Source of the DNA: an uncultured Alphaproteobacteria bacterium
GTDB lineage: Bacteria; Pseudomonadota; Alphaproteobacteria; RF32; CAG-239
Length of the DNA: 64,000 nucleotides
Assembly: GCA_949282205.1 (NCBI GenBank)
Contig: CASDOS010000059.1
Location: 77,922-141,921 of the forward strand
Reading direction: 5' to 3'
Below the pieces are notes generated by a model. That model worked only from the letters and a program-made list of their open reading frames with translations, did not search any database and was not told where the DNA came from. Positions 1 to 64,000 of this stretch are shown one piece after another. Position numbers and translations under genes: made by a program. Each line of letters begins with the position of its first letter. The first letter of the stretch is position 1.

Positions 1-968
1 TTGTACGCCCAGACATCGGATTGATCTCGATCGCCGCACCAGTAGTGTTTTTGATTGGCATTCCAACCATACAAAATCGGTTCATACTGCCGCTGATAAT
101 CCGCCCGTCCAAGTGTGAAAGTGTTTTTGGCCCAGATGATAAAGGTCGACCATTTGCCTCCAGCGGCGATAAAAGCATTGTAAAGAGTATGAAGTTCGCT
201 GGAACTCATACAGATATACACTGCTCCCTTGTTGAACATCATAAGGTTGGACAGGCTGTCAGCTAGAAATTGTGCAAAACCATCGCCGAGATTATCATTC
301 ATAATTTTACGTCCGCCCAGTGTTCCGGCATGATAACGCAGACTGTCTTTCATGGTTGAGCCATAGTTCACATTATACGGAGGATCGGTAAAAATCATGG
401 CCGCGACATCATCCTGCATCAGTTTTTTGACATCGTCATATATGGTGGTATCGCCACACAGCAGACGGTGTTCGCCTAAAAGCCAGATATCACCGGGCTT
501 GGTCACCGCTTCTTCAGGAACTTCCGGCACTTCATCCTCATTGGCATCAGAAGAAGTTTCCTGCTCGCCGAAAGCATCCAGTTCTTTTAATTCCTCTTCA
601 GAAAATCCCAAAATATCAAGGTTAAACTCTAGTTCGCCCAGTTCTTTCATCTCCAGCGCCAGCATCTCCTCATCCCAGCCGGCGTTTAGAGCGATTTTAT
701 TATCGGCGATGACCAACGCCCGCCGCTGTGTCTCTGTCAGATGCGGCAGACGGATGACTGGAACTTCTTTTAATCCCATGCGTTGAGCCGCAAGCAGTCT
801 GCCATGCCCGGCAATAATGACATCATCCACACCAATCAAAATCGGATTGGTAAAGCCGAACTCTTTGATGCTGGCGGCAATCTGAGCGATTTGCTCATCG
901 TTATGTGTGCGCGAGTTGCGCGCGTAGGGGATGAGCTTATCCACCGGATAATTCTCTTGGAATTCCAT
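1..968 (-). CDS. ParB-like N-terminal domain fused to amino-DNA methyltransferase, phage type (partial, runs off left edge)
   Basis: Manual translation from ATG 968 (RBS GGAG): MEFQENYPVDKLIPYARNSRTHNDEQIAQIAASIKEFGFTNPILI...IIAGHGRL...GEHRLLCGD...FTDPPYNV. The frame is open to the window edge. Absent from the ORF track. Confidence 0.9.
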   Translation of the reverse strand, partial: MEFQENYPVDKLIPYARNSRTHNDEQIAQIAASIKEFGFTNPILIGVDDVIIAGHGRLLAAQRMGLKEVPVIRLPHLTETQRRALVIADNKIALNAGWDEEMLALEMKELGELEFNLDILGFSEEELKELDAFGEQETSSDANEDEVPEVPEEAVTKPGDIWLLGEHRLLCGDTTIYDDVKKLMQDDVAAMIFTDPPYNVNYGSTMKDSLRYHAGTLGGRKIMNDNLGDGFAQFLADSLSNLMMFNKGAVYICMSSSELHTLYNAFIAAGGKWSTFIIWAKNTFTLGRADYQRQYEPILYGWNANQKHYWCGDRDQSDVWAY

Positions 969-1116
969 AAATTTCTCCGTAAAAAACAAAAATGACCAGA
1001 CAAAAGACATGGGGCGACCAGCCACCCAAAATAAAATAACTCTGAAAACCTTGTTTTGCTTGGTTTTCAGAGATATACCGACCAGTAAACAAAAAAGCGT
1101 TTCGCTAGAATTGCGC

Positions 1117-1160
1117 CGCGACTTGCGCCCCCGCATACGATTTAATCACGGGAAGGACCC
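1117..1160 (-). other. Lambda-like cos packaging site (cosQ + cosN-like)
   Basis: Minus strand reads GGGTCCT-TCCCGTGATTAAATCGTATGC-GGGGGCGCAAGT-CGCG; lambda reads GGGTCCT-TTCCGGTGATCCGACAGGTTACG-GGGCGGCGACCT-CGCG. The cosQ heptamer is exact and the spacing is 2 nt shorter. Confidence 0.65.
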
Positions 1161-2767
1161 GCTAATAAAGTTATAGAAAAGTCTGAAAGTTTTTGCAATA
1201 ATATAGGAACATCTCGATTATTTAAAATATGATGTGTCATATTTGTTGAATAATCAATAGAATTGATATTTAAAAAAGCGTTATATTTATCTAATTCTTG
1301 CTCCTTTAGAGTAGCACTAAATATAATTTGATTTGGCAATTCATTAAATTTCCTTATAATAATATTTTCTTTTGCTGTTGATATTTCGCCTTCTCTAAAT
1401 GCATCAATAATTACAGGAAATGGATGTTTTAATATTTTAGCAAGAGCATATAATTTTACTAAATAAAACTCACACTCTTCACTACCAGAATAATTAACAT
1501 CTCTTTTAGAAAACAATCCATCAAACACAAAGCCACCCGTTGGTTCCAATATTTTATAAAATGAATTCATTTCTGATAATAATTTATTCAGCAAAGCATC
1601 TCTTGAAGCTACATTCAAATTTTCTTTATCTTTTTCCATTTTTAATAAATTATCATATTTATTTAATTCACAATCAATTTGATTAATACGTTCATCGGCA
1701 GCTTCAGATGATTGAATACTATCTTTATAAAATACAAGGCTTTCAAAAGATATATCTTCATCTTTTAATAATTCTTTTAATTCCCTTTGCGTATCTAAAA
1801 TTTTTTGATTAATTATATCTAAGTCTTCATTTGCGCTCTCTATTCTATTTTGGATGGCAAACATAACATTATTTCTTATCTCTTTATCAGAAACATCAAA
1901 ATTGACATCTTTGTTAGCATTCTCATATCCTATATGCTGTCCATGACAATCTAAACAAATAAGTGCACCTTCAGTTAAAGAACGACTTAATGAACGTAAT
2001 TCACTAATTAGTGCTTCATTTTTCAATTTGCGATTTTGAATTCTATTGCGATCATTTTTTAATGATATTAATTTATTATTTAATATTTCAGCATCATGAA
2101 CTTTTTTTAAATACAAGTCTCTATCTACTGTATATGTTGCAAAACCTGCTGAAGATGAGTACTTGTTTAAAAATTTTTCCTTTTTTCGTATTTGCTCTCT
2201 CTCTTCCTTTAAAGATTTTTGTTTTCTTCTTATTTCTTCTATATCTATATTTGAAATTATTTTTGAACAACCTGCATATGAATACAACATATTCATAAAA
2301 TCTTCTTTATTATTGTATCCGCTATTAAATATTTTAGAAGTATCTCTTTTATCTTGTCCTACAAAAAATAATTGATAAAACAAATCTAGATCAGCTATTT
2401 TTTCTCTATCCTCCTTTATTATTCTGGGTATAGTATATATATGCTCATCAAAAAACCTCTTAAATTCAGAACTACTATTAAAAATATTAAGTGTCTTCTT
2501 ATTTCGAAATAAAAAAGTTTTATTTTTTCTACATACTGAAAAAATCTCATTTTCCAAAGATAAATCAACAATAAAATAATAATTTTCATAGTCAAAAGTG
2601 CTTGGAAAAATAGGTGTATTACCTAAAGCATAATAAAGTCCTTGTAAGACAATAGTCTTACCCTTGTTATTATCATCGCTATATATAATATTAATACCGT
2701 CATCAAACCTTGATTCACAAAAGGCTTCTTTTTCATTACCAATGTAAAGACTTAAAAATTTAAGCAT
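1142..2767 (-). CDS. Rad50/SMC-like ABC ATPase, Lamassu LmuB-like
   Basis: Walker A-like SDDNNKGKT, long coiled coil with central CLDC zinc hook, signature YSGSE, Walker B PVIID. Likely start ATG 2767 overlaps the upstream stop. Very AT-rich. Confidence 0.75.
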   Translation of the reverse strand: MLKFLSLYIGNEKEAFCESRFDDGINIIYSDDNNKGKTIVLQGLYYALGNTPIFPSTFDYENYYFIVDLSLENEIFSVCRKNKTFLFRNKKTLNIFNSSSEFKRFFDEHIYTIPRIIKEDREKIADLDLFYQLFFVGQDKRDTSKIFNSGYNNKEDFMNMLYSYAGCSKIISNIDIEEIRRKQKSLKEEREQIRKKEKFLNKYSSSAGFATYTVDRDLYLKKVHDAEILNNKLISLKNDRNRIQNRKLKNEALISELRSLSRSLTEGALICLDCHGQHIGYENANKDVNFDVSDKEIRNNVMFAIQNRIESANEDLDIINQKILDTQRELKELLKDEDISFESLVFYKDSIQSSEAADERINQIDCELNKYDNLLKMEKDKENLNVASRDALLNKLLSEMNSFYKILEPTGGFVFDGLFSKRDVNYSGSEECEFYLVKLYALAKILKHPFPVIIDAFREGEISTAKENIIIRKFNELPNQIIFSATLKEQELDKYNAFLNINSIDYSTNMTHHILNNRDVPILLQKLSDFSITLLAGPSRD

Positions 2768-3788
2768 ATCGTAACCCATCTTTCACTAATGCAATAAAAA
2801 ACTTTGTCGAGGAGATATTCAAAAATTGAATTTTATTAATTTTATCAGCATCCAACAAATTATATAAATCATCAACATTATACATTGGATATAAAGAAAC
2901 ATATTTATAAATATCTTCAAATAAACTCCAATATGCTGCACTATTATTTTTATCACACATAATACGAGCCATACAATCTTGACACTCTTCAAGAAGGTCT
3001 TGCTGGTCTAAGGTATTAAGATTTTCTAGAACAGGAAAAAAACTTATTGGCGTTTGATTTATGCCATTTCGATGAATTAAACGACTTAAAACTAACATTT
3101 TCACTTCGTGACTCGTTAAATGTTTTTTATATTTTTCAAATTCTACAAGAGCATTAATTGTTACGTTCTCTGTATTTATATTTTTTTTATCCGTTTGTTT
3201 CTCTCTAATTTGGTCAAATATTCGATTTAAATAATCATCAGAAGGTAAAATATCTGGATTAATTTTTATTATTCTTTTGATATAATTTGCTTTTTCTGTA
3301 TCCGCTACAACAAAAACAACTTTTGATAAAAAATCACTTATATTGTTATCAGAAATTAAATTATTATCTATATAGGTCTTTTTTTCTGCTTCTTTCTTTA
3401 AGTATTTAAATATTGCTGTTTGAGCTTTCTTTGTAAAATTACAAATATCAAATTCACGCAAATTATTATCGACTAATATCGTAGAAGAAAAACCATTCGT
3501 AAACAATATATATGAATTAAATTTAAAATCTGATAAATAATTTTTATATAAAGTTACTAAATACCTTCCCGTTGCAGATTGTGATAAATTAGTACAGGCC
3601 TTTGATTGAACATCCCAACCACATGATCCTGCTCTATCCACCCCCGTAACATCATTAAAAAAATCAACAACATAGTAAAAAATATCGTCACTATCCTGTC
3701 TAAAACTCATAAGATAAAGGAGCGCTTTCGTTTCTTGTGTAGAAGCACTTTCATTATTTCGTTCAGATGCTGTTACTGTGTAAGACAT
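2760..3788 (-). CDS. Putative Cap4/DUF4297-like PD-(D/E)XK nuclease effector, Lamassu LmuA-like
   Basis: N-terminal E...D(FFND)V...DVQSK pattern (D...QxK nuclease-like). Translationally coupled to the SMC-like ATPase; AT-rich insert. Confidence 0.6.
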   Translation of the reverse strand: MSYTVTASERNNESASTQETKALLYLMSFRQDSDDIFYYVVDFFNDVTGVDRAGSCGWDVQSKACTNLSQSATGRYLVTLYKNYLSDFKFNSYILFTNGFSSTILVDNNLREFDICNFTKKAQTAIFKYLKKEAEKKTYIDNNLISDNNISDFLSKVVFVVADTEKANYIKRIIKINPDILPSDDYLNRIFDQIREKQTDKKNINTENVTINALVEFEKYKKHLTSHEVKMLVLSRLIHRNGINQTPISFFPVLENLNTLDQQDLLEECQDCMARIMCDKNNSAAYWSLFEDIYKYVSLYPMYNVDDLYNLLDADKINKIQFLNISSTKFFIALVKDGLRYA

Positions 3789-3849
3789 AGTGTTTTCCTA
3801 AGTTCTCGTATACTGTATAACAGCAAAATATAAAAAAAACAATGAAAAT

Positions 3850-4850
3850 TTAAATCAATCCATCCCGACATAACCTAGCGAACACAGGCTTATTCAGCCC
3901 AAGCTCGGTAATAATTTCGGAGGGTTGCTTGATAATTTGCCATTTCTGCACATTACTCATGCCATTTTTAACCGTTTTTACGGCCGCGCTTGGCAGTTCT
4001 GACCGGCCGATACAGGAAGAGAGATAAACAAAGCACTCGTCATTGTCTTCAAGATACTGCAAAGCCAAGCGGCGCACGTAAATGTTAAGCGTGACGTCAG
4101 CCTTGCTACCATCTTTCGTCCATGGACTGCCGCCGCCAATCGGACAAGCCGTTCCATAAAAATCACATGCCAGCTTCCGACCGGTCACGCCGCAATCAGC
4201 CACTGATGAATGATATTTATATGTTCCCGTGCCATTGACAATAATATTTTCCGGCTCCTCTCCCAGCGCCAAAACAATAAAAGTCGTCAGGTCAACATCT
4301 TTAAGCATCGGAACAGCCACAACCACCGTTTCCACACCGCCAAGCTCATTCAGTGTAATCTGCGTTTTGATGTCAATGCCCAGGTGGATGTTTTGCAAAG
4401 CATACTCATATAAGGCGTTGCATAATTTTTTGGCCAAATATTGTTCGCGGCTGATATTACCCGTACCCTGACAAGCGTAACCAACAAATACACCCTGATC
4501 ACCCCAGCCGTCTTGTTCAACTCCTTGTGAAATATCTGCCGACTGCTTGCCAATAAGATTGATAATCTGCAGTTTCTCGGGATTAATGGCGTAATTTCCC
4601 CAACGATGGCTGTAAAACTTATCGTACCCGATTTCCGCCAGCGCTTCGACAACATAAAAATTAATTCTTGCCAGGTTTACATCACCCGTGATTTCACCGC
4701 CCAACACAACCGTGTTATCTTTTACCATTACTTCAACGGCATATTTGACCGCCGCGTCTTGTTCAATCATCCTGTCTAAAATATAAGACGAAATATAATC
4801 CACCATTTTGTCAGGGTGTCCAAGCGACACCGCTTCCGCAGTTTTTTCAT
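3850..4850 (-). CDS. Phage-encoded S-adenosylmethionine synthetase (MetK-like), with an apparent 1-nt frameshift at its start
   Basis: Motifs GHPDK, GWGDQG, DCGVTGRKL..D.YG, GGGSPWTKDGSKAD. RBS AGGAG + ATG at 4850 is out of frame by one base across an A6 run; the ORF track uses GTG 4830. Confidence 0.85.
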
Positions 4851-4871
4851 CGCCGCTCCTTTATCAAGCAT

Positions 4872-4953
4872 AAAAAAGGCCCGTAGGCGATATACCTGCG
4901 GACTCTAAAAAAATATCAAAAAGGGCGGATTGTTCACCTCCGCCCCGATTATA
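4872..4953 (-). terminator. Late-leader region: TATAAT (4948-4953) followed by two tandem intrinsic terminators (4918-4946, 4872-4903)
   Basis: Minus strand GGGGCGGA-ggtgaacaa-TCCGCCC-TTTTT and GTCCGCAGG-tatatcg-CCTACGGGC-CTTTTTT lie between the DUF6362-like gene and metK. Confidence 0.7.
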
Positions 4954-4999
4954 CCTGTTTTTGTAACCGTTTTTTGCTGATTTGTAAACCACGAAAATG

Positions 5000-5380
5000 T
5001 CAATGACATTTTAGGCATCCATATTGAATTTTAATAAGGGCTTTTTCATGGCGCAAGGCCAATATCTGCCGTGAAACGCCAAATTCCCGGCACAACAACT
5101 TCCAGGGAATACGGTTGGCTCTTTTCCAAACCAGCCGGCGTTCGTCAACCGATAATATGGGCAGCCACTCCAGCATCACCTGTTCCCATAAAGATATCTG
5201 CTCCTGATTCGGACGGACTTTAAGAGGACGCTTGTCCATAAAAACAATTTCCTGCGGCGTGTAAATAATATCCGGCATACAACACCGGTATTTGGGAGCG
5301 CGGACAGCCGGCAAAAGCCTATCCACATAAGCGGCGGTTTCCAAATCTTGCTTGATTTTTTCAATTGTAATATCAGCCAT
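5000..5380 (-). CDS. DUF6362-like phage transcription regulator
   Basis: Pattern W(LP)IL..DERRLVW.RA.RIPWK..CR.FG.SR, typical of this alphaproteobacterial prophage family; located ahead of the late genes. Confidence 0.7.
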   Translation of the reverse strand: MADITIEKIKQDLETAAYVDRLLPAVRAPKYRCCMPDIIYTPQEIVFMDKRPLKVRPNQEQISLWEQVMLEWLPILSVDERRLVWKRANRIPWKLLCREFGVSRQILALRHEKALIKIQYGCLKCH

Positions 5381-6029
5381 TTTGCACCACCTTTACCTTG
5401 CCGAGCACATCCGAACAAACATTCGCCAGAGTCTCCATCTCCGAATAAGCGATGCCGTTTTCCTTGCAAAACCATTTCCGAACCGCCTTTTTCCAGTCCA
5501 CGGCAATGTATTTTTTACCGTTCATCCAACCGCGTGCCTCATTCCAGCGCACAAAAGCAGCCGGATCTATCGTGTAACCGCTTTCCTGACAATACGCCGC
5601 CACGTCATCTACAGTCGGTGCACCGGCGTAAACAGGCTTATCCACAACCTCCGACCCTTTATCTTTATCTACAGATTCACATACATATACCGATTCATTC
5701 TCCGATTCATCTGATGGGGATGTTGGCACATTTGCTTGCTCTTTGTTGGAACTTTGCTTTGATTTTGCTTGACGTTTGCTGTTTTTTTGCTTGGCGCTGG
5801 CTTGACGCTTTTCACGGATTTCCAAATATTTGGCATTGTTTTTCTCAATTGTTTCCTGAATTAATGAAAAACGCTTTTTTACCGGGTCTGATAATTTAAA
5901 AGAAACATCTCCGTAAAAATTTTTTTCACACAGCGCAATTATTAAATCAGCTATCTGACTTTTCTTAAAGTTATGCACAGCCGCAAGGAAATCCGCCGGA
6001 TACAAAACAAAGGATGTTTTTTTATCCAT
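5373..6029 (-). CDS. Putative phage replication initiation protein
   Basis: N-terminal domain, K/Q-rich linker and C-terminal PTVDDVAAYC...F...N.ARGW...DWK.A.R.W motif, as in phage replication initiators. Confidence 0.55.
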   Translation of the reverse strand: MDKKTSFVLYPADFLAAVHNFKKSQIADLIIALCEKNFYGDVSFKLSDPVKKRFSLIQETIEKNNAKYLEIREKRQASAKQKNSKRQAKSKQSSNKEQANVPTSPSDESENESVYVCESVDKDKGSEVVDKPVYAGAPTVDDVAAYCQESGYTIDPAAFVRWNEARGWMNGKKYIAVDWKKAVRKWFCKENGIAYSEMETLANVCSDVLGKVKVVQNG

Positions 6030-6243
6030 TTTGCCCTCCGTCTTTGGAAGCCTTCTTTATATTTTTAATGCCCTGTATCCATTCCAGCGCCAAACTTGTG
6101 CGTTTGACCTCGTCTTGTATCATTTTTTCCAAACGGTCGAGAGCAGACATTTCCATATCCAATAAATAAATGACCGGAATTTTGCGTATCTCTTCCGTGA
6201 TATAAACCGTGCGATCGTTTTTTCTCATGAGGGTTCCTTCCAA
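6022..6243 (-). CDS. Small phage hypothetical protein
   Basis: 73-aa ORF overlapping the start of the next prophage gene. Confidence 0.55.
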   Translation of the reverse strand: MEGTLMRKNDRTVYITEEIRKIPVIYLLDMEMSALDRLEKMIQDEVKRTSLALEWIQGIKNIKKASKDGGQNG

Positions 6244-6294
6244 AATTTGTTAATGACAACAGGAACACCCGCTGAAAATCAAAAATCGTTTCCG

Positions 6295-6771
6295 TTATTT
6301 TAATTTTTTTCTCATTTTTTCAAAAAAGCCGTAAATAGTTTTTTTACTGACATGCAGATCTCTGGAAATCTGATCAATGCTGTCGCCGCATAGAATACAC
6401 TTTACAATCTCTTTCTCCTTAGGTTCGGCGCAATTCATAATTTCACTGACAATCAACCGCGTTTCCGTGTTTTCCTCAAAAGAAAACTCCTCATCAGCGT
6501 CATAGTCGGCCAATGAGGAGTATAAGAAATCGCGGCGATGGTATCTTTGCGTCAACAGGTTCGTGGCGTATTGCTTTATGGAATGCACCACTAAAGCCTC
6601 GTCCACATCCTGAACATTGTAAAACCGCCTCAAATAAAAAAGTAACAGCTCTTGAATTAAATCTTCCCGATCTTCATAAGAAAAGATCGGGGTTGACAAC
6701 AATCTGCGAATTTGCGATAAAATTGTTATGCGGACATACGTAGGCAGTCCGTTAAAAACATTCAAGTTCAT
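6295..6771 (-). CDS. Sigma-70-like / HTH DNA-binding protein
   Basis: Region-2-like DREDLIQELLL and a C-terminal HTH (GDSIDQISRDLHVSKKTIY). Confidence 0.7.
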   Translation of the reverse strand: MNLNVFNGLPTYVRITILSQIRRLLSTPIFSYEDREDLIQELLLFYLRRFYNVQDVDEALVVHSIKQYATNLLTQRYHRRDFLYSSLADYDADEEFSFEENTETRLIVSEIMNCAEPKEKEIVKCILCGDSIDQISRDLHVSKKTIYGFFEKMRKKLK

Positions 6772-6930
6772 TGATAAGCCTCGTTAAATAATTGAATAGA
6801 GGCTTATTTTCAGGTTTAATCCATTTGCGTGCAATATACAGATAAAGCAATCATAAGTTGAAAATATACCACAGATAAGGACTTGACGTTATTTTAATAA
6901 AATATCGCCTGTGCAAAAATCTGTGTACAA

Positions 6931-8601
6931 TCAAAAACTGAAGCCATACTTTAATCGCTGCTGAGACCAAAGCAATGGAATTTCCGATTCTAAAATTTTA
7001 CGAAGGGAAAGTGTTTTGGGATAAACGCCATCCACAATGGCCGTCACAATATCCGGAGCAAGATACGTCATGCGCAACACTTTGCCGACATATTCACGGC
7101 TCAAACCTTCGCTCTTTGCCAAATCTTCGATAAACAGGTTTTCTTTTTTCATTTTATCCTGCCAAACAAAAGCTTTTATCAATGCCAAATATAATGGATT
7201 ATTTTCGTCAGGTTTATATTTCTCGGGAGCGAATATTTTCAGTGAGCCGCGTTTCCGGCGTAAGCAGACGCGGTATAAAATCTCGTTTCTTTCACCATTA
7301 ATATTATTGGGAAACAAATCGTCTTTCATTTTATCGTCCATCAAACTGACGGCCAGTTCTGTATACATAATTTTGATACGATCAACATCCACGCGGATTT
7401 TTTGAACAAGCATAATCAATAGTTGGCGTAAAGTAATAGAAGACAATCTCTGAATAAAATCATCACCATCCTGTAATTTAGAAATAATTTGCACATCTTT
7501 AATATCTGGACGTATGATTTTTGCCTGTTCTATCAATCCGGAAAGGATTTTAGGCGATTTGATAATGCCTGCAATTTGCCGCAAGACGAAATTATCCATC
7601 TCGCCGGCGGGAATGCTTCCTATCTTGCAATTATTAAAGCCTTCTTTAACCGCACGGAAAGAGGTGTAATATTCGTAAACTTTGTTCTTTTTATTTGATT
7701 TTGTGGAAATCATCGCCGCCTGGCAACAGTCGCAATAAATGAGGCCTTTAAGCAGAGCATGTTCAACAAAACGAGATGGTGCAAGCCTGCCAACGCGGTT
7801 CTGACTTTTGATTTTTTGAACTTCATCAAATAATTCCTGTGAAATGATTGCGTGATGCTGGCCGTTGTAAACCTTGTCTTTATGAGGAACTTTGCCGATA
7901 TAAAGCACGTTTTTCAACATGCTGCTTACGCGCATATGGGTAAATTTCCCATTTCCCTTGCTTAATGTGGTGTAACCATTGTTGTTAAGCCATTCTGCCA
8001 CCGCAATTTCTGAACGAAGAATCAGATATTTTTCAAAAGCTAAACGCACAATTTTCGCTTCCTCGGGAATAATCTCCAATTTTTTATTCACGGAAACATA
8101 ACCAAGCGGTAAAATACCACCCATCCACATGCCCTTCTTTTTGGAAGCATCCACTTTATCCCGGATGCGCTCGGTAATAACCTCCCGCTCAAATTGAGCA
8201 AAAGAAAGTAAAACATTCAGCGTCAGGCGCCCCATGGAATCATAAGTGTTAAAATTCTGCGTCACTGACACAAAAGAACATTGATTGCGGTCAAAAATTT
8301 CGACAAGTTTTGAAAAATCAATCAGCGAACGTGTCAGCCTGTCGATTTTATAAACAACAATCATATCAACCATTCCAGCCTCAACATCCTTTAAAAGCTG
8401 TTGCAAGGCCGGACGTTTCAATGTGCCTCCAGAAAAACCGCCATCGTCATAATGGGTGGGGATGATTTCCCATCCTTGATAAGCCTGGCTTTTAATGTAG
8501 TTTTCACCGGATTCCCGTTGCGCTTCCAGCGTGTTAAATTCTTTTTCAAGACCATCTTCTGTTGATTTCCGGGTATAAACGGCACATCGTATGGTTTTCA
8601 T
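6931..8601 (-). CDS. Large serine recombinase (integrase)
   Basis: CAVYTRKST catalytic Ser motif, YKIDRLTRS, recombinase domain, LLKGLIYCDCC zinc ribbon. Confidence 0.95.
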   Translation of the reverse strand: MKTIRCAVYTRKSTEDGLEKEFNTLEAQRESGENYIKSQAYQGWEIIPTHYDDGGFSGGTLKRPALQQLLKDVEAGMVDMIVVYKIDRLTRSLIDFSKLVEIFDRNQCSFVSVTQNFNTYDSMGRLTLNVLLSFAQFEREVITERIRDKVDASKKKGMWMGGILPLGYVSVNKKLEIIPEEAKIVRLAFEKYLILRSEIAVAEWLNNNGYTTLSKGNGKFTHMRVSSMLKNVLYIGKVPHKDKVYNGQHHAIISQELFDEVQKIKSQNRVGRLAPSRFVEHALLKGLIYCDCCQAAMISTKSNKKNKVYEYYTSFRAVKEGFNNCKIGSIPAGEMDNFVLRQIAGIIKSPKILSGLIEQAKIIRPDIKDVQIISKLQDGDDFIQRLSSITLRQLLIMLVQKIRVDVDRIKIMYTELAVSLMDDKMKDDLFPNNINGERNEILYRVCLRRKRGSLKIFAPEKYKPDENNPLYLALIKAFVWQDKMKKENLFIEDLAKSEGLSREYVGKVLRMTYLAPDIVTAIVDGVYPKTLSLRKILESEIPLLWSQQRLKYGFSF

Positions 8602-9011
8602 TTATTTTCTCCCAATCCAAAGAAAAAGCGTCCGGAAATTCGTTTGCCCGTGATTTTTAAAGCAACCGCGGACAGACTTTTGTAATAAATTCCCTCAAAT
8701 TGGAAACCGGCGGTGGAAACAATGACATTATATTCTTTTCCGCGATAGGTCTTAACCAGACGGGTTCCAACCGGAGGAAGTCCCGTGCCATCGTTGTCCT
8801 CGGCGTACTTCAAAACCGTTTTGCCAAGCAATAGGCTTTTAATATGTTCCGGAACACCGCCATAGGCGAGTTCTTGCATTCGATAGGCAAGTCTGGGAAT
8901 ATAAAAACGCTTGGTTTTCCAAATCGGCTCACTGTCAAAATATTGCCGCCACATTTCTTTTAACTCGCCAACACTCATATCGTTGAGCCGTAAAACGTCA
9001 GTTTCCACCAT
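8598..9011 (-). CDS. DUF2924 family protein
   Basis: LAYRMQELAYGG and GTRLVKTYRG...YKSLSAVA..ITG...SGRFFFGL. RBS AGGAG before ATG 9011; 4-nt overlap with the recombinase. Confidence 0.85.
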   Translation of the reverse strand: MVETDVLRLNDMSVGELKEMWRQYFDSEPIWKTKRFYIPRLAYRMQELAYGGVPEHIKSLLLGKTVLKYAEDNDGTGLPPVGTRLVKTYRGKEYNVIVSTAGFQFEGIYYKSLSAVALKITGKRISGRFFFGLGENK

Positions 9012-9510
9012 TTTCAACTCCTTTCTCAACAACATGAATGCTCTTTATTCTCTTATTATCCAGTCCTTTCTGCGGCAAATCCGGACTATTTTTTCCATCA
9101 ATCAAAGCCAAAAGTTCCGGCAGTAAAAGTTGTATGATTTTTTGAATGTCTGTCATTTTGAACCTCCGACAGGATCACCCGTATAAAATCAAAAACCGTT
9201 TCCAAAAATTTTCAAAAAAGCGCATCAGATTGAAATTAAAAGAAAAATATTTGTATCAATATAATTGCCTCTTATACAAAGAGAACCAAAAGAGGAAGGT
9301 GGGCTCAAAAGCGCCTGTGGAAACAATAAAAACATGGTAATCTCTTGAAGGGCGTTGTTTGAGCTGTTCAGACCTTCAAAAAAGTATATATTTGGGGTGT
9401 TTTGAACCGATTTTGGCAAAAAAACAAAGATACTGGAGAATAGGGTGCGCCCATCAAAATAAAAGATGAATCCCGCGGTTTCTTTAACTTTTCAAGGTAT
9501 TGGGGAAACA

Positions 9511-9540
9511 AAAAAAGAGGAAGTATAAACTTCCTCTTTT
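9511..9540 (-). terminator. Intrinsic terminator after tRNA-fMet
   Basis: AAAAGAGGAAG/CTTCCTCTTTT inverted repeat with A/T tails. Confidence 0.75.
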
Positions 9541-9545
9541 CCTTT

Positions 9546-9622
<77 letters not shown>

Positions 9623-9762
9623 ATAAGTATGTATGTCATGAACAGAAGAACATATATACTCAAAAAAAATAGTTGTCAATAATATTTTTTAATATTTTGC
9701 ATAAAAAATTCGATATGGTAAAAATAGAACAGTCCGAACGCAAGAGAAAGGTCTGAGAGCAG

Positions 9763-10647
9763 ATGAAAGAGCAAGAAACATCGGAAGACGAGTATAAAGA
9801 AAATCATAATCCTGAGCGGAAATTAGGGATTATTGCCGGCGGTGGAGAATTGCCGCATAAAGTGATAGAATGGTGCCGGAAACACTCTCATCCGTACTAT
9901 GCCTTAGCAATAGAAGGAAATGCTGACAAACATATATTTACACCGGATGTGGCGCATGAGTGGATTAGGATAGGTCAGGCAGGAACGGGTTTTAAGCGTT
10001 TTCAGGAAGAGGGTGTGAAAGAGATAGTGCTGATAGGCACAATTAAACGTCCGACTTTTGCGGAATTAGTACCGGATTTCAGAACAGCCGCTTTTTTTGC
10101 AAAATTGGGAGCAAAAGCCTTAGGGGATGACGGAATTTTGCGCGCCTTGGTAAAAGAGATTGAGAACGATGGGATGAAGGTTGTAGGAATACATGAAGTT
10201 GTTCCGGATTTACTGGCGCATACCGGCGTACTGACGAAAAAGAAACCGGATAAAGAAGATGAAGAAGATATCCGCCGCGGTGTGGAAGTAGCAACGGCAT
10301 TGGGAAAATTGGATGTCGGTCAGTCGGTAGTTATTCAACAAGGTCTGGTTCTGGGAATGGAAGGGATAGAAGGTACCGATAAATTGATAAAACGCTGCGC
10401 CGAATATGTGCGTAAAGGCAAAAAGCCGATATTGGTAAAATTGCGTAAACAACAGCAAGATATGCGTATAGATTTGCCGACGATAGGAACAAAGACGATT
10501 GAAAATGCCTACAAAAGCGGATTTAAGGGAATAGCGGTTCATGCCGGAAATACATTGATAGTCAATGAAGAAGAAGTGATAAAGTTAGCCGATAAATATG
10601 GAATGTTTATTAAAGGGATAATACCGACGGAGTATGAAGAATGTTGA
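9763..10647 (+). CDS. lpxI: UDP-2,3-diacylglucosamine pyrophosphatase LpxI
   Basis: LGIIAGGGELP, DVGQSVV, EGIEGTD, QDMRIDLPTIG; directly upstream of lpxB. Confidence 0.92.
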   Translation: MKEQETSEDEYKENHNPERKLGIIAGGGELPHKVIEWCRKHSHPYYALAIEGNADKHIFTPDVAHEWIRIGQAGTGFKRFQEEGVKEIVLIGTIKRPTFAELVPDFRTAAFFAKLGAKALGDDGILRALVKEIENDGMKVVGIHEVVPDLLAHTGVLTKKKPDKEDEEDIRRGVEVATALGKLDVGQSVVIQQGLVLGMEGIEGTDKLIKRCAEYVRKGKKPILVKLRKQQQDMRIDLPTIGTKTIENAYKSGFKGIAVHAGNTLIVNEEEVIKLADKYGMFIKGIIPTEYEEC

Positions 10648-11795
10648 TATATTTGGTAGCCGGAGAGCCATCCGGAGATATGTTGGGCGCACGCCTGATG
10701 CAAGCGATGAGAAAAATTGCTCCTGAAACTGAATTTGCCGGTGTCGGTGGCGAAAATATGGAAAAGGAGGGGCTGACATCGTTATTTGATATAACGGATT
10801 TGGCGGTTATGGGGTTAGCCGAGGTAATTCCGAGTATTCCGAAGGTATTGCGCCATATCAAAGAAACCGTGAATGACATAGCCGAGAAAAAGCCGGATGT
10901 GGTGGTAACCATAGACAGTTGGAGCTTTTCGGAACGTGTGCATAAAGCCTTGCGAAAAAAGGGGATAAAGGTATTGCAGATGCACTACGTTGCGCCACAA
11001 GTTTGGGCTTGGAAAAAGGGCAGAGCCAAGACGATGTATAAATACATTGATCGTTTGTTGACATTGTTCCCCAATGAACCGGCTTATTTTACGCCATATC
11101 ATTTAGAAGCGGATTGCGTCGGACATCCTGTGATAGAAAATCCACTGATTAGTGGAGAGTTACAGGTAAGCGGAAATATAGATACGAAGGATAAACGCTT
11201 GATTTTAATTTTACCCGGCTCACGTCATAATGAAGTGGAAAAGTTATTGCCGACATTTGTTGACGCCACCAAAGAATTGGATAAGAAGTATAATAATTTA
11301 ATGTACGTTTTGCCAACAGTTAAAACAGTAGAAAAGCGAGTAGAGCGAATTTTGACCGAAAAGAATGTGAAAAATATTCGAATTTTACATAGTAGGGAAG
11401 AAAAAGGCGAAGCGATGTTAAAGGCGACGGCGGCGATTGCGGCGTCAGGTACGGTATCGTTGGAATTGGCAATTATGAAAATCCCGCATATTATCGCCTA
11501 TAAAGTAGCACCGTTGACAGCATGGTTGGCGCGTCATTTGCTGAAAATAAAATCGGTAAATTTGCCGAATATCTTGTTGGATGAGAGAGTTGTTCCCGAG
11601 TTATTGCAAGAAGATTGCAATGCCGAAAAAATTGCGGATACAATTGGAGCATATTTAGATATAGAGGCTGTGCGTGAAGAATTTAATCACAAGATGGATA
11701 AGCTGTGTCAAGTAATGGGCGTAGGCGAGTTGAAACCGAGTGAAAAGGCGGCGCAAATCATTTTTGCGGCAATTAGAGATAAAAATAAGGCATAG
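10641..11795 (+). CDS. lpxB: Lipid-A-disaccharide synthase
   Basis: VAGEPSGD, YVAPQVWAWK, VGHP, LPGSR, ASGTVSLE, LPNI. Confidence 0.96.
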   Translation: MLIYLVAGEPSGDMLGARLMQAMRKIAPETEFAGVGGENMEKEGLTSLFDITDLAVMGLAEVIPSIPKVLRHIKETVNDIAEKKPDVVVTIDSWSFSERVHKALRKKGIKVLQMHYVAPQVWAWKKGRAKTMYKYIDRLLTLFPNEPAYFTPYHLEADCVGHPVIENPLISGELQVSGNIDTKDKRLILILPGSRHNEVEKLLPTFVDATKELDKKYNNLMYVLPTVKTVEKRVERILTEKNVKNIRILHSREEKGEAMLKATAAIAASGTVSLELAIMKIPHIIAYKVAPLTAWLARHLLKIKSVNLPNILLDERVVPELLQEDCNAEKIADTIGAYLDIEAVREEFNHKMDKLCQVMGVGELKPSEKAAQIIFAAIRDKNKA

Positions 11796-11798
11796 AGA

Positions 11799-13781
11799 GT
11801 GATTTGGTGGTTAAGAAAACAATGGCTGCGTCTTAAGTTATATGCGGCGGAGAACTATCAAAACGAGGCGGAGAGCCTGATAATCTGGTATGCGGTGAGC
11901 TATGCGTTAGGCGCGTCTTTTTATTTTGCTTTTCCGTGGGAATTGTCGACATGGGTAATTGTCGGGTATTTAGAAGCGGTATTGTTGCTGTTATGGTTGA
12001 CAAGGCGTAAAGACGGACAATTTAAGTTACTGACGTATGTGGCGGTATTCTTGTTGGGACTATGCGTGGCAAAAGCAGATGCGTTGCATCGCGCCAAAGA
12101 CATTGAAAACAATCTTCCTGAAATAAATTATTTGCGAGGCAAAGTTAAAGTATTGGATTACAATTCCAACAATCGTCCGCGTATTTTGCTGACGGATGTA
12201 AACAATTTTGAGCGAGAATTAAAAGGGGAATATCGGATTAGCCTAAATTATTCCGAGCCATGGTTAAAACAAGGTGTTTGCGTCGAGTTAGTGGCAAAAT
12301 TGCCACACGGCTTTACGCCCAATCCGCTCAGCAATTACAAAATGGATAGAGCAAATTTTTATAAAGGATTGAGCGGTACCGGTTATACCATAGGTCCGAT
12401 GTTTCAGATAGCATGTCCCGAAGCAGAAACGACAATAGGCGATAAGATAGAAAGTGCGCGGACATACATCAAAAATCTGATAGAAGAGAAAAGCCTAAAT
12501 AAAGAAGCCGGAGCAATAGCCAAGGCATTAACAATAGGCGACCGAGGTACGATTTCACAAAAATTAAATGAAGATTATCGCACGTCAGGATTGGCTCATT
12601 TCTTGTCTATATCGGGAATGCATATGAGCATTATTGCGTTGTTGGTATTTTTCTTGGTCAGGATTTGCTTATTTCCGATAGGAGAAGGACGTTATGATTT
12701 GCGCAAACCTGCAGCGGTAGTGTCTATATTATTTATGCTGATATATTTTCTGATATCGGGGCAGAGTGTATCGTGTATTAGAGCTTTTGTGATGACGACA
12801 TTGGTCTTGATAGGAGTATTGTTCAATCGGCGCGCCATTTCACTAAGGATGTGGGCATTTGCGGTTTTGGTCGTGGTAACGATAACTCCGGAAGCAGTGG
12901 TGTCACCGGGATTTTTGATGTCGTTTGCAGCAGTACTCGGGCTGGTAGCTTTTTATGAAAAATACGCCAAAGCAATACATCATTGGTTTGATAAAAGAAA
13001 TATGTGGGGAAAATTAGGCTCATATATTGCGGGATTATTGTTGACCGATTTAGTAGCAAGTTTAATGACGTTGCCATACAGTATGTATTATTTTAATCAA
13101 ATCTCTGTTTATACGAGTTTAGGAAATCTGTTGGCAGGGCCGATAATAGCCTTTTGGGTAATGCCGTGTTTGCTGCTGTTTCTGATAAGTTTGCCGTTTG
13201 GCTTGGGAGAATACGGTATAAAACCGTTTGAAAAAGGAATAGAGGTAATAAACAATATCACCGCATGGGTAACGGCGTTGCCCGGTTCCAAAACAGGCGA
13301 GGGCGTGGGCATTTTGCCGGATTGGGGAATTTTGATACTGACATTGGGATTACTATGGCTATGCATTTGGCAGGCAAAATGGCGAGTATGGGGAGTATTA
13401 GGAATAGTATTAGGTATAATGAGTTTATATTTTAGCCCCAAAGCTGATTTTGTGTTTGACAAATACGGAACGACATATGCCTATAAAAATCATCAAGGAA
13501 AATTGGTGGCTTCCCGTTATCATAAAAACAATTTTTTAGAAAAGATGTGGACCGGGCAAAAGACTAAAGGGAAGTATAAAGTTCCGGAAAAGGATGCGAT
13601 AACTTGCGATGAAGAGAGTTGCACTTATGCCGAAAGAATAAGATTCAGCAAAGGAAAAGTAGAGTTGGACGGACAAGAGATAGATTTAAGGGAGGGAGGA
13701 TTTATTAACCTCAGGAACGGTATTTACTACTATAATCCCGAAACCGACCGACTATGGAATAAAAAAGCACAAAGATATTAG
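11799..13781 (+). CDS. comEC: ComEC/Rec2 competence DNA uptake channel
   Basis: SGLAHFLSISGMHM, RAFVM, GFLMSF; multiple TM segments. Confidence 0.92.
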   Translation: MIWWLRKQWLRLKLYAAENYQNEAESLIIWYAVSYALGASFYFAFPWELSTWVIVGYLEAVLLLLWLTRRKDGQFKLLTYVAVFLLGLCVAKADALHRAKDIENNLPEINYLRGKVKVLDYNSNNRPRILLTDVNNFERELKGEYRISLNYSEPWLKQGVCVELVAKLPHGFTPNPLSNYKMDRANFYKGLSGTGYTIGPMFQIACPEAETTIGDKIESARTYIKNLIEEKSLNKEAGAIAKALTIGDRGTISQKLNEDYRTSGLAHFLSISGMHMSIIALLVFFLVRICLFPIGEGRYDLRKPAAVVSILFMLIYFLISGQSVSCIRAFVMTTLVLIGVLFNRRAISLRMWAFAVLVVVTITPEAVVSPGFLMSFAAVLGLVAFYEKYAKAIHHWFDKRNMWGKLGSYIAGLLLTDLVASLMTLPYSMYYFNQISVYTSLGNLLAGPIIAFWVMPCLLLFLISLPFGLGEYGIKPFEKGIEVINNITAWVTALPGSKTGEGVGILPDWGILILTLGLLWLCIWQAKWRVWGVLGIVLGIMSLYFSPKADFVFDKYGTTYAYKNHQGKLVASRYHKNNFLEKMWTGQKTKGKYKVPEKDAITCDEESCTYAERIRFSKGKVELDGQEIDLREGGFINLRNGIYYYNPETDRLWNKKAQRY

Positions 13782-13799
13782 ATAAAACAGCCCGAAAAA

Positions 13800-15638
13800 T
13801 TAGTTCTTTTTAATATCATCAATAATACGCAGGAATTTCTTGGTAGCTTGCTTGGCCGTAAAATACTTAAGTGTAATTTCGCGTGCTTTTGTAGCTTTTT
13901 CGATGCGTTCTTTATCATGAGTTAAGTAATATTGTACCAAGTCGTAGAGTTCCTCATCAGTTCGATACAAGGGGATGCTGTCGCCGTATATTTGTTCAAT
14001 TTCGGGCATATAGTCAGAAATAACGAGTGTTCCGCAGGCGGAAGCATCAAAAATTCGGTTACTGATAAAACCAAATTGTTTCATACCTTCGCGAGTATCA
14101 TTTAGGACAATTTTAGCCGAGCTGTAGTATTTGCGCAAAATTTGATTATCGGCATATTCAGCTTTAGCCACGCCGTCGGACCAATTCGGACCGTAAACGT
14201 CGACATTAACGCCGCGTTTAAGCAAAGCGGGCACAGCGGTACGATAAAAATTATTTATCCCAACAAACAATACTTCGCTTTTCAACTTTTCATCAAAATC
14301 ATAATAAAAACGAGAAGTATTTGTAAACTGAGGAATATAATAAGTCTTGATGCCACGCGCGTTGAGGGTATCACTGATTTTTTGAGAGGCAACAATCAAT
14401 GCCTGTACTTTTTGCGAGGATTGTTGTAAGGTTTTCAGATAATCTTCAAAAGGAGGAAGCAACTCTTGCGTTTCATTTTGTGCAAATTGCGCATAAGCCA
14501 GATAAAGAATATTGTAATTAGCTTTTAAGTTGTAGTCTTCAGGAGGAAGAAAACCTCGGAACAGGATATTGATTTCAGATGGATATCTATAGAGCGAGTT
14601 ATAAAAAACAAAATCAACGGAAGTCATATCTTGTTTCAGATAATGAGCTAAGTCTTGGGCGAGAGCATAATCACCGGCGGTATAATGTCCCACAGCTGTT
14701 GGAATACTGATTGTTACAGTATCTTGAGCCGGTGAAAAAAATTGCGCTAAAGTATCACTATTCGTATTTTGAGCAAGAATTCTCTCCAAATTACGTTGCA
14801 AAGTAAATTCACGTTCCACCAATTTCGCCGCATTTCTAGACCGTTCGCTAAATTTATTGTCATTTTGCAAAAAATTACGAAGCATTGTTTCAAAATCAAG
14901 TTCGTCTTGGTAAAAAGACACGCAATCATTAAATAAGTTGATAGTATCCTCTTGGGGCCAAATCCATGGCGCAAAGATAGGAATTCTATTTAGGGCAATT
15001 TCTAAAAAAATCGGATGAATATCAACAGAAGAAGAGTTAATCCTTGTGGATTGCACAAAAGCAGCACGCCAATAAGGTAAATCTTGACGAATGCTGGGCA
15101 TATCCGATGTGACGTCGTATTGCTTGAAGGGCAAGTTGTGATGCTCTAAGATATTTTTAATTTGGGGTTGCTCTCCGATAATTGCAAAATATTTTTGAGA
15201 GGTAGCAGGGGAATTCTTTTTATCAAGAGAAAAAGTGGGAACATAGAGGGCGGAAATATGAAGAGAGTTTAAAAAAGATTGCAACATCGGGGTAGATGCC
15301 CACACAGCATAATATTCAGATAAATTAGCATCTAGTAAATTTTGCTGAGAACCGTACCAAAGTATAGCACATTTCTTTTCTTGCGCAGATAAATCAGGTA
15401 ATTGATTTATCTGAGCCCAATTAACGGGATAAATAGTTATATTAGCACAATCTTTATGTTTTAATTTCTCTAAAAACGGAGAGTGATTTAATCCATCTGC
15501 AAGAGCTTGTGCATATGGCGCCATTTCAACAGAACTCTGTCCGACAAGAAAATAAGTAGAAGATTTATGATAAAACCAAACAAAAGCCATTCCGCAAAAA
15601 ATAACAAAAAGAACTAAAATCTTGCGGTATGGGTGCAT
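13800..15638 (-). CDS. Glycosyltransferase with CgeB-like (GT-B) C-terminal domain and N-terminal membrane anchor
   Basis: YYSSAKIVLND...SNRIFDASACGTLVISD motif; a degenerate similar domain in the N-half. Confidence 0.8.
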   Translation of the reverse strand: MHPYRKILVLFVIFCGMAFVWFYHKSSTYFLVGQSSVEMAPYAQALADGLNHSPFLEKLKHKDCANITIYPVNWAQINQLPDLSAQEKKCAILWYGSQQNLLDANLSEYYAVWASTPMLQSFLNSLHISALYVPTFSLDKKNSPATSQKYFAIIGEQPQIKNILEHHNLPFKQYDVTSDMPSIRQDLPYWRAAFVQSTRINSSSVDIHPIFLEIALNRIPIFAPWIWPQEDTINLFNDCVSFYQDELDFETMLRNFLQNDNKFSERSRNAAKLVEREFTLQRNLERILAQNTNSDTLAQFFSPAQDTVTISIPTAVGHYTAGDYALAQDLAHYLKQDMTSVDFVFYNSLYRYPSEINILFRGFLPPEDYNLKANYNILYLAYAQFAQNETQELLPPFEDYLKTLQQSSQKVQALIVASQKISDTLNARGIKTYYIPQFTNTSRFYYDFDEKLKSEVLFVGINNFYRTAVPALLKRGVNVDVYGPNWSDGVAKAEYADNQILRKYYSSAKIVLNDTREGMKQFGFISNRIFDASACGTLVISDYMPEIEQIYGDSIPLYRTDEELYDLVQYYLTHDKERIEKATKAREITLKYFTAKQATKKFLRIIDDIKKN

Positions 15639-15652
15639 GGCAAACTCCTCTG

Positions 15653-16501
15653 TTATTTATTTTGAGAGGCGGCTTTAATTGTATCTGCAATTTGTTTTTG
15701 AATATCTTCCGGAGAAACTGTCTTACCGTTAAGCCCTTTAAGTACATTAATCATTTGTGATTGAGCTTTTTGTAACTGTTCAGGAGATAAATTTGCACTT
15801 TGTCCCTGAGTGAGAACCTGATTCATAATATTATCAATCGTAGCGCGTTGTTGTACTTGTTGTGACCAATCTTCTAATTTAGCTCCGGTAACGGCAATCC
15901 AAACCAATAAAATCAAAATAGATAAAAATCTGAACTTGTGGATAATTCTATCATTATCATCGCCATAAACCTCATCACTTTCATTAGGCTCTCCATAAAA
16001 TCCAGTTCGTTCATCGGTTTCTGCGGATAAAATTTTGATAAGCAAGACACTCCAAGCAATCAGCAAAGCCAAAGCGAGGTATAAACCGATAAAAAATCCG
16101 GACATCGCCAAAATAGCCAAAGGTAATAAAAACAGGACGGCATTTTTGTTTGTATCATGAATACGCCGCGCCGTAACTGCCAAAGTCGGTAAAAAAGTAG
16201 CAGCCGTGAAATAATAAGGAAGCAAGGGCATTTCGGCATACTCGCAAATAAAATAAAAAGGTACCCAAATAAGAGCTGCGGCCACCATAAAGCCCCAAAA
16301 TTCGAGTCTTGTAGCTCTGCCGCGAAAACGAAGATATTTTCCGGTAATATCTCTGAGATAATAATCAAAAGCATCACCCCAAGCGGAACTCATATGAGTT
16401 TTATCAATTTTCGGTCGTTGAACTTTATCTTTTTTTATATTAGCCTCAGAAGAATTTTTTTCATCATCTTCAACCAAGATATCTTTATCTTTAATAAGCA
16501 T
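15653..16501 (-). CDS. DUF805 family membrane protein
   Basis: FRGRATRLEFW and PTLAVTARRIHD motifs. Confidence 0.85.
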   Translation of the reverse strand: MLIKDKDILVEDDEKNSSEANIKKDKVQRPKIDKTHMSSAWGDAFDYYLRDITGKYLRFRGRATRLEFWGFMVAAALIWVPFYFICEYAEMPLLPYYFTAATFLPTLAVTARRIHDTNKNAVLFLLPLAILAMSGFFIGLYLALALLIAWSVLLIKILSAETDERTGFYGEPNESDEVYGDDNDRIIHKFRFLSILILLVWIAVTGAKLEDWSQQVQQRATIDNIMNQVLTQGQSANLSPEQLQKAQSQMINVLKGLNGKTVSPEDIQKQIADTIKAASQNK

Positions 16502-16530
16502 ATAAGACCTCCGTTAGCAGCTCAGGGATA

Positions 16531-17481
16531 TTACGATTTACGATTTTTCAAAGATTTTTTCTTAACAGGTTCCTTTTTCGCATCCGCTTTGCCAAGATTA
16601 TTTTCAGCAATTATGGTCGAATAATTTTCAGAAGCAGATAAGTCGGAAACAAATTGATTATCATCATCAGAAACAATACTCTCCTTGGTGGAATCATCAT
16701 TATTTCCAGTTTCAGCCACAAATTTATCAAGCAGATTGCGTTTTTGTTTTTTCGGAATCGTAATATCGGATTTATCTTTTTTATTCTGAGGAAAGTTATA
16801 GAAGAAGTCATACATTTTGAAATAGAGGATACTGACAAAAGCAAGCAAAGCGGCCCGAGCGACAGCAGCGACATAGATATTAACAAACGTCAACAAGAAC
16901 ATAATCAAGATGAGCGCTGCCAGCGCGGTAAAAGCAGTCACGGCAATACTGACCAAGCTACCTTTTGCTTTTGAAAAAGCAAAGAGTAGCGAATGACTTT
17001 TACCAGTAATTTCGGAAACAAAGGTAAACGAAGGGACAATAAAGAACGTGACGAACAATAGGAAAATACAAATATATTTACCGAGTAACCACCAAGGTCC
17101 GCCCAAAATAGCTTTAGTAATGGCAAAACCGAGCTCACCAAAAATATCTTTAACAAACGCGATAGCGAAGTTAATAGCCAAAGAAGCCACAAAGATAGAG
17201 AATAAAAAAATGAATACGGCAGTCAAAAAACGGATACTAGCGGCAATAAACAACTGTTTATCCCAAAGGATTTGTTGTTTAAAGTAGCAACCTGTAGCAA
17301 AATAGAAAAAGATATACATATAGATAAGGGAAATAAGTTTAAAAGAAGAAGCGCCCAAAAGGATGGGCAACAGACTTCCGGTAAAATAAAAAATTGTCAG
17401 AAAGGCAAAAGCGAACAAATGGCTCAAGACATAACGATAAGTATTTCTGTAAACTTTCCTGACTGACAATTTTTCCTGCAT
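16531..17481 (-). CDS. Hypothetical integral membrane protein
   Basis: About 6 hydrophobic segments and a charged tail; in operon after accC. Confidence 0.7.
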   Translation of the reverse strand: MQEKLSVRKVYRNTYRYVLSHLFAFAFLTIFYFTGSLLPILLGASSFKLISLIYMYIFFYFATGCYFKQQILWDKQLFIAASIRFLTAVFIFLFSIFVASLAINFAIAFVKDIFGELGFAITKAILGGPWWLLGKYICIFLLFVTFFIVPSFTFVSEITGKSHSLLFAFSKAKGSLVSIAVTAFTALAALILIMFLLTFVNIYVAAVARAALLAFVSILYFKMYDFFYNFPQNKKDKSDITIPKKQKRNLLDKFVAETGNNDDSTKESIVSDDDNQFVSDLSASENYSTIIAENNLGKADAKKEPVKKKSLKNRKS

Positions 17482-17490
17482 AGCAACAAC

Positions 17491-18834
17491 CTATTTCTGA
17501 CGTTTATTCATATATTCGGTTAACCAATGGATATTATACTGACCATCAATAAATTCATTTTGAGAAATAATCTCCTGATGAAGCGGGATAGTCGTTTTAA
17601 CCCCCATGATAATAAACTCTTCCAACGCTCTGCGCAAGCGCATCAAAGCAGCATTACGAGTTCTGGCATGAACAATAAGTTTCGCAATCATACTATCGTA
17701 ATAAGGAGGAATAGAGTAACCGGAATAGATTTCGGAATCGACACGGATACCCAATCCTCCGGGCGCATGCCATTCGGTAATTTTACCAGGGCAAGGCGCA
17801 AAAGTTTCGGGATCTTCGGCATTAATACGGCACTCAATAGCGTGACCTCTGAATTTAATATCGTCCTGAGTATAACCGAGAGCAGCGCCGGAAGCGATAC
17901 GAATTTGCTCTTTAACAATATCAATACCCGAAACAGCTTCGGTAATCGGGTGTTCAACCTGAAGACGAGTATTCATTTCCAAGAAATAGAATTTACCGTC
18001 TTCAAACATAAATTCAAGAGTACCGGCGTTTTGGTAACCGATTTTCTGAATAGCGTTACGAACGATATCACCGATTTCCTTTCTCTGCGATTGGTTTAAG
18101 GCAGGGGAAGGGCATTCCTCGATAACTTTTTGGTGATTACGCTGAATAGAACAATCACGTTCGCCCAAATGAACAACGTTACCATATTTATCGGCTAAAA
18201 TTTGCATTTCGATATGACGAGGATGTTGCAAATATTTCTCCATATAAACGACATCGGAAGGGAATGCGGCCTTAGCCTCAGCCCGCGCCATAGTATAGGC
18301 CTCAGCGATTTCCGCATCGGAGAAAGCTGTTTTCATACCTTTACCACCGCCGCCGTCTTTAGCTTTAATAATAACGGGATAACCGATTTTATTAGCCCAT
18401 TCTTTAGCATGTTCGACACTCTCCAACGCTGGAGAACCTGGAGTAACGGGAAGACCTGCCTCAATAGCGGCTTTACGAGCGGTAATTTTATCCCCGAGCA
18501 AGCGCATTTGTTCAGCGGTAGGACCGATAAAAGTAATACCGTGTTTTTCGACCATTTCTGCAAAATCTGCATTTTCGGACAAGAAACCGAAACCCGGGTG
18601 AATAGCATCAGCGCCGGTAATAAGTGCGGCAGAGATAATTGCGGGTTTATTAAGATAAGATTCGGAAGAGCGAGCGGGACCGATACAAACAGCCTCATCA
18701 GCCAAGCGGACGTGCATAGCGTTAGCGTCGGCTTCGGAGTGAACAGCAACGGTTCTGATACCCATTTCTCTGCAAGCGCGATGGATTCTCAGCGCGACTT
18801 CACCACGGTTAGCAATTAAAACTTTTTCAAACAT
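17491..18834 (-). CDS. accC: Acetyl-CoA carboxylase biotin carboxylase
   Basis: KVLIANRGE, IHPGFGFLSEN, GGGGKGM, EMNTRLQVEHP, PPYYDSMIAKL. Confidence 0.98.
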   Translation of the reverse strand: MFEKVLIANRGEVALRIHRACREMGIRTVAVHSEADANAMHVRLADEAVCIGPARSSESYLNKPAIISAALITGADAIHPGFGFLSENADFAEMVEKHGITFIGPTAEQMRLLGDKITARKAAIEAGLPVTPGSPALESVEHAKEWANKIGYPVIIKAKDGGGGKGMKTAFSDAEIAEAYTMARAEAKAAFPSDVVYMEKYLQHPRHIEMQILADKYGNVVHLGERDCSIQRNHQKVIEECPSPALNQSQRKEIGDIVRNAIQKIGYQNAGTLEFMFEDGKFYFLEMNTRLQVEHPITEAVSGIDIVKEQIRIASGAALGYTQDDIKFRGHAIECRINAEDPETFAPCPGKITEWHAPGGLGIRVDSEIYSGYSIPPYYDSMIAKLIVHARTRNAALMRLRRALEEFIIMGVKTTIPLHQEIISQNEFIDGQYNIHWLTEYMNKRQK

Positions 18835-18877
18835 TTTTTAAATCCTAAATTAGTAAGTTTTATAGTTTCGATAAAGA

Positions 18878-19366
18878 TTATTCAATTACCACCAAAGGTT
18901 CGCCATATTCAACGGGATCACCGGACTCAACCAAAACTTTAACAACTTTACCGCCTTTATGCGCTTTAACGGGATTAAAAGTTTTCATAGCCTCGACCAA
19001 GCAAACGGTATCACCTTCTGCGACAGTATCACCAGGTTTAACATAGTTAGGGGATTTAGGATCGGCGGACAAGTAGACAACACCGACCATAGGAGATTTA
19101 ACGGCATTTGGGCTGTTTGTATAATCGACATCTTGATTATCGTAAGATTCAGCGACATTTGTCGGAGGTATGGAAGCAGCCGGAGCAACGGGAGCCGGAG
19201 CGACAGGAGCAACGGGAGCATAAGCGCCGGCAACAGCGACGCCTGCGGGATTTCTAACCAAAGAGATTCTGCAGCTTTCATCTTCATATTCTAATTCAGT
19301 AAGGTTTGTTTTATCTAAGATTTCAGCCAGTCTGCTAATTATTTTAGTATCTAAGGGATTAGACAT
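18878..19366 (-). CDS. accB: Biotin carboxyl carrier protein
   Basis: Ala/Pro linker, SPMVG, EAMKTFN biotinylation motif. Confidence 0.97.
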   Translation of the reverse strand: MSNPLDTKIISRLAEILDKTNLTELEYEDESCRISLVRNPAGVAVAGAYAPVAPVAPAPVAPAASIPPTNVAESYDNQDVDYTNSPNAVKSPMVGVVYLSADPKSPNYVKPGDTVAEGDTVCLVEAMKTFNPVKAHKGGKVVKVLVESGDPVEYGEPLVVIE

Positions 19367-19633
19367 AGTTATCCTCTCAATTAAAAAATTAAATCTGCAC
19401 CATCTTTAACGCAGTTACGAAAAAAAACAAGCATTTTCTTCAAAAAACTCCCAGACATGAGCATAATAGTAATAAGTTTTACTTGTTTTCAATAGGTTAA
19501 TAAGGGAGTGCGGAAGCATTGATATAAATATAGCAATAAGTGCGGTAAATGTGAATATCAACACAAAAAAAGTTGCAGTATAAATATCTGAATTTTACCA
19601 TAGGCTTATCAACTCTAAAAAGAGCAGAATAAA

Positions 19634-20617
19634 ATGTTAAACAAATTTCAAATAATAAAAATATTTATATTACTCCTATTTTTAGAAAAAGGGATTTCCC
19701 TAGCTTATGGAGTTAATACTTCAACAGTCCAGAACCTTGATTTTGGAACGATTGTTCAAACATCAGATAACGTGACTGTAGTTGTGGATACAAATGGGTC
19801 AATTACAAGTATAAACGGATGTATTCATAGCGGTACGGCAACAATAGGTGAAGGCTTGATGGAGGCAGTAGATACAAACTATATATCCGAGCGTATAGAG
19901 AATCTTAAAATAAGCTCAGGAAGTCCTCTGATATTTGATAATGGATGCAAAATAGAAGTAATTAACCCAACAACTAGTACAGAAAATAAACCTTTTCAAA
20001 TAACGCGACGTTGGTCTATCTGTGCAGGTATACCTAATTCCTATAATATTGATGTGGGAGGGACATTAAGGATAACGGGAGGCTATTGTCCGGAAGGAAC
20101 GCACACAATTAACCTTGTACCAAATTGGACAGAGATGCATTGTACCGGTGGGTGGATAAGAGATTGCTACTGCCAAGATAATCCAGAAAGCAAAAGTGGT
20201 GTGCTGACAGCCTCTGTGACGATAAAAAATTCACTAAGCGTGCAAGAAACACAGAGTCTTGATTTCGGGACAATTATTGCAATGCCACAGCCGCAAAGCA
20301 TAAAAATGAGTACAAATGGTCAGCGCAGCGGCGGCATAATGACGCAATACGATACGACGGGGCAGCAGGGGATATTTACAATAACGGGAGCACCGGAACA
20401 TCAAGTAAGCATCAATGTTCCACCGTCCACCGAAATACAAAATCTCAACGGAACGGCATTAAATGTGACGCTTAATTCGGATACAAATTCGGTCATGTTG
20501 CAAGAAGCGGGCGGCACCGGCATGGCAACATTTTCTGTTGGAGGTACGTTAGTGGTAAATGCAAACCAAGAGCAAGGAGAATATCAAGGTACATATACCG
20601 TGAGTGTAAATTATTAG
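19634..20617 (+). CDS. Secreted tandem DUF4402-like (pilin/adhesin-like) protein
   Basis: Signal peptide; two domains beginning Q.LDFGTI; C-terminus F.VGGTL.V...Q..G.Y.GTY.VSVNY. Confidence 0.7.
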   Translation: MLNKFQIIKIFILLLFLEKGISLAYGVNTSTVQNLDFGTIVQTSDNVTVVVDTNGSITSINGCIHSGTATIGEGLMEAVDTNYISERIENLKISSGSPLIFDNGCKIEVINPTTSTENKPFQITRRWSICAGIPNSYNIDVGGTLRITGGYCPEGTHTINLVPNWTEMHCTGGWIRDCYCQDNPESKSGVLTASVTIKNSLSVQETQSLDFGTIIAMPQPQSIKMSTNGQRSGGIMTQYDTTGQQGIFTITGAPEHQVSINVPPSTEIQNLNGTALNVTLNSDTNSVMLQEAGGTGMATFSVGGTLVVNANQEQGEYQGTYTVSVNY

Positions 20618-20702
20618 CATAAAATAAACCAAATTAAAACAACAAGATACAGATTAAAAGGCTAAAAAAATAAAAAATATTCACAAAAAACAAAAAAAAT
20701 AC

Positions 20703-20731
20703 TTGCCAACAGAAAAAAAGTTATATATAAA
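20703..20731 (+). promoter_or_regulatory. Sigma70 promoter of tRNA-Phe
   Basis: TTGCCA-17 bp-TATAAA, 14 nt upstream of the tRNA. Confidence 0.65.
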
Positions 20732-20744
20732 CCTAACTCGTGGC

Positions 20745-20821
<77 letters not shown>

Positions 20822-20824
20822 TTT

Positions 20825-20851
20825 AAAAGCCCTGCGGAAGCGGGGTTTTTT
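20825..20851 (+). terminator. Intrinsic terminator after tRNA-Phe
   Basis: GCCCTGC-ggaa-GCGGGGT followed by a T run. Confidence 0.75.
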
Positions 20852-20973
20852 CGTATCTGTAACAAAACGAAAATAAGATTTAGCATAAATTTTAATTGAC
20901 AAAATAATAAGAACCCGCTATTTTGCAGGAGCTTTAATTATTTTTATGTCTAATTTTAAAAAAGTTATGTCTT

Positions 20974-21753
20974 ATGGTAGAATTTTCTCAAGAAGAATTG
21001 CGCCGTTTTATAGATTCGGACAAATGTCGCTGTCAAAGCATCTACAAAGGTACAGGTTTTCAAGTATATATCAAAACCAAAATAGATGCGGAACTAGTAA
21101 ATATTTTCGCTTTTGATAATGTCCCGCGAGACATAAAAATCATAACCGAGGATATTCATAGGGAAAATCTGAAGTTTGTAGTAGAAAAAAGTGCAGAAAA
21201 AAATCGTTTCATAGATTTCAACAATTATGTGATAAGCCTGCCCAGCAGTAAGGAAAATCCTGATCAGGTAGATTTTTCCGCAGCTCATCTGTATAGAAAA
21301 AGAGGTGCCATTGTTGGTAAGGTTTCTTCCCAAGTATCCAATTTAGGGGAGGTACATTGCAACAGATTGGTTGTCATAGATCACAAATTGCTAATCGTCT
21401 GCAATTACTATGCTACGAAAGTCCTATGCGTCATAGAAGATGAATTGCGGCTTATTCCGCTCAATGTTGCGGAACAGTTGTTAAGAACGCTGAGCTTGAA
21501 TTGGAAAACCTTAGAAAATTTGGATGCAAGCTATGCGCTTGAAGACTGGACATTTCAAAATGGTCTGCTGATAAATGCGCGTACCATGAGCGTTCCAAGT
21601 ACCTTGCAGTTCTATTTTTATAAATCGTGTCGTCGCGGTAAACAAATAGATACAATCAAGGCAAATTTGGATTTTACCAAGTTGATTAAAATGTTGACTA
21701 GAGATGAAAAGGGCGAAGCTCAGATTTCGTATATAGATTCGAAACATATCTGA
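20974..21753 (+). CDS. Hypothetical protein
   Basis: 259-aa ORF with an upstream TTGACA and a downstream bidirectional terminator; no motif recognised. Confidence 0.7.
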   Translation: MVEFSQEELRRFIDSDKCRCQSIYKGTGFQVYIKTKIDAELVNIFAFDNVPRDIKIITEDIHRENLKFVVEKSAEKNRFIDFNNYVISLPSSKENPDQVDFSAAHLYRKRGAIVGKVSSQVSNLGEVHCNRLVVIDHKLLIVCNYYATKVLCVIEDELRLIPLNVAEQLLRTLSLNWKTLENLDASYALEDWTFQNGLLINARTMSVPSTLQFYFYKSCRRGKQIDTIKANLDFTKLIKMLTRDEKGEAQISYIDSKHI

Positions 21754-21770
21754 TGAATTTGCCACAAAAG

Positions 21771-21797
21771 AAAAGCACCTGTAAAAGGTGCTTTTTT
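21771..21797. terminator. Bidirectional terminator
   Basis: AAAAGCACCT-gtaaa-AGGTGCTTTT between convergent genes. Confidence 0.8.
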
Positions 21798-21807
21798 CAT
21801 TTAAGGA

Positions 21808-24411
21808 TTAATTTTTATCCCAACCTTTCTGTTTAGCCATAAAGAAACGGAATTTATTTTTGAAAAGAGAAATTTTTTGCGAAGATTTCGTTTTATCGGA
21901 GAATGATTTTACGGTTATTTGTACAGAGTGTTTATCCGTTGCATATTGTTGTTTAGGCGAGTGAAGCGAAGAAAGATTAGTATGGTCACGCGCGATAATG
22001 TCGGCGTGTAACGATTTTGGTGCAAGAATAGGGTGAATGGCTTGTAAGGCTTTATTTTTAACTTTCAAAATACAAGACATCAACGATTGTTTTTCCGTTT
22101 TAGGCAAAGCCGTTTGGGTTAAGAGTGCAAAAAAATCTTTAATTTTGACACGCATATTTTTGTGTCCGTTATCCTGAGTCTGAACAAGCATAACGGCATT
22201 TCCGTCGGGATTAAATAAGACTTCGCGTGCGATAACCGGCTGAGATAAAAGTACACCTCTTTGCGGGGCGACAGATTTCTCAGAGGGTAAAGCTCCGATA
22301 GCCACAGTTGGTGTTATCTGCACACCTTTACCTTCAGGTAAAGTTTTGGCGTTCAAAGAAATCTCCGCATCATTTTGAGCAAATGCGTTACGAGCATTAG
22401 GAATATGATTTTTTTCACCTTTATCTTCAGGTAAAGTTTTGGCGTTCAAAGAAATCCCCGCATTATTTTGAGCAAATGCGTTATGAGATACAGGGATAGA
22501 ATTTTTTTCGACAAGCGAAATAGGGGATTTTGAGGAAAAAGAAGGGAGTGGATTTAGTTTCGGTTTGCCAAGAGGATTAGCGATTGGAGAAGACAAAGAG
22601 TTAGGTATGGATGTCGACTTAATTGATACATCATCACTTTTGGATGGAAAAGACGGTGAACTTATTGGTGAGGCAGTCTTGGGAACAGGAGTGAGTTTTG
22701 ATGCAACGGGAGAACTGGCAGATTTCTTTAAGATAGGTTTAACTTCGGCATTAGCTTGATATTTAAGCCTTCCGTTATCATAAAAGCGTTCAATTTTAAT
22801 TGTTTTATCATTAATTTTCTGTTTTTCTTTAAGTCTGTTAAAATCATCAAAGACCAACGCAGCGATAAGTTTTCCGTCCTGATAAGCCTGATAAGATTTT
22901 GTAACGTGATTATCTTTTGTATCAACGACCGGTACTAAACCACTGACAGGTTTACCGTTTTCAATTCGACAGATAGTTTTCTTAAAACCTTTATTGGACA
23001 TTTCCTCTAAAGCAATCAAATTACCGTCTTTATAGGTATATAAGATATAACCGTCTGCAGCCGGCAAAACGACTTGTCCATCGATTGCGCGGTTATTTTT
23101 GAAAACAGCCGAAGCAATAAGTTTTTTATTTTTATCAAAAAAGCGAAAAGTTCCGATTTTACGTCCGTTTTTAAGAGAACCTTCCTCAACACAGCCGTTG
23201 ATAAAGAGCGTTTTGACTTTAGAAATTCCCTGAGCATCAGGTTGTTGAACAGCTTCTAAAGCACCATGCGGATACAAATTGTAGATAGTATTATTTTTGC
23301 GCAAAGTCACTGCGGAATAGAAAGGAATTTTCATCAACGGATAAGTTTTATACCCGACGGAAACATCGGCAATACGAAAAGGTTGAACACGTTCATTAAG
23401 CGGTCTGCGCTCACGTTCTTCAACTAAACGATTACCGGTAAAGTTAGGAATTTCGATAGTTTGTTTAGAAAATCTTCTCAATTGACTTTTTTTATTAACC
23501 CAAGTTTCAAAATTAGGAGCGGAGAGGGAATTTGATAAGACTTTGTTATCTGGCTGAGATGCTTGTTTAAATTTTTTCAAAAACCGCACATCTTTATAGT
23601 TATAGAATTTAGAAAAATCAATCCCCCCGATATGGTTCATCACTTTAATATCGTTCGTAAAGTTTTTTTCATAGATAGGCGATTGAAACTCTTGACGATT
23701 AGCCTTTTCGGTCATGGCGTTATGACGAGGAGCGTAAGTAAAAGCGAGATTATTATTCCAATAACCTGAAACCATTTTAGCAATAAATTCCATTTCAAAA
23801 TCAAAATCTTTTTTATCTTTAGACAACGGGCGAATAATATCGTTTTCGACCGCCATAACATACATTTTGATTTTAGGATCATCAAGTTTGCGTAGTTGTT
23901 GTCTTTGAGCGGGAGAGGCGTTGATAAAATCATCACGAAAAGTCAAGAGTTGGACGATACTGGCGGAAATTTCAAAATTATCGCGTCCGGTACGATAATG
24001 AGAGGCAGACATAGGTTTTTCGAGAACCTCGTTCATCATGCAAATACGATGCCACATTTCATGAGCAACAATATGACGGCTAGCCATATAAGATTGATAT
24101 TCATCGCTGTCTTGATCTAAATAAGCCAAAAGTTGGATAATATTGACATCAGGGAGCAATTCGCCGTTAGAGAGTTTAGTTTCGACCGAATCCACGACAA
24201 AATCGACTTTAAGATTTTTCAAATCAGGAGCAACACTCTGCATAAACTGTTTTTTATAGGCTTCATTATTTTCGACGGTTACTTTATGTCCGCTATCATC
24301 TTGGGCATACAATTCAGTCACGCTGCCGCCGAACAAAGTGGTAACGGAAATTAAAAAGCCATATTTTAAGTTATCAAGTTTCAATTTAGCTCCGTATAAA
24401 TTAAGACACAC
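21808..24411 (-). CDS. Large hypothetical, possibly exported protein with HExxH motif, MORN-like beta repeats and Pro/Ser-rich region
   Basis: VAHEMWH; repeats such as GTFRFFDKN and ERFYDNGRLK; low-complexity linker containing an internal duplication. Confidence 0.65.
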   Translation of the reverse strand: MCLNLYGAKLKLDNLKYGFLISVTTLFGGSVTELYAQDDSGHKVTVENNEAYKKQFMQSVAPDLKNLKVDFVVDSVETKLSNGELLPDVNIIQLLAYLDQDSDEYQSYMASRHIVAHEMWHRICMMNEVLEKPMSASHYRTGRDNFEISASIVQLLTFRDDFINASPAQRQQLRKLDDPKIKMYVMAVENDIIRPLSKDKKDFDFEMEFIAKMVSGYWNNNLAFTYAPRHNAMTEKANRQEFQSPIYEKNFTNDIKVMNHIGGIDFSKFYNYKDVRFLKKFKQASQPDNKVLSNSLSAPNFETWVNKKSQLRRFSKQTIEIPNFTGNRLVEERERRPLNERVQPFRIADVSVGYKTYPLMKIPFYSAVTLRKNNTIYNLYPHGALEAVQQPDAQGISKVKTLFINGCVEEGSLKNGRKIGTFRFFDKNKKLIASAVFKNNRAIDGQVVLPAADGYILYTYKDGNLIALEEMSNKGFKKTICRIENGKPVSGLVPVVDTKDNHVTKSYQAYQDGKLIAALVFDDFNRLKEKQKINDKTIKIERFYDNGRLKYQANAEVKPILKKSASSPVASKLTPVPKTASPISSPSFPSKSDDVSIKSTSIPNSLSSPIANPLGKPKLNPLPSFSSKSPISLVEKNSIPVSHNAFAQNNAGISLNAKTLPEDKGEKNHIPNARNAFAQNDAEISLNAKTLPEGKGVQITPTVAIGALPSEKSVAPQRGVLLSQPVIAREVLFNPDGNAVMLVQTQDNGHKNMRVKIKDFFALLTQTALPKTEKQSLMSCILKVKNKALQAIHPILAPKSLHADIIARDHTNLSSLHSPKQQYATDKHSVQITVKSFSDKTKSSQKISLFKNKFRFFMAKQKGWDKN
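22323..22483. repeat. 68-bp direct repeat x2 (22323-22390, 22416-22483; period 93 bp), in frame
   Basis: Encodes NAFAQN(N/D)A(G/E)ISLNAKTLPE(D/G)KG twice; 3 mismatches. Confidence 0.9.
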
Positions 24412-24554
24412 TCAAAGAATGAAAGTCCATAAAACATATCATCAAAAGCAGAATATCACAAAAAAAGAAGAGCGTCAACGTGTTTTTGTCAAAAAAAGAG
24501 AAAATAAAAAGGCTGTTGAAAGAAGCAACAGCCTTAGTTAGAAAGAGCAAGATA

Positions 24555-26393
24555 TTAAATAGCCTTTAAGATAAATTCACTAAGTTTTTCATTAAACAAA
24601 CTCGGGTTGGAAACAGCTTCGCCTTCAGCAATTTTAGCTTGTTCCAAAATAAGCTGAGCAGCGTCTTTAACTTCTTCCGCTTTATCTTGATTACCCATCA
24701 GTTCCGCTAATTTAATGATAAGCGGGTGATAAGGATTAATAAGCAAAATACGTGTACTGTCAAAGTTGGTTTTTTGTTGATGATTACGCATCAAGCGTTC
24801 AAGGTGAATACTCATCTGTCCATCTTCAACCGTAAGAGAAGCAGGGCTCTTTGTAAGTTTTTCGGTAACTTCGACTTTTCCGACTTCTTCTTTGAACCAA
24901 TCACTCATTTTGTCGCATAAAACATTCAAACCTTTTTCATCGGCTTTAGGCGTTGAGCGCTCAATATCTAATTTCATATCAGCCTGAGAGATATGTTTAA
25001 GGGGATGATCTTTATAAGAGAGGAGTGTTTGCGTCCAAAATTCATCAATCGGGTCGGTCAAGAGCAAGACTTCGATATTCTTTTCACGAAAAGCCTCCAA
25101 GAGCGGGTTGCAAGCCAAAGTTTTGGCATCATCACCGGTAATATAATAGATAGCCTTTTGTTCTTTATCCATCCGTTCGATATAAGCATCAAGGGAAGTT
25201 AATTTACCGTTGCTCTGTGTGGAATAGAAACGAGACAAACCGGCAACTTCTTCACGATTAGAAAAATCCTCATAAATACCTTCTTTAAAAGCGATACCGA
25301 AAGCGTTCCAGAATTTAGCATAATCATCTTCATTTTCGGCACGTTTTTTAAGTTCTTTAAAGATTCTCGACACGGTACCCTGTCTGATTTTCGCGATAAG
25401 CGAGCTTTGCTGCAACATTTCGCGCGAGATATTGAGCGGTAAATCGGCGCTATCAATAACCCCTTTAACAAAGCGGAGATACATCGGCATCAATCCTTCG
25501 ACTTTATCGGAAATAAAGACTTTATTGACATAAAGTTTAATACCGGTCAGGCGATCGGGTTGAAACAAATCGTAAGGAGCTTTGGATGGGATAAAGAGCA
25601 AGCCTGTATATTCGATACTGCCCTCCGCTTTAAAATGCAAAGTCATCCACGGGTCGTCAAAATTTTTGGTAACGTGTTGATAAAAATCTTTATATTGTTT
25701 TTCGGTAATATCGGCTTTATTGCGTGTCCACAATGCTGAAGCGGTATTAACGGTTTCTTCACCGGCATCACCCAAGTTCAGGACAATCGGGTAATCAATA
25801 TGTTCCGAGTAAGTATGGATAATATTGCGCAAATAAATAGTATCGGTATAATCGGTTGCATCGTCTTTTAAGAAGAGTTTAATATCGGTACCGTTGGTTT
25901 GTCGTTCGGTTTCAGAGATTTCGAAACCGTCAACGCCGTTAGAAAGCCATTTATAGGATTTATCGCAATCTACGCGTTTAGTAACGATTTCAACTTTTTG
26001 AGCCACCATAAAAGCGGAATAGAAACCCACACCGAATTTACCGATTAAATCAACAACAGAGGTATTTTCTTTTGTGTTTTGTAAAAATTCTGCTGTACCG
26101 GATTTTGCAATAGTTCCGATATGATTAATAAGGTCATCACGATTCATCCCGATACCGTTATCCGAGATAGTAAGGGTATTATGTTCTTTATCTGGGGTAA
26201 TGGTAATTTTATAAGCGGTATCGTTTTTCGCCAAATCAGGATTAATAAGTCGCCAATATTTTAATTTATCAAGAGCATCGGAAGCGTTTGAAATAAGTTC
26301 TCTCAAAAAGATATATTTTTCGGAATAAAGCGAGTTAATAACAATATCCAAGAGTTTATTAACTTCGGTTTTAAATTCAATTTTTTCAGCCAT
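24555..26393 (-). CDS. htpG: Chaperone HtpG (Hsp90)
   Basis: IFLRELISNASDA, DNGIGM, IGKFGVGFYS, DLPLNISRE. Confidence 0.98.
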   Translation of the reverse strand: MAEKIEFKTEVNKLLDIVINSLYSEKYIFLRELISNASDALDKLKYWRLINPDLAKNDTAYKITITPDKEHNTLTISDNGIGMNRDDLINHIGTIAKSGTAEFLQNTKENTSVVDLIGKFGVGFYSAFMVAQKVEIVTKRVDCDKSYKWLSNGVDGFEISETERQTNGTDIKLFLKDDATDYTDTIYLRNIIHTYSEHIDYPIVLNLGDAGEETVNTASALWTRNKADITEKQYKDFYQHVTKNFDDPWMTLHFKAEGSIEYTGLLFIPSKAPYDLFQPDRLTGIKLYVNKVFISDKVEGLMPMYLRFVKGVIDSADLPLNISREMLQQSSLIAKIRQGTVSRIFKELKKRAENEDDYAKFWNAFGIAFKEGIYEDFSNREEVAGLSRFYSTQSNGKLTSLDAYIERMDKEQKAIYYITGDDAKTLACNPLLEAFREKNIEVLLLTDPIDEFWTQTLLSYKDHPLKHISQADMKLDIERSTPKADEKGLNVLCDKMSDWFKEEVGKVEVTEKLTKSPASLTVEDGQMSIHLERLMRNHQQKTNFDSTRILLINPYHPLIIKLAELMGNQDKAEEVKDAAQLILEQAKIAEGEAVSNPSLFNEKLSEFILKAI

Positions 26394-26560
26394 AACGAAA
26401 CTCCCTTAAAAGGTTGAATTTTTTTTGCACACATTTTACGAGTAATATAGGGTGTCAACCTCAAGAGCGCAAGGGCTGAAAAAAGAAAAAACGATATTTT
26501 TATACTATAATATAAAAAAAAAGCGACGTAGAAGCGCCGCTAAATAAAACAATCGAGCAA

Positions 26561-27175
26561 TTAAAAGCTATACCCGTAATCGTCTAAATCCTCATCCCAA
26601 TCTTCAATTTCGGGTTCTTGGCTTTTGGGCGCGGGGTATCTGGCGCCTTTCTGTTCAAGAAATTGAGCAATTTCTTTATATCTGTATTTATTGGCAATAT
26701 CTAAAGCGCTTTCGCCTTTAGCATTTCTGTAATTGACATTAGCACCACGATTAACCAATAATTCGACGGTAAAACGTTTTCCGTTTTTAGCAGCTACCAT
26801 AAGAGGGGTTGTCCCATCCAAATCGGGCATATTAATACTGGCTCCGGCATCCAAGAGAGCACTGATAACATCATTAAAACCGCCCAAAGCTGCACGGTGC
26901 AAAGCTGTTCCGCCCTGATAATAACGCTTATCGACTTTCGCCCCGTTATCAATAAGGTATTCCACAAAAGAAGTTTTACCGGAAGCTGCGGCAATCATAA
27001 GCGGAGAATAACCGTCCAAATCCTGTTCATCAATATCATAACCAAGCATAACCAAATCAGAGAAGGCCTGTTTATCTTCACGGTTGATAATATCATAAAT
27101 TGTATCATCGGCTTTGGCATGAAAAGCCAGACAAGACAAAGCAACAAAAGTCCCAATCAACAAACGGTATTTCAT
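26561..27175 (-). CDS. Secreted ankyrin-repeat protein
   Basis: Signal peptide; GYSPLMIAA, GGTALHRAA and GTTPLMVAA repeats. Confidence 0.9.
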   Translation of the reverse strand: MKYRLLIGTFVALSCLAFHAKADDTIYDIINREDKQAFSDLVMLGYDIDEQDLDGYSPLMIAAASGKTSFVEYLIDNGAKVDKRYYQGGTALHRAALGGFNDVISALLDAGASINMPDLDGTTPLMVAAKNGKRFTVELLVNRGANVNYRNAKGESALDIANKYRYKEIAQFLEQKGARYPAPKSQEPEIEDWDEDLDDYGYSF

Positions 27176-27326
27176 AGCGACAACTCCAACAACGGAAATA
27201 AAAAAACTAATTAATAGTAGTTTGTATAAAGTAAATATTTTATTAAAAACAGAGGAAACATTCGAGTTGGATAAAAATATTCGAGAACTATTGACAAAAC
27301 AAATATTTTCGGCAATAATAGAAAGA

Positions 27327-29639
27327 ATGTTAATGAAAGCAATGAAGAAAGCAATGTCAGAAAAACTAGATATGACTCAAATATACGCCGCGGCGCTACC
27401 GATAAAGAACAAACGTAATCTATTGGCGGTATATAAGGACTATGTTCAATTAGTCCGCAATTTGGAATATGTTGTCAAACAATATCGCCCGAACCACTTA
27501 TCGGGCTACCAATTGCTTCGGACCTACGGAGATGATATCACAGAAAATCCGTGGATGGTCGAAGATATGAGCAAAGAAGAAAAGGCTGCGTATTTAGATT
27601 TTGTAAACAATAAGCCGATGTCGGAAAATCTGCCGTATTGCTTTGTAAGTATAGATCATACGTCATCAAGTTTTAAGCAAGAGGGGAAAGGAATAATATC
27701 GACGCCGGACAATTACACGGCATACAGTCACAATCAATCCCTGCCGGCCCGAATAGAGCGTTATGTTGCGGCCTATCCGAAAGAGATAGGTTTAAAAGAA
27801 ACGGAATTTCTGATAGCCGGACGATGGAAGTTGCAATATCTGCTCGAAACAAACGGTCAAAGTCTAAAAGAAGCCTTTAATGATGACATAATGGAACAAC
27901 GGTTTAGCTGTATGTTGGATATTCTGACGTTATTACCGGAAAAAAGCAGTTATGACGAGCAAGAATTGTATGAAGCCCAAACGGAAGCGCAAGCATCGGC
28001 GTTAATAAATCCATTTGAGAATGTATTATTGAGCTCATTAACGACTTTGTCGGAAGAGAGCAACAAGATAATAAAAAGATTACTGGAGCTGCGCATTGGA
28101 GAGGGTTATATTTTTCAAGCCGAGAAAGAAGGATTGATAAGCTCAGCCTCATCATTTCAAGATTACCAAAATATCCGGCACTTAGTCCATCATCAATGGG
28201 ATACGTTAGACGGGTTGGGTAGATTTAACGGCGTAGAAACCGTAAAGAATATAAGTGTTCGGCGCCGTTATTTGGATTCATATTGTCGAATGTGTGATAA
28301 GCCCTTGGTAGAACGAGTAAAATCCTACATAAAGGTAGCCAAAGACATGTCGACGTTAGTATCAATGTTAAATCCGAATTTATTAATACGGGGCGAAAAT
28401 GAGAGTAATTCAAAATTCATAAATCGCGCCAAACAATACGCGAAAGCGCATCCGGAAGAAAAAATAATGCTAGAAGCGGGCTATGATTTCGGTTCGGACA
28501 AAAAAGAAGCGTTAATAAAGAATGCGGCCAAAGTATTACCGGAGGCGGAAATAATTGATATATGCGGCATGGATATAGAAAATTTTCTGGAACGCATAAG
28601 TGTATATTTGTATCGCAAAAATTATCTGGAAATATTCCAGCAAATAGAATACAAAATGAGTCAACATTGTTTGTTTTATGGGCGGAACGTACCGCCGTCA
28701 GGAGTATTGGCATATTACAAGAACTGCAAAATGATGAGTGCGGAAACTGCGGAGCGTTGGGGACAATACAAACAATTACGGAACGATTTGAGTCATCAGT
28801 ATTTGAATGAAGAATTGATATCAAGGCTGGAAAAGACATTTCCGCAATTCATGAAAGACACGTTTCTGTTGGAAGATAAGATAGACGAACAAACGCCGGT
28901 AGTAAGTCTTTTACATGATAACATATATCGCGCGTACCATAAAAACGGAAAAATAGTGGATATAGATTATACCAATCGAAAAATAGTCAACATCGAGTAT
29001 TTGAACAAAGAAAAGTCGCAATCCGGTTCAAAATCGGAAGAATATCGGAGCAAGACGAATAAAGAAACGACCGGAGCGCAAAAAATATATATGGAAGAAT
29101 ATAGAAACGGAGTGAGCATCGGCGTCAATAAAACCGATATAATATCGTGTCGCCTGCCCAACGGTACCACAATTGATTTGAGGAAAAAATCAATGATATA
29201 TCCGGACGGCAGTCGTTTATATTTCAACAGTGACGAGCATATATGTTTAACGATAAAAGGAGGCATAAAACTACTGACCGATAAAAATCTTCATATTGAG
29301 AATTACATAAACAACGGCAAATCGGTAAGTGTAACCAAGAATGAGAACATGAAATTTCCGAACGGACACGGTATTATAATTGATAAAAGAGGAAATTGGG
29401 AAAAAGAAGAATTTGTCGGCGCCAAAGGAAAAGCCGTAAAGGTGATGTTGGAAAGCGAGGAAGAAAAAATCGCGTTAAAGATGGATGACGGTACAACAAT
29501 AGCGGTATCAAAAGCGGGAATGTCAATCACGCATAATCAACAAATATTAACCTATGCAACCCGCAAGAAATTTGCCGAAAGTTATAATCCGTCAATATCG
29601 GCTGATTTATTAAAAAAGAAAAAAGGAAAAGAAAAATAA
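27327..29639 (+). CDS. Hypothetical protein with two HEPN-like domains and a beta-rich C-terminal region
   Basis: RHLVHH (28176-28193) and RNDLSH (28779-28796), each in a HEPN-like helical context. Start is among ATG 27327-27354, downstream of TTGACA 27291. Confidence 0.7.
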   Translation: MLMKAMKKAMSEKLDMTQIYAAALPIKNKRNLLAVYKDYVQLVRNLEYVVKQYRPNHLSGYQLLRTYGDDITENPWMVEDMSKEEKAAYLDFVNNKPMSENLPYCFVSIDHTSSSFKQEGKGIISTPDNYTAYSHNQSLPARIERYVAAYPKEIGLKETEFLIAGRWKLQYLLETNGQSLKEAFNDDIMEQRFSCMLDILTLLPEKSSYDEQELYEAQTEAQASALINPFENVLLSSLTTLSEESNKIIKRLLELRIGEGYIFQAEKEGLISSASSFQDYQNIRHLVHHQWDTLDGLGRFNGVETVKNISVRRRYLDSYCRMCDKPLVERVKSYIKVAKDMSTLVSMLNPNLLIRGENESNSKFINRAKQYAKAHPEEKIMLEAGYDFGSDKKEALIKNAAKVLPEAEIIDICGMDIENFLERISVYLYRKNYLEIFQQIEYKMSQHCLFYGRNVPPSGVLAYYKNCKMMSAETAERWGQYKQLRNDLSHQYLNEELISRLEKTFPQFMKDTFLLEDKIDEQTPVVSLLHDNIYRAYHKNGKIVDIDYTNRKIVNIEYLNKEKSQSGSKSEEYRSKTNKETTGAQKIYMEEYRNGVSIGVNKTDIISCRLPNGTTIDLRKKSMIYPDGSRLYFNSDEHICLTIKGGIKLLTDKNLHIENYINNGKSVSVTKNENMKFPNGHGIIIDKRGNWEKEEFVGAKGKAVKVMLESEEEKIALKMDDGTTIAVSKAGMSITHNQQILTYATRKKFAESYNPSISADLLKKKKGKEK

Positions 29640-29661
29640 ATTTTCAAAACCGTTTCCGAAA

Positions 29662-29804
29662 GTATTGACATCTCTGTCAGGGTAGGGTAAAAGAATAAGA
29701 AGAATGGCGAAGTGTCATAAAAGAAAACATTTCGCCGGAGTTGCGCTTAGAGATAAGCGCTTTTTTTATGTCCGGAGCAAAGGTAAAAAACTTTTGCTCT
29801 TTTA
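29662..29804 (+). promoter_or_regulatory. Promoter element with palindrome TGACA-N4-TGTCA plus a three-hairpin leader (two terminator-like)
   Basis: GTATTGACATCTCTGTC (29662-29678); hairpins 29706-29736, 29743-29760 (+T7), 29775-29800 (+T4). Confidence 0.6.
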
Positions 29805-29831
29805 TTTTGAATAAAAACAGGAGATTAAAAT

Positions 29832-30674
29832 ATGACAATACAAAACGAGGTAAGCAAAGCGGTTTATATAGCCGACGGAAATACAGCGACATTTGAAATA
29901 CCTTTTTACTTTTTTGACAACGAGATAGCGGTATACGGCAACAACGAGATAACAGCGTTAGAGCAAGGGAAGGACTACACGGTAACCAATTATGAGAATA
30001 GCGTCGGCGGAGAAGTGGTGTTTACGACCGCGCCGCAGTCAGGGAGCAGAATTACCATTTTGCGAGATGTAGCGTTGACACAGCTGATAACTTTTATAGA
30101 GGGGGAAGATTTTCCGGCTCAAGATTATGAAAATTCGCTAGATAAAATGATAATGGCGCTTCAGGAAATAAAAGAAACGACCAAACGTATGTTAGTTATG
30201 TCCCCTGGAGCAACAATAAGTCAGGAAGAATTTTACAAGATGATAGAAACGGTTAATCAAAATCTGGAATTTTTGACTAATATTCCCCGGATGTTGGACG
30301 AGATACAAAGTCTTTACGAATCATTTTTTGACAATGTGAGTAACACGGTTCAAGCCGGGGACAAACAACCGATAAGTTCGGAAGGTGTCTGGAATTACAT
30401 AAACGAGAATGGAGCCAAGAAATACAGTAATATCAGCATAGCGACAAGTTCGATACAAGAGGATGAAACGTATGAAAACTATCCATATTGCGCCGAGATA
30501 AGTATATCTGAAGCCAAATCGACACATATACCGTTTGTAATTTTCGACATGGAAGCGGCAGAAAGCGGAAACTATGCGCCGTTAGCCGAAGCCAAAGAAG
30601 GGAAAGTCTGCATATATCTGAAGGATAAACCTGTAACGGAAACGCTGACAATTCCTGCGCTTGTATTGCAATAA
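29832..30674 (+). CDS. Short phage tail-fibre-like protein (T7 gp17-like N-terminal attachment domain)
   Basis: Y.ADG.T.TF.IPF.F...I.VY...G.DYTV...GG.V.FTTAP..G..ITI.R...E..LDK..M..QE pattern; RBS AGGAG. Confidence 0.8.
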   Translation: MTIQNEVSKAVYIADGNTATFEIPFYFFDNEIAVYGNNEITALEQGKDYTVTNYENSVGGEVVFTTAPQSGSRITILRDVALTQLITFIEGEDFPAQDYENSLDKMIMALQEIKETTKRMLVMSPGATISQEEFYKMIETVNQNLEFLTNIPRMLDEIQSLYESFFDNVSNTVQAGDKQPISSEGVWNYINENGAKKYSNISIATSSIQEDETYENYPYCAEISISEAKSTHIPFVIFDMEAAESGNYAPLAEAKEGKVCIYLKDKPVTETLTIPALVLQ

Positions 30675-30683
30675 GGAGGGGAG

Positions 30684-30992
30684 ATGGAAAAAGTAAAAGA
30701 ACTGATAGCCAATTACAGTCTCTGGGGATTGTTTATCGGTTTAGCGACAATAATGATAAAGCCGTTTATATCGATTCGCCAAACAATGCGAGATATGCTG
30801 ATAACGTTTTTAGTAAGTATGTTATGCGGCCTATTGGCGGAATACATGGACATACCAACGCCGGTAAAATACGGGATATCCGGGGTATGTGGATTATTTG
30901 CGGTACGGATATACATGATAGCCGACAGTTTATTAAAACGAGCGCAAAGAGATCCGTTTAATTTCATCAAGAATATTAAAGGCAAACAATGA
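30684..30992 (+). CDS. Putative phage holin
   Basis: 102 aa, about 3 TM segments, basic C-terminus; lies between the tail gene and the spanin pair. Confidence 0.65.
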   Translation: MEKVKELIANYSLWGLFIGLATIMIKPFISIRQTMRDMLITFLVSMLCGLLAEYMDIPTPVKYGISGVCGLFAVRIYMIADSLLKRAQRDPFNFIKNIKGKQ

Positions 30993-31267
30993 AAGTGATA
31001 AGAGTGCTTGTCTGTTTGTTAGCGGTTGCCGTATTAAGTGCGATATATTATCGCGAAGATGCGGCGACCGCGCGTCAGCTGATGACGCAATACAAGCAGA
31101 ATCAAGAAATTTTATTTAAGAATTTACAAAGGAGCTACCATGAGAAAAGGGAGCTTGAAGAAAAAAATGAGGCTTTGGAACAAGCGGTATCTGAAGAAAC
31201 AATATCGTTTGATTGGCATGCGGATATTAGCAATAGTGCTGTTATTAAACAGTTGCAAAAGCGTTGA
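30989..31267 (+). CDS. Putative i-spanin (Rz-like)
   Basis: Single N-terminal TM followed by a coiled coil; overlaps a lipoprotein ORF at its 3' end. Confidence 0.6.
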   Translation: MKVIRVLVCLLAVAVLSAIYYREDAATARQLMTQYKQNQEILFKNLQRSYHEKRELEEKNEALEQAVSEETISFDWHADISNSAVIKQLQKR

Positions 31268-31373
31268 GTATGTGTATGTGGAAACGCCGAGAGAACCGAT
31301 AAGTTGTATTGAGCGAATAAAGACGCCGTTGGATATGGCAAAGTGCTTAAATGAGTATAAAACAAAGTATTAG
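31218..31373 (+). CDS. Putative o-spanin (Rz1-like) lipoprotein
   Basis: MRILAIVLLLNSC lipobox, 51 aa, extra Cys residues, in a different frame overlapping the i-spanin. Confidence 0.65.
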   Translation: MRILAIVLLLNSCKSVEYVYVETPREPISCIERIKTPLDMAKCLNEYKTKY

Positions 31374-31455
31374 TCAAAAAAGACAAAAAAGTTGTTGACA
31401 AGAAACTAAAAAGCATATATATTACGCAAAGCTAACCTATTAAAAACATATAATT

Positions 31456-31893
31456 ATGGAAATGAAAAAAATTTCTAAGGAAATTAATGACCAGCTGTTC
31501 AAAGTGGATGGCCGTCAGGTGTCAATGTTAGAGTTCGTGGACATGAGCGTATCTGCTCATAAGTCTAGAAGTGACGAACAAAATTTCACGACAGTTCGTC
31601 GAGGAAAAGAAATTGTCAAAATTCCTAGAAGCATTCGCTTTAACGGAATTGAATTATCACAAGAACAGTTCCGCGCTCTGGTAGATATCCGCATTGAGGA
31701 ATTGTCTCCGGTAGGGTTCCGTAATCTGCTCGGTGCGTTAAGCATTTATGCGCCACACTTGTTTAAGGACAAGGCAATATTCAGCCAGACAGAAGACTTC
31801 GGAAAATCTGCAATCGGCCGTCGCGCGTTAGCGTACAAGGCTGAACAGAAGAGAAACAAAGAACTGTCCCGCGGAGGAGAACTTTACCTCTAA
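31456..31893 (+). CDS. Hypothetical protein
   Basis: 145-aa ORF with its own TTGACA promoter candidate and terminator (about 31917-31953). Confidence 0.7.
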   Translation: MEMKKISKEINDQLFKVDGRQVSMLEFVDMSVSAHKSRSDEQNFTTVRRGKEIVKIPRSIRFNGIELSQEQFRALVDIRIEELSPVGFRNLLGALSIYAPHLFKDKAIFSQTEDFGKSAIGRRALAYKAEQKRNKELSRGGELYL

Positions 31894-32070
31894 GCCGGAC
31901 ATAAACTAAAAAAAGAAAACAGCTTCCTCCTTTAAGGACGAAGCTGTTTTTTTTGTTTAAGAAGAGTAAGGAAAAGCGGAATTAAAAAGTATCTGATACA
32001 CTTCAAGCTCCACGAATTGATATTGCATTTTATTTTTTATATCAATATAATGCGAAGAAGGAGTAAGTAA

Positions 32071-32346
32071 ATGCCAAAATTAAAAAAAGCCTTTTATTTT
32101 ATACTGGGATGGAGTGTCGTTCCGTTTTTATTAAGTATTCCTTATGCTTATATCTTGCAAGCTGACAACTTAAAAGAATTTAAGGCATATTGGTTTATTG
32201 CCTATTTCATCATTTACTTGATTTTTCCATGGTTGTATAAAGAAAACATACAAAAGCGTGTTCCGAATAGATATGCTTTTTATAGTATGATTTACGTCGT
32301 ATTTTTTATTTTAGGCTTGTGTCTGTTTGCGTATGTTTTAGAATAA
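32071..32346 (+). CDS. Small 3-TM membrane protein (possible orphan immunity protein)
   Basis: RBS AGGAG, 91 aa, hydrophobic, AT-rich. Confidence 0.65.
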   Translation: MPKLKKAFYFILGWSVVPFLLSIPYAYILQADNLKEFKAYWFIAYFIIYLIFPWLYKENIQKRVPNRYAFYSMIYVVFFILGLCLFAYVLE

Positions 32347-32392
32347 GTTAATTTTCAAATACAGTAAAAAGAAACGGTAGAAAGGAAGACAA

Positions 32393-32857
32393 ATGAAGTG
32401 GTTGGTTTTAGTTTGTTTTTTATTGTCATTTAATGCGAATGCCCAAGAAGGACGTTGCCCTGCAGATGAGAGTTTGGCTATTGATAATCTGGAGCAAGAG
32501 CTGAACAATTGTGCAGTAGTTGATTATGGAAAAGACGAATGGCAAACATCAAAAATGTTGAAAGCTTATGACCGCTCCATTGACTGTATGCAGAAAGTAG
32601 CACACCATTTATTTGATAAATACTATACGCACTATAATGCAAGCGTTAAGAAAAATTTTGATAATTATGTGAGTGCTGCGACGGATATAAGTTTTGATAT
32701 CAACCAAAGAAGTGATATGGGAAGAAGTATTCGTCTAGCAGAAGTTTATGTTTTGGAAGCTGCCGGACGCACGCATGTTATGGTAAAAAATCTTGTCAAA
32801 GATTACATCAAAGAAATACGCGATGAGTGTGATGACGCACATGAATTTGACAACTAA
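32393..32857 (+). CDS. Secreted helical Cys-containing protein, paralog of 34729-35187 (putative orphan immunity / lysozyme inhibitor)
   Basis: Signal peptide MKWLVLVCFLLSFNANA; N- and C-termini nearly identical to the 34729 ORF. Confidence 0.8.
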   Translation: MKWLVLVCFLLSFNANAQEGRCPADESLAIDNLEQELNNCAVVDYGKDEWQTSKMLKAYDRSIDCMQKVAHHLFDKYYTHYNASVKKNFDNYVSAATDISFDINQRSDMGRSIRLAEVYVLEAAGRTHVMVKNLVKDYIKEIRDECDDAHEFDN

Positions 32858-32890
32858 CCCCAACCACATAGTTTAGAATATCAATAAATA
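32793..32890. repeat. 98-bp exact direct repeat with 35123-35220
   Basis: TTGTCAAAGATTACATCAAAGAAATACGCG...GTTTAGAATATCAATAAATA spans both paralog 3' ends plus downstream DNA. Confidence 0.92.
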
Positions 32891-32905
32891 TCAAAACAAG
32901 GAGAT

Positions 32906-32959
32906 AAAGAAAACGTAGAAACAAAAAAGGATGGATAAAAATCCATCCTTTTCATTGTT
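32906..32959. repeat. Copy of the tRNA-Met terminator region (37737-37790)
   Basis: AAAGAAAAC(G/A)TAGAAACAAAAAAGGATGGATAAAAATCCATCCTTTTCATTGTT occurs at both sites. Confidence 0.9.
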
Positions 32960-33153
32960 AGTAGAGCCAGAGAGGTTAAACCAGAATTTAAACCAGCAAT
33001 AAAAGCAGAGGTATTCCTATCACACCGAGAAGAACTTTTGGCAAAACAATGCCAAATAGTTTACTTGTATACCATGCTGATGAAAATCCAGAAAAACTTC
33101 TGTATATCTTAATTTCAAATAAATCAGTTGACTAGAAGGTTAATTCGTTCTAA

Positions 33154-33256
33154 ATAAAAAGTGTCCTCGGCTACTGGGAACGAAATCGAAATCGCCCAGT
33201 CAGTATCTATTAGCACGCTTGGATGCGGCTAATAGGATCCGAGGATATTTTTTTAT
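33154..33256 (+). ncRNA. Candidate structured RNA (three-way junction)
   Basis: P1 GTGTCCTCGG/CCGAGGATAT (G-U pairs favour the + strand), P2 ACTGGG/CCCAGT, P3 CTATTAGC.CGC/GCG.GCTAATAG; GC-rich within AT-rich DNA. Confidence 0.55.
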
Positions 33257-33364
33257 ACAAATGGACGTGTACAAAGAGCCAAACCACATGAATCAAGCCC
33301 CAAAGCATCAAATGAGAATATCTGCAACTATAATAAAAAAAGCCTCGGTAAAACCGAAGCTTTA

Positions 33365-33383
33365 TGTTGGTAGCGAGGGGGAG
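33365..33383 (-). repeat. att-like 19-bp copy of the tRNA-Met 3' end
   Basis: TGTTGGTAGCGAGGGGGAG is identical to 37787-37805 and has its own terminator-like hairpin at 33334-33363. Confidence 0.88.
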
Positions 33384-33481
33384 GTTAAACCAGCAATAAA
33401 AGCAGACGTATTCCTCTCACACCGAGAAGAACTTTTGGCAAAACAATGCCAAGCACGTCTGTTAAGCGAGAAGTTGAAAAG
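33384..33481. repeat. ~80-100-bp element present in three copies (about 32989-33055, 33384-33481, 36122-36204)
   Basis: AAAAGCAGA.GTATTCCT.TCACACCGAGAAGAACTTT.GGCAAAACAATGCCAA(GCACGTCTGTTAAGCGAGAAGTTGAAAAG). Confidence 0.9.
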
Positions 33482-33587
33482 TGCAAAAAATATTAAATTA
33501 AATAGAAGCTAAAATATCTCCACAATACCTAATATGCTTATATTTTAATAGGAAAATACAAAAAAATAAAATCTAATAATCCCAAAT

Positions 33588-33734
33588 GTATTGACATCTA
33601 TGTCGTAGTGTAATATCAATTATACTAATGTGGATTTTTGTATTTAAAATTCTGCATTAATAAGCTCCCTAAACGGGAGTTTTTATGTTTTAAATTAATC
33701 AAGAGTCACGATACTATTATCGTGACTCTTTTTT
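33588..33734 (+). promoter_or_regulatory. Promoter element GTATTGACATCTATGTC plus a three-hairpin leader ahead of the GH108 gene
   Basis: 16/17 match to 29662-29678; hairpins at about 33626-33659, 33663-33681 (+T run) and 33701-33730 (+T run). Confidence 0.6.
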
Positions 33735-33747
33735 GGGAGTAAAAAAA

Positions 33748-34716
33748 ATGACAGATTATTTTTTTGATGATACAGAAACAATTTTAAAGAAAAACGAGAA
33801 AAAGAAAAAACTTAATGAATTATTGGATAGATATGGTAGCATTGAGAATATTGAGAAAAATGCTATTGGAGTAGATGGATATGATTATATGTTTGCTAAC
33901 ACTGACAATTTGATTAACGAAGTTTTAGAAGAAAGAACTTTGAGGCAAGTATCAAGACTAGCAAAACAAGAAGAAAAGTCTAGTGAATATGATAAAATTA
34001 GAAAAGAAGATGAGTTAGAAAACATTTCTAGATACATACCAAGTGAAGGTTTTAATGATGTTTATCATTCTAAATTAGATGAAGATGGACGCGTTATTTA
34101 TCTTGGTACAGAACAGCATGAAGGAGGATATTCTGATAGAAAAAATGATTTGGGAGGAAAAACAAATTATGGTATAACTCAAGATTCATTAGATGAATAC
34201 AATAATTTATGGAATAGTTATCTTAAAAAAGGTAAAAATTTCCCCAAAGATGTAAGACAATTGAAAGCTCTACAGGCAAAGCAGATATTAGATGAAATGT
34301 ATTTTCAGAGATATGGTATTGATAAGATTAAAAATACTATAATTACTAGAAATGTTTTTGATGAAGAAATGAATCAAGGAACAAATGCAGGAAAAGATAT
34401 TGCAGAATTAGTTAATAAGGTAAAAGGAACTAATTTTCCCTTAAACAAAGTGATAAGTGATAAATTAGCAGTAGCGATAAACAATCTATCATCAGAAGAA
34501 AGTATAAAGATTAATGATTTGTTGACATTGAAACGGATGGAAAGGTACTTTGAGAGTGTAGATAAAAAGCCAAATCCTAATATCAATAATTTACGAGGAT
34601 GGTATAACAGAGTACAAAGCTATCATAGTCAACCAAAAGTTTTTGAAAAACTTTATAAAGATAAGATTGACTATTATATCCAAAAGAAATATCCTCATTA
34701 CTATAACAAGCAGTAG
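33748..34716 (+). CDS. Glycoside hydrolase family 108 muramidase with a ~120-aa N-terminal extension
   Basis: HEGGYSDRKNDLGGKTNYGIT, FD..MNQG and GWYNRV motifs; RBS GGAG before ATG 33748. Confidence 0.85.
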   Translation: MTDYFFDDTETILKKNEKKKKLNELLDRYGSIENIEKNAIGVDGYDYMFANTDNLINEVLEERTLRQVSRLAKQEEKSSEYDKIRKEDELENISRYIPSEGFNDVYHSKLDEDGRVIYLGTEQHEGGYSDRKNDLGGKTNYGITQDSLDEYNNLWNSYLKKGKNFPKDVRQLKALQAKQILDEMYFQRYGIDKIKNTIITRNVFDEEMNQGTNAGKDIAELVNKVKGTNFPLNKVISDKLAVAINNLSSEESIKINDLLTLKRMERYFESVDKKPNPNINNLRGWYNRVQSYHSQPKVFEKLYKDKIDYYIQKKYPHYYNKQ

Positions 34717-34728
34717 AAAGGGAAATAA

Positions 34729-35187
34729 ATGAAGTGGTTGGTTTTAGTTTGTTTTTTAGTAACGTTCAATGCGAATGCCCAAGAAGGACGTTGTCCTGCT
34801 GATGAAGGTTCGGCTATTGATAAGCTGGAGCAAGAGTTGCACGATTGTAAGATTACATATGGAGAAACGCCTTCCACAGCAGATATGAATAATGCAGCTT
34901 ATAATGCTGTTGATTGTATTGTAGGCGTAGCTCATAAAATATTTGATAGATATTATGCAACAACGGCACAAGAGAGTAAAGACAGGTTTGATAAATTAGT
35001 AACAGCGGTTTATGACCATAGTCATCATCTTGTGCATGACAGTGATTTTGCAAGAGAGACCTATACCGGTACAATGTACAATACAATAGCAATAGGAAAA
35101 GCCTATGTAATAATGAAAGAAATTGTCAAAGATTACATCAAAGAAATACGCGATGAGTGTGATGACGCACATGAATTTGACAACTAA
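34729..35187 (+). CDS. Secreted putative immunity protein / lysozyme inhibitor cognate to GH108
   Basis: Signal peptide, 4 Cys in the mature part, 12 nt downstream of the muramidase; the function is inferred from gene context. Confidence 0.75.
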   Translation: MKWLVLVCFLVTFNANAQEGRCPADEGSAIDKLEQELHDCKITYGETPSTADMNNAAYNAVDCIVGVAHKIFDRYYATTAQESKDRFDKLVTAVYDHSHHLVHDSDFARETYTGTMYNTIAIGKAYVIMKEIVKDYIKEIRDECDDAHEFDN

Positions 35188-35235
35188 CCCCAACCACATA
35201 GTTTAGAATATCAATAAATAGCAGAATAGGGGGAA

Positions 35236-35991
35236 TTAATCCCCCTTTTTTGTTATATTAAGATAGAAGAGTTGTGTCAGAATTTCGAGCAATGTATTTC
35301 CTTCATTTGTAAAAGGAAGTATGTCAGCCATTGTTCCGCACCTATTATCGCAATATTTGTTTTCAGCGTAAAATTTACTATAAAAATCCAAAGTGTTTTT
35401 TCTTATCTGCGCAAGATACTGATTCATTTCTTCTTGAACTTGTGGCGTAAAACCTATAGAAATTTCTTGTTTAATTTTTGTGGTCAAACAATCATTGATT
35501 AAGGTATTTCGTGCAACCATATCAGCAGTTGTAAGATGTTCTGAGGTTGTTTTATATTGTTCAACGCAAGTATCGTATGCAATTTGAGCTTTTTGTTCTG
35601 CCTCAGTTTTATCATTTTCAGGGGTTCTTTGAATAATTGGTAATTTTTCGAGCTTTTCTTTTATACCATATTCATTAGCCGAAAAACATCCGCTGGTAAC
35701 ACCCAAATTAACAAAATTGTTTCCATCTTTATAGTATATATGCGCCAAATCTATACCTTGCTGATTAATTAAAATCGGATTGCCCTCCTTAATTTCGTGA
35801 ATGATAATTTTACGAGGTTCAGCATTCATACAAACAGAACAATAGTCATAGATTTCATTTTGCTGTTTGAGAATATCTGTGGCTTTGGTGATGACATCAT
35901 TATCTGTAATATCGTAGCAAATGTCAGATAAGGCAAGATTCGCTTGAAAACATATGATTAAGGTACAGAGTATAAGTTTAGCTTTATTCAT
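35236..35991 (-). CDS. Secreted Cys-rich protein whose C-terminal domain resembles the immunity paralogs
   Basis: Real start MNKAKLILC (ATG 35991). C...TTADM.....DC...Y..GTM pattern matches DC...STADM...DC...YTGTMY of the 34729 ORF. Confidence 0.7.
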   Translation of the reverse strand: MNKAKLILCTLIICFQANLALSDICYDITDNDVITKATDILKQQNEIYDYCSVCMNAEPRKIIIHEIKEGNPILINQQGIDLAHIYYKDGNNFVNLGVTSGCFSANEYGIKEKLEKLPIIQRTPENDKTEAEQKAQIAYDTCVEQYKTTSEHLTTADMVARNTLINDCLTTKIKQEISIGFTPQVQEEMNQYLAQIRKNTLDFYSKFYAENKYCDNRCGTMADILPFTNEGNTLLEILTQLFYLNITKKGD

Positions 35992-36084
35992 GTTTTTTCC
36001 TAAATATGCAACTAATTGATTGGTGCACAGTAATATCGACTTTCTTAGTTTAATGCATAGAAAATACAAATCAATAAAATAATA

Positions 36085-36122
36085 GATAAGATTGACTATT
36101 ATATCCAAAAGAAATATCCTCA
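36085..36122. repeat. 38-bp exact copy of the GH108 gene 3' end (34660-34697)
   Basis: GATAAGATTGACTATTATATCCAAAAGAAATATCCTCA, fused directly to the ~80-bp element. Confidence 0.9.
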
Positions 36123-36213
36123 AAAGCAGACGTATTCCTATCACACCGAGAAGAACTTTGGGCAAAACAATGCCAAGCACGTCTGTTAAGCGAGAAGTTG
36201 AAAAGGGCAAAGA

Positions 36214-37614
36214 TTAAGCAATAATCTCATCTTCATTGATTAAAATAAGATTGCTGTTTTCTCTAGCCATATCCATAAGATGTTCGGTAAAGCCGCTTTT
36301 AGAGAATAAGCCGTATGTGAGTGTATAGCCGTTAAAATCAGGTGTTTTGCATTTTTCCAATAATTTGGCATAAACCCCGACATCAACCGGTTTATCTTGT
36401 TTGAAATATTTGCATTCGGCAGCAAAGATACGCTTGTGGCTTTCATCAATAGCGACCACATCTATCTGAATATTTTTATCCCAATAAGAACCGATACGCG
36501 AGGGAACAAAATCAATTTGCTTGATTTTGCAAAGATTGAGGAATATTTCCTGACAGATTTCTTCATAAACAAAAGCGACATGATTATCTATAAAGTTGTG
36601 CGATAACTTGTCTAGAACAAAATTCAAGTTTCCTAACTCAAGTTCTCCTTTATACGGAAAAACAAATTTGAACCAAAACCGTATAAAAATATCTTTAATG
36701 AAGTATAGACCTTTGCGGCTTTTCTCGGGACATTTTTCCGTAATCGGTACCTTTTTTTCAAGAAGATACAGACCTTGCAGCGTTTCAAGATAAGGGCTTA
36801 AACGATTGTTTTCCACTTGCATGGCGGAGGCAATATCCGATAATTTATGATTTTCTCCGGCAACAGCCTGCATCACGGAAAAGTAATTTACGGGCTCTTT
36901 AACTTCATTGTTTAACAAAAACGAGGGTTCCTCATATAAGAAACCGTTTTTATTTAAGACCACCCGAGAGATGTTGTCATTTAAGGAGTTAGAATTATCA
37001 AAAAACTCTAAATATTTCGGCACACCACCCGCAACGGAATATAGTTCCACAAGTTCCGCAAAAGATTTGTGAGTATAATATTTTCTTAAATCCATAAAGG
37101 GCAGGGGCGATAATCTGATTTGAGCCGTTCGCCGACCATATAAAGGACTTTTTTCGGATAAAACTTGTTTAGTCATCATATTGATATACGAACCGCAAAT
37201 AATGACGATAATGTTGTGTTTTGAAAGCACTTCATCCCAAATCTTCTGGAAGATAGAGGTAAAAGCCGGATTAGTATTCACCAGATATTGAAATTCATCA
37301 ATAACGAGGACTTTTGTTTGAGGAGATTCAAGAGAGGCAAAAATTTTAAATAATTCAATCCAATCATCAAAACTAGCTTTGGCGATAAAATCTTGTTGAG
37401 CAAATGAAGCCAAAGCACCGGCAAAGCGTTTGCGGCTTTGCGGTTCAGATTCCTCGGTAGCTAAAAAGTATAAAGCCGGTTTATCTTTAATAAACTCTTG
37501 GATAAGAGCGGTTTTACCAATTCTTCTGCGTCCATAAACAACCACAAAAGAGTGATTATTGCGATATTCTTGCTCTAAATCATAAAGTTCTTTTTCTCTT
37601 CCGATAAATTCCAT
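36214..37614 (-). CDS. AAA+ (archaeal-type) ATPase with C-terminal DUF234 PD-(D/E)XK nuclease
   Basis: FIGREKEL, YGRRRIGKT, VIDEFQY, SPLYGRRT, GGVPKYL, QIDVVA...AECKY. Confidence 0.9.
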   Translation of the reverse strand: MEFIGREKELYDLEQEYRNNHSFVVVYGRRRIGKTALIQEFIKDKPALYFLATEESEPQSRKRFAGALASFAQQDFIAKASFDDWIELFKIFASLESPQTKVLVIDEFQYLVNTNPAFTSIFQKIWDEVLSKHNIIVIICGSYINMMTKQVLSEKSPLYGRRTAQIRLSPLPFMDLRKYYTHKSFAELVELYSVAGGVPKYLEFFDNSNSLNDNISRVVLNKNGFLYEEPSFLLNNEVKEPVNYFSVMQAVAGENHKLSDIASAMQVENNRLSPYLETLQGLYLLEKKVPITEKCPEKSRKGLYFIKDIFIRFWFKFVFPYKGELELGNLNFVLDKLSHNFIDNHVAFVYEEICQEIFLNLCKIKQIDFVPSRIGSYWDKNIQIDVVAIDESHKRIFAAECKYFKQDKPVDVGVYAKLLEKCKTPDFNGYTLTYGLFSKSGFTEHLMDMARENSNLILINEDEIIA

Positions 37615-37789
37615 AACACCCTCCTGATATTAGTATAATTTACTTTAGACTAATTTCAATTAGATTGCAACAACTTTTTATCAAAATATCAAAAAAAACT
37701 TGATTTAGAATATCAGTAAATAGCAGAATAGGGAAAAAAGAAAACATAGAAACAAAAAAGGATGGATAAAAATCCATCCTTTTCATTGT

Positions 37790-37866
37790 TGGTAGCGAGG
37801 GGGAGATTCGAACTCTCGACACAAGGATTATGATTCCTCTGCTCTAACCAACTGAGCTACCCCGCC
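37790..37866 (-). tRNA. tRNA-Met (CAT), elongator type
   Basis: GGCGGGGTAGCTCAGTTGGTTAGAGCAGAGGAATCATAATCCTTGTGTCGAGAGTTCGAATCTCCCCCTCGCTACCA. Confidence 0.95.
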
Positions 37867-38076
37867 ATCAGGTACGAAGAAGTTTTTACAGATAAAATTT
37901 GATAATGTCAATAAGAAAAATCAAAAAAGTGCAAAAAAAAATTATTGAACCGATAGACCAAGGAAAACCAAGTGATTAAACATTCTCGATTACAAAAAAG
38001 AAAGGAACAAAACAATTAGAAACCTCTTGCAGTGTAACTTTTTGAATGATAACAAAGAAAATAGCAAAAATAAGCC

Positions 38077-38547
38077 ATGGAGAGAATTATGGAAATCAAA
38101 TGTCCAAAATGCAGTTCAAAGAGATATGTTAAAAACGGAGTAGTTTTCGGTTGGCAGAGATATAAGTGTAAAGAATGCGGCTACCAATATACAAAACCCG
38201 GCGAGCATGGAAAACCTTTGGATACATGGCTGACTTGTCACGGTTTGTATATGTTCGGTTTATCAATGCGGCAAATAGCAAGGATAGTAGGATTATCCGC
38301 TCAAACGATATCGCGTTGGATAAGAAAGTGGCATCAAGTATTTATGCATGAAATCGGCTCCAAGCAGACACTATATTCCGTAAATGCGGAAAATGTGGTT
38401 GAGTGTCTGGGACTGAATAAAAAGGATAATTTGATGGTATCAAGTACACATCTGAAATCCGGAGCGGAAATTCATATATTGATTAAGCTGCCGATACCGT
38501 CTGAAGAAATAAAATCCGCCCCGAAGTCCCCATCATTACAAAAGTGA
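38077..38547 (+). CDS. IS1 InsA-like zinc-ribbon + HTH protein without a DDE domain
   Basis: CPKC...KNG...QRYKCKECG and GLSMRQIARIVGLSAQTISRWI; no catalytic ORF follows. Confidence 0.75.
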   Translation: MERIMEIKCPKCSSKRYVKNGVVFGWQRYKCKECGYQYTKPGEHGKPLDTWLTCHGLYMFGLSMRQIARIVGLSAQTISRWIRKWHQVFMHEIGSKQTLYSVNAENVVECLGLNKKDNLMVSSTHLKSGAEIHILIKLPIPSEEIKSAPKSPSLQK

Positions 38548-38631
38548 CACGAATGTTTTTTGCTTGCAATAAAAAAATATTTTTTTTACACCCAAACCGT
38601 TGGCAACAGATAACGGAAAGGGTGAAACTCT

Positions 38632-39744
38632 ATGAAAGTCAAAAAGATAAAAAGCTCAAAAGTGATTCGCAACGGTATATATGCGGTAGCGTTTATGTGC
38701 GTCGGAGCGTGGGCTCATTCAATACTTGTGCCGAATATATCGGATATGCAAGGCAACCATGAACCACCATATGTTATAACCCGCGGTTTGAAAAAAGGCG
38801 ATGTATCGGATAAAAAGAAATACATAGCCGAGGTAGAAGCGATTAACAGCGTGGATATAGTACCGCAAGTATCGGGTTATTTGGAAGAAATACTATTTGA
38901 GGACGGCGCGGAAGTAAAAGCCGGTCAAAAGATTTTCGTGATAGAGCAAACACAATATAAAGCAGATTTAGAAAAAGCGGAAGCGGCGGTAAAGCAGTTG
39001 TCCAAACAATATCAGCGAGTATCATCATTAAACAAGCAAAAATTCGCCTCGGATAAAGAAATAGATTTAGCGGAAAGTAATTTGCGCCAAGCGAAAGCTG
39101 ATTTAGAGATAGCCAAATTAAATCTGGAACATTCGGAAATTAAATCCCCGATAACAGGGCGCATCGGCAAAGCCAAAATAACCAAAGGCAACTACGTCAG
39201 CCCCTCAAGCGGAAGTCTGGCCCGTGTAGTTCAAACCAATCCGATACGCATAGCCTTTTCAGTCAGTGATAAGGAAAGAAACGTATTTATGGAAAAAGCC
39301 GCCGCATCGGAGAATATCTATATCGATATAAAGTTGCCGAATGGTAAGATACAAACCACCAAAGCGGATAATTTGTTTTTTGATAATGAATTTAACTCGA
39401 CAACCGCGACATTACCGGTATATGTAGACGTCGCCAATAATGACAATTTACTGATATCGGGCAACTATGTTGACATCTATGTCCGTTTTAATGTTCAAAA
39501 GGAAGCGGTTTTAGTACCGCAGATTGCGTTAATGTCGGATGTGAACGGCAGTTATGTATTAACGGTAAACAAAGATAACATCGTCGAGCAGAAATACCTA
39601 AAATTAGACGGCGTAAAGGGAGATATGCAAGTTGTCTTAGAGGGATTAAAGGGCGATGAGCACGTCATTGTGCAAGGATTACAGAAAGCATCTCCCGGAA
39701 CAAAGGTAAAAGAAAATTATCTCAGCAGTGCATTGGAGGAGTAA
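38632..39744 (+). CDS. RND efflux periplasmic adaptor (AcrA-like)
   Basis: PQVSGYL, IKSPITGRIG, GL..DE.VIV.GLQK. Confidence 0.92.
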   Translation: MKVKKIKSSKVIRNGIYAVAFMCVGAWAHSILVPNISDMQGNHEPPYVITRGLKKGDVSDKKKYIAEVEAINSVDIVPQVSGYLEEILFEDGAEVKAGQKIFVIEQTQYKADLEKAEAAVKQLSKQYQRVSSLNKQKFASDKEIDLAESNLRQAKADLEIAKLNLEHSEIKSPITGRIGKAKITKGNYVSPSSGSLARVVQTNPIRIAFSVSDKERNVFMEKAAASENIYIDIKLPNGKIQTTKADNLFFDNEFNSTTATLPVYVDVANNDNLLISGNYVDIYVRFNVQKEAVLVPQIALMSDVNGSYVLTVNKDNIVEQKYLKLDGVKGDMQVVLEGLKGDEHVIVQGLQKASPGTKVKENYLSSALEE

Positions 39745-39746
39745 AG

Positions 39747-42700
39747 ATGTTTTCAGCTCGTTTTATAGAACGTCCGCGTTTATCATTTGTCATTTCGATA
39801 GTTATCGTTTTAGTCGGTACGATTGCGCTGTTTAATTTACCGATAGCGTTATATCCGGACATTACGCCGCCGCAAATATCCGTATCTGCGACCTATCCTG
39901 GAGCATCAGCGGAAGTAATCGCCAAAACGGTGGGAATTCCGTTGGAAGACGAGATTAACGGTGTGGAAGATATGTTATACATGAGTTCCACATCGGAAGA
40001 TTCGGCCTATAATTTGGCGGTAACTTTTAAGACCGGTGTAGATCCGGACATGGCGCAGGTAAAAGTACAAAACCGTATCCAACAAGCAACGTCAAAGTTG
40101 CCTGATGAAGTAACCAGACAAGGGATAACGGTAACCCGAGCCTCGTCAAACATATTAGGTTTCTTTGTATTTTATTCGCCGAAAAGCACCCATAGCGAAC
40201 AAGAGATAGCCGACTATGTATTTAATAACATCGAGCGCCCGTTATCGCGAATATCGGGAGTTGGCTCGGTAGACGTGTACAGTTCGCAATTAGCGATACG
40301 CGCGTGGCTGAATTCGGATAAGATGGCGGCGTTAGACATAACGGTAGATGATGTGTACAGTGCCATATCGGGACAAAACTATCAACCGTCATTGGGTAAA
40401 GTCGGATCCGTACCCACGCAAACGAGCAATCAAATGGTTTACACTTTACAAACGACCGGACGACTAAGCGAAGCGGAGGAATTTGAAAACATAATCGTAA
40501 GAACGGCGGAGCAGGGCGGCTTAGTATATTTAAAGGACATAGCCCGAGTGGAATTAGGCCAAGAAGATTACGTCATCAACGGTTTGCACAACGGTAAAAG
40601 TTCGGTAGCGATATCAATCGGCTTGTCCTCGGGTTCGAACGCGATAGAAACGATGGAGCAAATCAAAACCACGTTAGCCGAATTATCCGAAAACTTTCCC
40701 GAAGACATGGAATATATCATCAGCTACGATTCGACCAAATACATAGATGCATCGGTAGAAGAAGTGGTTTTCACGTTAATATTGACTTTATTGTTGGTAA
40801 TTGCCGTATGTTATTTTTTCTTGCAAGACACATATTCCACGATGATACCGGCACTAACGATACCAGTATCGATATTAGGAACCTTTGCCGTAATATTGGC
40901 GCTAGGATATAGTATCAACTTATTCACCTTGTTTGCGTTATTGTTGGCGATAGGTTTGGTAGTGGATGACGCGATAGTAGTAGTGGAGCGTGTTATGCAC
41001 TTGCTGCAACATGAGAATATGAGCGGACGCGAAGCCACCATAAAGGCGATGGGCGAGATATCAGGCGCATTGGTAGCAACATCACGATATTTATTCCGGT
41101 AGGATTTTTGGATGGCATCACCGGTCAGATATATCAACAATTCTCGGTTACCATTTGTACGGCGATACTATTTTCTTTGTTAAATGCTTGAACATTGTCG
41201 CCGGCCTTATGTTCTTTATTGTTGCAACGTCCGAAAGAAAGGAAAGAAGGATTTTGGTATAAAGTCAATACGAGCATCAGCAACATTATCCACCGTTATT
41301 CGATAGTCGTATCAATAATTGCGAAGAAGATACCGATAATAGCTATAATTTTCGCGGGATTACTGATTTTGGCGGTAGTATTGTTTAATATGTCGCAAAC
41401 CTCATTTATTCCGGAAGAAGACCAAGGTGTGGCGGTAATGAGTGTTCAGTTGCCGGAAGGTGCGAACAAAAAAAAGACGGCGGATTTCATGGATAAGATA
41501 CGCGAGGTATTGAAGACAGAACCGTCAATCGAAGGGGTATCGGATGTTATCGGATATAACATGATAGACGGCCGAGGCGAAAACGTGGCGATGAGTTTTA
41601 TCGTACTGCGTCCATGGGGAGAAAGAAAAGATCCGTCGCAACATTCGACAGCGATAGTCAATCGCTTGCGTCAAAAGTTGGCTTCTTTCACGGGAGCCGA
41701 GATACAATTATTCAAGATGCCGGCGATACAAGGACTAGGTAATTCAAACGGTTTGGATATTCGTTTGGAATCAAGATTGGTAACGGATTATCAAAAGTTG
41801 GATGCAACGTTACAAAGTTTCTTGAGTAATTTGAATCGTATGCCGGAAATATCTTATGCGTACACAACATTTACCGCGCATACGCCGAATATCTTTTTAG
41901 ACATCGACCGCACCAAAGCGGAAAGTATGAAAGTACCGGTAGCGAATATTTTTTCGACATTAGAGAGTTACTTAGGTTCAGCCTATGTTAATGACATTAA
42001 CTTAGGTACGCAAGTCAACAAAGTGATGTTGCAGTCGGATTGGATGTATAGAGAAAGCGTCGATAACATCAACGACATATATATAGCCAATCGCGAGGGA
42101 AAGATGGTACCGATGCGCGGCATGGTAACCTTGCGTAAAGCCTTGGCGCCACGAGTAGTACAACGATACAATCAATTTCCGGCAGCTTCAATAACTGCGG
42201 TACAATCATCGGGTACATCGACCGGATCGGCCATGTCTGCGGTGGAAACATTGGTTAAGCAGTTGCCGAAAGGGTTCAATATCGAATGGTCGACAATGAG
42301 TTTCCAAGAGAAGTTGGCACATGGGCAAATAGGTTACTTAATCGCTTTGGCAATAATCTTTGCATACTTGTTCTTAGTTGCGCAATACGAGAGTTTTATT
42401 GTTCCGGTACCGGTGTTATTATCATTAGTCGTTGCGATTAACGGTGCATTATTAGGATTGTTATTAAGCGGTATGTCGTTAAGTGTATATGCGCAATTAG
42501 GCTTGATATTGCTGATAGGGTTGGCGGCAAAAAATGCGATATTGATTGTTGAGTTTGCCAAAGACGAACGCGCGAAAGGAGCAACGATAGTAAACTCGGC
42601 ATTAAAAGGCTTGCAAGAAAGGTTCCGTGCGGTAATGATGACGGCGTTTGCATTTATCTTAGGAGTATTCCCGATGGTCATTGCGTCAGGAGCGGCAGCG

Positions 42701-42847
42701 GAAAGCCGAAAAGCGATAGGCGTGCCGGTATTTTGGGGCATGATAGCAGCCACGACAATTGGTATGTTGATAATACCATTGATGTACGTTTGGGTACAGA
42801 CCTTGTTTGAGAAGTATAAAAACCGTCGTCAAAGCAAACAAGGATAA
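39747..42847 (+). pseudogene. RND efflux permease (AcrB/HAE1 family), disrupted by a frameshifting deletion and an in-frame stop
   Basis: [39 protein letters not shown]. Frame change at about 41085 and TGA at 41189-41191. Confidence 0.85.
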
Positions 42848-42974
42848 AAGTTTTCCACCACCAAGAGGCAGAGCGACCTGCATCTGCCTCTTACCCCCCC
42901 CTTTATGGATAAAAGCAATAAAAAAAGCTCCCGAGAAAGGGAGCTTAAAATCATAAGATGTTTTTTTGACCGGA

Positions 42975-43813
42975 TTACAGAGCCAAGGATACGGTTTCAA
43001 TTTGCTGTTGAAAAGCATCCATGTTTTGCCGGTCTTGTCATAACCGAGACAATGAATCGGATAGTCCTGTGAGCGCCAAGCATCTTCAATGACATCCCAA
43101 TGTTCGCGTCCGCCGTAAGGATAAAGAATTGCCTGAGCAATTTCGGGGAACATACACAAGAGATACCATGAATGCGTTCCGGCGATTCCGACAGAGTACT
43201 TAGCATGTTTGTACAGCGGATAGAATAAGCTATGCAAGACATTGCGTATACCAAAAACCATTTTGTTTTCAGTCAGTCCCGGTACATAATCAGCACCAAG
43301 TGCAAGCACTTTCTCAACATCATTCTGGATAGAGAAATGCTGCATCAATACGCGCTTTTCCGAACGTTTTTTCAAGCATTCGAACATTTCCGGAACAAGA
43401 GATTGCTCTTCTGCTGTTTTACCGCATTTCCCGTCAGAAACAAGTTTCTGCGGAATAAAGAAGCCGTAATCACCGCCGACATGATATTCCATGGCTACCT
43501 CGTATGTAGGCACCAATTTGAATTTGGCGAAGTGATACCATGCTTCATCAGGAATCTTGCCGGATACTAAAGCGGCGACAAAGTCGAAACCATCTTTTTC
43601 ATACATCTCAATTTCTTCCCAGTTAATCATACGAATGTTTGCGTAGAAGAACTGGAGTTGATACCAGATGATGAGAGATTTACGAATGAACTCATCCTTT
43701 GTTTCCGCAATAGGGATGATGATAACTTCTTTGTTGTAAGATTTGGCAGCAAGCAGTACGACAATCTCATGTCCGAAATTTGAACGGACGATGAAAAATT
43801 TTTTTGTTTCCAT
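42975..43813 (-). CDS. Hypothetical protein, probably frameshifted near 43025
   Basis: The ORF as called overlaps the RND 3' end. An alternative frame ...MDAFQQQIETVSLAL* ends at 42975, just before a terminator (42920-42946). Confidence 0.55.
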
Positions 43814-43978
43814 ATAAGAAAAAAATTTTTAAATAATTAAACATAAAGTACGATAACAGGGTACAAAATACCATTTTTTTTGTCACTTTGTCAATAATGT
43901 TTTTTAGAATAAAAAGATTGATAAAAAAAGAGAATATGGTTATATAGAAAGAGATAAAATAAATAAGGGGGAAATCTG

Positions 43979-44608
43979 ATGAAAATAATTTTATATATAG
44001 TTTTAGCTGCAATAGTTATTGGGGGAATAAGTGGCGGTTTGCATTTATGGAAAGTCGCAAAGAAAAACGCACAAGAAATGGCGCCGTTTGCAGAGCTAAA
44101 ACCTCAATCGCTGGATAAGAATAAGAAGATATTGGTGATATATTACAGCCTGACCGGTCACACCCAAGACATAGCCGAACGAATCAAAGCGCAAACAAAT
44201 GCCGATTTATATGCGATAGAATTACAAGAACCGCTGCCGAAAGGGGTAAAGGCATATTATGAAATTTGGAAACAATACAAAGACAAGAATTATCCTGAAG
44301 TCAAAGGAGATATGCCGGATTTAAGCGGATACGATTTAGTGATATTAGGTTCTCCGGTATGGATGTATACGCTATCAACCCCAATGCAAAGTTTCCTAAA
44401 AGGCATAGATTTTAATAAAAAGCCGGTTGCCGTATACAGCACGCAGGGAAGCAACCCCGGAGCATTCTTTGCCGATATGCGGAAAGCAGCAAAAAATGCG
44501 AATATCATATCCGAAATAGAGTTTAACAATTTGCCGAAAAAATACGATGAAGCCGTGAATGCAAAAATCAATCAGTGGTTAGCGCAGACGTTGGCGAAAG
44601 TAAAATAA
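43979..44608 (+). CDS. Membrane-anchored flavodoxin
   Basis: YYSLTGHTQDIA, YDLVILGSPVW, YSTQG. Confidence 0.88.
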   Translation: MKIILYIVLAAIVIGGISGGLHLWKVAKKNAQEMAPFAELKPQSLDKNKKILVIYYSLTGHTQDIAERIKAQTNADLYAIELQEPLPKGVKAYYEIWKQYKDKNYPEVKGDMPDLSGYDLVILGSPVWMYTLSTPMQSFLKGIDFNKKPVAVYSTQGSNPGAFFADMRKAAKNANIISEIEFNNLPKKYDEAVNAKINQWLAQTLAKVK

Positions 44609-44670
44609 ACTTGACTTTTAGCCGGAAAGGGGACAAAATACTCCCGTTAAACTATAAAAAATATATAGAT

Positions 44671-44988
44671 ATGAAAAATTTGCTAAAGAAAATCCAACAA
44701 AAGCAAGAAGAAAATACGCTTTTGTTAGGCAAGAAAGTGTGGGATGATGTAACGAAATCACTTCCCAAAGCCATCGGAGTAATAGAGGATGACACCCCTC
44801 GAGTAAAAAAATTCGCCAAAGCGATAAAGAAGTTGAACAAGAAGTCGCAAAAGGCGGTAAAAAAATGGCTTGAGCAGCAGATTCATGACTTGAATTATTA
44901 TGCACCGGACTTAATGACCGGCAGAGAAGAAGTAGAGTTAATGCGCCAGTTACAAATCTATAATCATCATCTGGAAGCAATCAGTTAA
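44671..44988 (+). CDS. Hypothetical protein
   Basis: ATG 44671 after a TTGACT promoter candidate; terminator at 45011-45040. Confidence 0.6.
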   Translation: MKNLLKKIQQKQEENTLLLGKKVWDDVTKSLPKAIGVIEDDTPRVKKFAKAIKKLNKKSQKAVKKWLEQQIHDLNYYAPDLMTGREEVELMRQLQIYNHHLEAIS

Positions 44989-45178
44989 CATTCTCTTAGG
45001 TAAAGAAATGAAAACAGCCCTGTAAAGGGGCTGTTTTTTTGTGATAACAATGATTTGGAATATAAAAAGACAAACCATACTAAAAAAGCAAAAATTTTAA
45101 TAGAAATTTAAGTTGAAAAGTCTAAATTGCAAAACGGAAAAAAGAATATACAAGGAAAAGGAATAAAGAGGCTATATA

Positions 45179-46558
45179 ATGATACAAGACATGACACGCG
45201 GCAACGCATTGAAATTAATATTATTATTTGCGCTGCCAATATTAATAGGTAATGTGTTTCAACAACTTTATCAATTAGCAGATATATTCATGGTTGGAAG
45301 ATTGATTGGCGAAAATGCCTTAGCTGCGGTAGGAGCCTCAGCGCCGATATACTTAACCTTTTTAATAATAGCCTTTAGTTTCACCGGAGGTTTGACGGCG
45401 GTAACCGCACAACGTTTCGGAGCCGGAGATTATGACGGTGTTCGCCGTTCGGTAACCCATTCATTCAGAGCGAGTCTTGTTTTAAGTATTCTTTTAACGA
45501 TTGTACTGATAGTCAGTTTAAAGCGCTTATTGCACATTCTAAATGTTCCGCAAGCGATTTATGACGATTCCTATAAGTTTATTTTGATATTAGGCTTGGC
45601 AATGGTACTGATAGTGGCTTTCAACTTGCTGTCAGGTTTTATCCGTGCTCTTGGAGATAGTAAAACGCCGTTATATTTTTTGATATTCTCATCGGTACTA
45701 AATATTGTATTTAATTTAATATTGATAAAGTTTTTCCATTTAGGGGTGATTGGCTCGGCAATCGGTACGGTAATAGCCATAAGCATATCCGTTATCTGTT
45801 GCGTGTGGTACATTAAGAGAAATTATCCGATATTGCACTTAAAAAAAGAAGATTGGCGTTATAATGGCGAATTTATGCGTGAACATTTAAATATAGCGAT
45901 ACCGATGTCGATACAATTTTCGATATTGTCATTAAGTATCATGGTCATCCAGTCGGTATGTAATTCGTTTGGCGAGAAGATAATTGTAGGTTTTACGATA
46001 GCGTTAAGAATCGAGCAATTAGCAACGCAACCGTTAATGGCGATAGGTTTGGCAATGGCTACGTTTGTGGCGCAAAACTATGGAGCGGGCAAAGTATCAA
46101 GAATACGCGATGCGGTAAAAAAGACCTGTTTAACCTCGTTTACGATAAGTATCATCATGAGTGCTTTAATATTTTTCTTCGGGACACATTTGATAGGCAG
46201 TTTTTTGGACCATGCCGATCCGTTTATTGTAAAGATAGGTGTATCATATTTAGGCATTAGTATCATGTTTTATGTTTTCTTAGGTTTAATTTTCATCTTT
46301 AAGAACACATTACAAAGTATGGGGAAACCGATGTTTCCGGTATTATCGGGTTTTGTGGAATTAGGAATAAGAATATACGCGGCCATATATTTAGCCAGCA
46401 AAATCGGTTATGAAGGGATATATTACGCCGGTCCGTTAGCATGGGTAGGCGGAGCGACGGTTGTTTTGATAGGGTATTATATCAACATATATCGTCGCAA
46501 AGAAAGCGATTTGAAAAAAGAATATCGCGAGATGTATAAGAAGATGAAAATGGCGTAA
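45179..46558 (+). CDS. MATE family efflux transporter
   Basis: FALPILIGNVFQQLYQLAD, GDSKTPL, AQNYGAG; about 12 TM segments. Confidence 0.93.
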   Translation: MIQDMTRGNALKLILLFALPILIGNVFQQLYQLADIFMVGRLIGENALAAVGASAPIYLTFLIIAFSFTGGLTAVTAQRFGAGDYDGVRRSVTHSFRASLVLSILLTIVLIVSLKRLLHILNVPQAIYDDSYKFILILGLAMVLIVAFNLLSGFIRALGDSKTPLYFLIFSSVLNIVFNLILIKFFHLGVIGSAIGTVIAISISVICCVWYIKRNYPILHLKKEDWRYNGEFMREHLNIAIPMSIQFSILSLSIMVIQSVCNSFGEKIIVGFTIALRIEQLATQPLMAIGLAMATFVAQNYGAGKVSRIRDAVKKTCLTSFTISIIMSALIFFFGTHLIGSFLDHADPFIVKIGVSYLGISIMFYVFLGLIFIFKNTLQSMGKPMFPVLSGFVELGIRIYAAIYLASKIGYEGIYYAGPLAWVGGATVVLIGYYINIYRRKESDLKKEYREMYKKMKMA

Positions 46559-46611
46559 GGGAAAAGAAAAGGCGGGAACATAAAGTTTCCGCCTTAAGAT
46601 TGAAGCAACCA

Positions 46612-47337
46612 TCAAAAATCCAGAAGTCCGTCTGCACGCAAATGACGAATAATTTCGGGTCTGACCTTAAGAGAATTAACCGTTAAGAGGAGTAATTCAT
46701 GTTTTTCGTCAGCATCAATATCCGTTCTTTGGGCTAAATTTTTGAGATGTTTGTAAGTAACATAACCATGATTACCGCAAATACTGCCGACTTTAGAGAG
46801 ATATTTGCGAATAACATCAGGATCAGCGACGTTAAACATGGCATTAGCCTGTAGGAAAGAAATCGGAACAAAGTTTTTAGAATGCCAATCGACCAAGTAA
46901 TTCATAACCTCTTTTGAAGCGTTTTCAAAAACAATGACTGTAAAATAAACTTTAGAAGAAAGATCCCAAAGTTTATTAGTTTTTTCGCGCAAAAATTTGG
47001 CCAATTCCAAGTCTTTAGCAATATAAGCCAAAATCTCCTTTTCCTCATCACAAGAGGGATAGGTTTTGAATTTATGTATCGGAGAAGAATAATAGATCAT
47101 AATATACTTATCAGCTATATTTTCTCCAGTAGCCACCAAGGGATAAAGAGCATTAAAATACCCATAATCCAACAAGCAAGTAAGCGCCTCAACATTAGAA
47201 GATTGTTTAATTTCACTTCGGTGCTCTCGTACAAAAGTTGCACGTTGCGTCCAATTTAATTTTTTGAAAAAAGCGCCAAAATCTTGACCACTGATTTCAT
47301 TTAACACAATATTTTCCATAAACTTAAAATTTAACAT
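46612..47337 (-). CDS. Hypothetical protein
   Basis: 241-aa helical-looking ORF; no motif recognised. Confidence 0.65.
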   Translation of the reverse strand: MLNFKFMENIVLNEISGQDFGAFFKKLNWTQRATFVREHRSEIKQSSNVEALTCLLDYGYFNALYPLVATGENIADKYIMIYYSSPIHKFKTYPSCDEEKEILAYIAKDLELAKFLREKTNKLWDLSSKVYFTVIVFENASKEVMNYLVDWHSKNFVPISFLQANAMFNVADPDVIRKYLSKVGSICGNHGYVTYKHLKNLAQRTDIDADEKHELLLLTVNSLKVRPEIIRHLRADGLLDF

Positions 47338-47397
47338 CTCAAGTATAAGCAGGAAAGATATACAAAGTCAAGTATTTTGTCTAAAAAATAAAAAAAT

Positions 47398-47838
47398 TTA
47401 AGATTTGAACTTAGCCGCTTCGGTTCGAGCCAACTCGTCGCATCGTTCATTTTCAGGGTGTCCGGCATGACCTTTCACCCAAACCCAGCGAATTTCATGT
47501 TTAGAAGTTAATTCATCAAGTTTTTGCCAAAGTTCAACATTTTTGACGGGAGCTTTTTTGTTGGCGGTTTTCCAATCGGATTTTTTCCAAGTCCAAATCC
47601 ATTTTTCGATTCCGTCCATAACATATCTGCTATCGGTATATAGGGTAATGTTGCAAGGTTCTTTGAGTGCGGAGAGAGCAGAAATAACGGCTGTTAATTC
47701 CATACGATTATTAGTTGTTTCGGGTTCTCCGCCGGAGAGTTCCTTTTCGACTTGATTATAGCGAAGAATAGCGCCCCAACCACCTGCGCCTGGATTACCG
47801 GAACAAGCACCGTCTGTAAAAATTTCCACTCTTTTCAT
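47398..47838 (-). CDS. rnhA: Ribonuclease HI
   Basis: [40 protein letters not shown]. Confidence 0.98.
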
Positions 47839-47856
47839 ATTAACGCTCCCGAAAGA

Positions 47857-48921
47857 TTATTCGCTTTTAAGATAGCAAGAGAAAAACTCATTAGTTAAGA
47901 TTTCCAAATTAGCATTTTTTTTAAAAGTTTGCGCCACAAAGGAGCGTAAATCGTTTTTGGAAATAAAGATACGGAAACTCTTGGGTGTCGCGTCTTCAGC
48001 ACCGATAACACCGTCCATTAAAAAATCTTCTGTAATATCATCGGTAAAACGAATTTCGGCTTTTGCGCAAGAGAAGAGAGCGCGAGGCGGAACACGCATT
48101 TCCATCGGAGTAATAAGGTTGATGGAGTTATTTTCGGCAGCTAAATTTTCAAGTTGACTATCATAATAGAAAGAAACTTTGGTATGATCGCCGCCCAACA
48201 ATAAAGTGTTGCAAGAAAGATAGACTTCTTTGGCAATAGCGTTGGAATTATTCTGCGCCAAGAGTGAAAATCTGATTTTAAGATAACTTTCTTTTTTTTT
48301 ACTGGGCTTGGAAGGGGCAAAAAAGTCATCATCGCCTTCTTTACCGACTTCCAAAGATTTATCATCAATGACCAACTCGATATTCGGTTGCGGACGTTTA
48401 CCGAACATTCCGGCAATAACGGCATAAGGGGCAGGGACGTTGTTAGAGCCGGAACGAATATAAATCTGACTGCCTGTTGTAGTCATAAGCGGAGCAATGT
48501 CGGATTTAGGGATATAAGTCGCCACAAAACCGTCGCCGTTAGTGTCGCAACTGATAATATGATTGCGAACCTTGTTGTGAGAAGGAATGGTACATCCGGA
48601 TATGGCGTTTTCGAGCCAGCTCAAGAAACGATGTACATTTTTGACTTTAACTTTAGCCTGAGCGACATCTCCCAACTCTAAATCACGAGAACATTCGACG
48701 CCCCAAACCAAAACACCGCCTTCGGAATTACCGAAAGCCGAGATAGCTTTACCGAGGTTGCGTCTGTCATTAGGATGGAGAGAGCGCATGGATTTACCGT
48801 CAGAAACGGCCTGTTTGAAATCCAAAAACAATTCTTCGGTTTGTCTGCTCAAGATAAAATCGTCAATAGCATCTTCTCCGAAATAGATAAGTTTTTCAAA
48901 AATATCTTCCGCACGCGACAT
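47857..48921 (-). CDS. AlbA_2 / Schlafen-like DNA-binding domain protein
   Basis: E..FLDFK, KAISAFGNSEGGVLVWGV, YIRSG. Confidence 0.8.
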   Translation of the reverse strand: MSRAEDIFEKLIYFGEDAIDDFILSRQTEELFLDFKQAVSDGKSMRSLHPNDRRNLGKAISAFGNSEGGVLVWGVECSRDLELGDVAQAKVKVKNVHRFLSWLENAISGCTIPSHNKVRNHIISCDTNGDGFVATYIPKSDIAPLMTTTGSQIYIRSGSNNVPAPYAVIAGMFGKRPQPNIELVIDDKSLEVGKEGDDDFFAPSKPSKKKESYLKIRFSLLAQNNSNAIAKEVYLSCNTLLLGGDHTKVSFYYDSQLENLAAENNSINLITPMEMRVPPRALFSCAKAEIRFTDDITEDFLMDGVIGAEDATPKSFRIFISKNDLRSFVAQTFKKNANLEILTNEFFSCYLKSE

Positions 48922-48951
48922 AGCACACACTCTCCAAGACAAAAAGCAAGA

Positions 48952-49509
48952 TTAATTAAAATAATCGCTGACATTAATTTCCGCTTTAGCTTGATCTTCA
49001 GCCTCAAAGAACGGATATTCATCTTTTAATCCCATCAAAGCGGCGATTAAAGAAGAAGGGAAGATTTCCAAAGCATTTTTGTAGTCTTTAACAGCGGAGT
49101 TATAGAAGCGTCTGGAAGCAGCGATATGTTCTTCCACATCGCTCATTCCCTGCATAGCGGCAATCATGGTCGCATCGGATTTAAGTTCGGGATAATTTTC
49201 GGCCGTCAGTTTAAACTGTTTCATCGCTTCAGAAAGCATATTATCGGCTTTAAATTTATCGGCATAACTGTCCGCAGACATAGCTTTTTCGCGAAGTTCC
49301 GTTACTTTCATAAAGACATCGCGTTCATGTTCCATAAATTTCGCGGCGGACTTTAAGAGATTAGGGATTAAATCGTAACGTTTTTTAAGTTGCACATCAA
49401 TACCCGCCGCAGCTTCTTTAAGGTTATTTTTCTTTTTAATCAAAGAAACATAGACCAAATACAACGCCAACAAGAGCCCGCCGGCCAAACAATACCATAA
49501 AACAGACAT
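48952..49509 (-). CDS. lemA: LemA family protein
   Basis: IDVQLKKRYDLIPNL, ENYPELKS, RRFYNSAV, FPS. Confidence 0.93.
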   Translation of the reverse strand: MSVLWYCLAGGLLLALYLVYVSLIKKKNNLKEAAAGIDVQLKKRYDLIPNLLKSAAKFMEHERDVFMKVTELREKAMSADSYADKFKADNMLSEAMKQFKLTAENYPELKSDATMIAAMQGMSDVEEHIAASRRFYNSAVKDYKNALEIFPSSLIAALMGLKDEYPFFEAEDQAKAEINVSDYFN

Positions 49510-49661
49510 AAAATTTTCTCCTTAAAGCTAATAATTTTGCAATAAATTTAATTGTAAAGTAGTTAAAAAGCCGTAAAGAGATAAAGAAGATTCTCTGAAG
49601 ACACAACTTGCGAAATAAAAAAATAGCGTTTATATGATAAGGAAGAAGAAAAGGAGGCAAA

Positions 49662-49871
49662 ATGGAAAACAGCGAACAAAGATTTATAGATATAGAGATG
49701 GCGTTATCGAATTTGGAAAGAATGGTGGACGATTTGAATGATGTTATCATCAAACAAGGTAAGGATATAGCTTTTTTACAGAAACAGAATCACTATTTGA
49801 CCGAAGCGATAAGGAACACGCAAAGCGTAGTAAAACCATTGGAAGAAGAAACGCCGCCACCGCATTACTAG
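49662..49871 (+). CDS. slyX: SlyX family protein
   Basis: Coiled coil ending EETPPPHY; RBS AGGAGG. Confidence 0.9.
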   Translation: MENSEQRFIDIEMALSNLERMVDDLNDVIIKQGKDIAFLQKQNHYLTEAIRNTQSVVKPLEEETPPPHY

Positions 49872-50424
49872 TTAGAATTATCGCCCTGGAAAATCATTTT
49901 CAAAAGAAACTTTTTGCGTCCGATGTGTGGAAAAGGTCAAAAAAAACGCGCTGAAATGCGCCGTTTTGAAGTGAAAAAAGCAAGTAGCTAAAGAAAGAAA
50001 AAAGTAAGTTTTGAAAAAGTTAAAGTAAAACATAAACTTAAAAGAATAATAGTCTGAAATAAAAGCGTCTTTCAAATCAAAGCAGGGAAGACTGTCATCC
50101 GAAAGACGCCTGAATTTTTGCAATTAGCCGGCATTCTGATCAGAATTTTTTTCTAATAATAACAATAAAACCATCGGGCAATTCGTGATTGTCATTTTCT
50201 GCCATGGCAAGAATATAATTGGCCTAATGATATATTCACCATACGCATTTCAAAATGCTCTCACCTTATTTATGCTAACAGAGAGAAACAAAGCATAAAT
50301 ATCCGCGAAATAAAAAAACTTTTCAATCAATAACTACATATATATATAATAGACTTAACAAACCACTTGAAAAGTAGAATAAATAAAGTCCTGATACAAT
50401 AGATTTTTGTGTTTGTTCACAAGA

Positions 50425-52176
50425 TTATTTTGCTTTAAACAGGAAACCGTCGACGGGGTGAGAGTTTTCTTGGCGCAGAACCAAGGGAAAAGCCTGAATT
50501 TCTTTAAAACCAAGCTGTTGAAGCAGATTTTGAACATACGAGCATTTATGTTTATAACGTCCGGTTGGGGAGAGGTAAAAATCAACATTTCTGTCTTCTT
50601 CTGCTGCTTCGATTGAGAACCAAACTTCGGATTTTTTGAGTAAACGAAGCACTTCTTCCAGATTCCCGAAATAGCAAAACACATCACAAGCAAGAACGAC
50701 GGAAAAGCTTTTAAGATTTTTCGATTCTTGTAGAAAAGATAAAATATCCTGACAAACAAGTTTTTGATAAAGATTTTTTTCACGAGCAATTTCAATCATT
50801 TGCGAAGAAATATCGACACCGATAAAATTAGTATTGTCATTTTTAAGTTTTTCGGCAACCAAGCCGGTTCCGCTGCCTAAATCAAGAACAGTACCGGAGA
50901 GTTGACCGTAATGTTGAGCAAAACAATCAATAATTTGCGGATTAAGATGAGTGATAACGTCGTCATAAGTTTCTGCAAAAGCATCAAAAAGTTGTTTAGC
51001 GTAGTCTTTGTCATCGTTTGCTGAAGCTGAAACACCTGAAATAGCCGCAAAGATTCGTTTGGAAAAAATATTATCGGGTTCAATTTTCTGCCAATTATCG
51101 GCAATTTTGAGAGCCAACTCGGCATTTTGCGCATAAAGTTCGGAGAGCGTTTCCATAATATTGATGGCAAACTCTTTTTTTTCGGGACAACGTTGATGCG
51201 CATTAAACATCAAGCCGAGCGCTTCCTCATATTCACCGACTTCTTTGAGAATAAGAGCGAGATTATAGCTGATTTCGGGTTTTTCGGGTTCAAGTTGCAC
51301 AGCCAAGCGATATTGTTCGAGCGCTTCCGCCAAGCGTTTTTGGCGATAGAGTAAAATACCGTAATTAAGATGCGCACCGGCAATATCTCGTGTCAGATTA
51401 AAACTTTTTTTATAATAAAGTTCTGCTTTGTCGAGTTCGTTTGTCTGCAAAGAAACATCGGCAACACCCAAGACTGCCTCAACCGAATTTTCATCAAGAT
51501 TCAAAACCTTATAATACAATTGTAAAGCCTCGGAAAAATTCTCGGCTGATTTGCACACTTTAGCCAAATTAAGCAAAGCGGAAGTATGAAAAGGGTGGTG
51601 AGCAACCGCTTGTCGTAAATATTTCTCTTTATCGGGAAGATTATCGCAGCAAGCCGCCGCCAAAAGGTTTGCCTGCAAATCATCGGGTTGTTCATCGGCA
51701 AGTTTAAGAAGAGTGTTTTTATCGTTGGTATAAAAGCATAAATTAGCGCATGCTTCGTTGTAGTCATTATCAATATCAAGAGCCCGACAAAAACTTTTAA
51801 CAGCATTTGAGTGTTCGGAAAGTTCTTCTTGCGTAAGTCCTAAAAAATTCCAAGCCTCTTTGAAGTCCGGCTGTAAATGAACTGCTTTTTGCAAGGCTTC
51901 CAGAGCCTCACGATATTTATGGAGCGCCCGATAGGTCAAACCCAAGTTAAAGTAATGCGGAGCAAATGGGGTAGGCGCGTATGTAATGGCGGATAAAAAA
52001 GCGTTAAGAGCTTGTTCGTTATTACCTTTGGCCTGAGCGATAAGCCCAAGCAAATTCCATATATCGGAATTTTGCGGCATCACTTCCAAGAGTTTCAGAT
52101 AGATATTTTCGGCTTCGTTGAGTGCGCCGTTATTTTGTAACTCGACTGCTTTCTGAAACATTAAATCATACGACAT
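50425..52176 (-). CDS. TPR-repeat protein with C-terminal SAM-dependent methyltransferase
   Basis: Multiple TPRs, LFDAFAETYD, VLDLGSGTG, GVDIS, DVFCYFG. Confidence 0.9.
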   Translation of the reverse strand: MSYDLMFQKAVELQNNGALNEAENIYLKLLEVMPQNSDIWNLLGLIAQAKGNNEQALNAFLSAITYAPTPFAPHYFNLGLTYRALHKYREALEALQKAVHLQPDFKEAWNFLGLTQEELSEHSNAVKSFCRALDIDNDYNEACANLCFYTNDKNTLLKLADEQPDDLQANLLAAACCDNLPDKEKYLRQAVAHHPFHTSALLNLAKVCKSAENFSEALQLYYKVLNLDENSVEAVLGVADVSLQTNELDKAELYYKKSFNLTRDIAGAHLNYGILLYRQKRLAEALEQYRLAVQLEPEKPEISYNLALILKEVGEYEEALGLMFNAHQRCPEKKEFAINIMETLSELYAQNAELALKIADNWQKIEPDNIFSKRIFAAISGVSASANDDKDYAKQLFDAFAETYDDVITHLNPQIIDCFAQHYGQLSGTVLDLGSGTGLVAEKLKNDNTNFIGVDISSQMIEIAREKNLYQKLVCQDILSFLQESKNLKSFSVVLACDVFCYFGNLEEVLRLLKKSEVWFSIEAAEEDRNVDFYLSPTGRYKHKCSYVQNLLQQLGFKEIQAFPLVLRQENSHPVDGFLFKAK

Positions 52177-52198
52177 TACAACTCCTTAAATAAGAAAA

Positions 52199-52954
52199 TT
52201 AAAGTAAAAAATCATCTAAGTTACGTCGAATTTCCAGCAAATCTTCATCAGCGCCTAAACGGTGATTACTATTTTTGAGTAATATAACTTTAACATCGTC
52301 GCTCGCAATTTTTTGCGCGATAAGCGGCGCCGTTTGCCATTCAAGAGAAGCGTCTTTCATCCCTTGAATTAATCGCACTTTACCCGAAAAAGGAATGACA
52401 TCTTTGTCAAGTAACAGATTTTCTTCGGCCGATTCAATCATTTCTTTAGTGATAACATAAGTAAAATCGTTGGTAGGAAAGGTGATTTTGCCGTCACGAT
52501 TAAGAATTTGCAGGTGCTCTGGTTTAAAGTAGTTTTCAAAATATTTTTTCAAGAAGTCAGGAGCGGCGGCAAGTCCGAGAAAACCTTTAACTTTCTCCGG
52601 AAATTGAATAGCCGCTAACAAGCCGAGCCATCCGCCCAAAGAAGACCCTGCCAAAACGACATCGCCTTCGACAATATCGTTTACAATTTCAAAAATCTGG
52701 TTTTTATAAGTATTTATGGTCGTTTCCTCAAATTTTGCGCTATCGGTGCCGTGTCCCGCAATCTCATAGCGGAAGAATCCCATGCCGTTTTCAATACACC
52801 ACTTTTTAATTTCCTCGGGCTTGCGTCCGTAAGGGTCGGAACAAAAACCATGTGCATAAACCAACGTAAAACTTTGAGTTTTAGAGGTACTGGGCTTAAT
52901 GTATTCACACTTGGTAGAGTGTCCGCATTTGAAAGAATAAAAAGAATCAGACAT
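52199..52954 (-). CDS. Alpha/beta hydrolase
   Basis: HGF, GSSLGG nucleophile motif, QGMKD, HRL. Confidence 0.9.
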   Translation of the reverse strand: MSDSFYSFKCGHSTKCEYIKPSTSKTQSFTLVYAHGFCSDPYGRKPEEIKKWCIENGMGFFRYEIAGHGTDSAKFEETTINTYKNQIFEIVNDIVEGDVVLAGSSLGGWLGLLAAIQFPEKVKGFLGLAAAPDFLKKYFENYFKPEHLQILNRDGKITFPTNDFTYVITKEMIESAEENLLLDKDVIPFSGKVRLIQGMKDASLEWQTAPLIAQKIASDDVKVILLKNSNHRLGADEDLLEIRRNLDDFLL

Positions 52955-53000
52955 AAAAACCTCGTTAAAAAGATTGATTTAAGAAGGATATATACTGCAA

Positions 53001-54203
53001 ATGAGTAAAGATAAAGTAAAAAACATAAAACAACCGACGGAAAACAACACGCCTGTTGTGTTGCAGGTTTTGCCAGAATTGGGGCAAGGCGGTGTAGAGG
53101 TCGGCACGATACAAATCGCCGAAGCTCTGACGGCTAAAGGATATACAAATTATGTAGCATCGCAAGGCGGTCATTTGGAGTATAGTTTGGAACGCATGGG
53201 AGTAAAACATTTTACTTTGCCGTTAAAGAGTAAAAATCCTCTGACGATTTTAAAAAACGCCGATAAATTAGCGGAAATAATCAAGAAAAACGGTATTAAT
53301 ATCGTGCATGCACGTTCGCGAGCTCCGGCGTGGAGCGCGTATTTAGCGGCGAAAAAGGCCGGTGTGCATTTTATAACCACGTTTCACGGCACCTATGGTT
53401 TAGGACCGTGGGGGATTAAGAAAGCGTATAATAAAGTGATGACTTTTGGAGAAAAAGTAATTGTAATTTCTTCTCACATCAAAAATCATGTGCTGCAAAA
53501 TTATCATACGCCGGAAGATAAATTAGTTTTTATCCATCGTTGCGTTGATACGGAGAAATTCAATCCTGAAGGTGTTACGGAAGAGCGATTAAAGTCCATT
53601 ATTGAACAATATGAATTGCCGACCGATAAAAAGATTGTTTTATTGATTGGTCGCTTAACTCACTGGAAAGGGCAACATTTGCTGATAGATGCCTTGGCAA
53701 AGATTAAAGAACGAGGAGATTTTCACTGTGTGTTTACCGGAGATGATCAGGGTAGGGTAAAATATACCGAAAGTCTGGTGGAGCAGATAAAATCTTACCA
53801 TATGGAAGGAGATTTCACCTTTATTCGTCATACAGATGATGTGCCTGCGTTAATGAAAGCGTGCGACATTGTGGTATCGGCGTCGATAGAGCCGGAAGCG
53901 TTCGGAAGAATTGCCGCGGAAGGCGAAGCAATGGGAAAAATTGTTTTGGCCTCAAATATAGGAGGTTCGTTGGATAATTTGAAAGACGGCGAAACGGGAC
54001 GTCACTTTATCTCAGGCGATGCAAAAGATTTGAGTGAAAAATTAGAGTGGGCGCTAAATTTGAGCGATAGTGAGCGCAAAAAAATCGCCACGCAAGCGCG
54101 TAATTTTGTAAAAGAAAACTTTACAAAAGAAATTATGTGTAGTAAAACAATCGGAGTCTACGAAGATTTGCTTAGGCAAACAGACGTAGACAATGAGCAA
54201 TAG
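53001..54203 (+). CDS. Glycosyltransferase family 4
   Basis: GGVE, HARSRAPAW, GRLTHWKG, EAFGRIAAEG. Confidence 0.92.
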   Translation: MSKDKVKNIKQPTENNTPVVLQVLPELGQGGVEVGTIQIAEALTAKGYTNYVASQGGHLEYSLERMGVKHFTLPLKSKNPLTILKNADKLAEIIKKNGINIVHARSRAPAWSAYLAAKKAGVHFITTFHGTYGLGPWGIKKAYNKVMTFGEKVIVISSHIKNHVLQNYHTPEDKLVFIHRCVDTEKFNPEGVTEERLKSIIEQYELPTDKKIVLLIGRLTHWKGQHLLIDALAKIKERGDFHCVFTGDDQGRVKYTESLVEQIKSYHMEGDFTFIRHTDDVPALMKACDIVVSASIEPEAFGRIAAEGEAMGKIVLASNIGGSLDNLKDGETGRHFISGDAKDLSEKLEWALNLSDSERKKIATQARNFVKENFTKEIMCSKTIGVYEDLLRQTDVDNEQ

Positions 54204-54314
54204 CTGCTTTGGGTTTAGGCCTAAATCTTAAAGGGAAGACCAACGGAAAAGGGCAGATAAACCACAAAGAAGCAAAAGAAAACTTTAGATAACAATTAAA
54301 TTAAGGGGTAAAAA

Positions 54315-56243
54315 ATGATAAAAATTGAACTGCCGGACGGCAGCATAAAAGAAGTAGAAGCCGGAATTTCAGGCTTTGAGCTTGCAAATCAAATAAGTCA
54401 TAACTTGGCAAAAGCCGCAATCGCTGTTGAAATCGACGGCACATTAAAAGATCTCACTACCCCGCTCACTACCGATTCTAAAGTTAAAATAATCACTACC
54501 CAAGATAAACATGGACTTGAAATTTTGCGTCACTCTTGCTCACACGTTATGTCCGAAGCCGTTAAAGAGTTGTGGCCTGATGTTCAAGTAACAATTGGCC
54601 CGTTCATTGAAGATGGCTTTTACTATGACTTTTCACGTAAAGAGCCGTTCACAACGGAAGATTTTGTGAAAATTGAAGAAAAGATGCATGAAATCGTCAA
54701 ACGCAATGAAAAGATTGAACGTGAAGTTGTCAGCCGTGCGGATGCAATAAAGTTGTTTAAGTCATTGGGAGAACACTACAAAGTAGAAATCATTGAAGAC
54801 TTGCCGGAAGATGCGGAAATTTCTTTGTATCGCCAAGGTAATTATGTTGATTTGTGCCGTGGTCCTCACGTTCCATCAACATCAAAAATTGGTGATGCGT
54901 TTAAATTGATGAAAGTTGCCGGTGCATATTGGCGTGGCGATTCTAAAAATGAAATGTTGCAAAGAATTTATGCAACCGCATGGGCAAATAAAAAAGATTT
55001 ACAAGAATATTTAACCCGTATGGAAGAAGCCGCAAAACGCGACCATAGAAAATTGGGTAAAGAAATGGATTTATTCCATTTTGAACCTGAATATGCGCCA
55101 GGTGCAGTATTCTGGCATGACAAAGGTTACAAAATCTATCGTAAACTGATTGAATACATGCGTAATCGCCAAGAACACAATGGATACGAAGAAGTATGCA
55201 CACCTCGCATTATGGATAGATGCTTGTGGGAAACTTCTGGTCACTGGGAAAAATATGGTGCGCATAACTATTCCGGTCAAACCGAAGACGGTAAGTGGTT
55301 CTGTATCAAACCGATGAACTGCCCGGGCGGATTGTTGGTATACAAACAAGGTATTAAGAGTTACCGTGATTTGCCGTTAAGAATGGCTGAATTTGGTAAA
55401 GTAAACCGTTATGAAGCATCTGGTGCATTGATGGGCTTAATGCGTGTTCGTGAATTTACTCAAGACGATGCGCACATCTTCTGCACACCGGAACAAATGG
55501 AAGAAGAATGCATCACAACGATGAAGTTGATTTTTGATATTTATAAAGACTTCGGTTTTGATAAAATCAAAATTTACTTGTCAACTCGTCCGGAGAAACG
55601 TATTGGTTCTGATGAAATTTGGGATATTTCCGAAAAATCATTGGCTCACGCTTTGGAAAAACACGGTTATGAATATGAAATCAATGAAGGCGAAGGCGCT
55701 TTCTATGGCCCAAAATTGGAATTCATCTTGCGTGATGCTATCGGCCGTGAATGGCAATGCGGTACAATTCAAGTAGACATGAACTTGCCACAAAGATTTG
55801 ATATCAGCTATATTGGCGAAGATGGTGAGAAACACCAGCCGGTAATGTTGCACCGCGCGTTGTTCGGCTCAATTGAAAGATTTTTAGGTATTTTAATTGA
55901 ACACCATGCCGGTAAATTGCCGTTGTGGTTGTCACCGGAACAAGTTGTTGTATTGCCGGTAACATCTGCATTTGACAACTATGCTGAAGAAGTTGCTAAA
56001 GCATTGCGCCAAGCAGGTCTTTCTGCAAAAACAGACACCCGCAATGAAAAGATTAACTATAAGATTCGTGAACACTCTGTTGAGAAGATTCCAGTAATTA
56101 TGGTTGTCGGCGCAAAAGAAGAAGCAGATAAGACAGTGACAATTCGTCGTTTAGGTTCAGAAGAACAAAAAGTTATGAACTTAGATGAAGCTATTGCATC
56201 ACTCGTTAAAGAAGCTGAAATGCCTCACAAAAACGAAGCATAA
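54315..56243 (+). CDS. thrS: Threonine--tRNA ligase
   Basis: RHSCSH, DLCRGPH, KPMNCP, RVREFTQDDAH, FYGPK, HRALFGSIERF. Confidence 0.99.
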   Translation: MIKIELPDGSIKEVEAGISGFELANQISHNLAKAAIAVEIDGTLKDLTTPLTTDSKVKIITTQDKHGLEILRHSCSHVMSEAVKELWPDVQVTIGPFIEDGFYYDFSRKEPFTTEDFVKIEEKMHEIVKRNEKIEREVVSRADAIKLFKSLGEHYKVEIIEDLPEDAEISLYRQGNYVDLCRGPHVPSTSKIGDAFKLMKVAGAYWRGDSKNEMLQRIYATAWANKKDLQEYLTRMEEAAKRDHRKLGKEMDLFHFEPEYAPGAVFWHDKGYKIYRKLIEYMRNRQEHNGYEEVCTPRIMDRCLWETSGHWEKYGAHNYSGQTEDGKWFCIKPMNCPGGLLVYKQGIKSYRDLPLRMAEFGKVNRYEASGALMGLMRVREFTQDDAHIFCTPEQMEEECITTMKLIFDIYKDFGFDKIKIYLSTRPEKRIGSDEIWDISEKSLAHALEKHGYEYEINEGEGAFYGPKLEFILRDAIGREWQCGTIQVDMNLPQRFDISYIGEDGEKHQPVMLHRALFGSIERFLGILIEHHAGKLPLWLSPEQVVVLPVTSAFDNYAEEVAKALRQAGLSAKTDTRNEKINYKIREHSVEKIPVIMVVGAKEEADKTVTIRRLGSEEQKVMNLDEAIASLVKEAEMPHKNEA

Positions 56244-56270
56244 AGATAAATACAGAGAACATCTGACAGA

Positions 56271-56300
56271 GCGCGGTACGGTAAAGTACCGCGTTTCTGT
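56271..56300 (+). terminator. Intrinsic terminator after thrS
   Basis: GCGCGGTAC-ggtaaa-GTACCGCGT followed by a T-rich tail. Confidence 0.7.
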
Positions 56301-56376
56301 TTGGGAAAATAAAAAGATGTTAAGCAAATTTTAAGTATCGGAAGCTAGAATCAAACAAGATAGATAAAGATATTAG

Positions 56377-57087
56377 ATGAGGTGTTCGATGCGTAAAATC
56401 CTCCCATGTACTATGGCAATAGTGTTGTTATCAAGCGTTTCTTTGATTGCCCAAGAAATACCGCAAGAAAAACCGGAAGAAACCAAAATCTATATTATGC
56501 CGGATGAAGTAAAATGTTATATTCGCAAACAAGACCGAATAACTTTTTGCACGGATTTAGCCGGAAAGCCGATAACCGGAGAATTGCGCAAATATCGAGA
56601 AAATGAGCTGGTTCGCCGGTATACGCTAAATAAAGGGATATTGAACGGCACCGTTATTTCTTATTATATAAACGGCGATGTGCTGTCAGAAAAGCCCTAT
56701 ACCAAAGGTAAATTGAACGGCGTGGTAAAAACATACTATAAAAACAATAAGATAGAATCATTGACGCCGTATCAAAATGGGGTGAAAGAGGGCGTGGCGA
56801 AATTTTATTATGATAATGGCTATATGCAAGAACAAGGAATATATATCGGCGGCAAGCTAAACGGACAATATCGTTTGTATGATAAAACCGGAGAAATGGT
56901 TTATGAATTGGTTTTTGAGAATGACAGTTTGGCGTCCGGATATTGTATGTATAAGAAGAAAGAAAACGACGATAAGCGATACAAACAGGAATTAGATGCC
57001 AATACCTTAGATATGTTGAGAAAACATCAAGTTGCACTGGATAATACAATTATCGTGAATGGATGTTCCATGAAAAGAAACGGGTAG
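56377..57087 (+). CDS. Exported MORN-variant (YwqK-like) repeat protein
   Basis: Signal peptide; repeats G.LNG....YY.NG. Confidence 0.8.
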   Translation: MRCSMRKILPCTMAIVLLSSVSLIAQEIPQEKPEETKIYIMPDEVKCYIRKQDRITFCTDLAGKPITGELRKYRENELVRRYTLNKGILNGTVISYYINGDVLSEKPYTKGKLNGVVKTYYKNNKIESLTPYQNGVKEGVAKFYYDNGYMQEQGIYIGGKLNGQYRLYDKTGEMVYELVFENDSLASGYCMYKKKENDDKRYKQELDANTLDMLRKHQVALDNTIIVNGCSMKRNG

Positions 57088-57096
57088 GCAAAAGGG

Positions 57097-57606
57097 ATGA
57101 CGAATAATATTAAGCAAATTCGTAAATCTTTAGGAATAAGTGTGACTGAGCTGGCACAAAAATTAGATATGTCGCAAGGAAACTTGTCAAAAATAGAGAA
57201 CGGTCAGGTTGATTTGCGATTAGAAACGGCGCGAACGATAGCGGATGTGTTACAATGCCCTTTAGAAAGAATAATGGGGAAAGAGAAAACGGAAACCTCG
57301 CCGTTGGTAATGAATTTAAATTTACCGCTCGGTAGTCAAACCATGAAAATAATCGATGATACAATGGCGCCGACAATTAAGAAGGGTGATATTGCAGTTA
57401 TTCAGCCTCTGGGCGTCAAAAAAGAAGATGGTGTATATTTGATAAATAGAAAAGGGAAAGAACAAATAAGACGTTTGCAAGCGTTATATGGTGGAAAGAT
57501 TGCGCTTTTGTGTGATAATAAGGGGTATGAAACAGAATATGCGAATGAGCAAGATGTGGAGATAATCGGTAAAGTATTGCAAAAAATCAGCATTGTAGAG
57601 ATATAG
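57097..57606 (+). CDS. XRE HTH + S24 peptidase-like (CI/LexA-type) repressor
   Basis: ELAQKLDMSQGNLSKIENG; DDTMAPTI..GD; IRRL. Confidence 0.85.
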   Translation: MTNNIKQIRKSLGISVTELAQKLDMSQGNLSKIENGQVDLRLETARTIADVLQCPLERIMGKEKTETSPLVMNLNLPLGSQTMKIIDDTMAPTIKKGDIAVIQPLGVKKEDGVYLINRKGKEQIRRLQALYGGKIALLCDNKGYETEYANEQDVEIIGKVLQKISIVEI

Positions 57607-58033
57607 AGAAATTTGTTCTCTTGCTGTAAAACAAGATAGGGTAAAGTTTAACTCCTTGACGACAGTCAGGGAGTTTTTGTTTGTATAATCATTATTCGGA
57701 TATGTGAATATAAATGCATATTTTGGAGTTTGTCGACAGAGATGAATAATATGCATAAAAAAAATTACGTTGGAAATGAAAAATATAAAAACTGATATAA
57801 AACAAAGTGATAAATAAATTATTCAAGTTTATGAATATTTTGACAAATATTCTTGCAAAGAATATTTTAATCATAGTATTTGTTGCAAAAGATGATTAAG
57901 ATAGGTGAAACAAAAAGTTAAAAGGAATACATTTTCACCATTAGGTGATGATATTTGGAACAAAAGGTTATAGTATTTTGAACAAAAAAAATCCGCCGGC
58001 TAAGCGGCGGAATGTTAAACAGAAAAAAGAATA

Positions 58034-58867
58034 TTAAGCGCTAAGTTCATCTAAAGGCGCAGGAAAATCTTTAGCTTCAGCCAAAACAGCCATAAAAGTT
58101 TTTTCCAAATCGCACAATTTTTCTTTTTCATAAGCAAATGCAACGATAACGGAATTTTTATATTCCTTGATGATATTGATGTCTTCGTCATCAAGCATAC
58201 TGGGATATTTCCCCAAGGAAAACAAGTTTTCACGATTTCTTTTAGCTAATTTAAGTAAATCAATCGGAGCGCCGGTAATAGCAACTAAGGATTTATTATA
58301 TTTAAAGGCATCAGTAATTTCATCTAAAACAGATTTATCCAAGCGAGGTTCCGGCCAAACCATATGAGCGATTTTAGTTTTAGCAACAACTTTAGCTAAA
58401 TCAATAAGTTGTTCATCAGAAAAATAGCAACCGGTCAAGTCTAGATAAGCCAAATCGGAGAGTTCGTGTATCAACTCGAGCAACCGTTCAAATAAAATCT
58501 GATCATCGGCAAAAAGGAAACATTTAATAGCCAAACTACGCAGTTTAGAATGTTTAATAAGTTTCAAGAAAACATTTCTAAGCATTTCAGCATCGGCATA
58601 TTTATGCTTAATAATAGAATTTTTCAACATACCTTTAGCCGTAGAATATAAGCTGTTGGTTCTGCCATCTGCGACAAAAGCCTCATAAGGGCCGATGCCC
58701 AAAGAAAATTTCTTCAAGTTAGAGCAAGTATCGAGCCAAAAATAAGCCTCTTGCAAATCATTTTTTTTAACACATGGGCGTTTCAGTACAATTTCACCGG
58801 CACAAGCATCAAAGTACCCAAACGCGTTTCTGGAGCCGCATTCATTAGAAAAGCCCTTCATAGTCAA
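58034..58867 (-). CDS. Hypothetical protein with LRR-like segments
   Basis: LRSLAI and LAYLDLTGCYFSD leucine-rich repeat-like units. Confidence 0.6.
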   Translation of the reverse strand: MTMKGFSNECGSRNAFGYFDACAGEIVLKRPCVKKNDLQEAYFWLDTCSNLKKFSLGIGPYEAFVADGRTNSLYSTAKGMLKNSIIKHKYADAEMLRNVFLKLIKHSKLRSLAIKCFLFADDQILFERLLELIHELSDLAYLDLTGCYFSDEQLIDLAKVVAKTKIAHMVWPEPRLDKSVLDEITDAFKYNKSLVAITGAPIDLLKLAKRNRENLFSLGKYPSMLDDEDINIIKEYKNSVIVAFAYEKEKLCDLEKTFMAVLAEAKDFPAPLDELSA

Positions 58868-59195
58868 ATCCCTTCAATAAAAAGTTAGTTCCAAATATAC
58901 AACCGACGGTGTAGATAAACAACGTAAAGTTGTATAAAGTCCGTTTGTAAACAAATATTATGTTAAAGAAGAAATAAAAGCAAGTAAAATTTTACCTATT
59001 ATTGTATTTAAGTAAAAAAAACACCATAAGTTTAAAAAGAAAGCGATTATTAAGTAAAATTGTATATAAGAGCACACAAAAATAAAAGAATTCTGAGTGA
59101 ATTATTAACAAGGGATAAGGGAATAATGAAAACAATTGTCAAATGCAAAGAAAGAAAATATAGTAAAGCAGATAAGTAACAAGCAGGAAGAAGTC

Positions 59196-60611
59196 ATGAC
59201 AGAGTACATAACAGGCGTTTTAGGTATCAGTATCATCGCATTAATATACGCGAGCATAGCATACCGCATTAGATTATTGCACAAATCCGCGGCGTACAAT
59301 GATATATACGAGAAATACAACGAATTACAGCTAAAACATGCGATAACGGAATCAAAATTTGCGGATACGATAACGGCTGCGGCCAAAGCGGAAAGCGAGA
59401 AAATCAAATATCTGGATACGATAACGGTGTTAGAGCGCGAGTTAAGTGCGCAAAAAGCGTCTGCATCAGCCAAAGAGGAAAGTTTGAATGAGCGCATAAA
59501 GTATCTAGAAAAGATGAAAGAAGAATTGAGTTTGAAGTTTAAGGACATATCAAGCGAAATAATCAAAGCTCAGCATGAAAGTTTCTCGAATGAGCAAAAG
59601 AATACATTAAGTAATATATTAAATCCGTTTTCCGAGCAATTAAAAGCGTTCAAGAGCGAAGTAAACACAGCGCGTGAAGAGAGTATCAAGCGCAAAGCGA
59701 CATTAGATAACCAATTGGAAAATTTGATGAATTTGAATCAGAATTTAAGTAAGGATGCGCAAAATTTAACGGAAGCCTTAAAGGGGAATAAAAAGGCGCA
59801 AGGCAACTGGGGAGAATATCAGTTGGATAGGATTTTGGAAATATCGGGTTTACGCAAAGGTCAAGATTATGACACGCAAGAGAGTTATCAAGATGAAAAT
59901 AAGAAGTTATATCGTCCCGATGTGATTATACATTTGCCGGAGGGGCGGGATATAATTGTAGACTCCAAAGTATCATTAAACGATTATCTGGAAGCGATAA
60001 AGGCGGAAGATGCCGTAACTCGAGAAAAAAGTTTGCAAAAGAACTTAAATTGCATCAAAAATCACGTTGATGAGTTATCAGTCAAGGAATATCAGAATTT
60101 ACTAAAAGAGAAGACATTAAATTATGTGATAATGTTTATACCGATAGAGAGTGCGTATGTTGCGGCGTTGGAAGCGGATAACACGTTGTATGATTATGCG
60201 TACCGTCGCAACGTAGTGTTGGCAACACCGTTGTCATTATTGCCGATATTGAGAACGATAGAAAATCTGTGGCGGATAGATAAACAAAATCAAAATGTGC
60301 AAAAGATAGCGGAATTAGGCGGAAAGATATATGATAAGTTGGCGGCATTTATGGAAGATATGAAAGCCATTGAGCGAGGTATCAATCAGACCAATAACGC
60401 CTACGGTAATGCGATGACAAAGCTATACGGCAAGGGGTCAGCGTTAACACAAGCGGAAAATATGAAGAAATTAGGCGCCAAAACGAATAAAAGCATTAAC
60501 CTGAACTTAAAGGATAATGAGTTATTACTGGAAGCGCCGGAAGAAATATCCGCGGAAGAAGAAAACACGGCATCTGAAAAAGAGCCGAAATTAAAGGAAG
60601 ACAAACTCTAG
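59196..60611 (+). CDS. rmuC: DNA recombination protein RmuC
   Basis: QGNWGE..L..ILE.SGL, RPDVII.LP, IVDSKVSL, MFIPIE; likely start ATG 59196. Confidence 0.95.
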   Translation: MTEYITGVLGISIIALIYASIAYRIRLLHKSAAYNDIYEKYNELQLKHAITESKFADTITAAAKAESEKIKYLDTITVLERELSAQKASASAKEESLNERIKYLEKMKEELSLKFKDISSEIIKAQHESFSNEQKNTLSNILNPFSEQLKAFKSEVNTAREESIKRKATLDNQLENLMNLNQNLSKDAQNLTEALKGNKKAQGNWGEYQLDRILEISGLRKGQDYDTQESYQDENKKLYRPDVIIHLPEGRDIIVDSKVSLNDYLEAIKAEDAVTREKSLQKNLNCIKNHVDELSVKEYQNLLKEKTLNYVIMFIPIESAYVAALEADNTLYDYAYRRNVVLATPLSLLPILRTIENLWRIDKQNQNVQKIAELGGKIYDKLAAFMEDMKAIERGINQTNNAYGNAMTKLYGKGSALTQAENMKKLGAKTNKSINLNLKDNELLLEAPEEISAEEENTASEKEPKLKEDKL

Positions 60612-60631
60612 AGGATAAGCGGGAGAAAATA

Positions 60632-61714
60632 ATGCCCAAAGCAAACAATGCAAAAAAAATAATATTTACCGGAGGAGGTTCCGCCGGTCATGTAACATTA
60701 AATTTAGCCCTGATACCATGGTTTATTGAAAAAGGTTGGACAATATCATATATCGGTTCCCAAGGAGGGATGGAGCAGGAGTTGGTAGCGAAGTTTCCGG
60801 AAGTAAAATATTATGGTATATTGACTGGGAAATTGCGCCGTTATTTTTCATGGCAAAATTTCTTAGATATGATAAAGATACCTCTGGGATGCATACAAGC
60901 AATCGCGTTGGTGCGTAAATTGAATCCGGATATTATTTTTTCCAAAGGCGGATTTGTATCATTTCCGGTCGTGATAGGAGGATATATCAATCGTAAAAAG
61001 ATATTTATGCATGAATCGGATATAACTCCTGGGCTTGCGAATAAGATGAGTTTACCGTTTGTGAGTACTTTTTACACGACATTTCCGGAAACGGAGAAGT
61101 ATGTAAAAAACAAACAAAAAGTACGTTGTGTCGGTCCCGTTCTGTCAGATAGGTTATTTAACGGCAGTCGGGAAAGAGGCGCGGAGTATGCGAAGTTAGA
61201 CGTTTCCAAGCCGACAATTATGGTGATAGGCGGGAGTTTAGGCGCCAAGAGTTTAAATGACGCGGTAGAGAAGAATTTTGAAGCAATTTTGAATAAATAT
61301 CAACTGATACATATTTCGGGTAAAAACGGCTACAATGCAAAATTGCATCATAAAGGATATCAGCAATATGAATATGTGGATGCGGAGCTAAAAGACTTAA
61401 TGGCGTTGGCGGATATAGTGGTATCGCGCGCCGGATCAAATTCGATTTTTGAATTGGCGAGTTTGCATAAACCGATGATACTGGTACCGTTACCTGCGAA
61501 ATCATCACGAGGGGAACAAAGCCTGAACGCTCAGAGCTTTGTTGATAAAGGCTATGCGGAAATCATCAAAGACGAAGACATCGCGAATCCGGATATATTG
61601 TTACCGATGTTAGACAAGGTATATCAAAATCGCGAAGAATATAGTCGCAACATGGCACAAAATCCTGTAAAAATAACCACCAATAATGCGTTATGTGAAG
61701 ACATATGCCGATGA
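60632..61714 (+). CDS. murG: MurG N-acetylglucosaminyltransferase
   Basis: TGGGSAGH, SKGGFVS, HES, GGSLGA, SRAGSN, EQ..NA. Confidence 0.95.
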   Translation: MPKANNAKKIIFTGGGSAGHVTLNLALIPWFIEKGWTISYIGSQGGMEQELVAKFPEVKYYGILTGKLRRYFSWQNFLDMIKIPLGCIQAIALVRKLNPDIIFSKGGFVSFPVVIGGYINRKKIFMHESDITPGLANKMSLPFVSTFYTTFPETEKYVKNKQKVRCVGPVLSDRLFNGSRERGAEYAKLDVSKPTIMVIGGSLGAKSLNDAVEKNFEAILNKYQLIHISGKNGYNAKLHHKGYQQYEYVDAELKDLMALADIVVSRAGSNSIFELASLHKPMILVPLPAKSSRGEQSLNAQSFVDKGYAEIIKDEDIANPDILLPMLDKVYQNREEYSRNMAQNPVKITTNNALCEDICR

Positions 61715-61801
61715 TAAGCGAAGATAAGCAGTAAATCCGAGAAAAAGGCGAGGGAACAAATCTCTCGCTTTAATATTGATGTGTAAGTTAAGAAAAAAAA
61801 C

Positions 61802-63142
61802 TTATTTTTTAAGTTTAGACCATCCCTTTGCAGCTCTGGAATAAACAAATCCCCGACCTTTACGTCGTGTATTTTCATTAGGTAGGCAGATAATACCGCA
61901 AACGGAGGCCTTTTTACAACCGGTAATTTCAGGAGCTGTAAATTTCTTTTTAAGCAAGAAGCATCTGGCCATGTCGGCCATAATACGCGCTTCCATATAT
62001 TGCCCGTTAATAGAATAATCATCGGTGAGAGAGGCATAAAATTTCTCACCGCGCAACCGTTGACGAATAGTTTCGGCAAATTGAGCGTGCTGAGGCAAAA
62101 CTAAACCGCGTCCCGTGAGTAAGCTGATAAAATCCCGATAGATAAGCGGATTTTTCCACCCCCCGCCAAACATTAAAAAATAGCGAGGAAAATCAAGTTT
62201 TTCAGGAATAAATCTCAAACTTAAAAAGACGATATAAGCCGCAAAGTACTCAACCGTACGCAAAATATCGACTTCAGCCAGCGGATAATTTTTAAGTCTT
62301 TCTTCCATACAATACAGGTGCGGACCGGAAGATTTAGGCGGTAAAATATCAAAATAATTATCGCCGTTAGAGGTCAAAGCGGCTTCATTATATAAATCAT
62401 TAAGCAACATACTGTTGATATGTCCCTCAAGAGCAAGTTTTCCGTTTTCATCAAAATCTTTATCAAAGAAAGCACGAGCAAGAAAATCGACATAATGATT
62501 AAACGGTCCGCAATCAAAGCCAAGAATTTTTTTATGTAAAGTATCACCGCTAGTAATAACGGCAATATTAGCGGAATTTCCGCCGTTTATAAAGCAAATC
62601 GGAAACATACCGCGTCTAGCCAGAGTATAACTGAGGTGAAGATTATGCATTGGCGCCAAAGGAGCACCTTCACCACCGTTAAAAATATCATCGGAGCGAA
62701 AATCATAAATAACAGGTAAACCGATTTTTTTAGCCAAAGAAGGGGCGTCAAAAATTTGAGTAGTAAAAGGTTCCGAGCCATGAGCAAGGGAAGGTGGATT
62801 ATGTTCCCCGCAAGATTGCCCATGAAGGCCGATAGCAGCGATTTGAGATTTTTCAATTTCAGATTTTTCGATTAATTTATTGACCGTAAGAGCGACCAAA
62901 TCGGTATATTCCGACAAAGCGTTTTTAAAAAGCGGCAATTTGGCAACTTTAGTCATATCGGAATGTAAATCGGTAACAATATGTCGCAACTCAAGCATAT
63001 TTTGCCTAAGTTTCGGAGGATACGGGATTGAAATAGCATCAATATCGCGAATATCTCCTTTATCTGAAAAATCCGTCATAACCGCATCGACACCATCTAA
63101 CGAATTTCCGGTCATTACACCGACAGTAATCATAGCCATCAC
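61802..63142 (-). CDS. anmK: Anhydro-N-acetylmuramic acid kinase
   Basis: GVMTGNSLDGVD, GLHGQ, DFRSDD...GGEGAPLAP, GFDCGP.N, PPKS.G. Confidence 0.92.
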   Translation of the reverse strand: MMAMITVGVMTGNSLDGVDAVMTDFSDKGDIRDIDAISIPYPPKLRQNMLELRHIVTDLHSDMTKVAKLPLFKNALSEYTDLVALTVNKLIEKSEIEKSQIAAIGLHGQSCGEHNPPSLAHGSEPFTTQIFDAPSLAKKIGLPVIYDFRSDDIFNGGEGAPLAPMHNLHLSYTLARRGMFPICFINGGNSANIAVITSGDTLHKKILGFDCGPFNHYVDFLARAFFDKDFDENGKLALEGHINSMLLNDLYNEAALTSNGDNYFDILPPKSSGPHLYCMEERLKNYPLAEVDILRTVEYFAAYIVFLSLRFIPEKLDFPRYFLMFGGGWKNPLIYRDFISLLTGRGLVLPQHAQFAETIRQRLRGEKFYASLTDDYSINGQYMEARIMADMARCFLLKKKFTAPEITGCKKASVCGIICLPNENTRRKGRGFVYSRAAKGWSKLKK

Positions 63143-63308
63143 TCCTCAAACATAACGATATAAGAAGCATACAAGCAAAATATTAATATAGATTTAAGCA
63201 AGAAAAGGAAAAAATAGAAATCTGTCGGATTAGATATTGACAAAAAAGTCTATAAGATTATACTCAACGCGATATTTTATTTTTATGAACAATTAAACTG
63301 TAATTATT

Positions 63309-64000
63309 ATGAAAAGAAGAGCTTTAGCTATGCTAACGGTCATAGCCTGCGTAATCATGATGTTATCCTGTGCAACGGGAAGAGGAGCAATCGGAGAAGG
63401 AATCTATTGCTTTACGGACGAAAAGAGTAATCTTCAAGGTATCAAAAACCAAAAAGGTGATATATTGATACCGGCGTATGCGGAAGAAATACTGAGTGAT
63501 GGAGAACTAATCATTTGTTTCTCGCCGGCAGGGCAGGGAATGATATATAAAATGAATGGAGAGCCATTGTTTTATGAAGAGTTCGACCAGATTGAAGACC
63601 GAGGTGAAATACTAATATGTCAGCACTGTCGTGACAAATATGTATATATATATGAGAACAAAATGCGCTTAGGCCCCTTATCACCCTGTCATATCAGTTT
63701 TGTAAACAACGCGGTTATACTAAGTTCGAAGTATGAAGTGAAGGTATATAATTTCAATGAAGCCGAGATAGAAGAAATTATGTATAAAGCGCCATACGGA
63801 GAACGACAAACATTTTCGTGGATAGGCCCGGACAAACGGATGCTAAGCGGTATGGTTATCGGAAGTCACATATATGCCATACGAGAAGAAACAGCGACGT
63901 GTGTAAATTCAGACTTTAACGCGATGGTCTGTAAGACGCCGCAAGGAGAAGCGTATGGGGAAGATAACGGAGATTTCTGGACATTTTTCACGCCATCGAG
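63309..64000 (+). CDS. Putative lipoprotein with WG-like repeats (partial, runs off right edge)
   Basis: Manual translation MKRRALAMLTVIACVIMMLSC... (lipobox), QGIKNQKGDILIP; open to the window end. Promoter candidate TTGACA at about 63237. Confidence 0.75.
   Translation, partial: MKRRALAMLTVIACVIMMLSCATGRGAIGEGIYCFTDEKSNLQGIKNQKGDILIPAYAEEILSDGELIICFSPAGQGMIYKMNGEPLFYEEFDQIEDRGEILICQHCRDKYVYIYENKMRLGPLSPCHISFVNNAVILSSKYEVKVYNFNEAEIEEIMYKAPYGERQTFSWIGPDKRMLSGMVIGSHIYAIREETATCVNSDFNAMVCKTPQGEAYGEDNGDFWTFFTPS

Follow-up and report, generated by a model that had tools for sequence, protein, structure and literature searches.

Late-type promoters join tail and lysis genes to a GH108 toxin-immunity pair in a probable domesticated, GTA-like podovirus element of gut bacteria

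Within the window analysed here, a stretch of 64,000 nucleotides from an uncultured alphaproteobacterium, two groups of genes each follow a late-type promoter and a leader with terminator-like hairpins (Table 1). The upstream group encodes a short tail fibre, a holin and overlapping spanins, and the downstream group encodes a polymorphic toxin with a GH108 muramidase domain and an immunity-like periplasmic protein.

Table 1. Coordinates of promoters, leaders and genes at the locus.
Feature	Position	Strand	Remarks
Late-type promoter 1	29653..29707	+	Conserved upstream TTTCCGAAAG; conserved before tail fibre gene in relatives; -35 TTGACA 29665-29670; GACA-N4-TGTC 29667-29678; -10 TAAAAG 29688-29693; -10-like AAGAAT 29700-29705, then GG
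Leader 1	29706..29808	+	Tail-less hairpin 29706-29736; T-tailed, intrinsic-terminator-like hairpins 29743-29760 and 29774-29800
Short tail fibre	29832..30674	+	T7-type N-terminal adaptor domain; phrog_1640, E 4.6e-23
Holin	30684..30992	+	Weak call: phrog_6384, E 1.3e-5; Pfam LydA holin below cut-off
Overlapping spanin pair	30989..31373	+	i-spanin 30989-31267; o-spanin 31140-31373, other frame
145-aa protein	31456..31893	+	Own near-consensus promoter (31395-31423) and terminator
Orphan immunity-like paralogue	32393..32857	+	53% identical; signal peptide
Late-type promoter 2	33579..33633	+	-35 33591-33596; GACA-N4-TGTC 33593-33604; -10 TATCAA 33614-33619; -10-like TAATGT 33626-33631, then GG
Leader 2	33662..33736	+	T-tailed, intrinsic-terminator-like hairpins 33662-33682 and 33701-33730
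Polymorphic toxin	33748..34716	+	Helical N-domain (about residues 1-70) and GH108 muramidase domain; AT-rich
Immunity-like periplasmic protein	34729..35187	+	Signal peptide; four conserved Cys (alignment)

The tail fibre, whose match to Pfam PF03906 (T7 tail) fell below the cut-off and whose C-terminal part is fast-evolving, was found in 21 of the 24 other species of the genus at 36-93% identity, with dN/dS of 0.10-0.20. The holin was 70-98% identical in all 11 loci fetched from relatives (dN/dS 0.01-0.03 against the closest relatives). Spanins were called from size, overlap and, by eye, an N-terminal membrane segment and an LLNSC lipobox; a family search for them returned zero matches. Both spanins were present in 9 of the 11 loci (L034-L037, L039-L044; one of these with partial matches only), and L038 had neither. 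The locus adjoined htpG/ankyrin or an 805-aa gene in 11/11 loci. As the first-pass annotation had anticipated, synteny and selection extend across the clade (flanks in 11/11 loci, dN/dS about 0.02-0.2), and the tail and lysis genes are neither strain-specific nor decaying. The gene for the 145-aa protein, which matched nothing in a family search, follows the lysis genes in 5 of the 11 loci, and its part in the system is uncertain.

The GH108 domain of the toxin matched Pfam PF05838 above the cut-off (E 2e-16). Its N-domain is common to toxins on contigs C54, C38 and C40. One and the same N-domain precedes GH108 or T6SS_VgrG3-like_C ends (PF21277, E 7.5e-27), and it was found in 20/24 genomes of the genus and in 0/16 outside it. 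A search of known families matched none to the N-domain. An AlphaFold2 (AF2) model of it (pLDDT 79) contained about 70 ordered residues, a small query that gave no receptor-binding or translocation-domain match. Structure prediction for the GH108 protein with its immunity-like partner scored 0.64, against 0.01 for the best of three controls, with at least 91% contact agreement between runs and partner pLDDT of at least 87; of 80 solved complexes 58 attained the score mark, as did 2 of 110 mismatched pairs, counts that are only rough as own alignments were used. The predicted interface lies over the invariant Glu125, and the immunity-like product is predicted to cover the catalytic Glu. The composition contrast described earlier by eye was confirmed by GC contents of 0.41 at 30000-31000 and 0.26-0.28 at 33500-34500, the genome being at 0.377. 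In this draft of 59 contigs, C20, C38 and C40, which bear toxin genes, are short with repeats at their ends. This leaves copy number and linkage uncertain, and strain variants may be among these contigs.

It had been noted that a near-identical 17-mer, with a GACA-N4-TGTC palindrome at the -35, precedes both gene groups. Indeed, 29662-29678 and 33588-33604 are exact matches to GTATTGACATCT(C/A)TGTC, the palindrome could be placed at both sites, and matches with at most three mismatches were in excess (five in the window versus 0.20 expected; 0/100 shuffles reached five). TTGACA-N4-TGTC was found four times in the window versus 0.09 expected, and 12 times genome-wide versus once in the backward control. 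In this 1.98 Mb genome (G000), TATTGACW-N3-4-TGWC gave 10 matches versus one in the backward control, and 9/10 lay upstream of element or toxin genes; unrelated genes are thus not commonly preceded by it. A regular expression for the full architecture matched seven times in G000, six of them at element or toxin genes, and three times in the reversed genome. Copies outside the window precede terminase-portal genes, genes for scaffold, capsid, tail tube and internal proteins, two tail-fibre-associated genes and four toxin cassettes, so that the genome-wide scan recovered the T7-like genes for portal, capsid and tail tubular proteins, and the additional toxins, that the first-pass annotation had named as support. 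The 29662 and 33588 sites are members of one late-promoter family, with at least nine members in the genome at five or more loci. Five relatives gave 38 pattern matches versus 6 in the control, of which 14 coincide with already located TerS, scaffold, tail-fibre or toxin genes. A promoter with two T-tailed hairpins precedes the tail fibre gene in 10 of the 11 relatives' loci, the promoter of L038 lying further upstream.

Promoters of this family run from a conserved upstream stretch through TATTGACA and a G-rich 17-nt spacer containing TGTC to the -10, and each looks like a strong sigma-70 promoter (TATTGACA, 17 nt, TAtAAa) with conserved flanks. In most of the 32 tabulated promoters, a conserved CCGAAAG/CCAAAC stretch stands immediately next to the -35; the -35, the -10, the -10-like hexamer and [GA]G are partly common to this table by construction, since the regular expression required them. 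Downstream of the -10 come a second -10-like hexamer, a GG about 6 nt on, and at least two T-tailed hairpins, which were present in all seven leaders examined. The hexamer and GG are located about where transcription would be expected to start. At PR', the late promoter of lambdoid phages, a -10-like, sigma-dependent pause element lies in the initial transcribed region; the hexamer here may likewise mark a pause, or could alternatively be a second -10. Start site, pause and termination in the leaders are read from sequence. Of the three hairpins described earlier for each leader, the two with T tails stood in both, as did the tail-less first one in leader 1, which was kept in 5/5 aligned tail-fibre leaders with compensatory changes in 5 of 38 predicted pairs; the first hairpin of leader 2 was weak by eye. 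GTAG(G/T)GTAA does occur 3' of both window sites, as had been stated, but we rejected it as a common element because its offsets from the -35 differ by 3 nt and it is absent from the other promoters of the family.

The particle genes lie elsewhere. Contig C26 carries TerS, TerL, portal (phrog_332, E 7e-109), capsid, tail tubular A and B and a polyvalent internal protein, with the promoter type and a terminator-laden leader before TerS-TerL-portal and again before the scaffold-capsid-tail tube genes. On C23 a promoter and leader precede two tail-fibre-associated genes, whose homologues in relatives follow the tail fibre or tail tube gene. The portal, like the tail fibre, was found in 21/24 other species, and the two are separated on single contigs by 128 kb (G016), 116 kb (G022) and 38 kb (G008). 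Flanking genes are kept across species with HtpG 78-99% identical. Strong purifying selection acts on this T7-like gene set, with dN/dS of 0.03-0.04 for TerL, 0.05 for portal and 0.02-0.03 for capsid in comparisons with the closest relatives. Identity of the portal follows that of HtpG (rho 0.79, n=18 without G005; 0.56, n=19 with it), a correlation that is descriptive only because kin are not independent. In G005, HtpG is 96% identical but portal 56%, and in both G001 and G005 the element takes a contiguous, prophage-like form; inheritance of the element is not purely vertical. The element retains a phage-like repressor switch and both terminase subunits, which argues that descent from an active phage is recent in this clade or still under way.

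The best candidate for a promoter-loading factor is reg199, a 199-aa protein encoded on C29 as the last gene of a conserved "early" operon, e401-e174-reg199, from which an S24 (CI/LexA-type, self-cleaving) repressor gene diverges with AT palindromes in between. Residues 131-199 resembled ECF sigma region 4 (4cxf_A, Z 5.2, rmsd 2.9 A, 61 residues), with many sigma-4 entries below it in a list of weak matches (Z about 5); Foldseek gave no match at E <= 0.001. The core of about 140 aa had no sigma-region-2 match in the same comparison, in which matches were weak. These matches suggest reg199 as a candidate new sigma-region-4-like protein behind a CI-like switch. It was found in 20/24 genomes of the genus and in 0/16 outside. 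In G001 and G005, whose variants are contiguous, its homologue maps no more than a few kb before the packaging genes. G009 gave no reg199 match, though it has the structural genes, and a weak relative occurs in G011, which is without them. A reg199 profile gave no convincing match among 250 other alphaproteobacterial genomes (one at E 0.0014).

We consider it probable (about 0.7) that these loci form a scattered, domesticated, GTA-like podovirus element under Q/GafZ-style antitermination. The family promoters would drive every module of a T7-like, podovirus-derived element fixed in the genus chromosome and split into loci: TerS-TerL-portal; scaffold, capsid, tail tube and internal proteins; the two tail-fibre-associated genes; tail fibre, holin and spanins in the window; and polymorphic peptidoglycan-hydrolase toxins with periplasmic immunity-like partners, the GH108 pair being one member of that toxin-immunity family. 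RNA polymerase would initiate at these promoters and halt in the leaders until a promoter-loaded factor made it terminator-resistant, by the same logic as lambda Q, AlpA and GafZ; reg199, the candidate behind the CI/LexA-type switch, would supply that resistance. Since the genes are scattered over >100 kb, the element could not package itself and would thus be GTA-like. The promoter set, conservation and selection support the earlier view of scattered modules of one host-domesticated podovirus-like system. Retention of capsid, portal and terminase genes makes the label "tailocin-like" a poor fit.

In Pseudomonas aeruginosa, the self-cleaving repressor AlpR controls a Q-like antiterminator, AlpA, and through it the chromosomal lysis cassette alpBCDE, a chain like that proposed here. 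AlpA acts on lysis genes only, whereas here capsid, tail, packaging and toxin genes are under common control. Lambdoid Q systems (Q-lambda, Q21, Q82; PMC6606751, PMC9388147) also place the regulator gene last in an early operon under a CI-type repressor. PR' is a constitutive-looking promoter with a factor-binding element inside it and downstream terminators to be read through. Where those systems have one such promoter, ours has nine or more, distributed among five loci or more; its targets include toxin cassettes, and its candidate regulator is sigma-4-like rather than of a known Q fold. Q families PF03589 and PF06530 had no match in the genome, nor did PF06323, for which control genomes gave none either. 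PMC11150451 names AlpA as a promoter-loaded antiterminator and describes GafZ as having a sigma-factor-like HTH that binds a palindrome between -35 and -10. The Caulobacter crescentus GTA that it controls with GafY (GafA in Rhodobacter capsulatus) is likewise alphaproteobacterial, phage-derived and chromosomally fixed with accessory loci; it is siphovirus-like, only one promoter is targeted by GafZ, and activation requires GafY and IHF at a degenerate -35, whereas here the -35 is consensus and the element stands at every module. GTAs, including the Faecalibacterium FpGTA (two loci, probably podovirus-like, from a gut bacterium, according to PMC12946183), also keep genes for structure, packaging and lysis but none for replication or integration, occupy several loci and are conserved in a host lineage. 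FpGTA differs in host phylum and gene set, the portal here being T7/BcepC6B-like and at most 35% identical to any phage record; unlike GTAs, the system described here retains a phage-type repressor switch and places polymorphic toxin-immunity cassettes in the same regulon. The toxins share with T6SS VgrG3/TsiV3-type effectors and pesticin/Pim a muramidase-type killing domain, a signal-peptide immunity-like partner, and a conserved N-terminal part before swappable C-terminal domains. They differ from both in their phage late-type promoters, their frequent location inside the head-gene cluster and an N-domain of no known family; TssC and Hcp were not found in the 99%-complete genome, and a T6SS is not detectable.

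Other explanations differ in how much of this they would change. An ordinary prophage, active or decaying, together with unrelated toxins would find some support in the generic nature of TTGACA and TAtAAT, which might reflect the species' strong-promoter consensus, in the draft assembly, where scatter could be artefactual, and in the CI-like switch, both terminase genes and the contiguous versions in G001 and G005. We regard it as very improbable, considering that nine of ten genome matches lie at element or toxin genes, that portal and tail fibre are 38-128 kb apart on relatives' single contigs, and that flanks are conserved and core dN/dS is 0.02-0.05. Moreover, none of six integrase matches in the genome lies on C26, C59, C23 or C29, and no phage portal exceeded 35% identity in 50,697 phage records or 29% in IMG/VR. 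A dedicated activator or phage-type sigma-like factor could instead target the element, with reg199 acting in initiation rather than elongation and the leader hairpins serving as attenuators or insulators that damp leaky lethal genes. The resemblance of its C-terminus to sigma region 4, the -35-binding domain, and the stretch abutting the -35 would suit this. However, a perfect TTGACA 17 nt from an acceptable -10 should need no activator, and the T-tailed hairpins of all seven leaders are needed for antitermination, not for initiation control; such a scheme therefore seems unlikely, if less so than the prophage.

Odds only slightly short of even attach to a regulon as described whose toxins are not particle cargo: they could be the missing endolysins, or pesticin- or colicin-like soluble bacteriocins taken up through the N-domain and released by co-induced holin-spanin lysis. 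No endolysin gene was found in the lysis cassette of G000 or seen in the 11 relatives' loci, and the regulon yielded no peptidoglycan hydrolases apart from the toxins. They have no signal peptides, while the immunity-like proteins do; pesticin and Pim show this same split. Furthermore, each immunity gene on C54, C38 and C40 is preceded by a simple promoter-like region of its own, which is free of leader hairpins. Against this, an endolysin needs neither a cognate periplasmic inhibitor nor polymorphism, and the N-domain is small. In several species, toxin genes also lie within the head-gene cluster: in G022 and G004 they follow the portal gene directly, and in G016 and G021 they stand between the genes for portal and scaffold. 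This placement suits a structural link without proving one.

For the domesticated, GTA-like element that we favour, induction would yield DNA-packaging particles, lysis and toxins at once. The arrangement, a regulon of particle genes and toxins, is kept across a whole genus of gut bacteria.

The first-pass annotation had reported a common 17-mer, GTATTGACATCT(C/A)TGTC, before the tail fibre-holin-spanin genes and the GH108 toxin-immunity pair of the window, and we found it exactly at both sites. With up to 3 mismatches allowed, the window contained 5 matches versus 0.20 expected, while TTGACA-N4-TGTC occurred 4 times versus 0.09 expected, and 12 times in the 1.98-Mb source genome (G000) versus once in a backward control. 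A genome-wide scan of G000 with the pattern TATTGACW-N3-4-TGWC returned 10 matches versus 1 in the control, and phage-type or toxin genes lay downstream of 9 of the 10, as would be expected if the motif marked scattered modules of one system. The promoter on contig C23 was recovered by a looser regex only; homologues of the two proteins that follow it occur after the tail fibre gene in one relative (G001) and after the tail tube gene in another (G020). In five relatives the pattern matched 38 sites versus 6 in the control, 14 of which coincided with TerS, scaffold, tail-fibre or toxin genes that had already been located. An Rfam search of the window and six promoter loci found only three tRNAs, all in the window, and no RNA of any family in the loci; the strong promoters located at contig ends therefore do not belong to rRNA or tRNA genes. 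These results show that the promoter-leader family joins all modules of a genus-wide, scattered, selected T7-like element and a polymorphic toxin family.

Coordinates of promoters, leaders and other features discussed in the text (contigs are those of G000 unless another genome or a fetched locus is named)
Feature	Sequence	Position (strand)	Associated genes or remarks
Family promoter	Window	29662	Before tail fibre, holin, spanins
Family promoter	Window	33588	Before GH108 toxin-immunity pair
Family promoter	C26	26093	Before TerS-TerL, two small membrane proteins, portal, g113
Family promoter	C26	20674	Before scaffold, capsid, g125, tail tubular A, tail tubular B (two ORFs), internal proteins, including a 1749-aa polyvalent protein
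Family promoter	C23	34657	Before two proteins, 459 and 349 aa
Family promoter	C54	4034	Before toxin genes
Family promoter	C38	1930	Before toxin genes
Family promoter	C20	137	Before toxin genes
Family promoter	C40	137	Before toxin genes
T-tailed hairpin pair	Window	29743-29760, 29774-29800	After promoter 29662
T-tailed hairpin pair	Window	33662-33682, 33701-33730	After promoter 33588
reg199	C29	2022-2621	199-aa candidate regulator
Tail tubular B ORF pair	C26	14471-17678 (-)	
Tail tubular B ORF pair	L020	2471-5678	
Region with weak reg199 relative	G011, C13	26821-28076	Relative at E 1.6e-9
Locus L038	G016, C10	160494-164330	
Repeat-bearing region	Window	32369-36216	
39-nt exact repeat	Window	34659-34697, 36084-36122	First copy at 3' end of GH108 gene
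95-nt repeat	Window	33001, 33398, 36122	
ORF with long TTG-start form	Window	35236-36210 (-)	
805-aa protein	Window	27222-29639 (+)	
145-aa protein	Window	31456-31893 (+)	
Near-consensus sigma-70 promoter	Window	31395-31423	Of the 145-aa gene; 11/12 matches
AcrB-family ORF pair	Window	39747-42847 (+)	451-aa and 550-aa ORFs
InsA-like HTH gene	Window	38077-38547	

The members share an architecture that begins with a conserved CC(G/A)AA(A)-type stretch followed by TATTGACA, a 17-nt spacer carrying T(C/T)nnTG(T/A)C and a run of G, and a -10 hexamer (TAtAAa). A second, -10-like hexamer (AAGAAT, CATAAT, TATCGT or TAATGT) and then GG stand 5-6 nt beyond the -10, and are followed by a class-specific conserved stretch and T-tailed hairpins before the start codon. 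Since the regex used to collect 32 such promoters itself requires several of these features, independent support comes from the location of the matches and not from the consensus. The motif nAnnnT plus GG, 5-7 nt past the -10, was present in 6 element promoters of G000 (its regex gave 7 matches genome-wide versus 3 in the reversed genome), and in two further toxin promoters AG replaced GG. Judged from the sequence, the -10-like hexamer may be a sigma-dependent-pause-like element, with start site and pause both predicted, and the T(C/T)nnTG(T/A)C motif with its G-rich spacer is a putative factor-binding element within the promoter. The GACA-N4-TGTC palindrome is present at the window sites, yet as a strict defining site it was weakened by the frequent TGAC variants and N3 spacing in relatives. 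GTAG(G/T)GTAA does follow both window sites, but its offset from the -35 differs between them and other family members do not have it, which rules it out as a shared element.

At least two T-tailed hairpins preceded the start codon in all 7 leaders examined, including the pairs previously noted after both window promoters, and the three hairpins of the tail-fibre leader were retained in five species with five compensatory pairs. Of eight sequencing runs that contain this DNA, all stored as contigs, none is recorded as RNA. Intrinsic terminators, as hairpins predicted from sequence, therefore lie between promoter and first gene, as in Q-type control. GafZ is reported to have a sigma-factor-like HTH, to recognize a palindrome situated between the -35 and the -10, and to enable RNA polymerase to read past terminators, and the authors draw a comparison with the binding elements of Q and AlpA (Tran and Le, PMC11150451). 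We infer, with a probability of roughly 0.7, that the late genes of the element are controlled by promoter-loaded antitermination, a logic also followed by lambda Q at PR' and, in the Caulobacter GTA, by GafZ.

The structural genes of the element are widely conserved within the genus. Portal was found in 21 of 24 other genus species (56-98% identity) and in 4 of 16 genomes outside it (23-27% identity), and tail fibre likewise in 21 of 24. Identity to the nearest phage portals, those of BcepC6B-like, Stenotrophomonas and Pelagibacter podophages, does not exceed 35%, and to those in IMG/VR 29%. In six fetched loci up609 is retained as the divergent neighbour of the structural cluster. Insertions and rearrangements within the cluster leave its ORFs open: in four species the tail tube B gene has been relocated to a place before TerS, and in G014 the portal gene has been relocated. 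It had been proposed that synteny and selection would distinguish a maintained system from decaying, strain-specific genes, and both spoke for maintenance: the tail fibre-holin-spanin locus adjoins htpG/ankyrin or the gene for an 805-aa protein in all 11 fetched loci, and dN/dS against the closest relatives (dS 0.4-0.6) was 0.03-0.04 for TerL, 0.05 for portal, 0.02-0.03 for capsid, 0.01-0.03 for holin and 0.10-0.20 for tail fibre. The contrast in composition seen by eye was borne out, the tail/lysis genes, which had been called host-like, having a GC content of 0.41 and the GH108 region 0.26-0.28 (genome, 0.377). In all species seen, two adjacent ORFs code for tail tubular protein B; in the first, Head_fiber_dimeric domains (E 2.4e-27) are fused to the N-terminal ~60 residues of the family.

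Several neighbouring genes of the window were also examined. The 805-aa protein has no Pfam or PHROG match, and its gene also adjoins the tail-fibre promoter on the upstream side in 9 of 11 relatives' loci; by eye it contains two R-x4-H motifs (IRHLVHH and RNDLSH) that bring HEPN domains to mind. The gene of a 145-aa protein without a known family, which comes after the spanins in 5 of 11 relatives' loci, has a sigma-70 promoter of its own and a strong terminator. Farther downstream, beyond an InsA-like HTH gene, the first ORF of an AcrB-family gene covers profile positions 2-440 of 1021 and is followed by a separate ORF, and the pair may be a split or frameshifted efflux pump.

If the late genes are read through their terminators, a factor of the Q, AlpA or GafZ kind would be expected. 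The known Q families PF03589 and PF06530 had no match in G000; PF06323 and the T7 RNA polymerase family also had none there, and none in the control genomes either, which makes these two negatives uninformative. Our route to reg199, the last gene of the operon e401-e174-reg199, was a protein that in G001 is encoded upstream of the packaging genes. The operon is kept as a unit and adjoins corA in three species. An HTH plus Peptidase_S24 repressor gene is divergent from this operon, with AT-rich palindromes between. We found reg199 in 20 of 24 genus genomes (three matches weak) and 0 of 16 outside. A word-index search returned 5 close homologues only, a Foldseek search of the PDB nothing at E <= 0.001, and a profile search of 250 other alphaproteobacterial genomes nothing convincing (one match at E 0.0014). 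The predicted structure has a pLDDT of ~90 over most of residues 60-199, lower between 110 and 140. Residues 131-199 weakly match ECF sigma region 4 (Z 5.0-5.2, rmsd 2.6-2.9 A over 57-61 residues), and many further sigma-4 entries align there. We regard reg199 as a tentative candidate for the antitermination factor, with the odds slightly against it.

The N-terminal domain of the window's GH108 protein is common to proteins on C54, C38 (two) and C40, and occurs in 20 of 24 genus genomes and 0 of 16 outside. The single N-terminal region, aligned across the family, is joined to alternative C-termini, as in polymorphic toxins: GH108 with or without PG_binding_3, T6SS_VgrG3-like_C (E 7.5e-27) and others without a family, and in relatives also a glycine-rich 442-aa form and others. 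The GH108 assignment exceeds the curated cut-off (PF05838, 60.6 bits versus 21.2), and E125-G126-G127 of the EGGY motif are invariant or nearly so in the domain alignment. The N-domain is modelled as small and helical (pLDDT 79); it had no usable match in the ESM Atlas, and fold searches were uninformative in VIA-wide (best Z 5.7, a spliceosomal protein) and in BFVD (best E 2.4). Its HMM, run on the complete six-frame ORF set of G000, matched only toxin genes and thus revealed no resemblance to a structural protein. Every complete toxin gene is followed by a signal-peptide ORF, co-directional in the window and convergent, with its own simple promoter-like region, on C54, C38 and C40. The complex model of the window pair scored 0.64 versus 0.01 for the best of 3 controls (58 of 80 solved complexes attain the score mark, as do 2 of 110 mismatched pairs, counts that hold only roughly, our own alignments having been used). 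Runs agreed in at least 91% of contacts, partner pLDDT was at least 87, and the interface spans residues 123-131, including the invariant Glu125. The model, of one pair, supports binding of the GH108 toxin by the window's immunity-like protein.

Toxin cassettes also occur among the structural genes: a toxin gene directly follows the portal gene in G022 and G004, and in G016 and G021 g113 and the scaffold gene are separated by cassettes with their own family promoters. At locus L038, identity is 98% over residues 1-111 of the window GH108 toxin and 45-91% for neighbouring genes, which looks like recent exchange of toxin cassettes between species. Around the window pair, a 39-nt and a 95-nt sequence are repeated, and two immunity paralogues have 130-144-nt flanks in common. 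Such repeats suggest recombination scars of cassette shuffling, and they make the long TTG-start form of a nearby ORF doubtful.

The annotation had suggested a GTA- or tailocin-like system. A tailocin of the R or F type is tail-only, and capsid, portal, TerS and TerL are conserved here under purifying selection; the tailocin comparison was therefore dropped. In keeping with a GTA, the head, tail and packaging genes are inherited with the host lineage: portal identity tracks HtpG identity (rho 0.79, n = 18; 0.56, n = 19 with G005 included), a correlation among kin that are not independent. G005 is the exception, since its HtpG is 96% identical and its portal 56%, which counts against simple vertical descent. 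The canonical cluster was not found in G005. A contiguous, more phage-like gene set, with portals of 56-60% identity and its own tail fibres, is present on contig C7 of G001 and contig C3 of G005 (L053, L054 and L055), and this version also has promoter-plus-terminator leaders. One genome that is 100% complete, G011, has neither portal, tail fibre nor toxin domain, and its promoter matches number 3 versus 1 in the control; one match lies ~0.9 kb downstream of a weak reg199 relative that may be part of another related element. A GTA would also be expected to have dispersed genes and to lack an integration or replication module. Portal and tail fibre lie 128, 116 and 38 kb apart on single contigs of G016, G022 and G008, and none of six integrase matches in G000 fell on the element contigs C26, C59, C23 or C29, although e401 and e174, of no known function, could act in replication. 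We consider it rather probable that the element is GTA-like in the sense that its particles would be unable to carry their own genome.

The function of the toxins bears on a more far-reaching reading. They may be cargo, bacteriocins or endolysins; no endolysin is present in the lysis cassette, and no peptidoglycan hydrolase other than the toxins was seen in the regulon. Searches of G000 for TssC and Hcp found neither. Conceivably, the genus converted a T7-like podovirus into a toxin-delivery particle. Polymorphic peptidoglycan hydrolases and, likewise, the pore-former-like proteins of relatives would be loaded into or onto it by means of the common helical N-domain. Ejected from the particle, these toxins would reach the periplasm of competitors, kin would be the cells defined by the periplasmic immunity proteins, and the switch would be a new family of sigma-4-like, promoter-loaded antiterminators. 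Taken as a whole, this scheme is unlikely. Were it true, the system would match contractile injection systems in role, with a podovirus as its source, and would add GTA-like DNA packaging to that role.

For promoter-loaded antitermination of a GTA-like element, the closest systems are Q at PR', the Caulobacter GTA and a podovirus-like GTA-like element in Faecalibacterium, reported in 2026 (PMC12946183). The element described here resembles a GTA. It differs from all three in that its origin is T7-like and its host an alphaproteobacterial gut lineage, that at least nine promoters have a common element, that the candidate regulator is of no known family, and that toxin-immunity cassettes lie within the regulon. 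In the literature as far as it was accessible to us, we found no description of such a system, nor of such a link between antagonism and GTAs through toxin cassettes under shared control. The late promoters are unusually legible: a shared core, tandem terminators and a pause-like element recur in at least nine of them in this one genome, so that simple reporters could directly test both the regulon and its proposed antiterminator. The regulator is a candidate new family beside Q, AlpA and GafZ. If the reading holds, this would be a second, independent alphaproteobacterial case of a phage turned host-controlled particle, its ancestor a T7-like podovirus, not a siphovirus, and its host lineage an uncultured one of the gut, and the toxin-immunity cassettes, under the same control and often inside the head-gene cluster, would tie interbacterial antagonism to GTA-like elements.
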